A stretch of DNA of 64,000 nt from positions 17,536,752-17,600,751 of the forward strand of contig OZ316898.1 of assembly GCA_973895155.1 (NCBI GenBank). Direction: 5' to 3'. Both the position numbers and the translations under genes were made by a program. Positions 1-64,000 of this stretch are shown here, piece after piece (the first letter of the stretch is position 1; every line of letters starts with the position of its first letter). The notes under the pieces were generated by a model, which made no database searches, was not told the DNA's origin, and worked only from the letters and a program-made list of their open reading frames with translations. The stretch comes from Marsupella aquatica. Lineage: Eukaryota; Plantae; Marchantiophyta.

Positions 1-1041
1 TTTTCTCGACAAACGTACTGTACCGATCTGTATCCGAGAAAACATGTTTTGCGAGATTTTTTGGAGACGATTATTTCCTAGTGAAAATAATTTCTTAAAA
101 CCACTCCGACAAAAGGATCTACCGCTAACTGAGTAACCACTTGCACCAGCATGCCCACCCTTCACACATCCTCTTAGAAGGACGTTCTTCTCTGGGTAGG
201 ATAGCCCATAGTAATAAGTGCGTTGTTTCGTCACGGCTAGCAGACCCAAATTCCTCAGACAGTAATTATCACAACACGAATACTTATGAATTTCTCTCAT
301 TTTGTTTCTATTCAATTCGTCATTTATCACATTGTCTTTCCTAGTAATTCGGTCCCTATCTTTTTTACTAGGCTCATTTGACTTCTCTACAGCCTGAAAT
401 CCGTTCATAACTTTGGCATTTTTGGGTCCTTCAGGTGCCTCGCGAATAGATGCATCACTCTCTGCTGAGCTACTATCCTCTATAGATCTCCTTGACGCAT
501 TTAGAGGGGCACTGAATAGACGACTATAACTATTCTCTTCGACAGCTCCTTCTAAACATTCAGACACAACTTGTGCTATTATATCGGATTCTCTATCTCC
601 TTCCTCATTTTCGTCCTCCGATGCACTCGACTCATCTGAAAACACAATTGGACTCCGTGGCTCTCTATACATAACCCGAACGCCACTAAGACCTCTCCTC
701 AATACTTGGAGCCTGGAACCAATGACAGTCCGCCCTTGAGAACTTGGAGATTTTGGATTTGCATGTGCAGTCCCAACGACTCCGCGAGCTGCTGGAAAAT
801 GGAGCACTTGTTCACCACGATTCCCATGGACCATTCGAGAAAGGGCCGAGTCTGGACTTCGCAGTCCGATTCCCTCGCTTGCTCGCACATCCAATCCAGG
901 CAATGCAAAGACCGATCGCCGTATCGGTCTTTGTATTTCTGTGTCCCGATCCTCACCCGGAGACTGAAAGATCCATCGTTGAATGTGGCGACTTGAATGC
1001 CGACTGTGATACGCGTATCGGTCGCCGGATACCCTCTCCAT
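1..1041 (-). mobile_element. Partial transposase-like ORF (DUF7869/Sola-like N-terminal region), continues beyond the left window edge
   Basis: Manual translation shows the minus-strand frame is stop-free from 1077 to base 1 (first ATG 1041); it is absent from the ORF track because no stop lies in the window. It encodes an acidic/Ser-rich stretch, then 'SCCDNYCLRNLGLLAVTKQRTYYYGLSYPEKNVLL...GYSVSGRSFCRSGFKKLFSLGNNRLQKI'. This resembles the Cys-rich N-terminal pattern of DUF7869/Sola-type transposases. The family call is pattern recall, and the true start and any introns are uncertain. Confidence 0.5.
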
Positions 1042-1622
1042 AACCCGGGATGGATGGCCTAAAGCGACGTCTCGGACCTAAACCTAGGATTGAAAGTTTC
1101 TCATTTCTTGGCGATGGAACGCTCAAGAGACGACACTTCTCAGGTTTACTAGGCGACACATAGTAAGCACTGGGCTCAGGATCAGAACTTGCATCAGAAT
1201 CTGAGTCAGAGATTTTGGGCACTATTTGCTGTGAGAGAGGTAGAGCTTTAAGTATGCGACTTGGCAAACAGCGAGCGACAAGATTAGGAGAGGATTCAAC
1301 TGAACTGGAAGGTGAATCTGTGTCTGATTGAGACATGGCTATCCGAGACACTATGGGGCTTTGCATTCCTCCCGCAATCAGGGAAAATGAAAGGCTCAAC
1401 GGACAGAATGTTGCTCCAAGAACACAACTCCCAAAACTCTACTCTCGATAATGATGCCAAAAACTTATCGGCGGTGGCCCTTTTATAGTGTCTGTTGAGG
1501 GGTTGGCCCACGTGTCCACTTTTGATTGGCTGTCACCCTAAACGACAAAATAGCAAAAAAGGGTATATTTCTTGGATTTCCAATTTCATTCTCACACGTG
1601 CATCATGGCAAAATTATATAGT

Positions 1623-1913
1623 TTTGAAATTGAAGCGATAAATTTATCTGATGTTGGTATTGCAAAAGTGGTTCCTTCATATGGAAGTTGCAATTTGAAA
1701 TTGAAGCGATAAATTTATCTGATGTTGGTATTGCAAAAGTGGTTCCTTCATATGGAAGTTGCAATTTGAAATTGAAGCGATAAATTTATCTGATGTTGGT
1801 ATTGCAAAAGTGGTTCCTTCATATGGAAGTTGCAATTTTGAAATTGAAGCGATAAATTTATCTGATGTTGGTATTGCAAAGAGTTTTCTTCATATGGATA
1901 GAAATTTTGAAAT
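1623..1913. repeat. Tandem repeat, ~4 copies of a 71-72 bp unit
   Basis: GAAATTGAAGCGATAAATTTATCTGATGTTGGTATTGCAAA recurs at 1626, 1697, 1768 and 1840. Confidence 0.95.
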
Positions 1914-4900
1914 TTAACCGATGAACTGAAGGATCTTAGTATTGTCAACTAGTATTTTTGTCGCCCGTAGTTTTCGCGATAATTTTATCGGATTGCGCAT
2001 TGCTGTTGAAAGAATGGCATGTTGACTATGGTCACTTGCGAAGGTAACTGGTCAATTGCGGAGGTAACTGCAAGGTAAGTTTGACGAACCGTGCAGTAAT
2101 TCTTATCGACTGTGATGTAAAATATTTTTGGTAAATATCCAAAAACTGATAAAACTGAGATTGGGTCGGAGCTTTCATGGCTCAAATCCGGAGTCCGATA
2201 CAGTTATCGCACTTGGCTCGAAACGTGGATATGGATTTATAGATGAGACCTTTCATATATCTTCGGAGAGCGTGAATATGAGGTTGAGGAGAAAGATTTT
2301 TGGATCTAATTGTTCCTTGATAATATGAATGTTTGTTAGCATGAATTTCATTGGTTTTGATCATTATTTAATTTGCTGTTTCAATCCGAACTCCGATACG
2401 AATTACATTATTTCCCCAAAAACGTGTTTTTGATGAAAAAAACTGCCGATTTCGCAAGATTTGGCAGAAAATGAAAATACACTTCTCGTTTAGAGGAAAT
2501 CGTTCTCGTTCGGTCCGAAATCGTGTTTCTGGCTGTTGGTGTGGTCCACGCGTCGAATCGTCATTTTTCTTGGACGTGATATGCTAGTCCTGCATGTCCT
2601 CCTGTGTCACTGTCCTGCATGTCCTCCTGTGTATTTCTTTACTGGACCTTTTTATCTTACCTCCGTTGGAATCGATACTGAGAAGGTTGCCACACATATA
2701 TTGCAAGTTGTAATTACTGCTGACAAGTTACTCTTGTTCTTTGCCCTTCTTATGTTACTGTCCCTCAGACATTCGAACTTATCTTCTTCTTACTTCAATG
2801 ATCCTGCTGGGAACATCTGACCGGTTCTTGGAGAATATATCTTACATTTACTGAATTTGATTTGGAGTCCTGGTATTCCTGTCGTCATCTGGTTTCTTGT
2901 TTTGTACATCCGTTGATGCCTGTTTCATAACAGCAATTGGCCGTCGTATTAGATCAATGGTAATCCTTGGTGTTTAGGTTAATTCATTTATAGTTCTTGG
3001 GATCCTTTGTTTGTTCTTTATTTTAATTAGTAACTCTTAGGCACTTTTTGTGTGTTTTTACCTCTTGACGCTAATTTATGGTTCGTCTTTGTTTTCTTCT
3101 TCCCTACACCGTAACACGAGGTTTGTTATGCAATTTGTACTAGATTGCTGACAATTCTTACCATGTTCTTTGTTAATAGCACTGCATTTGCTCAACCTTC
3201 ACTGTCTATATTCCTGGTAATAGTACTGTATATCATTTATTTATTGCTTGCGCTTATTGAATAGAAACTTTGATGTGAATACTTTACACTTTGTATGTTG
3301 AACGGAGTACTTATCTTCCTTCTTGAAAGTGTCTTGGGGACTTTGGCTCGACAACAGCCTGCGTTACTTGCCACCTAGAAGTCCTACTGATATTTCTACG
3401 CGGGCTGTCCTCACTTTGCATTGGGCACGTGACGATTTTCCTATACTACCTGATCTACTTCTGTCCACCTTCAACTCTCTCCTCTGCCATTGCCGTTCTC
3501 CTTCACACTCTTTCCTCTGCCATTGTCTTCCGCCTCCGTCACCGCCTCCGTCCCAGCGTTCAACACCAAATATTTTTGAGGGAAAAAATCCTAATTTAAT
3601 TATTTTTCTCAACATCATTTTTTTAGCAAATAAAACTCTAAGGAAAGCTACTAGATTTTCGTTTGGGGGATCCTTGAACACCTTTAGTTATAATGATCTA
3701 TATGTGCTAAAGTTAAAAAACCTTTTTCATCCATGATACATTCTAAGTCTTAAGACATTAATTAATTATTGTTCTCACCTTCACAAGCTTTATACAAGAA
3801 ACACTACAAGACAAGTTACTGTACTTCAGTTCAGGGTATCCTCACACATACCTTTAAGGCCTTTAGTGAGTATATATTTCCCCTTATCTTCTTCTACACA
3901 TGTTTGTTTGATCTCTCCATGCATGAGACTTTTGTCTCTCTCGTAGGTCTTGATTCTTTGCTCTCAATTCAGTGGTTTCAGCAACAGCTCAATCTTTTTG
4001 AATTTCTTATGGTGGTTCTGGGCTTATTTCCAATGAATTCATGGCACCTTTGGCCTTTTCGGAGCATGGGCAGCACTGCATCATTCTGAATTTTAAACTG
4101 ATGGCTCCTTTGCTGACTCAGGGTAGATTTTAGGTTCATTTTGAAGAGGCATGGTAGTCACTTACTACCAGACCCTGTTTAAGTTGCCTTACCTTAAATT
4201 CAGGAGTTTTTGTCTTTGGACCCATTCAGTCTTCAAGCTGACCTAGGCTTGTGTAGGCACGCTTTTCACCCTATTTCACCCTCTCTAGCATCCCAGCCAA
4301 GGCACCTGAAACAAATCAATCTTGGATTCTTTTCTGAAGGGGGTGGCTTCAGGTCTGACCTTGATGATCCCCTCAATTTCAGTCCAAACTAGCCCCCCTC
4401 AACAATCCATTTGAGGCTATATATGGATCCTTGAAAGTGCATTAATGGCACTCTCAGGCTGTTCACGCCTGTTGCCCGAGACGTTTGCACATGACATACA
4501 ATCATATCAATACAGTGCGGTAGAGTGTACGAGTGTAGAGTATACGAGTGTGGAGATGGAGCTACTGTATTTGAACCTTCTGGAGGGTCAAGCGTTTCTT
4601 TTTGCACAAACCCCACGCAAAAATGTCTACTGATAAAGCTCTTGACTGTTAAAATAAAATTGTTTTCATTGAGGCCCATTCCTTTTTTTGTATTAAATTT
4701 TATTTATTTTTAGCTGTCGAATGGCAAGACTAACCTTAGTATTTGGTCTCAAACCCAAATGCAAGTGTTACATATCAAGGCAAGGAAATCAATCGTCAAA
4801 GACTCCTATGGGGTGTCTAGGCTAGTCCACATTTTTTTCCCCTTGCCCTTTAATAAATAGGTAAGGTTTTCCTTTGCCCAACGGAGCAATCTGGTTTGTA

Positions 4901-6299
4901 CTCTTTCTTTCTTTTTTCTAGTCCACAGTGTGTTTTTTTGGTTTTTTTTGTTGTTTTTTTGGAGGCTCAGTCCGTTTTACAGAATCCCCACCCAAAAGCA
5001 TCTTAGTTTAGACAATGCTCTTGGAATGGAGTTAGTAGTAAGTTTCAATATGTGTGCGGGCTCCTTTAGAAACAAATGTCTCCCAGAAGTGGGGTTAGGA
5101 CAAAGCCCATGTCATAGCATCTCTAACCCACTCAGTCTGACAACATTATTTTTCTAGTTCATTATATATATTATATATCTAATATAATATGGTAAAGTGA
5201 ACTGAAAAGCAGCGGCCCCAACCTTGTTGAGGTAATTTCGTTAAACAGCAGATATCAGCATCTGGTAGCCATAGATTGAAATCTTGAAAACCTAATAAGG
5301 AACCCACCAAGGGGTCAACAGCTGTATAATCTTCCATATGCAGATGTGTCCTAGTAATAGCACATCAAAACAATCTCTTCCATATGCAGATTACGTCCTG
5401 GTCTTGCATATCAAATACATTGCATATCAAAGACGGACTGAAGATGCAGATTTAGAACTTACAACAATCTAGCTATCTCTTCCATATGGAAATGGAGTCC
5501 GGTAATTGAACATCAATAACAGGTTGCATATGCATTTTTAGAACAACAATCTATGATTGAACTTTAACAATTGAGTTTATCATGGTAAGAAATAACATTA
5601 TATAATACACTATGTACATTCACATGTTGATTTGCAAAATATTGGGATACATACACATCTATAAACAGAAAACGAAACTCTTCCTGAGAAATCAATATCA
5701 TTGGGGTGCGTGTGGGGTGGTACCTGACTTTTTGTTGGTTGGTCAACATTTGGTGTGGGTTGTACCTGGCTTTTTGCATTTTTGTGGTGCATTTGCACTG
5801 CTGGTAAGCACACAATGTGGTCAGTTGCACTCATTGATTTAAAGACAAATCAATTAGGTTTATCACTGTATGGATGGATCATAGTATGGACTAATAAAAT
5901 ACACCTTATTTGTCATATTTTGATGTGCAGGTACCGGGACCCATTACATTTGGGTGGGTATCTCAGAGATGCTCTCGGTTTGTTTGTGAATGCAATGAAT
6001 GAACTTTGAAATACGTTTCCTTGAATCTCATTCCACTACAATCTCATTGTGTCTGCTCGAACTTTGCTTGCAGACAAACTGTGCTTTTATTCGACTGTTG
6101 CATCTACCGAACTGAATTTCTTGTCTAGGTGTGTAACTGATTCAGTTGCTTCGGGTGTTTTCTTGTCTCAGGTTAGCGATTCGGCCCTCGAATTTGTAAC
6201 GAAGGTTTTCGTTCTCTTTCTAAGAAGCTGAGCTCACTGCGTAGAACTCCGTTTGAGCGGAAATTGGAATTCGATCGTATGGTCGGAAGTTCAGTATCC

Positions 6300-8544
6300 A
6301 TGGACAGCTTCGTGTCCGAGGTGTCCTGGGTCTTCTGGGTGTCGTGCGCGGTTGTGGCGTCGTGGTATGCATTAAAATTGCTGCTCCCGGGAACCAAAAG
6401 GGCACACTTACCACCATCGCCAGGCGTGATGCCCTGTTTTGGGCTCCTTCCCGTTCATGGGAGTCACAGCCAGCGAACCGTCGCACAAGATGTTTTCTCG
6501 CCTAGCTGAGAAACTCGGCCCGATAATATACCTCAGACTGGGAGCCAGCCACGCAATTGTCGTCTCCAACGATGACATTGCCAAACAGGTCTTGAAGGAC
6601 CAAGACCACATCTTTTGTTCTCGCCCCAATCTTCTGCCGTTAAGTATCTGGGTATGAGTTACCGTGCATTGGCATTCGCGCAGAGTGGCGAGTACCACAA
6701 GCGCGTCCGCAAGATCTATAGCCAGGCGTTATTCAATCTAAAGCGACTCAATGGTACACAGAAGACGCGTGAGAACGGAGTGTTCTTCGCCCTCGCAGCT
6801 CTATATCAGCGGCACAAGGAAGGGGCGGAAGTCATCGACTTGACGTCCGAGCTCAAGGATCTGAGTCTAAATAGCATCTTGAGTATGTTGTTCAGACGTA
6901 AGGATGCCACATACAAGGGGGACACAAACATCGGGACAGTAAAGGTGTCCGATTTGAAGGCTCTGATTAGAGAGGTTATGGCGCTAGCGGGCGAGTTCAA
7001 TGCCGGAGACTTCATCACAATTGCACGCTGGTTTGACTTGCAGGGAGTGATTAGGCGCATGAAAAAGATGAACAAAAGGCTGACCGAGTATGCGGCAGCT
7101 CTCATTGAAGAGTACGGACAAGATGGCAAAAGGAGCGCAGACGACCCTGACGCCAACATTTACGACGTGCTTCTGTCATTAGAGGGAGAGGACAAGCTCA
7201 ATGCATTGGACCTGTCCGGAATCACGTTTGTGAGTATCCACAGCGCTGTACCCTGCTTTACTGTAGCTTAAGCATTTCAAAATCTTACAATCGATAGCAA
7301 AGTGTCCATGGACTTGGTTTACTCTGGAGCTTACCCTCATGACAATTTCAACGACAGTGACGCAGGGTACAAAACGAGTCAGAGGCAAGAGAAAAGGATT
7401 GTAAGGAACCTTGTATAAGAAGAGCGGGCTGGGTTCCGTGTTTTCACAAATATTTGGATTGTTTTGGTGGTGAGAGGAGATAAGGATGAAGACATTCAAG
7501 GAGATTCTTTGTCTGGATGGAAATTCATTTCGGTCAGGAATTGTGAAAAGTTAGTTGGAAAGTTGTATATAAACACAATTTGGATCCAAGGGGAAATTGA
7601 GTGATTATGGTGGCCGCTGTCACAACGTTTGGAAATGAGAATTTTGGTTCTTTTTCGTCCTGGGTCACTCGGATTTTAATTTTGACCTTCATGATTTATT
7701 CTTGGAGCTACCCCTTACGTACTCCAGACTACATTAAAAACTAATGTTGTTGTAGTATGTATGGATGGACAAAATATTACTGTCGTTCATATCATAAAAA
7801 CAATCTAGGATTCTAGCTCGATCATGGGCTAATGGCTATCGTCCTTCTATGCGTATGTCGATGGAATGATGTTTCCAAATGTCATTTATGCAGGACCTTG
7901 TCGTCGGAGGGAGCGACACAACAGGGCATTCAACAGACTGGACAATCGCCGAGCTACTGAAGCAACCCACGCTTCTTCACAGGCTGCAAGCCGAGCTTGA
8001 CAGCGTCGTCGGGAAGGACCGGTTTGTGAGTGAGGCAGACTTACCGAGCTTGCCGTTCCTCCAGGCCGTGGTGAAGGAGTCCCTCCGACTGCACCCGCCG
8101 GCCCCTCTAGCCCTCCCGCACTGCAGCTTAGCGGACACTAAGCTCGCCGGCTATGACATCCCCGCGGGAACGACTACGCTGATAAATTTGTTCGCCATCA
8201 GCCGCGACCCGAAGCATTGGCCTGAGCCGCTGCGGTTCGACCCTGATCGCTTCTTCAAGCAAGAAAAGGACATTAGCCTGTTTCGATCTTCGTACCACCT
8301 CTTGCCCTTCTCCTCCGGGCGGCGGGTTTGCCCTGGAATGGTCATGGGTTTCACAATGATCCAATTCCTGGTGGCCAACTTCATACACAGCTTTGAATTC
8401 CAAGCGGCCGGGGGACTGTCTAACGAAAGTATTGATGTCATCAACGAGACCCCTTCCCTCATTTCCGAGCGAGCTCAGCACCTCATGGTCACTGTCACTC
8501 CTCGACTAAACTCTGCCGTCTTTGAAAACTTCTTACACGAATAA
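6300..8544 (+). pseudogene. Cytochrome P450 (CYP71 clan/A-type) with two frameshifts; exons 6300-7229 and 7894-8544
   Basis: Has an N-terminal anchor plus LPPSPG hinge, I-helix GGSDTT, ESLR (ExxR), PDRF and heme motif PFSSGRRVCPG. There is a single phase-0 GT-AG intron before DL..GGSDT. Compared with the paralog at 10860-13563, there is a +1 indel at ~6435 and a -1 indel at ~6633, with an in-frame TGA at 6507-6509 between them. Confidence 0.8.
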
Positions 8545-9059
8545 TTAATGTGGTGTATCCCCTTTGGATCCTGACATTGGGCCTTCTCCAATTAGTTGAT
8601 TCGGATCAAATCCAATATTGGGTTTAGTCTCGATTTCAGTATTCGTGGACATCCTGACCCCTTTGTATTTCCCGGTTTCACTTCCAATTGTCACGCATTG
8701 TAAATGTCCTCTGCTTGGTGGGTTCTTTGGGCTGTGGCTCCTCCCCTTGGATGTGTCCTAGCTTGAACACATCTTCTCAATTTTCTATCTTACCGATACC
8801 GTGACAACAAAATAGTTGACTGAGCGTTTCCTGCCAGTTTCAATTACCTATACGTAGGAAGCGAAGACTATCAAATGCAAACACGAACTCTCGAAGAATT
8901 GAATTTCTGCAGCTTGTTACTATTTAGTATCTGAAAAATAATAAGAAGTGAAACTTAGTTGAGAAGTCAGACTAGGATTACAATGCCGCTACTCAGAGTA
9001 TCTTATCCAGCCGGTAATGAGTCGTTGAGTCCAGTTTGATTAATTTCATCATATATAAA

Positions 9060-9360
9060 TGTTATGACATGCAATCTGAGCGACACAGAAAAGAACGAAC
9101 AATCCCTGCCTCAACAAAGAGGGGAACAAAAACATATAGTACCCCGAAGGGGAGGCAGTGAAACAAACCACCACTTGGCAAGCAAGAAGCCACGGTGGGG
9201 AAAAAAGCGATGCAACTGATCGGTCCTACTCAGATGGAATCAAAGAGTCAGAGCAGGAGCCATCCCGCCATACTAAACTAAACTAACTGTGATGTCGATA
9301 GCCGATGGAAAAGAACAGGCGTCAAGTGACACCTGACAAATGTTAACATGGTATCAAAGC
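9060..9360 (+). mobile_element. Probable LTR remnant followed by tRNA-iMet primer-binding site
   Basis: ...TTAACA (ending 9348) is immediately followed by TGGTATCAAAGC (9349-9360), one mismatch from the canonical plant PBS TGGTATCAGAGC. A candidate TG start lies at 9060; this left boundary is tentative. Confidence 0.5.
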
Positions 9361-10859
9361 CCTGGCCTCTGAGATTCGGACTGTGAGAGAGTTCCAGTCC
9401 TTGACAGAAATTTGTAGGAGTTCACAATGGAGTTTCGTGGATACAAGTACTTGAGATCTTCCTTTAGGATCGTATTTGAGCACTTCATTTGGGGAGGGCA
9501 AGTCTCTAGTTTGGATCGTGCTAGTGTTTGGCAAAGTTGGGACTTTTTGTGCATCTCCAACACTCAATCCTATGCACTCAAAAATTATCACATGTGTAAA
9601 GTCCATAAGATGCAAGTAATCAAGCAAGTTGAAGTTTCAGAATATAATCTAGAGAATATTTCGAGAATCCAATAAACATTCAGGAAACACAGAGCTGGTA
9701 TATTAGTTGGCAAGCCCAGTAGATTGAACAAATATGGCAATTACGAGAGATGATGAACAAAGAAATCAAGCAAAAATAGAGTTCTCTAAATTAAAGAGTA
9801 TGTACATTGCAGAACTTTCTACACTGTTCAATGTAATTAGTGCTTGTCACACTAATTTGTGAGCAGACAGTATTGGGCTCTGCCCATGAATTAGTGTTAC
9901 TCGCACTAATTTTGCTGTATAACTAATTACGAGTGCATGTACACTAAGCTATTTTGGTCTCAAGAGTGAAAAAAATAATGGAGGAAAAGTATTTTGAAAT
10001 ATCCACCCTGATATCCACAATAGTCAATGCTATTTTGGACTCAATATCACCCATTTCTACTAGTACTCCAGGAAGAGTGAAGAAGAAACTATTTTAATAC
10101 CCACAAGAATTAGTCTTACATTGAACTCAAGATCAATTTTCACCCTATTAGTGTTAGTAACACTAATTTGGTAGTAAAGCTAACCCTTAGGTCATACTAA
10201 TATGGTAGTAATGGATCACTTTTCACAAAATTCGTATAGTAGCACTAATTGGGTAGTAACGCTAATCATTAGGTAACAATAGTAAAGGTGAACAGTATAG
10301 TGTTCTCTATCCTTGATACATATAACGTGGGTCTCTTACTAAAATTGTGAAGTATGTACATGCTAGGTCTCACTCAGTTGTAATTCAGTTCGCCTTACTT
10401 AGAGAGTCGGGCGACTGATTTGATGAGAAACTGTGACTGACCGCAATGTAATTTCTAGTGACTTCTCTGCTAATGTCAGTTCTAATTTGAGATTCTAAGC
10501 TAAAAACAAGCAGCTGCACGAATTCAATTCGTACGTAGAGAGTCAATATTTGCATTTGATAGTCCGCGTTTCCTCGATATACATGTAGGTCGCTGAAACT
10601 GGCAGAAAACGCTCAGTCAAGTATTTCGGTGTCACGGTATCGGAGACAGGAAATTGAGAAAATCTGTTCCATTGTGTGCAGTGAGACATCTGCACACCTA
10701 GCCACAGCCCAAGAAGCCACCAAGGAGAGGTCCATTACAAGACAAGACAATTGGAAGAGAGGCCGCGAAATCAAGATTGAACTTAACCCAATGTTGGTTT
10801 TGTTCCGAATCCACTGAGCTTCTGAAGGCCCGCTGTGGGGTCCGAAGTGGCACACCACA

Positions 10860-13563
10860 TCACTTGTGTGAGAACTTTTCATAGAGTGCAGAGTTTAGTC
10901 GAGGAGTGACATTGACCATGAGTGGCTGAGATCGCAGAGACATGACGGAAGGGATCTCGTTGACGACATCAATATTTTCGTGAGAGATACCCCCGGCCAT
11001 TTGGAATTCAAAGCTGTGTACGAAGTTGGCGACCATGAGTTGGACTAGTGTGAAACCCATGATCATTCCAGGGCAACCGCGCCGCCCAGAGGAGAAGGGC
11101 AAGAGTTGGAACGAAGTTCCAAACAGGCTAATGTCCTTTTCCTTCCCGAAGAAGCGGTCGGGGTTGAACCGCAGCGGCTCAGGCCAATTCTTCGGGTCGC
11201 GGTTGATGGCGAAGAAGTTTATCACGGTGGTCGTTCCCGCGGGGATGTCATAGCCGGCGAGCTTAGTGTCCGCCATGCTTAAGTGCGGGAGGCCTAGGGG
11301 AGCCGGCGGGTGGAGCCGGAGGGTCTCCTTCGCCACTGCTCGGAGGAACGGCAGGCTCGGTAGGTCTGCCTCAGCCACAAACCTCTCCTTCCCGACGACG
11401 CTGTCGAGCTCGGCTCGCAGCCTGTGAAGGAGCTCGGGGTGCCTCAGTAGCTCGGCGATTGCCCAGTCTGTTGAATTCCCTGTTGTGTCGCTCCCTCCGA
11501 TGACAAGGTCCTGCATCAATGCCATCCAGGACCATATATCCATCAACATCGAGATAGAAGGACAATAGCTGCGTACCGTAAAGGCTCATGACCTGGAATC
11601 CTGGATCGTGTTTATGGTATGGACTACCTCACAGTTTGCCATTAAGACTACAGACCACTTTTCACTGAAGCCTCCAAACGCTCCAAGTTTAAACCCCGAA
11701 GGTCGACACTAAAATCCATTCACACGAAGACAATAGAGAACAAAGATTCTCATTACCGAAGGTTAACAGCGGCCACCATCATCACTCAATTTCCCCTAAG
11801 TGGTTCGAATAGTGTTAGTGACCATCGACAGGAGCTATATATTTTCAAGCGCAATTCGTAAAAGAAATGGGGATTCTTGGGGGAAAGAAGGGGTGGCCTT
11901 CCACTCAAACAGGGAATGCACTAACGGACAACACACTGAGATGGTTCATTATACAAGACCGTCAAATTATGCTATCGACGGTGAGAGACAGGATCCGATT
12001 CGAGATCGATCTGCTCACCATTCCATGTGTCCTTGCCCTTACGTCTCGTACTGTATTCCACTCTCCCGGTAACAAAGGTGTGTGAGAAGTCTGGACAATA
12101 ATTCGTTGCACCTGGTGGCCTATGGACTATCACGAGGACCTACCAAACATGAAATATTTGGTGATGACGAAAAGAACATACTATATTATGTTGGATTGCT
12201 GACATGTGTATGTGACGACAGTGCTGATCGACTACAATATGTTTCTGACGAGATGACCAGTAACTAATGACACGATGTACACGCGGCGCCCGTTCACATT
12301 TTTGAAGCAAATGCTACAGACTAGCCATGGCAAAACTTCGGTCCACCCGATTTCACCATTAATAGTAAGCTTTTTGTGAAATCATGGAGCAGACTCGATC
12401 ACAATGTAGAGGAAAGGAATGAGTGGAAGTTACTAGCTTTTCTTTGAATCGTGCAGACGGACAAGTTAGAGGCAGGAAGTGAGTCGAAGTATTACGAGCA
12501 GACCGGCAAGATAGAGAAAGAGAGTGGAATGTGGAACCACAAGGAGAAGTCTTGCACAATTCCCTATACGGCCAGAGGCGGTTTAAGCTACAATACAAAT
12601 TACTTAGAAGCGAAGACCAGGGTTGCTGATACTCACATACGTGACTCCGGACAGGTCCATTGCATTGAGCCTATCCTCTCCCTCTAGTGACAGGAGCACG
12701 TCGAAAATGGTGGCGTCAGGTGCGTCACCGCTCTTTTTGCCATCCCGTTCGTACCCTTCAATGAGAGCTGCTGCAACGTCCCTCATCTTTTTGTTCACAT
12801 TTTTCAAGCGTCCCATCACTCCCTGCAAGTCAAACCAGCGTGCAATGGTGATGAAATCTCCGGCGTTGAACTCGCCCGCTAGCTTACAAACCTCTCTAAT
12901 CAGAACCTTCAGTTCGGACACCTTTACAGTCCCGATGCTCTTGTCCCCATTAAATTCGCCAACCTTCCATCTGAACAATGTACTCAAGAGGTTATTTAAA
13001 CTCAGATCCTTGATCACGGCTGTCAAGTTGACTTCCTCCCCTTCCTTTTGACGCTGATATACAGCTCCGAGCGCCAAATACACTCCGTTCTCGCGTGTCG
13101 CGTGTGTGCCTTGGACTCGCTTTGGAGCGAATAACTCCTGGCTGTAGATCTTACGGAGGCGCTTGTGGTACTCGCCACTCGGTGCGAATCCCATGGTACG
13201 GTAATCCATACCCAGATACTTACCGACAGAAATATTGGGGCGGGAAGAAAATATATGGTCTTGATCCTTCAAGACCTCTTTGGCAATGTCCCCGCTGGAG
13301 ATGACAATTGCGTCGCTGGATCCCAGTCTGAGGTATATTATCGGGCCGAGTTTCTCAGCTAGGCGAGTAAACATCTTGTGCGACGGTTGGCTGGGTGAGA
13401 CTCCCATGAACGGGAAGGAGCCCACAATTGGCATCACGCCTGGTGATGGTGGTAAGTTTGCCCTTTTGGTTCCTGGGAGCAGGAATTTATAAGCAAACCA
13501 CGACCCCACAGCCGCGCACAACACACAGCAGAGCCAGGTTACCTCGGACGCAAACTTCTCCAT
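10860..13563 (-). CDS. Cytochrome P450, CYP71 clan (A-type); exons 13563-12637 and 11510-10860, ~525 aa
   Basis: MEKFASEVTW membrane anchor, LPPSPG, GGSDTT, ETLR, PDRF and PFSSGRRGCPG are all present. A single phase-0 intron (GTGAGT...ATGCAG) sits at the position typical of A-type plant P450s, and the frame is intact. Confidence 0.93.
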
Positions 13564-13981
13564 GACTCTCACTTAGGATCGAGTTCAGCTTTCGCACTGC
13601 TAACGGAGTTCTACGAAGTCAGCTCATCTACTTGAATAAAGAATGCACTCCGTTCGTAAATCGAAGGCCAAATCACTAACAGGAGACAGTGAAACACAGA
13701 AGAAAACTGGCAACCAGCGACACTCTAGTGAAGAGCTTTCGTTCGAGAGATCGAAATACTAGTCTAACAGCTCTATATAGTTGACGAGCAATCTCTAGCA
13801 CAGTCGTGTTTCGGAGTTCGGAGGATTGGGGCTTGTTGTATTTTGTTTGGACTGAGGCTATCATCAAACTCAGCGTTTGCGCCTGAATTTGCTACAGAAT
13901 CTTCCTTCATATTTTGTCTAGTTATATACTCCTCGTGGACCCATGCTTCTAGGCTTTCCGCTATATATATATATATATATA

Positions 13982-16548
13982 TCTATATCTACTTACTATA
14001 ATATACAATCCTGTCTTTTTGTGCTCATCTTCCGCTTACAAAATTCACTTTTGGAGTGAACTCATTATGACCATTGGATTTAAAACTTAAATTTTCCTGC
14101 TCATCAGATCTGTGTAAGGAAGAATAAAGAGTTTGTCCTAGCCTGAGGCACGGATCCATGGGCTTCCACCCACACCTAGATTCATATGCAAACATCTAGA
14201 AAAAGGTCATTGGGAATTGAGTTGACATGTGGCTATCATGGGTAGATGGGTCTGACAAGAAAATTTCATATACAAAAATCTAGAAAAAAATCATTGGGAA
14301 TTGAGTTGACATGTGGCTATCATGGGTAGATGGGTCTGACAAGAAAATCTAAGTAGACCCCACATGATTGCCCCATTCACTTAAAGTAAAAAGTATGGAC
14401 AACTTACAATACAAATTAAGTTGTGAGTTCAAAAGGGATGATTTATAGGAAAGTGGAAAAAAATTAAGGGATGATTTATAGGAAAGTGGAAAAAAATTAA
14501 GTCTACTAGGAGTAGTGAAAACATTATTTTTTTCTAATCTCTATAAAATACTTTTTCCAGGTTACATTAACATTCAATCCTATATTCTTTATTGCAATAA
14601 CCTTATTGACCAAAGACACAATGGCCCCAAGAATAAAATGGCCCCAACACCGAAATGGCCGAGTGATAAATGATTGTAACAATAAAATGGTTATAAGGAC
14701 AAATGTGCAATGCAGTTAGGGCAATGGGTTGCTATATATGTCATATTTCAAATCACATTATAAAAAACTATCCCATCTCAAAGAGTTAGTGCAATCTACA
14801 AAAGTGGAAAAGGAAGGAACAAACCAATACCATCAATATATTTCAATAATTTTGACACCCTTGGATTGAGTGAAAGGGATCACCTATGGAAGTGAATACC
14901 ATGGATATTTTTGCTCTTAAAGTAGGTGTTTACAAAATACATGTGCTGGCTAACTACTTTCAAAAATGACATGTGCATAACATTGGTATCATATTTGTTT
15001 TGTTTTTTTGCTAAGGAGAAGAGAAATTTTCATTTTTCTGAGAGATCATTTATCTTTTGCTCCATGTTGATTCTTCTTCTCTTTCTTAATCATGTTGGAA
15101 AGGGAGGGAGGGTGCCAAAGAGCCAGGATGGGAGACCGGAAGGAGAGAAAGGAAGAGCACAGAAGAGGAGATTGAAGAAAAAAGGAAAAAAATGTGAATT
15201 TATCTCCCTCCATATAGCTAAGGGCGACCACACTTGACCCTGTAACACCCCAGCCGCCCCCTGTCTTGCGTTCCCTCCCATGCTCTCACCCTTGCCACAA
15301 CATTGCTTTCACAATAGCACCTTGGGACATACATTGCCTCAATATCTTTGCCTCAACTTGACAATTTTTCTGGCCTTGACATATTTTTCTCAGCTTGACA
15401 TCTTTTTATCTCCTCAACTACTTTTTATCATATTGACATGTTTTCTCTCCTTGAGATATTTTCCTCACCCCAATGTTCTTTTCAATCTCACATTGACATC
15501 TTTTTCTCACCTTGCCATCTTTCCTCTCTGCACCTTTTCTCTCCTCAACATCTTTTATCACCTCAGCATTTTCTCATGCACCTTGATATATTTTATCTTT
15601 GGCATCTCTACTCATCTTAGCATCATATTTTCTTTTTCACATTTCTTTTCTCTCATGGACATGATTTCCTCACCTTAATATCATTTTCTCACCTTGACAT
15701 TTTTTTTCTCTCATTTAACGTTTTTCTCACCTCAACATCTTTTTCTCTCCTCGACATATTTTCTCATCTCAGCATCTTTTTTATCTCCTCGATATCTTTT
15801 CCTCACCTCAATGTTTTTTCTCACCTCAACATATTCTGGGCAACGCATGGGCATTGGGCTATTTTTATATATATATTCTGCCAAAACAATGAGACATCGC
15901 ACCCATAAACTATGCCAAATATTTCTATGCTTTTTCATCACAATTGTCTCACAAAATTTGACTTTTATTGTCCCAAAGAAAGCCTTGGAAGCAAAGCAAA
16001 GAGGGGGAGAGGCAAGGAGAAAGGGGAGGGGGGGCACATGGATGAGAAAAGAGGGAGGGAGAGGCTTCATCTTGCCCCATCCGGTCGCAGGTAAGGGGTG
16101 GAAAAAGTGTCAAGTTTATTTTCTCACCTCAAAATCTGTTGCTCTATTTTACATCTTTTTCTGTTCAAAATCTTTTTCTCTCCTTTGCACACGTTTCTCT
16201 CCACAACATCTTTTGTTCACCTAGACATATTTTCTCTCCTCAATTTTTTTCTCATCTCAACATCTATTTTTCTCCTAAATGTCTTTTCTCTCGTGGACAT
16301 ATGTTTCTCACTTGGACACCTTTTTCTCTCCTCTACTTCTTTTATCATCTCAACATCTTTTCCTCACCTCAACATTATTCTCACCTCGACATCTTTTCTC
16401 TCCTCAACATCTTTTCGCTCCTTGACATCTTTTATCGCCTTGCCATCTTCTATCACCTCGACATCTTTTATCATCTCAACATCTTTTCTCTCCCCGACAT
16501 CTTTTTTCACCTCGACATCTTTCGTGCAACGCATGGGCATTGGGCTAG
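13982..16548 (+). mobile_element. Non-autonomous Helitron
   Basis: 5' end TCTATATCTACTTACTATAATATA follows an A within a (TA)n run. The 3' hairpin CGTGCAACGCATG (16523-16535) is followed by GGCATTGGG-CTAG (16545-16548) and then T. The interior contains degenerate CTCACCTCAACATCTTTT-type minisatellite arrays (~15340-15835, ~16120-16520) and small tandem duplications (14194-14349, 14432-14500). Confidence 0.75.
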
Positions 16549-17934
16549 TATATATAGATATATGATGCGTTTAAATCGCTTCGTTGTACTGACATCATAA
16601 ATGAAGTGTATTGGTTTGTGTTCTGGTGTATCGGTGTATGGGGCACATTAATCATTAACCTGGCTGCGCATTATCTTGACATAATTATATATATGTGCGA
16701 TTCTGGGAGACACTGAACTCCTTATTCATAAACTGTGCACAAACTACTGTCACTAGGTTAGTCTGCTGTGATGGTCAATACAAGAGTTACTTTCTAGAAA
16801 TCTTCCTGGCAAGATAATATATGGCACTCTTGTTGCTACTACCTCCTTCCCCCAAGAGAACACCATGCCCCTCTATTCAAACAGTGGGCCATGGGGTGCT
16901 CTATTTGAATAGTGCACGTACCCGAGGGGCTGGTCCTCTTACTTGTGGATCTGAGAGGACCTTACTATCCATTTTACGTCAAGTCTTATGTCAAGTTCAA
17001 CTTACTGCATTTCATTAATCGCACGCTTTCTCCGGAAACCTGACATACATCTCTAATTTTTGCTTGAGGAACCTAGCAAACAACCAGATATCATACTAAG
17101 TCCATAAATTGAAAATTTACCTGCTTCAGATAGAGTACATGGAGGGAACAGATGAAGCTTGACACAAAAGATCAAGAGGCTATTTCTTTCAATGACTATA
17201 AAGTTAATTGCCCAGGTTAAGTGGGAGCAAAGGTTTTGGATTTGATGCAAGAATAATTATAGAGATTATTTAGTCAAATTCATGTGAACTGTACGTAATA
17301 CATCAGAACCCCAGGCTACAATAGATATGAACACTAGCAAGTCTAACATTAATAATGGTAACCACTTTTCCAGGCCACTTTTGCTTCTGTGGGATAATTA
17401 TAGCCATATATCTATGTAGACTTAGTAAAAAAAAAGCTAATTTTGTGCACATGAAGCAGTGTTACTTTGGACTCAAGATCACCCATTTTTACTACCCATA
17501 GCACTCTAAACAAATTGGAAAAAACAAACTGAAAAACTGACAAGAATTGGGGTTACTTTGCACTCGAGATCACTTTTCACCGAAACTATGAACACGAATT
17601 TCATAATAGCGTTAATGCTTGCAGAACACTTTAAAAAAAAAAACTGGGTTGAAAGCTCATAATTAAACGTAGAGACAAATAGTCATGTATGGGAAAACAA
17701 CCATTCCAATGTAACCCAAGTGTAATGGAGTCTGACTTTGAGTTTGAATGTTCTTCCCCACTACTTCCACGGTACCTCAAATATATTAATCCCAAGGGTA
17801 CTGTAATAGGATTAGTACCAGATCTAAAAGGAACATTCTCAAGAAGACAAAACGTGGAATGGCAATAATATGCACCCTACAATAATAGAAGAGTGCTTTT
17901 GTCCCACACTTAGACAATATACCGGATCTTTGAA

Positions 17935-18250
17935 GCTAGCCTATGAAGTTCTTTGATACCATTGGAGACAAAACAAATCAATGCAGACAGATCGATATGA
18001 GTTGAAAGATATTTTATTACTGTATTGGAAACTAAAAAATATTTGGGGGGCCTGACTGCCTGAGGCTACAAGCCCAAGCTAGAAAAATAAAATAAAATTG
18101 TAGGCTAGCGTATGAAGTTCTTTGATACCATTACAAAACAAATCAATGCAGACAGATATGAGTTGAAAGATATTTTATTGTATTGGAAATTAAAAGGATT
18201 TGGGAAACAGCCTGAGGCTACAACTAAGCCCAAGATGGAAAACAAAATAA
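17935..18250. repeat. Tandem duplication, ~168 bp unit x2
   Basis: GCTAGC.TATGAAGTTCTTTGATACCATT...ACAAATCAATGCAGACAGAT...GAGTTGAAAGATATTTTATT starts at 17935 and again at 18103. Confidence 0.85.
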
Positions 18251-18330
18251 TTTTTTAGGACTACTGGCTTCTTGACTATTTTAGGCTTGATTCCCCTGTC
18301 ATGTGGGCTGAGGGGCTTTGACAAGAACCA

Positions 18331-18400
18331 GCCGGCTTTGGTCAGCTGGCCAGGGGATGAGCCTAGAACCAATAGGTCCCAAGTTCAATCCCCCCTCCAC
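18331..18400 (+). mobile_element. tRNA-like Pol III head (SINE-like or tRNA pseudogene)
   Basis: A-box-like TGGTCAGCTGG (18339-18349), anticodon-like stem-loop GCCTA-GAACCAA-TAGGT (18361-18377) and B-box-like GTTCAATCC (18383-18391) occur at tRNA-like spacing. There is no good acceptor stem. Confidence 0.4.
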
Positions 18401-20335
18401 ACGCAAGGGGTGATGAGGATATATGTGTGTGGATGTGTGCCTGGGTGTAGTTCTGGGAGTCCTGGGCATGGTTTCTCCTCATCCCCTAGCTGGCCACCCT
18501 GGTTCAACCCTCTCTCCCTCCTGGTCTGGGTCCCATAGGATCCCTGGGTGTTCGGGCCCCTCTTGTGGGCTACCCTACAAGTGACGCATACTCCAAAGTA
18601 GGAGGTCTATCCTTTGTTGGATGGGTCTAATTTTGACTTTCAAGGCAAAAGACACTGTCTTGATGGCAACAGTTTTTTGTACTATGTGAAAGATACAATA
18701 CTAACAATTCAAATGTGGGAACAGGTCACACTTCACTTTACATGAACTTGTGAGCACAGAAAGACAAAACCATCACGGATCTGCAAGTGGGCTCTTGTTG
18801 GTCCATTTCTTTGCTGATGTGAGTGTGCTTGTTTTGTTGTCAAAAACTTAGACCTCCTCTTGAGGTGGTCGAAAAGAATGGATCAGAGCTGCCATTTCCA
18901 TTCAAGGTCTTTCCATTGATTATCTCCAGACCTTACACATTTGGCTTTGCTTTGGAGGAGTTACACTATTTAACTGCCCCCATGTCTTGTAAAGCCCCTA
19001 TACTTAGTGTCAAAGGAAATGAGAAGTGGGAGGCTGAAGTGGCAGGATTAATTAAAATTGAGAGTTAAAGTCATTAATGACCAATACTTTAGTCCTTAGT
19101 TACTCTAGGTCTGTTAACTAGTACTTAACCGAAAGTCAAACGCCAAAAAATGGTTAACTTTTGTTACTCTTCACACTTCTGGAGTCATGTGGGAGTATAC
19201 ATGACTCTTGTCATGGTGGGGTCCTTTGGCAGCGTTGGAAACACTGAAGACATTATGTCCCTATTATGTCTGTAAGAATTGATTGAAACATTGAGAACAT
19301 TGCATTCCCATTTTCTGTAAGAATTGATTAACATCTGAACAACAAAGATTTTACGTGTTTATACTTGCAGGTTTTGCAACTTGGAGCACAAATTGCATTA
19401 TTTCTCAATGTCATCATATCGTACTTTGGTGCAATCCAATTTCACTTCCTCTGGATGGCCTATGCTACTCTGGTTGCTGCTACGGTCATTCCTGACTCTA
19501 GTTGAGTGCATCCTTCATGTACATTTTCTCCTATCCAACCATAATCTAATTAAGAGCCTAAAATATATATGTTTGGCTTGGAGAATATATGTGGCAAGAC
19601 ATCATAAGTTAGTACCACTGCCAACCTACGACATGATGACTATAGTTGATAACCCCTCCCATAGTATCATTAAGCACAAATACTACAAGTGCGTAAATTA
19701 GACAGTCTAAGTGACAAAGTTCCCCCAAAAAAACCCTCCTCACTAGTTCAGGAGGAAATGAATAAAAGTCAACTTGCATGAGGGCAGCCCTCAAGACATT
19801 GGCCCTTAGCACTCCCTAAACTGCCAAAGAAAGCATATCTTGTTTTTCCACAATATCTGCTGCCCTGCTACATGTGAACAACGGACCTTCTAATTCTTGT
19901 CACTACCTTGTTGTTTCCAGCCAAAGATTTTAGTAACTGACAGGCCACTATGCAGGGAATTGCATGGTGTCTCCCCCCAAATTAAGTGCGGTTGACATGC
20001 GCTCCTGTTTGCTCTTGCTTGCTTGCACTCCACTTCACATGAGCTCTTGCTCCACACTTACGCTCCAATTCACATGCACTCCTGCTCAAATCCAACTTTT
20101 TGCGCCCCTTTAAATTAAGCTCTCATTCCTCTACTACAATGTTTGATGTCGGACAAGGTGGTGATTGTAGTCTGGGATTTCAGCTGTTTACCTTGTAAAT
20201 AATTGTCTGTCTATCCATTTGTTCAGTATCTGTCTTTTGATGCAGTCCTGCACTTACAGTCGGTGTATCCTTGACTGTGTATCTGTCTTTTGATGCAGTC
20301 CTGCACTTACAAACGGTGCATTTTTTGGCATACTA

Positions 20336-20720
20336 ACAAAGAAAAATGTCCTAATTAGGGGATTACAATACGGACCTGCAATTACCCCCAATGTCATTAT
20401 ACATGTTGCACTTATCCATTTTTTGGTGCATTTACAAAGAAAAATGTTATAATATTAGGGGGACTACACTACCGACCTGCAATTACCCCCAATGTACTTA
20501 TATGTGTTGCACTTATCCATTTTTGTGCATTTATAAAGAAAAAATGTCCTAATTATAGGGGACTACACTATCGACCTGCAATTACCCCCAATGTACTTAT
20601 ATTCGTTGCACTTATCCATATTTTGTGCATTTATAAAGAAAACTGTTACAATATTAGGGACTACACTACCGATCTGCAATTACCCCCCGAATGCAGTTAT
20701 ACGCGTTGCACTTATCCACA
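20336..20720. repeat. Tandem repeat, ~4 copies of a ~99 bp unit, directly upstream of RPL9
   Basis: CCTGCAATTACCCCC...GTTGCACTTATCCA recurs at ~100 bp spacing (~20375, 20475, 20575, 20674). Confidence 0.9.
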
Positions 20721-20875
20721 GTGGACTGTGAGTTTCGAATCGAAGTCAGTGGATAAGATGTGAGCTCGATTATCAGTACTGAAGGAAAGAACGAAGAAAA
20801 ACGAAGGAAAGGGAAACGAAAGCAAAGGAAAGGAAAGGAAACGAAGGATTTTAGGGAGCAGAAGAAGGAAGGGAG

Positions 20876-23314
20876 ATGGCGACCATGGCCGCTGCCTCGA
20901 CCGCAACAGCAGCAGCAGCGTCGTCGATGCGTCTTCTACCGTCTCACGAGGGATTGCGCGTGCAGCCCCATTCCACAGTAAGCACCTCCACGCCACGCCA
21001 TGCCACGCCTCTCTCATTTTCTGTCTCGGTCTCTGCTTTTGTTTCTCGCTCGCTCGTTCCCTCATTTTTCTCATGGTGGGAGTCTTCTTTCTAGCTTTTT
21101 CTGTCTCAATATCTACCTCGGCCTTTTTTGGGGTTAGGTTTTCCGTTTCCCGGCCTCGTCTTCTTTCCTCAGCTTCAATGATGATTTTCTTTGTCTCCAA
21201 AAATCCGCAAACTGCGCATTCTTGTGTGCTGGAGCTTCACCCATAGAGGGCTCTAGCTGACGCCCTGACGGAGGGATTTCCACAATGACTGACGGCCCAT
21301 TTTGAAGTTAAGCTACGAATTGCCACAATGAATTTCTGTGAATTCGTTGCAATGAGGTCCTACGGTTGTTGAAATTTTGGATGTGACGTTATGTGATAAG
21401 GTGAAGTTTGCCCCGGCACCCACTCAGACGACAAGCAGTGAATCGTCCCTGGTGATTAGGGCTAATAAGAGGGTGCAAAAGAGACGGACGGTACGATGAC
21501 CAATTTCCTTCATCATCTTCTTTGCAATGGCCTTGCCTCACGTAGATGAGGCGAGTCTTTACACACAGTACATCTCCTCGATGGACCGATGCTTCTCAAG
21601 TCTCTACGGAAGAGTTAGTTTTTGTCTGTGCTTACAGTCAACCATGACGTAGTGTAGTAATTTGGCTTATGATGATCTTCGTTGCACAAGGGGTTTGGAT
21701 ATTGACTTCGAAGGACTATTGTTTTGTCATTCAGATAGTTCTGACACAAGATGTCACAGAGCTTGGAAAGACTGGTGAGCTTCTGTCTGTGAAGACAGGC
21801 TATTTCCGCAACTTCTTATACCCTACAGGGAAAGCCAAAATTGCCACTGCTGAGCTTCTCAAGTGAGTTGGTAATCGCATTCGTTTTGAAATTCCTTTCG
21901 AAGTGGGAGTCATGTAAAGGCTCTCACCAGGTGGAAGAATTCTCCAGAAATTATAGTGATGACAACCAGGAAACCTTTTTGTTTTGCAGAATACTTATAG
22001 GAATAATTTCCCGGGCGAGAAATCCAATAATCCGAAAATGCGTCAAGTTCAGAGTGTTCTCATCATTTTGGTTTTTCCTGAGCTGAATTGGAAGTTTATA
22101 TGCACCGTGGTACGCAATGCAGGTCGATAAAGCAGGAAGAAGAGAGGGCAGTCGCAGAGAAGAGGAAGGTAACTTCGCATGCTGTTTTTTACTACAGTTC
22201 TTGTATTACTTTTATTCTTTATCCTGTCTTTTCGTAGTTGTGTGCACAAAGACCAATTAATTATTGACGTAGCTTGATGTCATTTTGAAAATACTCAGGT
22301 GAAAGAGGAGGCAGAGTTGATCGCGAGACAATTCCAAGCAGCTGGTTTCTTCAATGTAAGGCGCAGAGGTGGACAGGGCAAGCAAATCTTCGGCTCGTAA
22401 GTATTCTCAATTGTGTACCAGACTCGAGATTGTTTTTCTGCGAATAGGACGTATCACAAGTGCATAGGTTATCTCTGTGCTTTGCTCAGTGGCATATACC
22501 TCAATTTCGACAGTTTTTAGAAGACTGTTCACTGGAAATTATCTGCAGCTGCGCATACTAGTATTATGCTGCTAGTGACGTAGTTGTCGTTTGGTCAATT
22601 CTTTTCAGGAGCGTCTGACAGTGTAGATGACCGGGCAACCTCTCCTAAAGGTTTTGAAACTTTAGGTTTGGCTAGGGAAAAATTGTGTTTAATCAACGGT
22701 ACTTAATCAACCGAACTGAAGGCGTGAGTAAGATTGACGAAGGTTGGCTAACAAAGTTGATTGTTACTGTTGCAGTGTGACTTCTCAAGATGTCGTGGAC
22801 ATAATCAAAGCGCAGACGGGCAGGTCAGGACCTTTCCAACCATTCACTTTGACAACCAGGAGTAATGCGCTCTAATTATCGTGGGTCATTGTAAGGTTTA
22901 TAAATGTTTTCCTCCTGCAAGACTTGGATAAAACTTGTCCAACCTGAACACACTTGGTCATTTCAGCATAATCATCTTAGGCTTGTTGGTAGAAGACCAC
23001 TGCATTGATTGTTGGTTCAGGGCGAACAAGGTGTTTCTTCAAACAATCAGTCGACACGGTTTGCAGCTAGATAAATCTGTTTGTATATGAGGTGGGCCCT
23101 CAGCAGGGTCCAGAATGTTGAATATGGTTTCGTGGTAGTCGAATTTGGGATTCTGCCTAATATATAGGCTGGTGTACTTTGTGGTGCTGCCAGGGAGGTT
23201 GACAAGAGGGTTGTTACAGTTCCCGAAGTCCGAGAAACTGGGCAATATACAGTCGAGATCAAGCTTCACCCTGAAGTGACAGCTCCAGTGAAGATCAATG
23301 TCATTGCCAAGTAA
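20876..23314 (+). CDS. RPL9: Plastid 50S ribosomal protein L9 (nuclear-encoded); exons 20876-20977, 21401-21490, 21735-21862, 22123-22168, 22299-22396, 22776-22823, 23194-23314; ~210 aa
   Basis: Ala/Ser/Thr-rich transit peptide; L9 N-domain [34 protein letters not shown]; C-domain [20 protein letters not shown]...[13 protein letters not shown]. All introns are GT-AG with consistent phases. Confidence 0.92.
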
Positions 23315-25468
23315 AATGCATGGTCTTGCAAGTAAACTTAGTAGGAGTTAGATGAACTCTTCATTTTTTCTGAGGTGAAATTTCAGAGATCGTGCCAGGC
23401 TGTCATGTTGTTGGAACATTTAAAGACTTGGCAGAGGGTAGGTGTATGGTATTACACCAATGTGCAGCCGCTTGTGGGCTTGTTAATTAAACCCATTTAA
23501 TGATAAGAGCCATTTGCAGTGGTTTCGTGTGATTGTCAGTACATACAATCTTTGAGCCTCATAAATTGCACCTCATAAGTCGGAGAGTAGACCCAATGTA
23601 AGGGTGAAAGTAATGGGAAAAAGAAGTGTGAAGCTTGATGATCATGGTAAACAATGTCATCTTCGTACAGAGATATATAACATTGACAAAGTTTACACTG
23701 GAATTGGATTAGGAAATCAATGCTTACGTGGTTACACCACTAGGTGACATCATATGGACCCGACATCAATACTGACACCGTGACTTGGAATTAACTATTA
23801 AGGTTGAAACGACACTGAGGGATCAAGTTGTGGTTCACAGCCAGTTTCAAACCACCACTGGTCTGGCCATATAGAAGGGGGGAAGTGTCCAAGACTTCCC
23901 CCACTTTCAACTCAGACAGGAACAAATTACTATACATGATGAAACCTGGTGGATCCAGGTTTCATGATTGACAGTGGCAGTCTAACTGGAAAACCAACCG
24001 GGTGTGAGGAACTGAGGCTAATCAGTGAAATAACCTAGGCAATAGTAGAAAAATGACACATAAACACGAAAAACCCAAAAGTTCATGCGCTATTTTATAG
24101 ATTTTCCTGAGGTCATTCGGAACTAATTTTGCTGTCCATGTAATGGATATTTCAATACCAATTCGAGCTATTCTGAGGTTCTGCATTTCAATCATTCTGT
24201 GATGCTACGCAATCATTGTGGCACTCCTACAGTGTGTCCACCACCATCACAATTATGTATGGATATTTGCACCTACGAAGGAAATGCTACGAAGGAAATA
24301 CTCTGCATGCATCACTACACTGATGCCGAGGATGACCTCCCTCACAATTCTCTGTGCCCCGACTCCCCAGCGAGCAAGGCTTTGAAAAACAAACGAGGCC
24401 TGCCTGAACCTCGGTAGGCGTGACAACTGCTCACAACTCAATCGAAGTGTTATTACTGCTCGTCCGTGCCTCATGCATGCACACTAGTCTCAGTAACCAC
24501 TAATGTCCTTGAGGTCCCATCAGGCTTTGGACCGAAGGCAGACTTCGACCAGAAACACCACCTCCATCCACATGGCACATTGCACCTGGCTCTCAAAATT
24601 CATTCATGAAACTCTCTCCTGCATAATCGACTGTGTAATTCATTAAGTCCAGTGACAGTACTAGGGATTGAGCAAGTAGTTGCTGTGGACAAACGACATC
24701 AAACAGTATCTAAATGTTGGTAATATGCAAACGGTCTGAAGGTCAACCACGATCCCGAATGAGATAAGAACCAAATACTTACTAGTAAAGAGGAGCTGAC
24801 AGCTCAGTAGAAGACTTAATACAGTTGAATTATTCTAAAACTCGATAGAGGAGAAAGAATAGCGGTTAAACTTGCGAATTGACCTAACACGTGATCCAAA
24901 GCAGGGTAACCTTTTGTAATGTGGGAAACAAAATGAATGGCAATCAGCATTCTTATGTTGCTTGGTTGTCTATATTGTACATTCTTGTAACAAGTATGGA
25001 ACTTATCCACAGCCAGAGTGTGCTCCAAAACCGTCAGACCAATAAATAAATTCTCTCCTGTATACATGAAGTCCAGGTTTCCTTCACAAGGCTAAGGCCT
25101 AAAATGAAGGCCTGGCGTGACGTTAATTAACAAATGCATGAGCTGGAGCACTTGGGAGATTAAAATCTCAACATCCTAAAATATTACAGATATGGATGTC
25201 AACCCTCGTGCAGCTAACACACTGGAATGAGATCTAGATGCAGGAATTCGAACTCAGCAGCTCATATAATATCCCGTTAGGGAATGATAGTCCCTATTCT
25301 CTCCCCAAGAACAAAGGGAGCATATGTGGCAAGCATGCTTTTTATACCTCCACATATATCTGTATCAGACATTCATCAGACATTCCACCAGACATAACCT
25401 TGCAAAAGGGTCGAGCACGAAATCAAATGCAGAAGGCTTGACTGAAAAAAATCAACTTTTCTGTCTAC

Positions 25469-28336
25469 TTAAGGATCAGGAGGGTTCCTGCGATTACTGG
25501 CAGTGCTCAGCGTTGCAAATAATTTCAACAAATCTGTCACTGGAAACTCAACGTTGTCTTCCCCAGAAACCCTTCCTCCGTCTTGATGCCTCCGAGAATA
25601 TTGGTAGTCAAAGGCTGCAGTTTTGGAGGTCCTCGAGATAGAAACAACAGACTCAAAATCTGACTGCTTCAATGCCCTTGGAAGGGGTCTAAAATCCTGC
25701 AAAACCGTCGATGTCAAAGCACAGCAGTTAGGTAAGACCGAGGTCCAACACAATGACTTCCTGTATTTTCCCACATAAAACTTTACAGAGAAATATTTGT
25801 CAACTACATACCTCGCCACTTGAGTAGCCTTGCTGGCTCTCATCTGCCAGTAGATCTCGAATTGGTAAGTATGCTGCTTGCTTGCACAGCTCTGTTAAGT
25901 CAGACCCACTGTAACCTTCGCACAGGCTTGCCAATTTATCAATGTCGAGATCATCTTCGACATGCTCGCCCCTGAGGACTACTCGCAATATGCTGGCCCG
26001 CTGTTTTAAATCTGGCATTGGTACCTCAAAGTGTCGTGGCAATCTTCTCAATATTGCTTCATCTAACTCCCAAGGTCTATTTGTTGCAGCAAGTACCATA
26101 ACCCGTGCATTCTCTGCTAGCAAATAATATGCTCAAAATCAGATCAGATAGTTGATAAGAACACCATCCACTTATGACCAACATGACTTGACCAGAAGCA
26201 AAAAAAACATTTCTTCGGAGAGTTCTCTATACATGGAAAAATCCACAACCACTCACGGTAGCTATTATCGTCACTGTCTCACTCATGCAAGAAATAAGCG
26301 ACACACGAAAACGGCAGGTTTTTGTGGAATCCATATAGCTATACATGTATTAATGACATTCACCAACACAGCGCTTCCAAGCTCAGAGACCCAAGAGCGA
26401 TAACTTACGGTCTGTAGTGAAACCGTCCCATAGAGCCATGAACTCCGTCTTCATATTTGTGAGAGCTTCATGTTCTGACTGTCGACGCTGTCCAAGGAAG
26501 CTGTCCACCTCATCTATGAAGATAATTGAAGGTTGAAGCTTGTAGGCGAGTGTGAACACAGCCGTCACTGTACAACCACATTACCACGAATCATAAATGA
26601 TCAACTGAAGCTGACTGAATCTACCTTGCCAATATAAATTCTATTAAGAGAACATTATAGATCTAGCAGTGCACTTGATCATGCTGAGACTCTACGATCA
26701 AGTTCCATTCTTACAGGTACGTTCACACTTATATCCAACGTCCCTTCTTCAGGTCACCAATTCGTACTACGAGTAGGTATGCCTCTGAGGAAGTAGTTGG
26801 TGATTCAACTTCGCAAGCTAATTTGGGAAAAGAAACAGGAGAGACAGCTATACACACCAAGCTTTTGGGCATCCCCAAACCATTTGCTCATCAACGTTGC
26901 AACGCGCACATTGATAAACACAGCCTGAGACTCCTTAGCGATAGCCTTGGCTAGCAGAGTCTTGCCAGTTCCAGGAGGCCCAAAAAGTAAGACTCCCTTC
27001 TGTGGTCTCAAGAGCTTTCCGTGCGCAAACAAATCTGGACGTTGAAGTGGAAGAATCACCAACTCGTGCAGAGACTGCTTCACTGATTCCAACCCGCCAA
27101 TTGAATTGAAAGTCACATCAATATCTTCTGGATTGATGACATCGCAAGCAATCATATCCTGCATTTTGTGCACATCCATCATCATTTTCAGAAACAAATT
27201 CAAAGAGAAAAGAGCTACCAGAAATCCAAATTTACTGTAGACAGATAGGTCATGATTCACAGAAACATTCATCAAGATTTGATTTCCAGGGGGCTTCACT
27301 AGCTTGTCTCAGATGGGGGCAAGCAGTAGAGCAGTTTCGGTAGGACAGATTACGCCACGTGGACCTTAACATTACAATTCCTAAATACCTGTCGACGGTG
27401 AAATTTACAATCCATATACGCCAGACCATGTACTGCAGATTCGATCACAACATCAGCGGGACTTTGACTATGCGACTCTAGTAGTTAGCTCGTCAGCCCA
27501 GCTAATAAGAAATAAGACAAAAAGGGTTCACGATCAAAGCGCTTTCAACTGAATGAGGAGGAAGAATTCCAAAAAATTCAGAATAAACGTAACCTTTGTA
27601 CGAGATCTGAACATCAACCTTAGCAAGTCGAACGACGGAACTCGACTCAGGTTCTATCTCAAGTTCTGGAAATCACATTCTGAGAAAAGGGATTCAAAGG
27701 GCAAGGATCTCCTCCACGGTCGAAGCGGCGACTTATTCTGTTATCTCTCCAGAGACAGATGTCCCTACATCGGGCCGTAGCAGCATGTGGTTTGGTATTG
27801 TAGACCCTACTGAGCGGAGTTCTGAACGACGTTTTTGAACGGAACCCTAAATTTACAAAGAATGGCACGTTTCTCTGAAAAGGGAGAGTTTTCAGAGTGA
27901 CGCCCAACAACAGAGACCAATTGGACAGTCGTCCACTACTGTCGAACAAGTGGAGGCTGTTCTCCGTGCCTAATTCAACTCTTAAACTCTGCAGCAGAAA
28001 TGGGACCATGGAGGCAGAAGACTGAAGCCAAATGTGAGAGGGAACTGTTCGCCACTCTGGACAGGCAGCGGCCTCATGATTACAATGATGGTATGATATG
28101 GACGAAGGAAGAAAGGGAGGGAGGAAATTCTCTACCTCATAAGAGTTCGTCTGAATGAAAGGACGGCCAAGCCGTTTGGAAATCTCCTTCTTACGCTCCG
28201 CTGCCTTTTTCGCCTGAGACCGATTTGGATCAAGGTGGCGTAATCCAACAAAGAGGACCAGACAGCTGAGAGCCGCACTCACCGCGTACACAACGAGCTC
28301 CTGTCCTACCGAAACTGCTCTACTGCTTGCCCCCAT
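25469..28336 (-). CDS. MSP1/ATAD1-like AAA+ ATPase (membrane protein extractase); exons 28336-28136, 27158-26858, 26567-26409, 26113-25812, 25696-25469; ~396 aa
   Basis: N-terminal TM segment followed by LDPN..AKK; Walker A GPPGTGKT; pore loop KWFGDAQKL; Walker B IIFIDEVD; SRH ATNRPWELDEAILRR; GYSGSDL. Confidence 0.92.
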
Positions 28337-28352
28337 CTAAAACCCCTTCCTC

Positions 28353-28376
28353 GCCTGCCTGCCTGCCTGCCTGCCT
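28353..28376. repeat. (GCCT)6 microsatellite in the 5' leader of the MSP1/ATAD1 gene
   Basis: GCCTGCCTGCCTGCCTGCCTGCCT lies ~17 bp upstream of the ATG on the minus strand. Confidence 0.9.
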
Positions 28377-30646
28377 GTGTTCGCCGCCCGCTCCTTTCCT
28401 CCCTCACGGTCCAAAGTTCACCAAATCAACACACCCTCCGTCCGTCACAATTCCCAACACCAGCAGCAACTGCGAATCTGCGGCTTCCTCATGATCCCGT
28501 CACCTCACCAGCCCTTCAATCCGTCTGCTCAAGTGAGAAGCAAAATAGCACCACCACCTCAACCTGCTCAACTCGCCTTCCTAGAAAAATTCACACGAAT
28601 CGTAAAATCCCTCGCAGCCTTCGTCTTCGAGCGGTCCGAAATTCTTGCTACGAGCGCAGCAGACATACCCGCAATGCGTCCGTCCTCCGCTGCCACAATC
28701 ATCACAATCGCAGACCACACCCGTCGACTCCGATGGGTTGTCCAAAGAGCGGACAAACGAACACCGAAACAAAGAGCGACATCAGATCGGTGGAATCCGA
28801 TTTCTTCGTAAGAAAGACAACTCGTGTAACCCTAATACCGTAGTGACAATAATGAATCAGGTTAGCTAAAACAAAAAACCCGTTTAAAGTAGCCTATCAT
28901 TTATCATCACAATTTTTATTTTTATTTTTTGAGGAGAAATATGTGAAACCCCACAAAACGGGAATAGTAAGCCACAACATTTGGAAAGTCTTTAACTCAA
29001 GTGAGGTACCAGAGAGCCATACCTCTCTACGGTCATCATCACAAAATTAGAAGGGGTAAATTACTATGTAATTCTATCAAAGAGCCAAAAAGCAAGAGGC
29101 TGCCTAAGAGGGAACCATGATCACACATGCAAAAGATCCAATCAAAGGGAGAAAAGCCAAGGAGAGAAATGTTAGTCATTTACTTTTAGGTGTAGAGTTA
29201 CAACTCTAATGGTAATTAATGTTAACTTTAGTCGCATACTTGGTTATGTTAGGTCTGTTGCACAATACATGTTCAATGAGTGTTTGCAGAACTCAGGCTT
29301 ATTATTATAAAGTCTATTAGATATAAAGAGAACTTGTATTGAAAAGACTCTTGTATGGCTAATGGGCCTAGAGTGTAATAAAGCTTTTGTTTTCATGGAT
29401 GTAGATTCAATTGAAGTCAATCATGTATCTGTGTGTGTCAACTCTAGCAACCATCTCCACTACTCTAACTCAATTAAGGGTCTAAGGGCAAGATACACTT
29501 GGACCTCAACTCCTGCAAGGCTACCAAAGAGCTATCTACAATCCCAACTACAATGCTATCTACAGAAAACCCCACCCAAAAGTGAGCTAATTCCGCTTTT
29601 GACACTTGGAGGGAAAATCAGTAGATGGATGCGGAACTAAGGCAGTGGACAGTCCAAAGACTATAAATTAATTTCCAGGGACCGGTATTCTAGCTGAATC
29701 TATCTATTTTGAGAGTAAGAGTAGGCTCAAGCACACTGAATAAATCTATTTGTGAGTACGCTCAGGCATGCACGCTAGTGTTGGATACTTTAATTGAGCT
29801 TCCTTATTAGGATCACCAGTTATGTTAGCTTGTGCTACTACCGTCTGGCACGGGTCCCAGTAATTGCACATCAAAATATGACATATACTAATGTAATCTG
29901 TTGGGAAAAATCATCGTCCAGGATCGACACTAGAGTCACATCAACAATGCGCATGCCAACAACTCATGCACATTCACCATGAGACTACACAGCATATAAG
30001 TGGTTCACCCGGATGGGCTACGTTCACTGTTGTCGAGGAAATCATTAATGATCAAATCATACATGGTCCACCATAGCCTTCTCCGCAGAGCTCTAAGGCG
30101 TGTCTCCTCTCTAGGTCTTTCACCAATACTCTCTAAGATATTATACCCACTCAATTCTTTAAATCAATTAGTGCATACCATATATTATCACATTTTGATG
30201 TATGATTACCAGGAGACCCCTCCATACCATCATAAAACTCCTTAGTTTTTTTAAATTAATGTGCACACCCTATATTACCATATTTTGATGTGTGATTACA
30301 AGTGATAAACCTTATTATTTTCCTTAATCACTGAGTCAAAACCATATATTATGGTCACATTATGATGTGTGATTACGAGTCGTGCACACATTATGTTAAC
30401 ACAGGGGTGTTGCACCTAGAGTCAAGAGACCGTCACCAATAGGGGGCTGACTTGGACTGGGATTGCTCGTTCGTTCCATGGAACCAGGTCCGCTCGCCAT
30501 TTGCCATCGAGCCTGCCTTCCTTGCTCGCAATTGGGTCTTCTCGTGCACAACCCACTACAGTAGTCGATCTCGAGCTCCATCGTCGCGAAGGTCAGCCGG
30601 CGAAGAACGCATCTCTCCCTTCTCGAAGCGCAAGTGAAGAGCAACA

Positions 30647-33530
30647 ATGGCCGCTGGTGAGACACAATTGTCATGCTAACCGCTGAAGTTTCTTGGATTC
30701 GTCGGAATTGATTTAAAATCTGTACGCCACTTGATTTGGTTCGGTTTCGTTCACTTGGATTCGGTTTGGTTTGGTTTGGTTGGGTTGTGGTCGCTTGGTC
30801 GAGGAGCTATTTCTATCTCCAATGAAAAGACGATGACGGTAAAGGACGGACCGAAATCATCCGTGGAAATGAGTGTGGCTCCTCGTTGTCTGGAGTTCTT
30901 TCGAGACTGCAATTTTGTGGTTTTTCCCCTTGCCTGCATTGCATTCCAGGACTGCATTCTTGTTGGATAGGGTTTTTTTTTTGTTGTTGGTTTGGTTCGG
31001 TTCGGGCGAGCAGAAGCCACTGCTGGAATGTCTTGTCTTTGCGTTCAATGGTGTCCCACCCCCAGCCTCCCCTCTTTCGTCCAACCCCAACCCTTAACTT
31101 GGCCCCCAACCCCCCTGGGTGGCCGTTAGCGTCTCCACGATTATGATTTTATTGAAGATCACTGTAGGATGTCTTTATTCACATCTGAATCCATGATCTG
31201 CCTGCACCGCTCTCCAGGAGTAAGTTGGCTATGAACGCTATTTTAGCTTCACCTGCTCTCTCGATTGCGAATCCATTGTGAACTCATTCAGTTCAAGTTC
31301 TCCATTCTACCTGACCTTTGTCTATATTTCATACCCACAAAATGGCAGCTGAGATAGTAGTATCTTATGAAGAGTATGAGTTGAAGTAGAATAAGTACAT
31401 TTGCTCTGCCCGTTTTGTTGGCCTCTCGCCGCTCAGATGCTGCAATTCAGTCAGTCATTGTGCATTCACAGTACCTGGTAAATTGCATTACGAGGCTCTA
31501 GAGTTCTCCCTCTGGTAGAAGGGTTGAACATTGGGACTTATCAGTCTATGTTGCATTGGGAGCACACATTTGCGATCTCAGTAATGGACCTCCTCAGGAT
31601 GGTGGCTTAGAAAATCCCTGCTTTCCTGTGTCCTAGTATCGAAATTTGTAGTTCGTTCCGGCAGCAGTGAGGTTTAAAGCATAGGTCAGTGCGATAATCT
31701 TGGTGTAAAGGCTTGGATTATATGTGACTTGTGCTTCCAGGTAAGCAAGCATTTGTTGGATTGGGGATTATTTTGGAAGTACGTAAGTCTAATACATTCT
31801 TCGTGATTGTTGTCAGCACGGAGCCATCTGTCGAGTACTGCAAACTCGGCACTGTACTCGTTTCTGCTTTTCATCATCACTCTGTCCTTGCAACAAGTTT
31901 ACAAGGAGAAACTTGCCTCATCTGAGGTGTACACCATCCTGGGTGGATTCGTGGCGTCTCTTCTTTTCATTCTAGTCCTGACGGTGCATACCTCAAACAC
32001 CATTGTTATTGTTTTCTCTCTCGTATTTACTTGAACATAATGAATGCTCTTCGCATTTTGGAATCTTTCCAATGTCTTTTATTAATGTGAAGGTCTAGAA
32101 CTTGCTCTAATGTTTGGTGGTTTGTTCTTTCGTGCAGTTTGTTGGCAACATTCAGGAGTCATTGGGCACAAGGACTGGCTGGGGTGCTGGTAAGCTCTTG
32201 CAAGGAAAACCGTTACAATATGGAAATTAAAAAGTCTTTGCAACGACTATACATTTATAATGCATAATCTCGTATGACCAGGTGGCCTGTCTTAACGGTA
32301 CTGTGCATCCTATGTGGCCGGAGTAGTGTATTGCCAAGCTGCCTAACGAGCACTATTGTAGTTTTCTCCTTCCTTGCAGAATGACCTCTCGATTTCCTAA
32401 ATTTGAGCAAAATGATTGTGTGGAATTGCAACGTTGTAGTGCAAATTTAACGACCATTCGCTTTCTTGCGTTTACCAATGTGCAACTTTCTCAGTTCAAA
32501 CGAGTTTAGCCAAGGTGGAACAATTTATGGAATAGTCGGATTCATGTTTAGTAGCAGGACAGGTATTCGTGGGGCAGGGGTAATATTTTAAGGGCCGTAA
32601 ATTGGGCAGCTATAGAAATTCATGACAGAAACCTGTAAATTCTGGTTCATACCCTGCGCTCCATATTATTTTGAGGTCCGCGAGACGAGTTGAGTCCTCT
32701 TCATTACATGGCCTCATTTTTCAATCAGTATGTGTATCTGATTTGGTCTGTAAGCTTCCAAGAAGATGTTCCCAATCATCGATGAGTTGATGACTACCTG
32801 CTCTTCTTAGCATCACATCATGACAAGGATGTTGTTGACCTGCAGTGATTTTTGCCGAGCTGGTCGCGGCAACAGCAGCTGGTGCCGTGCACAGAGTGTG
32901 TGTAACAACCTGGTAAGTCATTTCTTGCTGGCATCCCTTTCGCCTTGTGCCTGGGAAAAGTTTGAAGGATTCGTTTGCTTCAATAAACTAGGAATTGTCC
33001 GACATGAACTTCGGACAGCAACCTTGGCTTTTTCGACTGCCAAATATGAACCATGACGATAGAGTTAATTGTGTCGATTGGATTAACATGATGAGTTGTG
33101 CCTAGACGACGTGCATCTGCATTCTGCACCATGCAACAAACCCTTTCCATTCTATCAATGCTAATATCTGTCCCAGCTGAGTAAATGATAGCGGGTCTGT
33201 TGTGAACTAGAAAATTTCAATTCATCCTAAGGAGTACATCAAGTAAGTGTAGCCAGTGTACGTTTTGTGGGTATGGAGAATTGCTCAAAGTTCTGTGTCA
33301 AATGGCTGATACTTTGGGGTTGCCTGGTAGCATCTTTGGTCAATTTTTTGGTAGCATCAAGGATCATCTGTATGTAAGCTGGTTTGGAATTCTGTCAACT
33401 TACTATGCACGCTTTTTTATTCTTCTTAATGTGCAGTGTCATCTTTTCTGTTGGATTATTGTATGAGCTGAACAAGCTATCAAGTATTGCACACCAGCAA
33501 CCGGAGGCAATAAAGAAGAAAGCATATTAG
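30647..33530 (+). CDS. KRTCAP2: Keratinocyte-associated protein 2 / oligosaccharyltransferase subunit KCP2; exons 30647-30656, 31817-31983, 32138-32189, 32846-32912, 33437-33530; ~129 aa
   Basis: Spliced product MAAARSHLSSTANSALYSFLLFIITLSLQQVYKEKLASSEVYTILGGFVASLLFILVLTFVGNIQESLGTRTGWGAVIFAELVAATAAGAVHRVCVTTCVIFSVGLLYELNKLS... carries the KCP2 motifs LASSE..TILGG and VHRVC.TTC. The first exon is inferred from ACAATGG context and a phase-1 GTGAGA donor. Confidence 0.88.
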
Positions 33531-34131
33531 CAGAGTCAATGTCTTGTCATCCTTCTTCTTGGCAAAGTTTTCAATTGTCTCGCTCGGCATTCTACAATAG
33601 AGTAAAAGAGGATGGTCTGTCACTCTCTGAGAGTTATTAGGAAGATTAGTAGAGGGGGGCAATCCCTACTTTAGTTACTGCAAAGTGGCAGGCGACTTCT
33701 TTTTGATGAGTTACACGTTGCCCTTGCCATGGGATCACACTGTCAGATGTACAAGACAGCGTGCATGACGCTTGGGAAGGATAAAGACCCAAGCAGGTGG
33801 ATTGGAACATAACATACAGATTTTAAACATAGGCTTGAGGGCTGACAATCTCTGGTTTTTATTCCCTAAGTGTAACATAGCATGAGATGTAGGTGTTGCT
33901 CGATTGGTACATTGCAATCTGGTGCATTTGATCCCTTGACGTTCCACTTGCTCCAAGGACTTGCGCAAATTGATTATCTCCTTCCTGCATACCTTGTGCC
34001 GTGGACGACGATCAATTTGCCAGCCGAGAAAATTGATGCAAATTTATAGTAAGAATAGTGTCATCTTTCATCAGCAGATTGCTCAGCTCAAGGGCAAGGA
34101 AGCTACTATACCTAGAGATAGATTGTAATTA

Positions 34132-34299
34132 TAGCCCTCCAAAACCCACTTTGACGGGGTCAATTCAGTCTCGTTGCTACGGGGGAGGCTTCGACGGTCG
34201 AAACAGGCATACCACTCGATGATGATCTCGATGTGGCTCACGAAGTACGCCTTTCCGCCAAGGTATAAGGTTCATTTGACCTCACGTTTGGAGATGCTC
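34132..34299. mobile_element. Possible degenerate Tourist-like MITE
   Basis: The right end TTGGAGATGCTC|TAA resembles a Tourist/Harbinger TIR plus TWA target. The left end TTA|TAGCCCTCCAAA is only a partial match. Confidence 0.3.
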
Positions 34300-34583
34300 T
34301 AAGAGGGAAACAAGAATCTAAGAGGGAAAAAAAAACAGAAGAGCCGTCTTGTCAGTGAAGACATGCTTGTTCACAAAAGTCACTAGTGCAAAGGGCCGAA
34401 TTCTTGAGGGCTGTCCATATGGGAGTTAGCCATAAGATTTGGATATCTCTTGAATCACAGACAGGGTCATCAAAAACTTAGAAGAGCCACTGACAAGATC
34501 CTCGGCTTTACTCGTCTGTTCAGGACGAAGTGCCTAAATTACTCACGAACGTCACTGGACATTAGTTTCATCATGACTCATAC

Positions 34584-37500
34584 CTATGGTCTGTTGTGCT
34601 TGAAGGATACAAATGCCATGAAGGCCAAAGTCGCGAATAGAGCCGCCATTCCAGACAATGCAGCAAAATCTAGAGGAACCCTGGAATGGTCGATATCCCG
34701 ATTAGTTTCCAAGACGGTCCAGGAGAAGGTGAATCCCAGATCCTTCAGCTGGTCACAACTGCAAGCAGGACAGGGTTGGCCTAGTTTCTGTCCACATGCC
34801 AGGCACTGGGGCCTGGAAACATCACAGTAAAATCCCACGGCAGTGAGGGTGTTCATGACGTACTGGAAAGGATCTGCCCAAAACGTCCATATCCATGGTT
34901 TTCGAAAAATTGGTAGAGTTATCACCACCCCAGACGCCGTAATCCAGAGAGATATGCAGATGGAAACGATGAACGAGGCCAGCATTGGAACAGGAGTGGC
35001 GATGGTGATCAGCATGGCAAAGTAGGCCATGGCAACAGTGAAGACAAATAGACTTAGCCAGTACCTTACGAAGGTACTCGCAGAATCTGTACCAATGCCT
35101 GCCAGTCCATTACCGATAGCCACAAAGATGAGTGTTGTCAGGAGAATGTAGGGGACTTCGGCTATGGCCCAGGATATAGGGTAGAGAATGGGGTGATACA
35201 TACTAGCTCTCCTTTCTCTGAAATAAGCCAACCTGTCGGTGCCAAGCTGAGGGACAACATTGTTGGCAGTGACAATGCCAATGAGTAAGACTTGGGCGTA
35301 AATGAACAGAGTTCTAGATGTAAGAGAGAGGGTAGTATCATTTGATGTTCCCACGTACACCAATCCCATCATCAAACCCAGGGCAATAGCACTTACGATG
35401 CGCCCGAATGTGTAGCCCACATTTCTCCACAAGAACTTTTGGGTCCTGAGGAAGACCATGATGGCCTGCATATAGAAAGAGGCTGGATATCTAGATGTTG
35501 AATCGAAGTACGCTCTCTTGCTGGGTTTTCTTAGCAGCGTGAGCTCCTCATTGTTCAGGCTTGCGAGTGAACTCTGTCCGTAGACCTCTGCGAAGTCATA
35601 CATGGGATCCCTGGTATTAATCCCACATCCAAGAATATCAAATACATGGGTGACAGGATTTTTCGTCATGTCATACTGTGGCACTCCGGGGATCGACCCA
35701 AAGTACTCCAGGAGGTGGCTGCAATTAGTTCCCACCGGCCCGAAGTAAACCTGCTGACCTCCAGGGGAGAGCAAGATTACTTTTTGGAAAGCACTCAACA
35801 TCCTTGAACTCGGGTGTTGGATTGTGGTGATGATTGTTCGTCCGGAGGCTGCTATGGTCTGCATAGCATGAATGATGTTCCTTGCACCCAGCCCATCAAG
35901 CCCTGAAGTCGGCTCATCCAAAAAGAGAATGCTAGGATTAGCAGCGATCTCCACAGCTATAGTAATCTTCTTGGCGATCTCAAATATTTTCCCTGTTGCG
36001 TCACGTAGAGATCCCACCAGCTGATCAGCTACGTCCGTAAGCTCCAGAAGGTCCAAGATGAGGTCAATGTGTAACAATCTGTCCTCCTTGTGAAGTTCCC
36101 TTGGAAGGCGAAGAGCAGCACTGAACATGAGCGACTCTCGGACGGTGAGGAAGGGTTGATGGGCATCCAGCCTTTCAACAAATCCTCGAGTTCTTGAGAA
36201 GGTAGCTGAGTCTAGCTTGTATCCATTAACTAGGATTTCCCCGATCAATCGCCCATTCTGCAGTCCTCGATTGGCAAGACATTTAAGGAGTGTCGTCGTT
36301 CCGGATTTATTGCCTCCCATGAGCGCCAGCATTTTCCCTGGTTTGGCATGTCCTGAGACCTTGCCAAGCCTTTGCCTCACCTGTTTGGTCTTTGGATCTC
36401 TGACCCAAAGGCTGATATAGAAGGAGATAGTGGCAGGCGTCACAGGGAGGTTCGAGGAGGTCCAGCTCAAAAAGTTCTCACATGATTCTAATTCCGGCAC
36501 AGCGCTGTCGAGAGACTCGTTGTCAAACTCCGTCATGGTCCGCAAACTTCTCACCTGAGCACCTCGGACAGCAGACTTCTCGAGCCTGTAAAGTTCCTCT
36601 GTAAGATCTACATCTCCCTGTACAATAAAGCCAGACCAAGAGATATTACTGCGTGTGTCATGCCTTGCATCGATCTCAGGAGATTTTGGCATCGCCAGCT
36701 GTACGTTTCTTTTGGTTTGGCTGGGCAACGACGGGGTCACAGAGCTATGCTCAATCTTCATGTACACTACATAGGCGACCAAGAGCATGAAGATGGTGCA
36801 TCCCCCGAGGAAAGCTATGGCGATCCAGTACCACCGTTGTCTAGCCATGAGCTCATAGTGGTCCTGAAAAGCAAAGCCCACCGTCCGTCCTGGATACTGT
36901 TGGCAGAAGAAAATTTCCAGTAGGTGTTGAGAACAGGGGTCCTTATAGAGACGTTCATACTGGTTGGCACAGAAAGCAACATTGGCCCAACGCAGAGGGT
37001 TAATTTGCGCGACCCATCTCCAGTATTTGGGCATGTTAGATGGGTAGATTATGAAGCCTGAGAAGAGGATGAAGAGAGCGACCAGCAATCCTGTACACAT
37101 TAAAGCGAACCGACATTTACAAAGGTTTTTAGTCACTAGTGGTCATCGTTTTCCCCATATTGAGCTCATCGAGGTTCAATCCATGGCGTTAAATTGAGGA
37201 CTGCAGAAAATATCATTGAAAACTAAGCAAAAACCGCTTCGATTGCAGTCATGGTTATCGGATTGTTCAGAAACAGAAGCTATTCCTCCGTCTCTAATTG
37301 AAAAACCAACCACATCCTAAATCGAAATTGATCTACTAAACTGTTTCATAAAATAAAGAAAATGATGGAAGGAAAGTCTAGTTTCATAATAGTGGTCAAA
37401 GCTCATGACAGATTCGCAGTTTCCAATTTAATGGCGTGAAAGGTAAGTTCGAATGATGCAAGTTTGTTACCTACTAAAGCATTTGCTTGTTCTAGAAGGG

Positions 37501-40500
37501 TTGCCAGTCCACTGAGGGCAAGGACCTGAGCCGTTCCATAGCAGCCGATTACAAACATGAGAAGCACGTACTCCAAGAACGCAACTCCTTTGTCTTTCGT
37601 CTCCAGGCCCACCAGGAAGTAAATCGTTGAAGAGTATAACAACGCCTGGCATCACGGATAACAACATCATACAAGAATCCCACAATATGAGACACTGTAG
37701 CAGTGCAGCCTGCAGCTGTTCAGAGGTCATTGCCAAACGGATGGAAACCGATGTTTAGGCCTCAAAGAAGATGGTTTAAGGGGGCTCCAGGCCCAGGTCA
37801 ATGTGACACAAGTTCACAAAAGGATGAGCTGACTAACAATGTAGGGGGATCTGATAGTCAACCTCAAGAAGTGCTTGCGGAATCCCAACGATACTCTGGC
37901 TGACGATGTAGGAAGACACTCGGAAGAACCGTTGCTGTCGCTGTTTGTAGAAAACAGCCCTCTGCGACATGAATAGCGGAAGCTGTACCAGACTCACTAG
38001 CATAAGGTTTCCTGTGGTGACGAACCCAACGCTTCTGGTCGCATTCAATTCTAGAAGGTCATACTTCCCTCCAACTTTGTAAAATAATGCTCCGCCAAAC
38101 AACCCCATGATAATCACCTGCAATATCACGATGAATGGCCGTAGGCTCAACCCATTATGTCCTGTCCATGATCATGAATGCAAAGTGTTTCATTGAGTAG
38201 ATACGGCTGACCTTCAGAGGACAGCGGTGTCTCAGTAGGCAGAAGGTAATATCAGTGGAATTAATGCCCACCATAGCCTCAGACTGAAACGAGGTCCTAG
38301 AGGACTTATGTCATGGACAAATTGCACAATGGCTTCTATCTTAGAACTTATGGTTCTCAGACTGAAACGAGTTCCTAGAGGACTTATGTCATGGACAATT
38401 TGCAAAATGACTTCTATCTTAGAACTTATAGTACTGTCATTTGCTTTCGTGTTATCAGTCGTTTATCACGAAAATATGTTCAGTTAACAGATTTTGCTTG
38501 TCCTCTGTGAAAATTGATGCAGAATACTTAAACATGAGCTTAACATTGTTCCTTTGGATGTGCTTTTGGGGTTATTGAGTCTTCCTTGCCATCTGTGACA
38601 CGGTAAACATATTTTGATGCACTCTCGTTCATAGTTGTCAGAACTGTTCAGGGTGTCAGGAGATGACAACTTTCTTTTGAGATCATGGGTGTGAATGTAA
38701 TTGAGAGTTCACAATTATTAAATCCTTACCTGAAGCATGCGTAGTTGCATCAACAACGCCACACGACGTAGTACTCTAATCTGGCGCTTGATCAATGTGG
38801 TTGTAGATTCCCTCCACGATTGGATGAACTTTCTGGAGAATTGCTCTGCCTGGGCTTCCTCTTGCTCCATGGTCTGCAAAGCAAAAAATGGATTTATGCA
38901 CTGTTAGACTCACCAGCATGAATTTTTTCTGATTGTATAGATTTCTTAGTGACTGAGAGAGGAGTCGACACTGCATTATGTTCATGTATATACTTCGACT
39001 CACGAGATTGTTCCCATGGGCCAGGAAGTACAAGATCTTACCTCAGGATCTCGAATCCGCTCAACTTGAAGGCGAACATGGCCTCGCGCACTGGCTAGCA
39101 ATTTGGCGATACTGGAGGCTCGGTGGCGTTGGTCAGCTTTGGACTTGCTTACGTTGAGATAAAACATGTCATCATTTGGCAGTGCGATTCCTGTCACGAG
39201 ATCGCCTATTTCCACCGTTCCAGAGCTCTCAATGCCGCGCAATCTGCCTGCGTGGGACGATCTGCCTCGGGTGGTCGAAAGTTTGCTCACTACCACCTCA
39301 ACATCTGTAACAGGATGATCAATATTTGTTAGATTCGATCTCGAACTTTCCAAATTTGATCGATGCTTCGGAACCATTGAGACTCCAGCAGAGAGAAGAG
39401 CCATGTACAGGGAAGTATCTTGAAGCTTTGGAAACGGGCAGGAGTGCTAGACATCGCCTGGTGACCATTTTAGGAATTGCTGGGTGGTAGCTTGGTAAGT
39501 TCTCCCTATCTGATCCCTACGATGCAGTGCTGATTGACAATCTTAGTTTAAATTAAGATTCTAATTAAGAATTGGGCCAGCTAGGAGCTAAAACTAAGAA
39601 ATGACAGGAGCCTGGAATTCCTAGCTGGTACAATTTTGATACGGAGAGGACTTTGGTCCCACAATTTTTCATCGAAGCTACAATACACTGATTAAATAAC
39701 TGTCCCAGATTTCTGGAAGCAGCCATTCAAGACCGTGTTTACTTCAGTTAATGTGAGCGATGCAGGTCACGCTGAAATGATGTTCACGATGTTGTCATCT
39801 TGAACATCTGTTCTTAATACCTGTAGCTGACATATTCGTGGATTGGAACTGAATTGCGTACATAAGACGTGTTCAATTTAAATCTTAGCTAGACCAGGCT
39901 TCAAGATCGAGCTTTCCATTCAGGAAGACTCTGACTACGGTCGACGGCATTACTTTCCGAGACTCTTGTGCATTATTGCGCGTACCTCCATATCCATCGT
40001 AATCTTGGGCACTTGTGCCGCGCGACATCTGCCGAATGCTTATGTCCGGTGGTCTGTTTGCAAGCACCCTCTTCATACCCTTCTTATGCTGCTTCTTCCT
40101 CACAGTGAGCCCCAGACTCGGTTCGCTCTCCACCCACAGAGCATGAATGACGTCCTCGCTGTGCACGATTCGCATCACCTCCTTGTGCACTTCCGAAAGT
40201 TTGTACGCCATCGCCAGATCGGCCAAGCTGGGACTCCCGTGCCCTGCGCTCAGGTATTGTAATCCCTCGCCTGCGGCTATTTCCATGAGGAAGTCTGCGG
40301 CATCCATATGTTTCGGCTTCTCGAATCTGTGCAGCCATACACACCGGGAACAAACGTCGATCACTCAATTGAAGAATTTTTGTCAATTCATATTTCCATC
40401 CTACGCCACAATCATTGCAACGCAAGCATAGCGCTCCACCTATGTACGCAAGCTGAACGCTACTTCAAGGTCGCATCTGGAGAATCATTGCCAACTGTTT

Positions 40501-43500
40501 CTGTAATTAGCTATCCCAGTGCATCAGCTTCTCGAGACCTTTTTCCTGGAAGAACGCTTCCACACAGTCTATTGCCATACGTTGTCATAATTAAAAGGTC
40601 CATAACTAGTTACGAGACCCATTGAGCAGCATTTGAACATATCTAGCAGGTCTCCAAAGAACTTCTACCTTGTACCTCTGTACGCGTGGTTGCATGGTTG
40701 GTTAAAGCTCCATGATCAGCGTAAGGGCCCAATCCCCTGCTCTAAAGTTAAGCTTTCGTATTTCAACGCTGTGCCGCTGTGTGTTCTGTAGGCTACTCTT
40801 TAGTTCGTTTCACAGGTTTGCTCTCTAATAAGGTGCATCCGTCTAGAGAGAAGCTCGAACAGGTTTAGGTTCTCTTGTGTTCTTCAATAGTTTGTTCGTC
40901 CTTCCTGAAGATTAATTATGCAGATTGAATCCATCAGGCGGTGTGCAATTTCTCTTTGGAACTTCTAGCTGAGTGTGATGATCTTCAGGAACAATAAATG
41001 ACCATATGAATGCAACTGATTTCGTGGACTGACTTACCCATGGCTGGCGAAGTAGCTCAAGGCGTCCTGGCGGGGGCCCTGATAGAGGATCTGGCCTTCT
41101 CCAAGCAGGATGACGCGGTCGAAGAGATCGAAGACCTCAGGGGAGAGCTGAACGAGAGACATGACGGCAGAGCATTGCTGAAAGCGGCCAATGGCTCGGA
41201 GAGTGGAGACAAGATCGTAGGTGGCCAGAGACTCCTGCCCAAAGCACGGCTGGTCATACAGCATCACGGAGTACGTTCCCATGGCGATCTCTGCCGTGGT
41301 CAGCCGGTTGCGCTCGTTCTCAGTGATCCCATCCTGCCCGGATCCGACCAGCTGATGCTCGATGCCTTTCAATCCCAGCACGTGCAATATGTACTCCAAG
41401 TAAGGGTCCTGACCTTCCACCAGTGCCATTGAGAAGAATCTTCTCATCTGCGGGGTGAAATTGCCCGGCTTCAGCCCTTGCGAGCAATCTCCCGCAAACT
41501 CCAGAGTCTCCCTCACCGTCAAGAATGGCAAGTGCCTGTACGTAGAAACGCATCGATCTTTCAAATCAGACACATTGCTTGGCTTCACTTGTCTAACTGA
41601 TTCTTCACTGTCTAGTCAAGTCCTTCGACTTTCATTGCTGAATGCTACTAACATAGGATTCAAAATTGTACACGTCTGAATAATTGAGACCAGGAATTCG
41701 TTTATATCAGATAGAGATAGATTATGTAGGATGGACAATTCATTCTTATTTTTGCAGAGCCTGCGATCCATACATCTCCGGTTGTGACTGCGTCACAATT
41801 CGTGTACTTGGAAGAGACAAATGCTTATTCAGTTCGATTGCCCATTCGATCAAGTTCGGCAATTGCCAGAGTTTTTTTCTTACATTTCCTTCCGCTGGAG
41901 TTCGAGTTTTGGTAATGGACAAAGGATGCATTGATCAGCAGATTGTCATAGAATCAATGGCATATAGGTGCAAATTTGTAGAGGAAGGATCGATCACACA
42001 CTGGTTGAGCTGTCCATTGACGTAGGCGATGAGCCTGGTAAGTAGTATTTCAGAGGCGACACGGTTGTTGAACAAGACCGTCCCTTCGAGACGTGTGACT
42101 TTGCTCGTCTCTGCTCTTCCTGCCAACACCTGCACATATGTGTAATCAATTCCATGCATCGTGAGTATTGTTTGAACCATCTTTGCAACTCACTGGACCT
42201 CCAGCTCGCCGAATTTCACAATCTCTGCAGAGTATCTGTAGAGATTTGGCTCTCTTAGTTAATCTCCTACGGGTCTCCATAATTATCTTCTGGCTGGCGG
42301 GATGGTTGGCTGGGCACCTAGATTCTGACCAACATAGAACACTCGGATCTATGACCTCCAGATGTGCAGATTGACGTCTCTACTGCAGGTCTGGAGGTTG
42401 TTTCAGCTGATGTGTAATCCAATGCAATTGGGCTTGATCAACAGACGGACGGAGGTCTGTAGAGGATTTCTGATCGACATGCGCACCGTTTCAAAGCGGT
42501 CTGTCGCAAAGATCAAGGACAATATATTCTGCATGGAAAAATAAAATTGGAAACAAAGAAATCTGCAGCTGCATGTACCTTGAGAAGAGAGCTCTTTCCA
42601 CTTCCTGCAATTTCAATTGCACCAGCCATGTTAATTTGACTTGAGAGATTGAAACCTAGATTTGGCCTAGCGCCAGGGCATAGAGCCACTTTGAATGCAT
42701 GCCAATGCCATTTGTAAATAATCAAAACTACATGTTTTGATTATTGTCAATTCTCACTAGAGGTTTGAGATTCGGCAACTCTCAACCGAGACAGATTTGG
42801 ACGCCCACTTATCCCTGGTATGCACTGTGTTACAACTACAAGTGATATCATTTATGCACTTCTCCATGGATATACATGTTTGCATTAGCTAATATTAAGC
42901 ACTTTTCTGTGGTTAAGTGAAGGCTCGCCATGTAGTCTCCTAATATTGCAGCTTTCGTTTCGTTGTAAATCCATGATTTTGTTTGTACATTGTGCTGTGA
43001 AGTCTCGCCATGTGGAATTTTCTTTGTAAAATTAATGCATCCATTTGAGATGGCATACATCCATTTGAAATTATTGGACTGTGGCTCGACGTGAATTTTA
43101 CAGACTTGGTCCGTACAATTGATCGTTGGAATGCAGGCACTCATTGCTCTCAGACAAACCTGGAGGGCCAAGAAGTAGCGTCATCGACCCAGGCATGATG
43201 TATCCCGAGACGTCCTTCAGGATATCCAGATGTCTAGGTGCCTGCTTCCTCCGGAAAGGGGTGGCGAGCACACCGAAGAAGCAGTTGAAGAGCTTGGCTC
43301 CAAATGTCGCAAATCCCGGTGGCTGAGGCTGCAGCTTAGTGGAGTAATTTATGTCGTAGAAGCGAACCACCTTCAAGCCGACGTTCCATGATGATGTACA
43401 CAAGAAAGATTAACAAAATTCGTCAATATTGGTCACCTTTCACACAAGTTTACTAACTACATGTACATGTACTTAACGAGAGCATCTCGATCTAAACGTA

Positions 43501-45053
43501 AGAATTGCTGATTCAAACAGATGCGTACTGCAGATACGCCATTGAACCTGTGAAGAATACAAATTGAGTTGATCGATCAATTCCAGGACCGTGATGCGGG
43601 GTCCTTCGAACACCACTTCTCTTATTGTGTCTTCGTGTGATTCACTTGTCTTTCATATTCAAGCCTTTCCTTGCCATTCACGATTGACGTCCTGCCCAGT
43701 CTTACAGCTTAAATATATGCTTAAGATTTAAAAACAAAACTCGAGTGCCCAGATTACGTTGTGGGTTCGATTGATGGACTGTCATTGAAGGGATATGATG
43801 AATGAAGAACTCGAGGCGTGAAAGTGGCAGTTCAAGTTGAGCAACTCGCAAACATTTCAATGTACTGTGGCAGCCTGTGGTTATGCTAAACCGGAAGGAG
43901 TGAATATGAAATAGGCTGCGAATCGTAGTCTTCGATCAGACGCCCGGATCAAGTACGTGTAGTAGACCTTCCAACTTTTAGCTAGCCGGCAACTTCTAGC
44001 CTCGGCAGTGTCTTCAAATAATTATAAGTTGAAACGTATCATTCTCTTGCAAAGTAACATTTCAGCTTCAGATCGGTCTGTTATTCATCGCGAGTGACAG
44101 AAATTAAGGTGAGCCTATACAATTCCATCAGAGTTGTTGACCTCGTTCTTGGCTGATGGATTACAAAACTCGAGATATATATAGCTGGATCAAGCGATGG
44201 ATCAAGAGACCGATGGATTGCGCTTTATAGATATATAAGAGATTGTTCAGGGTAAGGTAAATCCAACCTGCTGCGGAATTGGAGGAGTCAGCTTGGCCAC
44301 ATTGCGAAGGTAGTCGACGATCCCATCCTTAAGAATGTAGTCCATTCCCACGAGCTCGTCTACTTCGTTGCCATCTTCATCAAGAAAGCCTCGAACGCCG
44401 GTGGGTGCCTCCTTGAGACTGTCATCCCCATCCTCAGCATGTCCAGGTAGTTCAAACGCCCGTTGAGCCTCAGCAGCCAGGCCATGCTCCTTGAGCACCC
44501 TGTACATTCTAAGCGCCACTTCCTGGACATCCTCCGTTTTCGCCCGTGAAAGCTTCCGTTCGACGTACGGTGTGCCAGGAACATGTTGACCGTTGGCTAG
44601 AGTGAGCGGCGTCTCGGATCCTTCGACGGGAACAACAAATACGTTGCCAGTATAATCCGGAGTACTCGAAGGAGATGGGATGAGTCGATCGTATCTCGAA
44701 TGCCCTGAACCGAATGTGGACGCTCTACCTCGACCCTGCTGTTTATAGTTTGGCTCAAACTTTGTGGACTCCTCGGAAACTCTTGTAGCGTTCGAGGCTC
44801 GAGGACTAGAAGCTCCCGTAGACGCTATGGAGCCTCTTCTGAACTCCTCGGAAAATTGTGTAGCATTCGAGTCTCGAGGAGCAGTGGTGTCGTGGTAGTA
44901 GCTGGCATCGCTCGGGGCCTCGCTCGCGAAGCTAAATTCTGGGCCATTGTGCTGCTGCCCGGCAACGGTGTCGACCTCGCCTCGCCCCCGCCATGTTGGT
45001 AGAGACCCCATGCCCAACTCAGATGTCGAGAGGCTATTCTGCCTCGTGAACAT
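34584..45053 (-). CDS. Divergent full-size ABCG (PDR-type, NBD-TMD-NBD-TMD) transporter with PDZ-like insertion; exons 45053-44268, 43370-43160, 42604-42579, 42129-42002, 41535-41038, 40326-39986, 39304-39042, 38873-38730, 38117-37863, 37645-37471, 37090-34584; ~1777 aa
   Basis: PDR hallmarks include [72 protein letters not shown]...F, YWRWVAQINPL.W, TVRESLMFSAALRLP, VEIAANPSILFLDEPTSGLDG and R..YFRERRASMY. The eleven GT-AG exons sum to 5334 nt in frame. The exon 6/7 junction is the least certain. Confidence 0.88.
38278..38430. repeat. Intronic tandem duplication, ~78 bp x2
   Basis: CTCAGACTGAAACGAG.TCCTAGAGGACTTATGTCATGGACAA...CTTCTATCTTAGAACTTAT occurs twice. Confidence 0.9.
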
Positions 45054-45980
45054 GATGGCTAATTGAATCCTAGCTAATTCACACTAGACAGGCTACTGTG
45101 GCCAGCTAATGGACATAGCTAAACCTTTCACTACTACCAGCTCCAAGGTCCACCTCAATCCCAATGAAAGCGCCATATCAGGTTCCTCCCGGTCGATCCC
45201 TGGTGCGTGGCAGAAAAGCTAGATCGTTAAAATAGTCGCTGCTTCTGCCGGCTTCTGGCAGGCCTGATCAATTGTTGAAAGCAATCTCAATCCAATCCAA
45301 TTGACTCAATCATGTTATATTATTTCTGCTGTCGAATCATTCTGTAGATAGCTCAACAACATTCAGATCCCACCAGGTCACTGAGGTCCCAGCTTATTGA
45401 GGAAATTATGTGCAGGCCGGAGGGGAGCTTGCCTGTCCTCGATGCTGCTTTACAATAACATCCAATTCAACGTCGGTACTGTTGTGGAGACACTCCTCGC
45501 TCAATTGCAACTCACTCGTGCACAACGATCGACTACATCATCATCGATCGTTGTCTAAACGTAAAATCGTTTGCAGCAAAGTCTAGCTTACTTCCCTCCA
45601 AAGGGTTCACGAATGCTCATCATTCAAATTCCAAGTCAATTCTATTAACCTTTCAAAACGATTTTCCGAATTAGAGATCCACTCGACTGTCTAACATCTG
45701 AAATATCCCCCAGAGAACCGGAAGTGTTTTATAGTGAAAACTTGAAATCCCCGCAATCTGACTGCACTCTCAGGAAACTATATAGAGACTGACTGCAAAC
45801 CATTACCAGTCATGATCTGTCCAGTAGCTGCTTTGTTAGATTTCCAAGACTACTATCTCGCTCGATGTTATGCTGCCAACTAAGTCAAAACTATGAACGA
45901 ATCTTGACCTTCCTGAATTCTTGGCGTTTTCTCCCCTTTATTGGGTCTTGAGTATCCTAGCTTAATATGATCTTATCGTC

Positions 45981-46500
45981 TAATGCCCGTGAGTTGCACG
46001 AAAGATTTTGAGGTGAGGGCTAGATGTCGGAGAAAGTGAAAGACAAGGCAAAAGTGAAAGACAAGGCAATGACACGATGTCAAGAAGAGGCAAAGATGTC
46101 AAGGTGAAAAAAAGATGTCGAGAGGCAAAGATAGGGACATGAGGGCAAGATGTTAAGGTGAGGGAAAGATGTTGAGGTGAGGGCAAGATCTGGAGGTGAG
46201 GGCAAGATGTCAAGGAGAGGCAAATATGTCGAGCAAAGGGAAGGATGTCAAACAAAGGGAAAGATGTTGAGGTGAGGGCAAGATGTCAAGGCAAGGCAAA
46301 GATGGTGAAGTGAAGGCAGGATATTGAGGTGAGCCAAAGATGTCGGAGTGAGGCAAAGATGTTGAGGAAAGTGCAGATGTTAAGACGATACAAAGATGTC
46401 AAAGCAAGGCCAAAATGCAGAAGGCAAGTTTAGATGTAGTGGTGAGGCAAAGATGTGGGGCTGAGGCAACATATTATTGTCAAGTTGAGGCTCAATACTT
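45981..46500 (-). mobile_element. Helitron 3' fragment of the same family as 13982-16548
   Basis: The reverse complement shows the same CTCACCTCAACATCTT-type minisatellite ending in TTTCGTGCAACTCACGGGCATT (hairpin 45988-46000). The terminal CTAG is not retained at the expected place. Confidence 0.65.
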
Positions 46501-46576
46501 CCAACAACCATTAGGTGAGGCTCAATCATACCTGTGTGTTGCACAGAAGTTGTCGTTGCCTTTGGGTCAATGTCGT

Positions 46577-46950
46577 TGAGAGGAAGTGTTGTTGAGAGAA
46601 GTGCTTTGAAGAGAAAGTGTTGTGGTTGCGAAATGATTGTATTTGAATAGTAGATTTAAAAGTACCGTCAAACAAAAAATTTGTTGAAAAATATAGTTCA
46701 GTGGAAATCTTTTTCAAGCAAAGTGGAGATGCACAAAAGTGTTTTCATTTGAAAATAGGTCAATGCCACTGAGAGGAAGTGTGTGTTGTTGAGAGAAATT
46801 GATTTCAACAGAAAGTGTCTTAGTTGCGAGATGATTGTATTTGAATAGTAGATTTAAAAGTACCATCAAACAAAACATTTGCTTAGAAATATAGTTGAGT
46901 GTAATTTTTTTTCAAGCAAAAGTGATATGCAGGGAAGTGTTTTTTGAAAA
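46577..46950. repeat. Tandem duplication, ~190 bp x2
   Basis: ATGATTGTATTTGAATAGTAGATTTAAAAGTACC.TCAAACAAAA occurs at ~46633 and ~46831, with flanking similarity. Confidence 0.8.
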
Positions 46951-49900
46951 AATGTTGTTGTAGTCTTGAAAATTTTGCTTTTGGTTCCACATATATTGTT
47001 GATGAAAAAGATGGTAAAAAACAGCAAAATATATATAGACCGTGATGAGGGCAGAAGTTTGATTCTAGCTTTCAATTTTTCTTTTCAAAAAGGCCGGGTT
47101 GGAACCCAGAACACAACCGGGGGATGAAAGCCGCCAGTGGTGGGAGGGGAGTGGGGGAGAGCCCAGAGGTCCAACCCAACCAGGCACAAAAGGGAAGAAG
47201 TTTGACTAATGGGGAAGCAAAAATAAGCCATAGAGGATGGACATATAAAATGAATGACCTATATATAAATGTCTAAAAAATGGGAGAACCAATTGAATGG
47301 TGGGCCAACCCAATGCAAAGTGAGAGGGTGGCCCATGATTTGCCATGTGTACTTTCTTAAAAAAAATGGGAGTTGTTAGGAATGCTAGAAAGAAAGAGTA
47401 TGTAGAAAAGAACATTGGTTGCCTTGTGTTGTTGGAGAGTTTCATCATATGTCTTTCCTTTAAAAGAATAAAATCAATCCTTAGAAAATATAGGGTGAAA
47501 ACAAAGAATAAACAAAGGAATAAAGAAATGAGGAGTATACTTGTTGCACAACTCTTAAGGCAAACACTGATCAAGGTCATGGGAAAGCAAACTCACTATG
47601 CTCAGAGGGTACAGTCCTCTCAAGGACCCAGGATAGGTATCCTCACCTTTATGTGTGAGAATCTGTACTCCTTAACAAAGGAGGAGGGTGCATGGAAGGG
47701 GTCTATTTTTTGATCGTAGAGTTGGGAATAAACATCAGTAGATTGAATGGCCTCTGATAATTCCCGCCCAAACTCACTTTTATAAATGGAAGATGCTACA
47801 AAAAAAGTGGGATTGAGTATTATGGTAGTTTGATCCGGCCTTTTTGTTCTTTGCTTTTTGTTGAGAGTATGATATATATGTAACTTGCGACTATATATAT
47901 CAAAATGCCAATTTGAAAAAGCACAAAGGCCAAACCTGGAGACAAGGTCCCAAAGTCAAAGCAACCCCAATAAAAGGAAAGAAACAGAATAGAGGAGGGC
48001 CCCAAGAAGAGCCAAGAGGCCAAACAAGGCAAGAAATACCCCTCACAACCAAAGATCCACCACAAAAACCAAGAGCCCAGTCCGAAGCAAAACTGGATGC
48101 ATGGTCTTCAGATATTCAAGGCCGGCTAGCTCCTCTTCCTAGAAGTGAGCCCCCAGTGAGCCCAGCTCATCTGGTACATTTCTCTGCTAGCTACTCAACA
48201 ACATTAAAGAATTAAGTGGCTCTCACCGTGAGCTCCAACTTTTAATGAACGAGTTCAGTCATCTCATTCCCTGATGAACCGTTAATGAAGTGGACCGATC
48301 AACAAAGACTTTGTTCTCTATCGCAGAATCTGTTGACTAACTTTCCCGATGTGCTTGGACTAGAGGTGAAAGAATGCTTCGCCCGTGCTCGATAGCATTA
48401 ATGGAAGCCGTCACACTTCACTATATAATGTTCGGCCTATCAATTTCATTGTCACTGTCTATCTTATTGCCATGTGTCGGGGGTGGCGCTGTGTGAGAGG
48501 TTATTCAGACGCGTTGCACAGTCAGGAGTGCTCTTCAAGCTGAGCCCAAGTGAACGTCGTCACTGCAGGCCGTGTAGTAAACATTACGTTTTTCAACGAT
48601 TGATTGAGATCTACAGTAGATACTGGCCGGGGCCAGGAACAAACAAAACCATTACTTATTAATTGAGGAAGAATCTTAGGAGCCTGAAATACAAGCACAA
48701 AACGACGTCAATGATGTCTCTACATCCGAGGACTGGGAATCAATGCAAACTTCGAAGCCGACCGACCGCACCCGGAATAGTAGCTGGGACCCCCTTTGAC
48801 AATGTCATGCATCCTCATCTCACTTCAATCAGTGCACCCCTTCGTCAAGAGATCTAGCCGTTCCGCTTCTGATGCAGCGGCGAGACTTGTAGGAGAACAA
48901 CCTGTAATGCCTCTTTCCAAAGATATCGTTAAAGACGGTTTAGGGAAGAGGATGAACACATACGTTAAGTACCGGTTTATTGATGGTGCTTCCGCATTTG
49001 TAGATCAAGGCACGGAGATCTGTGCACGGAGTTGGAGATCCAGGACATACATTCATGAGTTGCTACGTAGGTGCAGGGCATTCCTGCGTGCGTCAGGGTT
49101 GTGGATCTCATGCGTCAGAGCGTAAGCTGCAATTGGAAGTTTTGGAGCAGCGAAAGTGAGATCCAAATCTCTGACTGACTTAGAAGAAGGTCAGATCCAG
49201 TGACTGACAAATTACTTCACCGATGAATCTTACTAATGCATGACGATGATTTTGTGTAGCTGCATCGGAGTGCCTGTGTCCAAAGCTGATAAAGAAAATC
49301 GTATGTATATTAACTTGGCTGAACCCATACGTTTGTTTGTTTGTCGTCTGAAGCCAGTCTTGTCTGGTTCATGCATCTTTTTCTAGATAGGTGATGACTC
49401 TGCCTTTTGCCACAAATGAGAACTGCCTCCAATTAATTCAGATCCCTTAAACACAGAAGCAAAACAACTGGTTTAAGAACCAATCAAGATTAATTTCCCG
49501 TGTATGTACGTTTGGAATCTATTTACGGACTGACTGGTTTGTGGCAGCCTATTTGTGGCAGGCTATCGGTGTTCTATCTGTTACAGGAAAAGGTGAAATA
49601 GTTTTCGCAAACCAATGCCAAGTGTAAGAAATGGCAATTTTAAAGAGCCGTACTACTTGGCGAATTAAGATAGATACCCTTCGTAACTTGGGGTGAAGAA
49701 TTCAATGCCAACTAAGACAGAAGAGCTGGGTCTACATCTATTGGAGCAGCGCACTATATCAGAAATGAAGGATATTACATGCATTGACAGTTGGGAGGCT
49801 AGACAAAACGGTATAAATTACTATGGGGACCAGAGCTGTTTGACAGACAATAGACAGTCCTCACATTCCTGAAATTTCTTTACAATTTGTAAAATCCAGA

Positions 49901-50139
49901 ATTCTTAATCTACAATGCGGTCCTCTCCTCGTGAAAGTTGATTCAAAAGACGATGCGCGAGTACTGATTGAAAGCATTAAATACCTTTACAATGCAGAAT
50001 GCGACACATAGGCTCTTGTAATCCTGGTTCTCAGGAGAGATATATGACCATATAGTGTCAAATCATAGCCAAAAGCTCAATGACAATATGACTGTACAAA
50101 AGTGGGTTTGAGCAGAGTTCTCACTAAGTATGGCCACAA

Positions 50140-52995
50140 TCACACCATAGTACCAAGACTTTTCCTGTGAGAATGGGACTCGAAGTAATTTCCCAGCTGC
50201 TCTTGAATGATCGCTTTTGCACCCTCCACCAAATCCTTGACTACAGCAGCAGCTGGAACTATTTCATGTATCAAACCAACTCCAGTACCTCCATACATGC
50301 ACATGGAATCCACATCTCCCGTAGTAGTAGCATTGGGGACCTTTCCAGAAAATCGAGAAATATTTTGATCCTGCAATGCCAATAGACATACAAGCCTTTT
50401 GTCAAGAAGTTCGTAGGGAATTTTCAATGACCCCAACTGAGATGTACACAATGTTGTGGCACTGTTCCCATGGATATTTTTCATTCCACTATCACAAATC
50501 AGTACCATGAACGTAATTGCATTCCAAAAGGGTTGTTTCAATTTCATCCGACAGGTTGCAGAAAGCCTAGAGAAACTGGGTGAAAGTGGGGCAAGGAACT
50601 ACTAAAGATAGTCACACAATCAGACTCTCGTTCAGGGAGACCTTTCCAAATATTCAACTTTTTCACAAAGACAACAATACATTACAACATGAAACTGAAA
50701 CTGTTTCTAAGAACGAATACCTGGCCATAAATTGTTGTGTGCCCAATTATGGGTTTCCCCGATTCAGTGTCATGAGGAGCCAATTCCCCTTTCCACAACT
50801 CGTGGGCCGTGGTTCTGATTACCCTTTGAGGTGCATTCCATCTTAAACGACCATACAAGTCCGTGTACTCTGTGTCTTGCACCTTCGCTTCCACTATCTT
50901 TTTTTTGTACAATGGATGAGCGAAGGACTCGAATGTAGCAAGAAATCTACATCACACTCAAATTAGATGAAAATCATTGTCTTAGCCCAATGGCAAAAGC
51001 AGCAGAAGCAACACAGCCTCCAATTTATTGCAGCACTCCTGAAATCGCTTCGATACGCCATTTTTCAAAAATCATATTAGCACTCCATCAACATTGAGCA
51101 GAAGATCAGTCCCGTTTTCTTGTCATTGCACAAGACGAGCTGCATGCTTTGACCGATTCTCTTGTTACGTACCTTGTCCCCATACATATTCCCTGCGCGC
51201 CCATGGCGAGAGCAGCTACATATCCACGTGCATCCACAATGCCACCAGCTGCTATGACAGGAATCTTATAACTACGAATTGCATCCACTACTGCTGGTAA
51301 AAGCGTCATCACACCTACCTGCATCCACTCCAAAGGTACTGCACAGATGAATCCAGTTGCGATAACCTTCCAGTTAGCTAAATAATTCAGAATTCATGAT
51401 AAAATCACCATTTTTTATGCAGAACTTCCTAGCGTCAAATTTGGTTGTGTTCAAAAAAATGAGCATGTAGCATTCACGTTATTAAACCAACAAGAGGTCC
51501 GAAATATATTTCGTACCGAACCGACGAGATGTCCCCCGGCCTCAACACCTTGGACGACAATCGCGTCTACGCCAGCCTGTGCGGCCTGTACTGCTTCTTC
51601 CACAGAACCAATCTGCCATTGTCCAGAATAATGGATAAGTCAAATAACAAGGTTTCCTGCAGAAGCAACAACCAACAAAAAAGTAGTTCAAGATTATCCT
51701 GCGTGCTTTAAAAGCTAGAGGATAAGCGACACCAGACTACTTGCACGTTTGTCAATTTCTGATGCAAAACTCGAGAAAATGTATCCGAAGAAATTTGGTT
51801 TTAGCTGAAACCACCCACCTGATGAACAACTTTCACGCCAGCCTTGTGAACCTCATTTACTTTCTCTGCTGGAAATGCATCAAAAGCTACCCAAAGAGCT
51901 GTCACCTTTTCTTCACAAGCCACTTTGATCGCTAGCTCGTGAGGAAAGTGTAAAACAGATGCTATCCCGAAGGGCTGGTGGGTCAATTCTCGGGTACGCT
52001 TGATCAAATTCCTGACCACCTCCGGATCACTCTGCATCCGTCAAGATAAACATGCTTATTATTCACTCTTAACATATGCCAACCAAAACAAAAAAGCAAA
52101 AGCCCTGATACATACGTAACAAATGCAATGCATGAGTGGGGAAGAGCGCCGTATTCTTTCAAATTAGAAAATATCAGCCAAGCAATGGAATTGCTCATTG
52201 AGCGCGTACGCAAAAGTTTGCTCAAAAAAAGTATATCAAGGCATCAATAGGCAAATCTGGTCTTGTCGGTAACAGAGAGGCACGACATTCGATTCAAAAG
52301 GTGCATTGCGATTATTATACACTCTGGAATATAAACAGTTGGAGGTTCCTTGTCATTAAGAGAATGTAAAGTGTGCCATCAATGACCTACGTTGTACAGA
52401 CCCAATGACCCATTATTATGCTCAGTCGTACTCATCCAATGAGAGCCATCCGTTGCAGTTCTTGGTGATTTCATGTCGATAGAAATTTCGTCTTTCTTAC
52501 ATTTTGGTTCTTTCCGTTCAGGGAAAATCACATCAGCAAAGAGTGGATCGCAAAGAAATCTTCATGAGCAAACCTAATGCTAGAGTGCCATTAGTTTTTG
52601 TATTGTTTTTCACCGAAAATCTCCTCAAGACCAGTTTACTCTTTCTGATGTCAACTAACTAATGTGAAAATTTACATGACTGAAAAATCGCAAATCAAAG
52701 GTAACACTAGAAAGCAAAATCAGCAGTACTATAGACGATGGCAGCACAAAAGTGACCCAGCTGGCTGTGAATGAACGCATAAAAGGTCTGTGAGGCGCGG
52801 CCAGGTCACTAGGATGGATATATAGATGAGTCGCAGGCAGGTTAGCGGCTAGGGTACCTGATCAGGAGCACGCAAGAATCCGAATCCCCCTGCATTGCTC
52901 ACGGCCGCCACTAGCTCAGGCCCCGAGATGTCCGGGCCCAGGGGCGCCTGGAAAATCCCATATTTCGCTCCAAGAAATCCACCCCACGGCACCAT
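50140..52995 (-). CDS. Nitronate monooxygenase / 2-nitropropane dioxygenase family FMN TIM-barrel protein; exons 52995-52858, 52031-51819, 51612-51517, 51318-51173, 50946-50721, 50370-50140; ~349 aa
   Basis: Motifs GIFQAPLGPDISGPELVAAVSNAGGFG, AGVDAIVVQGVEAGGH, PVIAAGGIVDARG..AALAMGAQGICMGTRFLATFES and MYGGTGVGLI are present, with consistent GT-AG phases. Confidence 0.92.
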
Positions 52996-53762
52996 CTCTC
53001 TCTAGAGGCAGCAATAATTGGTGTTGTCGCACTCCACAAATATAGCTGAGATTTTGCCGCTCCTGAGAATTCCAATCAGATACTTTAAATTTCTCTTAAG
53101 CTCTCCTCTCTTCTCCTCTCCTCTCCTCTCCACAAACTTGAGATGAGGATTTTCCGCTCCTAATTTCGAACCAGATGCTTCAAATTGACCTCCACCTCTG
53201 CCCTGGGCTCCTCTGCTCTGTTTCACAACAGCGCGCGCTCTCTTCCCTGTATCTGCCCTCAAATCCTGCTTCTTTATGTCATGTCATATCACTGAATACT
53301 AATCGCTGATGGAGCAATTCGACCTTTCACCGGTATTTAAACCCTCTCTTCTTTCTTCCTCCAAAGTGATGACAGCGCTGACCCAATCAGGCTTGAAGAG
53401 TCGATATCAGAGAGACAGCTAGCTCATCAAAGCACTGACTCAATCGCGCTTCATCAGAGAGGCGGCTAGATTGCTTGCTGGCTAGCTAGACTGGCTCTTT
53501 TCTCGATCAATCTGACTCCTCCCCTCAGCCTGCTCTTGCTTGCGTTCCTTCCAGTACGAACAATTCTATACGCCAATCCAACCCAATTCAATCCTATCCA
53601 ATTATTCGATGAGACACAACTCAGGGAAGGCTCTGCGTGTGAACGAGGAGGAGGACATGCGAAACATCAGCAGCTCCTTCTCCTCCCATGCTTTTGTGTT
53701 TTATACCTTTTCTGACTTTGTTCCAATATTAGTTTCACACTTAGCAGACTGTCGGAGATATA

Positions 53763-53815
53763 GACAAGTGAGCAATTGACAAGTGAACAATTGACAAATG
53801 AGCAATTGACAAGTG
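53763..53815. repeat. 15-bp tandem repeat x3.5
   Basis: GACAAGTGAGCAATT-like unit repeated in tandem. Confidence 0.85.
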
Positions 53816-54648
53816 GCGGATTGGTTTCCCATGCATACCTTGGTACGAAATGATGGGTCAAGAAACCTTTGCCTGGATGCCAGCCTTCTGAATGTGTTGG
53901 CACACTGATCTCCGCTTTTGGGTCCTTTGACCTTCGCCCGGGCCCCACAGATACCCTGTCCGAAAGTTTTATTTGTAGATGGGAACCTCTTTATCAGGAG
54001 AAACTGTCGGGCATTGCGCGCAGACTGCACTCGACACACAGCCTGGAAGAGGCAATCTCTGTTCTCTGGTAGACCCCAGAGTTCAAAATTCTCGATCATG
54101 ACTAAAAGCAATTTACAGTGCTCCCACGTCAGGACTTCTCCCAATGAAAGCTCTCAGTCATTCATTCTGGACAACTCCCTCAAGGGAGACCCTTTCCTTT
54201 CACACAAGAAGCAGTCTAATCCTTAATCGTTGATCCTTTCGGATTGTCTCGAAAGCAAATGTAGATGTCACTGAGTTCAAATCACATACGTATGAACTAA
54301 AGGGAGTCCAGAGGGGGAGGGATCACGAGACTCGGGGAGCATGCAGGCCCATCACATGGCTATACCATAGCAGGAGAATGAAGAGATTTGACCAGGGGCT
54401 ATGCTCTCGCATGAAAACTGAGAATTCAACATATTTTCCCCACTGCCCAGCACACCCGCACTCTTTTAGCCTCAAAACCCCTGAGCATCGAGAAGAATTT
54501 GAACCTCAGACATTTGAGTCCCAAACCCTTGGCCACCTGCCCTAGACAAACAATCTCACTCACGTGATTTAATCTTCAATCGTTCATTGAATCTACTCTT
54601 TCATGATTGCCAGGTGAACAGCCTAATCTTCAATCTTTGCTGAAGCCC

Positions 54649-55797
54649 TCGAGGATTACTTGAGCAATGCTGTAGATGAAGGTGTCAAGTCTGCTGCAGG
54701 GGCAAGAGCTTTAACGAGCTTGATGAAATGCAAACTCGGAGAGAGGCAAGTTAATTGTGAGGCACACCATAGGCGGTGGAGTATTGGGAACCTATTCGCA
54801 AGCGGCTACACGTTTTAAAGGCAAAGAAACGTTTCCAGGAAATACGTGTGGGTCCAGTTGTGATCACAGCATAATCTATGATTGGAAACAGAGACTAGAA
54901 TCACAGAAAACTGAAAGACGGGTTGTCTCAATTGATTTCCCACTACCATTTGGTCAGTCCATGTGCTGAGACAATATGTATCGAACTCAGAATGATTAGA
55001 GAGTTTATTCAATGAAGACATGCTTACCTGACCCTTCATTTGTGGAGAATGGGAGAGCAATTGGCCCAGTCGAAAGCTTCTCATGATACTCAGTGGTTCT
55101 TTCCCCATTTCTGCAGTCGTCTGATTAGTTGTGGTCACTTGCTCTTGACAGAAAACCATCTCAATCCGAATATAGCTCTGATCAAACGTGGATTCAAATA
55201 CATTGCTCATGTAAGATGCGGTTTTGCTGAAAGTGGTCTGTCTTTCGATTCACAGGACCAAGTGCGCACCTTACACCTTGAACATAACTTTACCCCACGA
55301 GGGAGAGCATGAGGATTCTGCAGACATACAGAGAGAATATGTGGCAAAGGAGGCACAGCACGAACCGGGATCCTTCTTCCCTGAACCAGTGTAAGATTCT
55401 GATTTCGATGAAGTGGTTGATCCTGAGACAGGCAAAGCAGACCTTGAGCAGACGAGGACTGATGAGGTACTGGAAGAGCAACAATGCAGATGACGACATG
55501 ATGCTGCTGTGGAGCAAAATATTTCTGATGATGAGAATGGAGGGGCGAGAAGGAGTCTTACTGTTGAAGGCCATGAAGCAAACGGAGCAAGGGGATAGTG
55601 TTCTTGACATTGTGTCAGGAAGGGAATTTTGAATCACAAGTGTATTGGTGGCATGACAATTATCTCCCATGAAACAAATGAAGAAAGGGTTTACTGTTCT
55701 TGACATTGGGTCAGGTGGGGAATCTTGAATCACAAGTGTATTGTTGGCATGACAGTTACGGCTCAAGAAAACCCAAGTATTTCAATCGTGTCCACTC
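54649..55797 (+). pseudogene. Cactin (splicing factor) pseudogene fragment
   Basis: Broken frames encode LQGKSFNELDEMQTR, AVEYWEPIRKRLHVLKAK and NLESQVYCWHDSYGSRKPKYFNRVH, which match the cactin mid- and C-terminal motifs (VEYWE..LKRL..KAK; QVYWWHDKYRPRKPKYFNRVHTG). Frameshifts, an internal duplication and truncation are visible. Confidence 0.75.
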
Positions 55798-56015
55798 TAG
55801 GGGGTCTCAAAGTTTCATAGTTGCTGATAATGGTTTTTGGCCACAAACAAATAACCATAGCTTTTTCACAGGGTTATGGAAAGGGTTTTTCTTGTTTTTC
55901 ACTAGCTTCTACAGGAATTATGGTCATGGCATATGACCATCTTTGGATTGCAAATTTGGTAGTCCATAACCATTTCTGTCCCTAACCTTGACCATTTGAG
56001 GCTTGAGACCCCCTG
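55798..56015. mobile_element. MITE-like element with 13-bp terminal inverted repeats
   Basis: TAGGGGGTCTCAA (55798-55810) and TTGAGACCCCCTG (56003-56015) differ by 1 mismatch. No clear target-site duplication is visible. Confidence 0.5.
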
Positions 56016-56446
56016 CTAGTACATCAAACACATTATGGTCATGACGGTGCTCCTCCTTAGGCTGTGCAAGGCTACAAGGTTAGAGCATGTCCAATGGTTT
56101 GGAGTTTGCACGTCACTATCCCCATAGTATTGCAGATAGTATGGCGCTCACCAAAATAGGGAGTCGTGTTACCTTTGCGCGATCCCCAATGGTGACCCCC
56201 CATTCTGACCTCCATACTCTGACCACACCTACAAATTGGGCCCCACACGGTCTACAAAGTTCAATGTGAAAGAGAGAAGTCCGTTGCGCGAGCGAGAAGT
56301 TGAGGCGGGAGTGGAAGTCCTGCAAGAACCAGATGTGCCAGCACACACATGTTGCTCCATATGACTACAGTTGAAGCCATTCATGGCTGCAAAGAAATCC
56401 ACAACTACAATTGGCTAGCCAATAAACTTTGGAACAAAAATCCAGC

Positions 56447-57660
56447 TCAATCAAGCAGAATTTCAGCGTCAAAATCTGCATTGTCCTCCGCTACAAGTGG
56501 GCTTTCAATTGGGCCAACCGGTGCTCTCAGGAAACACGGGAGTGGATTCTGAACAGCTATCGGAGCATTTCTAGAAATTTGCATCTGTGCTTTTAGCTTA
56601 ATTGCCTCTTCCAACTTCCACTGTCTCAAAGCTCTGGTTCCATGTTGTTAGTAGGCAATGTAAGCAGCTTCATGAGATAATTATTTTGCAAAGTGTTCAC
56701 CCAATCTCTGTTTGCAGCTGCCATCTCCTTTTGGGCATTTGCACTAATCTTCATTGCTTCCTGTTCAACCTTCATGCACTTGTGATCTTCCTTTGCCCTG
56801 TTGTTTCCTCGAGGCCTCTTCCTCATATCACTTTGTTGATCCTCTCGAGCTTTGTCCTGGTCTCTGTCGACACTCTCATTGTCACCATGGTCTGTGACAA
56901 TTGGACTCGGGCCAGAATATTCATTGTCTGTTGCTTCCTATACGATGTTGATTTCTTTCCCTTCCCTTTGGCCATATCGTCTGCTGGATTCCCCACAGTG
57001 GACACTGTCAAAATCCAGAAGCAAGAATCAAAAGAGATAGAGAAAGATTTCCCGTTCCAATGGTTTTGCTTGAACAATTCTTTTGCCTTCACCATTGTGT
57101 CATCAACATTTGTCCCCGGAATTTGTTGAAAGCATCCTATAACTTTGAGACATCCTGTTTAATGTCAGACCACTTCCCTTCCAGTGAATTTTGGCCTCTT
57201 GACTCAGCTCCCTTGCCTCTTGTAATGCTCATCAGTCACCCGGTCCCAAAATCACTCAGCCCTCTGCCTTGCACCTACACAAAGATCTTGGGAGACGTGG
57301 AGTACACTGTAGCATAGTTGTTTGAGCTTTTGGGGGCCTTAATTTTTCCCACAACTGGCTGTCATCTTAAAATTAACGTACACACAATCTCAATGGAGTC
57401 CTCGTGTGCAATGTCAGCTTGCACGATATGTGTGGCCCACGAGAACTGTTCATCAACAGTCCAAGCGGGAAAGAATTCATATTCTGGCGCGAGCAGTCTG
57501 AAGCCTGCACATTGCAAGTGCCAATGTGGACTGATAATCAACATTGATTACTTTGGGGGCTGGCGGAGGGGCTTCAAATGGCGGCCTCCTTCCTGCACAA
57601 AAGTAGCGACAGGGAGTTGCAAAAAGTAGCAGCCCTCCACACACAAAAAAGGATGGCACC
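56447..57660 (-). mobile_element. Degenerate PIF/Harbinger-associated Myb/SANT (NAM-associated C-terminal-like) gene remnant
   Basis: Fragments across frames: NSLEGKWSDIKQDVSK, AKELFKQNHWNGKSFSISFDSCFWIL and RKRPRGNNRAKE...AQKEMAAAN...LMKLLT. A Harbinger/Tourist-like terminus TTA|GAGCATGTCCAATGG lies at ~56080-56097. Confidence 0.55.
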
Positions 57661-58654
57661 ACCGCTGGAGACTCGATTCTTTAAAACCCAACCTTCACTC
57701 AGCGGTTTGGCATTTACGGGCTGTTTGGAGGACAAAAACCCAGTTTTCCACAAACCGGAAAAGCTTAGACTTGTCTCCTTATTACCAGGACTCCAGTTTC
57801 TATTGTACACTGGTTAAGATAATTTTAAATTTATTAAATAAAACAGAATCGAAAAACTACATGCACTTTCCGATTGAGGTCACGCAAGCAGCAAAAATTG
57901 GAAACAGGGTAAAGTGTTTACTTTGACTTGTGTGTGAATTGCAATGCTAGCCAAGCTCCCTCAGTTGGTCCTTTGTATTCCTTGGTTCATAGTGTTGCAT
58001 CCAGCCAGTTCCTTATTACACTCATTAAGTTTCAGGTTACAACCGAGGTACGGGGACGTGGGACAGGTGACAACAGCCATGGATTCAGAGAGTCTAAGCA
58101 TGGTTACACTACAAGAGGGAAAACTATTTGTTTTTCTAGTTTTTAAGTTATGCACATATTTCCTGTTTAAAATGAAAACAAATATATTCCATGGCGGGCA
58201 GGTGAGGGACAATTGGTGTACGGCCTTACCTTCCCACCGTTTTCCCTTTTTGTAGGCGAAGGATCCCCCATTTTCTAAGGGAGTGTTTATTTCAGTGTCA
58301 GATTTGTGAAATTTAATTGCAAACTCTTTTTAAAAAGTGAAGGAGGCTATATTTAGTTTCGTGGAAACTTTAGGCTCCGTGTATTATGCTCACGTGAGGC
58401 ATGTTCTGTTGGACAGTTTAGGTTGGTGTCTCAAACGATATGCTAGCACGTTTCCTAAAAAAGCATTTGTAGGGAATTAACTGGCTTTCAAAGCAACACA
58501 TTTGCACGAAGGCGTTTGTAGATAACGTCGTCCTAACTTTAAACAACCTTCCCCGAGGCTAATATATTTTTTGATACTATCTTATGTAGAGAAATAAGAA
58601 TATTGAATTTCTTCAGAATCAGGTGTGTGATCCCACGAAAGAAAGGAAATTTGT

Positions 58655-58880
58655 CATCTGGTGTTTCCCTTTCATAAAGAGTCTCATCTACACAAGAATA
58701 TATCTTGTGTTTCTCTTTCATAAAGATTCTCATCTACACAAGAATATATCTGGTGTTTCACTTCATTAAGATTCTCATTTAGTATATTAATGCCACAGAA
58801 TAATATTTTATATATCTGGTGTTTCACTTTCATTAAGATTCTCATTTACACAAGAATGTATATTAATGCCACAGAATAAT
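58655..58880. repeat. Degenerate ~40 bp tandem repeat array
   Basis: ATCTGGTGTTTC...AAGATTCTCAT.TACACAAGAAT recurs 4-5 times. Confidence 0.8.
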
Positions 58881-59818
58881 CTTTTTGACACCCTGGGTGC
58901 AGTTAATGGATGACAATAAATCATTACTCGAGGGGAACACGGGCTGGAGGGCGCTTTCATGTCAAAGCCAGCAATACACTGTTTTACAGTCTGCCCGGGG
59001 GACATGAGCTTTTGATTACAGGTCTACTGTAGTTAGCGACTCTTGTATTTTTTACTCTTCTTGCAAAAGCTAGGGTTCCTTCCAAGACCTCACAGAACTA
59101 GAATCCAAGCCAGAAGCAAAAACAATTGACCATGATAATAATATGTTGAGGTCAAAAGCCGAAGCTAGTCTTAGGCTTGTAGGGAACACCCATTGACTAA
59201 TTAAGGCTATTCACATGTGGAGTTCTGCAAGTTTTTCTTTGCGAGGGAAAACTAAAGTGCATTAAAAACCACATCTTTTCACATTGCAGGGGACAAATAA
59301 ACTAAAATCTTCCCAAACAGATTCTGCATGAGGGGATTATGGTGGCATAAACCACACCTTTACATATAAAAGCCTCATCCTTTCCCTCATTACTCCTCAT
59401 TCCTGCCACCACACTCTCACCATAGAAAGTGGAGCCAATAAAAAGGTGGAGCACTCACCACCTTTTGTGGAGCTCAAGCCCACTCCTGAACCTATATAAA
59501 TGCAGTTGTGGTATAAGTATACCTTACTAATTATTCTGTGAAAACCAAGAACAATTAATAAAACTTTACAATATCAATCTATATTTTCATAATCTCCTTA
59601 AATAAACTTTTCATGAAATGTCTTGTGAAAGAGAAATAGAGAGAAAAAGCATATCATGGAATGTTGATGATATCGAACATTGGAAGTTGGGAAGTGGGGA
59701 AGCAAGAAAGTCATTCTTATCGTGCATTAAAAATATAAAAAGGTAAAGGGGCTTTTTGACTCTTTGGTCTTCCCTGATTATTTTTATTGAGTTTCTTGCC
59801 GTCGGTTGGGGCTCTTGA

Positions 59819-59916
59819 CTCTTTGGTGTCTCTTGTTTTTTGCAGTATTTTATAAAAAATGTTCTACTCTTTGGTGTCTTTTGTTCTTTGCAGTATTTTA
59901 TTTAAAAAATGTTCTA
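59819..59916. repeat. Tandem duplication, ~48 bp x2
   Basis: CTCTTTGGTGTCT.TTGTT.TTTGCAGTATTTTA...AAAAAATGTTCTA occurs twice. Confidence 0.85.
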
Positions 59917-62900
59917 TCTATGAGAACATTCAGACAGATTTAAATGGACAACCAAGTTTAGGGTGAATGAGGCTACTCTTAAACCAAATAGGATTTGTAA
60001 GCTTACATGGGATTTCCTCAAAGGAATATCATTGTACTCATACATTTGACTACAATGACGGGCAGTAACTATCATGTTCCATTCATGAAAGGAGCATTAA
60101 TTCGAGCCTAATTATGGGTAAGGATGAATGGGGATCTAAGAAATCATTGAAATGCGATTCAACAAAGTAAACACCGACACAGCCAAAAAATGATTGCTCA
60201 TGCAAAAGTAGCGTTAGAAATAGTGTGACATTCCCTAGATCAGGAAGAATATCTCAAGGCTCTAAAGATTGATTTATTTATTTGAGCGTCATGAGGCCAT
60301 GCCCCCAAAACTTTATTCCATACCAATCATGGGCGACAGCTCGTGAAGATCCCAAAGATGGCATCATTGCATGAAACACGAGCTCCACAAGATTCACGCG
60401 AATCTACAATTGCGAAGGCAACATCCATATTCTCTTTACTCCTTCATCATTTATAAATAAATAAAAACAGGGAAAACCCCACCCAACAGAGCATTTGGGC
60501 CAGGAAAATTCTCTCGTTCAACCACTGAAAAAGAAAGTCCAAAGGGCAAGTCCGAGGTGCGTGGCCCAATTAGCCCTTGCAGTTTTACATCCCACAGTGA
60601 TTGAGCATGATCTTTACTTCCAGCCTTCTAATCAATGTCTCTTGGGTCTTGTATAGAAAGTAAAGAGAATTTCCCAGGATGATCTGTGTCCCATTTTTTT
60701 GCACCCTCCCTGACATACACCAACTAAACCTCTTTCTTAACCAATGATGGTCAAATGCATCAATCAGTCAGATCAAATGGCTCGAGCTAGTCTTTCTTTT
60801 TAAAGTGAATGAATACAAATATTAAAAATGAGTACTATATTAAAAAAGGTAATTAATACACTAGGTTATTTTTTGCCTCAACAACTCATTATTTTGCATG
60901 TTAATTTTCAAAGTACTTAAAATTTTACCATTCCCGGTCTAACCATTTTTCTGGCATCGCAACAAACATGAACTGTTGAATTCTTTTGTCACTACAAACA
61001 TTGCCATTGAATGTGTTTGTGGCGGAACCTGCTGACATGGTGCAACTACAGGGTAGGAATTTTGGAACTTGTCATTGGGGTCTGTAACAAATAAAGGGAA
61101 TAAAGAGGGGAAACCCCAGGAAGACCATAGGCCCGACCATAGGGCCAAAAAGCTGGAGAGTTCCCTAAAAGAACAAAATAACTTCTCCCGATCCACTGGG
61201 TTCATGCGTAATGGAATGGAAATTAACACACAAAAAAAGACAAACAAACTACATTGTAGTGCAGTTTATAGAGTGATTTTTTCCAGTCCCCCTCAAGAAA
61301 CTTCATCATTGTGGGAAGCTCCACCAATTGACCACAAATTGGAGCCACTTCAACCATACCCAAAACAATCCGAGCATAGGTGTGTTGGGATAACCCTTTG
61401 GCTTAGTTGGATAGTATTAATCACATTATTAGATTTGCATGTGATGATCATATAAATTCAGGGTCTAAAGAACTACTTTCTCATGAAGATGATTTGGCAC
61501 TTTGATCTTCCCAGGTTTTCCGTGGTATTTCTCCTTGATATATCAGGTTTCTCCGCTGTTGGGATCCTGGATCTCAATAGGGAGCTTTTTATTTTTTGCC
61601 AGTTTTATACATTAGTTTGTAGTTTGCATATTGGTCACACCACAGCTTACGACTTGGTAAAAGCAAGGTTCAGAAAACTATTAGAAAACCTCTAGTTTTC
61701 TAATAGTTTCTAAACTTTTTTTTGCCGGTTTTTTGGCCCTTTTTCTTTTCTCCCTTGATTGGGTTTTTTGCCTGAGGTATTTTGTGTCCAGGTTGGGCGC
61801 TCTTTGTTTATTGGCAGTTTGAAATACATCTAGAAAACAAAGAAAGCTAAACAACTACTAGAAAGCAAAGAGAACAAAGAACGACCCATGAAAGCTAGCA
61901 ATGCCCGTTTCTTATGGATAACGATGCTAGTCTACTGTAGTCAATCGATTGTCTCATTGAAAGTCTATCTACGTCACTGTAGTTGCGTAGTCCATCTGAT
62001 CTATAGTAGAGGCCTACTCCTTTGGCTGAAACACAGAAAAAGGTACTTTCTGTGGTGTTTTGATGCTAAATAAACAATAAAACATATTTCAGAGTTAAAC
62101 ACAAAATACTGGTAATGGCTTATTAAATATCACTAGTCCAATTACCCCTTCCTTGAACCTAAATAGATATGAAGAAAAACAATCTTGTATAATAAAATTC
62201 CATGCTATTCAGTTAATCTTTGCTTCATTCTTGTTTTTTGTCCACCCTCATTTCAGTTTTGTCTTTATTTGGAATCAATATCATTTTTGTCCATACTCAT
62301 TTTTAATTTAATTGAGATCATGATCACCTCTGTCTGTATCAAGGGTTAAGGTCTAGAGACTTCACTCGAGACCCTAGACCTTTAAGAGTATTCTTGGTTT
62401 GCGCTTTTTTAATAAGATTGATTCCTTGGAAATAATTATAGAAAAAGGAGCATACTGGGACGGAAAAGCATACCGCCAATGTATCTGGTTTAGCTCGCCA
62501 AATAGTTTCCAGTAGATACCGATCCATATCCAATGCCACAATAACCCTACTTTTCCATCCCTAAAGTATCGCAATGTCCGATGTCAATACATTTGCAATT
62601 TCCGTTCCTAAAACAATCGGACATTTTTGACGACAATACCATCAGGAGTTTCCATGCCCATACTATTGGTCTAAAATTGAACGCTTCCGTTGACAGAAAA
62701 TGTGCAGAACACACATCCAATCAAACGGGCATCGGACACACTATCTCATTCTGTAAAATGATACTTGATATATGGCAAATTGGTTCAAGTAACCAATCTC
62801 AAGTGAGAAAGACCCAACCTCTTATGGAAGTTGTGGGTCCTGTTTGTAATACCAGACGACAGGCATAGTTGTGGTTGGAGCATTACTTTGAGTGGCAGAC

Positions 62901-64000
62901 CGGATTTATCTTATCTGGAGGGCTAATAAATTGCTCCGTGGACGCACTACCTCTTATGGTAGGCTTTCCTTGTTTCTATTACAGACAGACTGGTCATGTC
63001 AGGTTTATGCGGTCAATTTTGGGGAGAATCACTAAATTACAAGTACTTTTAAAGCTTGGTTGAGTATTATTTGAAATTTGGGACAGATGGGAAGGGACTC
63101 TTCCAGCCCAAATGACAAGCAGGATTAATCTTTATGGCAAAAAGTTTTAGGGCTAACCTTAAGTACTAAGTTAAATCCATCAAATTTTGCCCTTTGAGAC
63201 CCCGAACTAGTGCACGAGGTGAGTTGGGGTTAACAGCTTCTAATCCATACCTTACTGCCAGTTATTAGGTGTCTATAGATAGGCTTATTGACTAACATAG
63301 TGGATAATGGGCAATGTCAAATGTGCAAGCAAACAAGAAAAATCTTATTGTTAGGAGGAAAAACATTTCCTTGTATGAGGAAAACATCTCATTTTGCTAG
63401 AGAATTTAGTCACTAGCTAGCCAAAACCTGGTTAGTAAAATCAAATGCTGGGACTCCTCTTTTGGCTAGCTACGTTGCTAACCATACGTGGTCTTAGAAA
63501 TGCACTTGACATACAAAATTTGGCAAAAATTAAAAGACATTAAGAACCACTAATAACTCGCTAACAATACTCTATTTGCTTCCACAAATTCGTGCCTCCT
63601 CACATCGTGCAATACCTCAATGTTGGGTCTGTCAATCATGATGAGCTGTGACTCGCTTGGAATTCACACAAATAGAGGGAGGACGCTAAGAGAGAGAGAG
63701 AGAGGGAGCAAGGGAATCCACCCATTATAATAATATTTTGTTTGAGGAAACAAGAACGCCAAATACAACCAACAGCACGTCCTTAACATTAACGCGAATA
63801 ACATTAGATTAGCTGTCAGTGAGAATATAGAATGGCTGGCATGGGGAATATTTTCCACTGTTGTTGTTGGTCTTTTTGTTTATCAATACTCTTTACATTA
63901 CAATAATACTACTTTCTGCTTTTCCTCATGGCCCATACAGTCGGCTCTGTCTAAGTGCATACTCCATAAGCACAATAACTGGTTAAGTGCAGGGCATCCT

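Follow-up and report, generated by a model that had tools for sequence, protein, structure and literature searches.

Few plant transporters have been studied as much as the full-size ABCGs, whose roles touch defence compounds, hormones, and the cuticle. Regulatory modules near the NBDs are familiar from other ABC proteins: the regulatory domains of ABCA1 and ABCA4, the R region of CFTR, and the C-terminal domains of MalK and MetN tune the ATPase cycle or trafficking. PDZ scaffolds such as NHERF1 and CAL bind transporter tails in trans, an arrangement well known from CFTR, and plant PDZ domains are known mainly from proteases. Cho et al. 2020 (PMC8359288) described V1-type proteins as early-diverged full-size ABCGs of Viridiplantae, including those of mosses and Selaginella, and assigned streptophyte algae (Chara, Klebsormidium) to the same type. 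They stated that V1-type genes are missing from angiosperms except Amborella, which would exclude Arabidopsis. The term PDZ occurs 0 times in that paper, and a PDZ-like insert goes unmentioned in it.

The window, a 64,000-nucleotide stretch of Marsupella aquatica DNA analyzed as a whole, carries a predicted full-size ABCG gene of ~11 exons on the minus strand (34584..44675; tblastn and Pfam), the strand of every feature described below. Its layout is NBD1–insert–TMD1–NBD2–TMD2, and its 5′ boundary is approximate because it was set by where homology stops. Proteins from Pistacia, Linum, Psidium, Selaginella, Cryptomeria, and Magnolia gave colinear tblastn HSPs from 44675 down to 34587, spanning both halves, and Pfam matched ABC_tran and ABC2_membrane in the 850-aa ORF of the last exon. 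A six-frame scan and the sequence itself located a 26-nt micro-exon (42579..42604) whose product, (G)SGKSSLLK, supplies the rest of the NBD1 Walker A; it lies between acceptor TTGCAG/GA and donor AAG/GTACAT (slash, splice border) and joins in phase 1 from ...GPP-G/GTTTGT at 43160. Together with the Pfam and tblastn matches, this micro-exon gives the NBD–TMD–NBD–TMD order of full-size ABCG transporters.

Between NBD1 and TMD1, a first-pass annotation had described ~140 extra residues, and this count stands: 55 residues from the tail of exon 6 (40151–39986, from VIHALWVE) plus 87 from exon 7, conserved across the clade delineated below. Exon 6 (39986..40326; splice sites and homology) takes in the end of the NBD1 region and opens the PDZ-like domain, with acceptor ...CACAG/A at 40326 and a phase-1 donor G/GTACGC after 39986. 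Phase-1 intron 6 (39305..39985), which contains stops in all frames, splits the domain between βB and βC. Exon 7 (39042..39304; acceptor ...TTACAG before 39304, donor GAG/GTAAGA at 39042) encodes predicted βC VEVVVSKL, a GIESSG turn, βD VEIGDLVTGI, βE, αB RASSIAKLLASA, and βF GHVRLQVER. Exon 8 (38730..38873; splice sites and homology) supplies an acidic linker and the amphipathic pre-TMD1 connecting helix (FIQSW...LIKRQ); it runs from acceptor TTGCAG/A at 38873 to donor CAG/GTAAGG after 38730 and aligns with the FVQTWW...RQ segment in all homologues. The reading frame is maintained over the predicted 39986/39304 and 39042/38873 junctions, and tblastn of homologues places both insert pieces in order within an otherwise complete ABCG gene. 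At the level of the predicted gene model, the in-frame insert between NBD1 and TMD1 is confirmed as real.

Conservation is concentrated in a few elements of the insert. Predicted βA HALWVES, the X-Φ-G-Φ loop P-S-L-G-L, and βB LTV lie at 40098..40151; WVESEP-x-L-G-L-(S/T), encoded by exon 6, is almost invariant across the family, and its W, E-P, and G-L-S columns show little or no variation in 13 members. The loop ahead of βB reads S-L-G-L in the window; the Selaginella version is S-I-G-L and that of seed plants G-L-G-L. Family members share this X-hydrophobic-G-hydrophobic loop, the GD motif, and the closing LQVER strand. αB is mostly variable, with a single invariant Leu among the 13 members. 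Exon 7 is 41–55% identical to the same position in proteins of Pistacia, Linum, Tasmannia, and Selaginella; against Selaginella it reaches 51%, similar to the 48% of the NBD2–TMD2 half in the last exon. Exon 6 is 75% identical to a protein of a related bryophyte (P0133) as far as GL(T/S)V. Against the contig of a related bryophyte (L002), dN/dS is ~0.38 at dS 0.36, and this sequence comparison shows a module that is coding and under purifying selection.

A segment that varies widely between lineages is a long basic βB–βC loop (RKKQHKKGMKR...; 39986..40097, open frame) of ~39 residues if the predicted 39986 donor is used, compared with ~18 in angiosperms and ~7 in Selaginella. Residues directly after βB are basic in all lineages, most strongly in the two bryophytes (RKKQHKK in the window, KKKKRKKK in its relative). 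The loop frame is open to the shared donor in both the window and L002, and the loop DNA is poorly conserved between them. The 39986/39304 junction is favoured because the related bryophyte contig has the same phase-1 donor (GGAG/GTGCGC). The position of intron 6 is matched in that contig and in Selaginella (L001), and angiosperm genomic ORF fragments begin at the same point as exon 7. An alternative in-frame phase-1 donor, G/GTATGA (40077..40079; exon end 40079, intron GT 40078–40077), would cut the loop from ~39 to ~8 residues, a Selaginella-like length; L002 has no counterpart of it, and by sequence it is a possible second splice choice. Treating the exon 6 loop as an intron with a phase-0 donor after GL(S/T) was rejected: with the exon 7 acceptor, the joined frame meets a stop codon at once in both species.

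The insert is found well beyond Marsupella aquatica. Every full-length clade member recovered has it, among them proteins of Selaginella, Cryptomeria, Magnolia, Tasmannia, Psidium, Linum, and grasses; the angiosperm members are from Magnolia, Tasmannia, Linum, Psidium, Pistacia, Camellia, Corchorus, Digitaria, and Panicum, and RefSeq XP models contribute to this evidence. The aligned NBD1–TMD1 span is 126–147 residues in this clade, 33–34 in canonical plant PDRs—the short linker that the first-pass annotation had assumed for them—and 26–48 in oomycete, fungal, and amoebozoan proteins. Homologues with the same insertion, for which that annotation had proposed a search, were found in Selaginella, gymnosperms, and angiosperms; the oomycete ABCGs aligned have only the short linker. 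Two narrower searches were word-index limited and uninformative on distribution: exon 6 returned one protein, P0133, and the Selaginella insert returned 4. No Arabidopsis member appeared among the matches listed. The insert marks a whole land-plant ABCG clade, from bryophyte to angiosperms, and is no peculiarity of one liverwort.

A quick maximum-likelihood tree groups the window protein with Selaginella, gymnosperm, and angiosperm members (SH-aLRT 100), with Chara and Mesotaenium proteins as the sister of this clade. Canonical PDRs fall on the opposite side with oomycetes, and the Actinidia and Rhododendron PDRs are separated with full support. PDR_assoc reaches 15.8 bits in the window gene, below its 24.9 cut-off, and ABC_trans_N is absent from the exon pieces searched with Pfam; the gene thus appears to lie outside the canonical PDR subfamily (plant ABCG29–43 type). 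From its taxa and tree position, the insert-bearing clade is probably the V1-type.

The profile, structural, and embedding comparisons, each run on single exons of the window or on natural homologues, go in one direction. In a PDB profile search, the three best matches were PDZ domains, weak (E 0.2–0.5) and aligned on the GD segment. An AlphaFold model of exon 7, moderately confident, limited to part of the domain, and based on an alignment of 7 rows, yields βC, βD, βE, αB, and βF; the structural matches rest on this model. Queried with it, Foldseek returned PDZ domains for all of its top 50 (best probability 0.84) and VIA-align returned PDZ folds alone, a similarity to solved PDZ domains that covers βC–βF only. 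In ESM Atlas, the Selaginella and Psidium domains had PDZ clusters as their only neighbours, at 0.75–0.79, on a scale where shuffled sequences score at least 0.8 one-third of the time. To see the domain in context, we used the AlphaFold2 model of a 1056-residue Corchorus protein (P0128), from which, at a mean pLDDT of 43 and 50–64 in the insert, secondary-structure order alone was taken. This context model adds βA and βB in PDZ order (strands E505–510 and E517–522, low confidence), so that the whole strand and helix order is compatible with PDZ. Neither model predicts an αA helix. Co-folding the exon 7 peptide with the exon 6 tail (residues 64–95) as separate chains scored 0.18 and gave no answer.

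Sequence models of PDZ domains did not recognize the insert. With E values of up to 1 allowed, the exon pieces matched none of the Pfam PDZ models PF00595, PF13180, and PF17820; across 13 full-length relatives at E up to 10, Pfam gave no PDZ match for the first member and none in the 25 most-matched of 54 families. A phmmer search with exon 7 against 1.84 billion representative proteins gave nine matches; each was a family member or an exon-like ORF fragment, and none was another PDZ protein. Since the Pfam models go unmatched, we call the fold divergent and PDZ-like and claim no membership by sequence model. The original reading of the insert as a PDZ domain is partly supported: the profile, Foldseek, VIA-align, and ESM comparisons favour it, and Pfam does not. 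Its element assignment (βA WVES, X-Φ-G-Φ/βB, the basic βB–βC loop, βC VEVVV, βD at GD, αB, βF LQVER) agrees with the predicted strands and helix. As every structural or embedding comparison run points to PDZ, the insert is best modelled as a divergent PDZ-like fold.

Our preferred reading, to which we give a probability of roughly 0.72, is that the gene belongs to an early-diverging land-plant ABCG clade in which the NBD1–TMD1 linker was replaced by a ~95–140-residue divergent PDZ-like module that likely serves as a regulatory clamp. The module would run βA, X-Φ-G-Φ loop, βB, variable basic loop, βC, turn, βD with GD, βE, αB, βF, and would face the cytosol, held between NBD1 and the helix that connects to TM1. 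Its most likely function would be that of a built-in clamp that may bind a short peptide by β-strand addition in the βB/αB groove; the peptide could be the C-terminus of a partner or an internal or intramolecular segment. Such binding would couple partner binding or localization to NBD1 movement, and the basic βB–βC loop may also touch acidic membrane lipids. A module that binds the transporter's own C-terminus was considered and rejected, because family tails end in variable, often non-hydrophobic residues (LKHNS plus 2–4 variable residues) and contain no conserved PDZ-ligand tail. More tentatively, and less probably than not, a single early event in land plants may have produced an ABC transporter whose own working PDZ directly reads the C-terminus or an internal hairpin of a signalling or trafficking partner and gates its ATPase or membrane location accordingly.

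A module with a PDZ-like fold that binds no peptides might act as a structural or allosteric domain packed on NBD1/NBD2, or as a lipid anchor through its basic βB–βC loop, and we regard this as the most serious competitor, though a doubtful one. Among the 13 members the groove-lining αB is poorly conserved while core residues and a surface set (E540, K549, Q562, E611, and R612, P0128 numbering) are invariant or nearly so, as a packing domain would suggest; a conserved self ligand is lacking, and the basic residues after βB recur in all lineages. There is precedent on both counts: regulatory domains pack behind the NBDs in ABCA transporters and MalK, and some PDZ domains bind phosphoinositides. 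Set against this, the X-Φ-G-Φ loop, a hallmark of carboxylate or β-strand binding, is among the best-conserved parts of the insert, and the wide variation in loop length and charge (~7 residues in Selaginella to ~39 in the window) argues against a fixed lipid-binding role.

Doubt about the fold itself carries less weight. The module could have some other small β-rich, family-specific fold whose likeness to PDZ stems from short motifs and an AlphaFold model with a shallow alignment; the failure of Pfam, ESM scores below 0.8, a level that shuffled sequences reach one-third of the time, and a model limited to βC–βF speak for it. We consider it unlikely, given that the sequence profile, two structure aligners, and language-model features all give only PDZ among their best matches and that the element order and two signature motifs are placed as in canonical PDZ domains. 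Least probable by far is an error of the gene model, by which the insert would be a retained intron, an exonized repeat, or pseudogene debris. Exon 6 loop DNA is indeed conserved as poorly as intron, and the donor at 40079 offers another exon end, but exon 7 and the βA–βB part of exon 6 are conserved as protein from bryophyte to angiosperms, RefSeq XP models included, frame and phase fit at both junctions, and the gene is otherwise complete down to its Walker A micro-exon. Such doubt reaches the loop length at most. The divergent PDZ-like module remains our preferred reading.

If that reading is correct, the usual arrangement, in which the transporter gives the tail and the scaffold gives the PDZ, would be reversed. 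A working module would, to our knowledge, have no precedent as a transporter-embedded PDZ, and it would join the few plant PDZ-type domains outside proteases that we know of. Its conserved place at the NBD1–TMD1 joint turns it into a concrete, testable idea about regulation. Peptide binding would open a way to its partners and perhaps to substrates; a module that binds none would represent a new kind of ABC regulatory domain. A literature search found no paper linking PDZ with plant ABCG/PDR proteins, in keeping with the first-pass view of an undescribed architecture, while the subfamily itself is probably already known as V1-type (PMC8359288). The insert is accordingly best described as an apparently overlooked property of a known, uncharacterized ABCG subfamily, and the clade that bears it seems to have been overlooked so far. 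The clade is also widespread in seed plants, which, if it is the V1-type, contradicts the published absence of that type from angiosperms other than Amborella (PMC8359288). A working module would provide a handle on this uncharacterized clade, which is missing from Arabidopsis by Cho et al. 2020 (PMC8359288).

Compared with described systems, the window protein resembles each in part. It shares with V1-type proteins, such as Selaginella SELMODRAFT_406260 (EFJ33605.1), a full-size ABCG architecture and a branching point outside the canonical PDR radiation; the published type is limited to Amborella among angiosperms, whereas the insert clade is found here in many. Canonical plant PDR/ABCG29–43 and fungal Pdr5/CDR proteins have the same reverse NBD–TMD–NBD–TMD topology with ABC_tran and ABC2_membrane, but are ~30% identical to it and have a linker of 33–48 residues where the insert clade spans 126–147.

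Metazoan-type PDZ domains—CAL/GOPC (4k75), Dishevelled (6lca, 1l6o), MAGI-1 PDZ4 (2q9v), PICK1 (2pku), and PDLIM5 (2uzc)—have the same element order and a similar size; the canonical fold is a partly open barrel of six strands and two helices. Unlike them, the insert goes unrecognized by Pfam PDZ models and its αA is not predicted to be helical; an acidic E-S-E-P, with no basic residue, precedes the binding loop, and in bryophytes its βB–βC loop is very long and basic. It is also part of a transporter polypeptide instead of a scaffold protein. The regulatory modules of ABCA, CFTR, MalK, and MetN have other folds (ACT-like, disordered, TOBE-like) than the PDZ-like one proposed here. In the NHERF1/CAL–CFTR pairing the ligand comes from the transporter and the PDZ from another protein, whereas the PDZ-like module described here lies within the transporter chain itself.

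A complete, multi-exon full-size ABCG gene occupies ~44675 to 34584 on the minus strand of the window, and both of its halves show colinear tblastn matches with six plant homologues. NBD2 and TMD2 lie together in the last exon (34584-37136), which carries Pfam ABC_tran and ABC2_membrane matches. The first-pass annotation had described ~140 extra residues between NBD1 and TMD1, and the spliced gene model contains them: 55 residues from the tail of exon 6 (40326-39986, minus strand; phase-1 end, donor G/GTACGC) and 87 from exon 7 (39304-39042, minus strand; acceptor TTACAG, donor GAG/GTAAGA), ahead of exon 8 on the same strand, which begins at 38873 (acceptor TTGCAG). Its proposed junctions, 39986/39304 and 39042/38873, are real splice sites in correct phase, as read from the sequence. 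A related bryophyte protein from a Logan sample is 75% identical to the window protein in the exon 6 comparison.

Outside the insert, the two Walker A motifs merit separate description. A 26-nt micro-exon (42579-42604, minus strand; upstream donor at 43160) encodes (G)SGKSSLLK, and once it is joined the NBD1 Walker A reads GPPG-SGKS; with the micro-exon omitted, the ORF track gives GPPGLSES and NBD1 appears degenerate. The NBD2 Walker A at ~36330-36360 (minus strand; residues ~262-275 of ORF 34584-37136) reads G-G-N-K-S-G-T-T-T, with Thr in the position of the Walker lysine. Because the aligned residues in Selaginella are the canonical G-S-M-G-S-G-K-S, NBD2 looks degenerate in M. aquatica but not across the whole clade.

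Two phase-1 donors in the window fit the exon 7 acceptor: 39986, which gives a loop of ~39 residues, and an in-frame G/GTATGA at 40077-40079 (minus strand), which gives a loop of ~8 residues, near the 7 of Selaginella. In a related bryophyte contig (L002), the sole good phase-1 donor sits at the position homologous to 39986, and the 40079 donor has no counterpart there. The sequence GGAG/GTRCGC around the 39986 donor forms an island of identity amid poorly aligned window/L002 DNA, and the reading frame is open as far as this donor in both. Donor position, identity island, and open frame thus favor 39986 with fair assurance; use of the 40079 donor could yield an isoform whose PDZ-like domain has the shorter loop. 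Phase-0 donors after G-L-(S/T) are excluded, since exon 7 then stops at once.

The insert is an overlooked hallmark of a land-plant ABCG clade, rather than a peculiarity of this genome. Across one common alignment span, clade members carry 126-147 residues, whereas canonical plant PDRs (ABCG29-43 type) have the expected short linker of 33-34; oomycete, fungal, and amoebozoan ABCGs have 26-48. At the equivalent position, proteins from Pistacia, Linum, Tasmannia, Corchorus, and Selaginella share 41-55% identity with exon 7. The exon 6 tail motif W-V-E-S-E-P-x-Phi-G-L-(S/T) is near-invariant among 13 aligned relatives, as are the G-D, the bE Y-L, and the closing R-L-Q-x-E-R. A domain profile matches each of the full-length clade members examined, with no hits beyond them. 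The domain is interrupted by an intron at an identical position in Selaginella and L002, angiosperm genomic ORF fragments also start there, and dN/dS between window and L002 is ~0.38 at dS 0.36. We regard the insert as real because it is conserved. In a Pistacia atlantica protein (P0006, residues 395-401), W-V-E runs directly into bC without the G-L-G-L strand and loop found in all other members, which probably reflects an incorrect gene model for this entry. The closest of the algal relatives compared, a Chara braunii model (P0024), has no profile match and no PDZ-like insert; it contains retropepsin-type Pfam domains and looks chimeric, so it is uninformative about the insert in streptophyte algae.

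The first-pass annotation called the insert a PDZ-like domain, a reading that fold comparison supports and sequence-family membership does not. A Pfam search of the exon pieces (E up to 1) gave no PDZ family; with 13 full-length relatives (E up to 10), PDZ was absent from the first member's matches and from the 25 most-matched of 54 families, and phmmer against 1.84 billion proteins found no match outside the family itself. The evidence for the fold consists of scores each middling by itself. The three top-ranked PDB matches to a profile of exon 7 and six natural fragments were PDZ domains (PDLIM5, Enigma homologue); these matches were weak (E 0.2-0.5) and aligned over the GD segment. The AlphaFold2 model of exon 7, spanning bC to bF only (pLDDT 70.7), returned PDZ structures for all of the best 50 Foldseek matches (top probability 0.84, E 0.09). 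ESM Atlas neighbors of contiguous Selaginella and Psidium domains were PDZ clusters only, at scores of 0.75-0.79, which the tool rates as leads only (<0.9). In a poor whole-protein model of the 1056-residue Corchorus relative (pLDDT 43), the insert runs strand, strand, loop, strand, strand, short strand, long helix, strand, matching canonical PDZ order, with strands 1 and 2 coinciding with W-V-E-S and G-L-S-L. We put the probability of a PDZ-like fold at roughly 0.8-0.85.

The module is predicted to sit on the cytosolic side of the membrane, since it is held by the final helices of NBD1 at one end and by the amphipathic pre-TM1 helix at the other. In PDZ domains, the X-Phi-G-Phi carboxylate-binding loop and bB are the part to which a ligand strand is added. 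This loop with bB is also the best conserved surface feature of the module, which leads us to favor a built-in peptide clamp that would couple a partner, or an internal transporter segment, to NBD1. A classical C-terminal ligand is disfavored, given variable aB residues, no basic residue ahead of the loop, and C-termini in the family itself that are not conserved PDZ ligands. A serious rival to the peptide clamp is a purely allosteric or lipid-contacting role: basic residues follow bB in every case, and both bryophyte sequences carry polybasic runs there.

The architecture appears undescribed, as first suggested: no paper found couples PDZ with plant ABCG/PDR proteins, and PMC8359288 contains zero mentions of PDZ. 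In a quick maximum-likelihood tree of NBD2-TMD2 halves, the window protein groups with Selaginella, Cryptomeria, Taxus, Magnolia, Tasmannia, eudicots, and grasses (SH-aLRT 100). This insert-bearing group has a long stem and is sister to Chara plus Mesotaenium, with canonical PDRs and oomycetes on the opposite side of the root. Its position agrees with that of the early-diverged "V1-type" full-size ABCGs described by Cho et al. 2020 (PMC8359288), and the clade would fit that type. Cho et al. place V1-type proteins in no angiosperm but Amborella; the clade members that our homologue searches found in magnoliids, eudicots, and grasses would contradict that statement.
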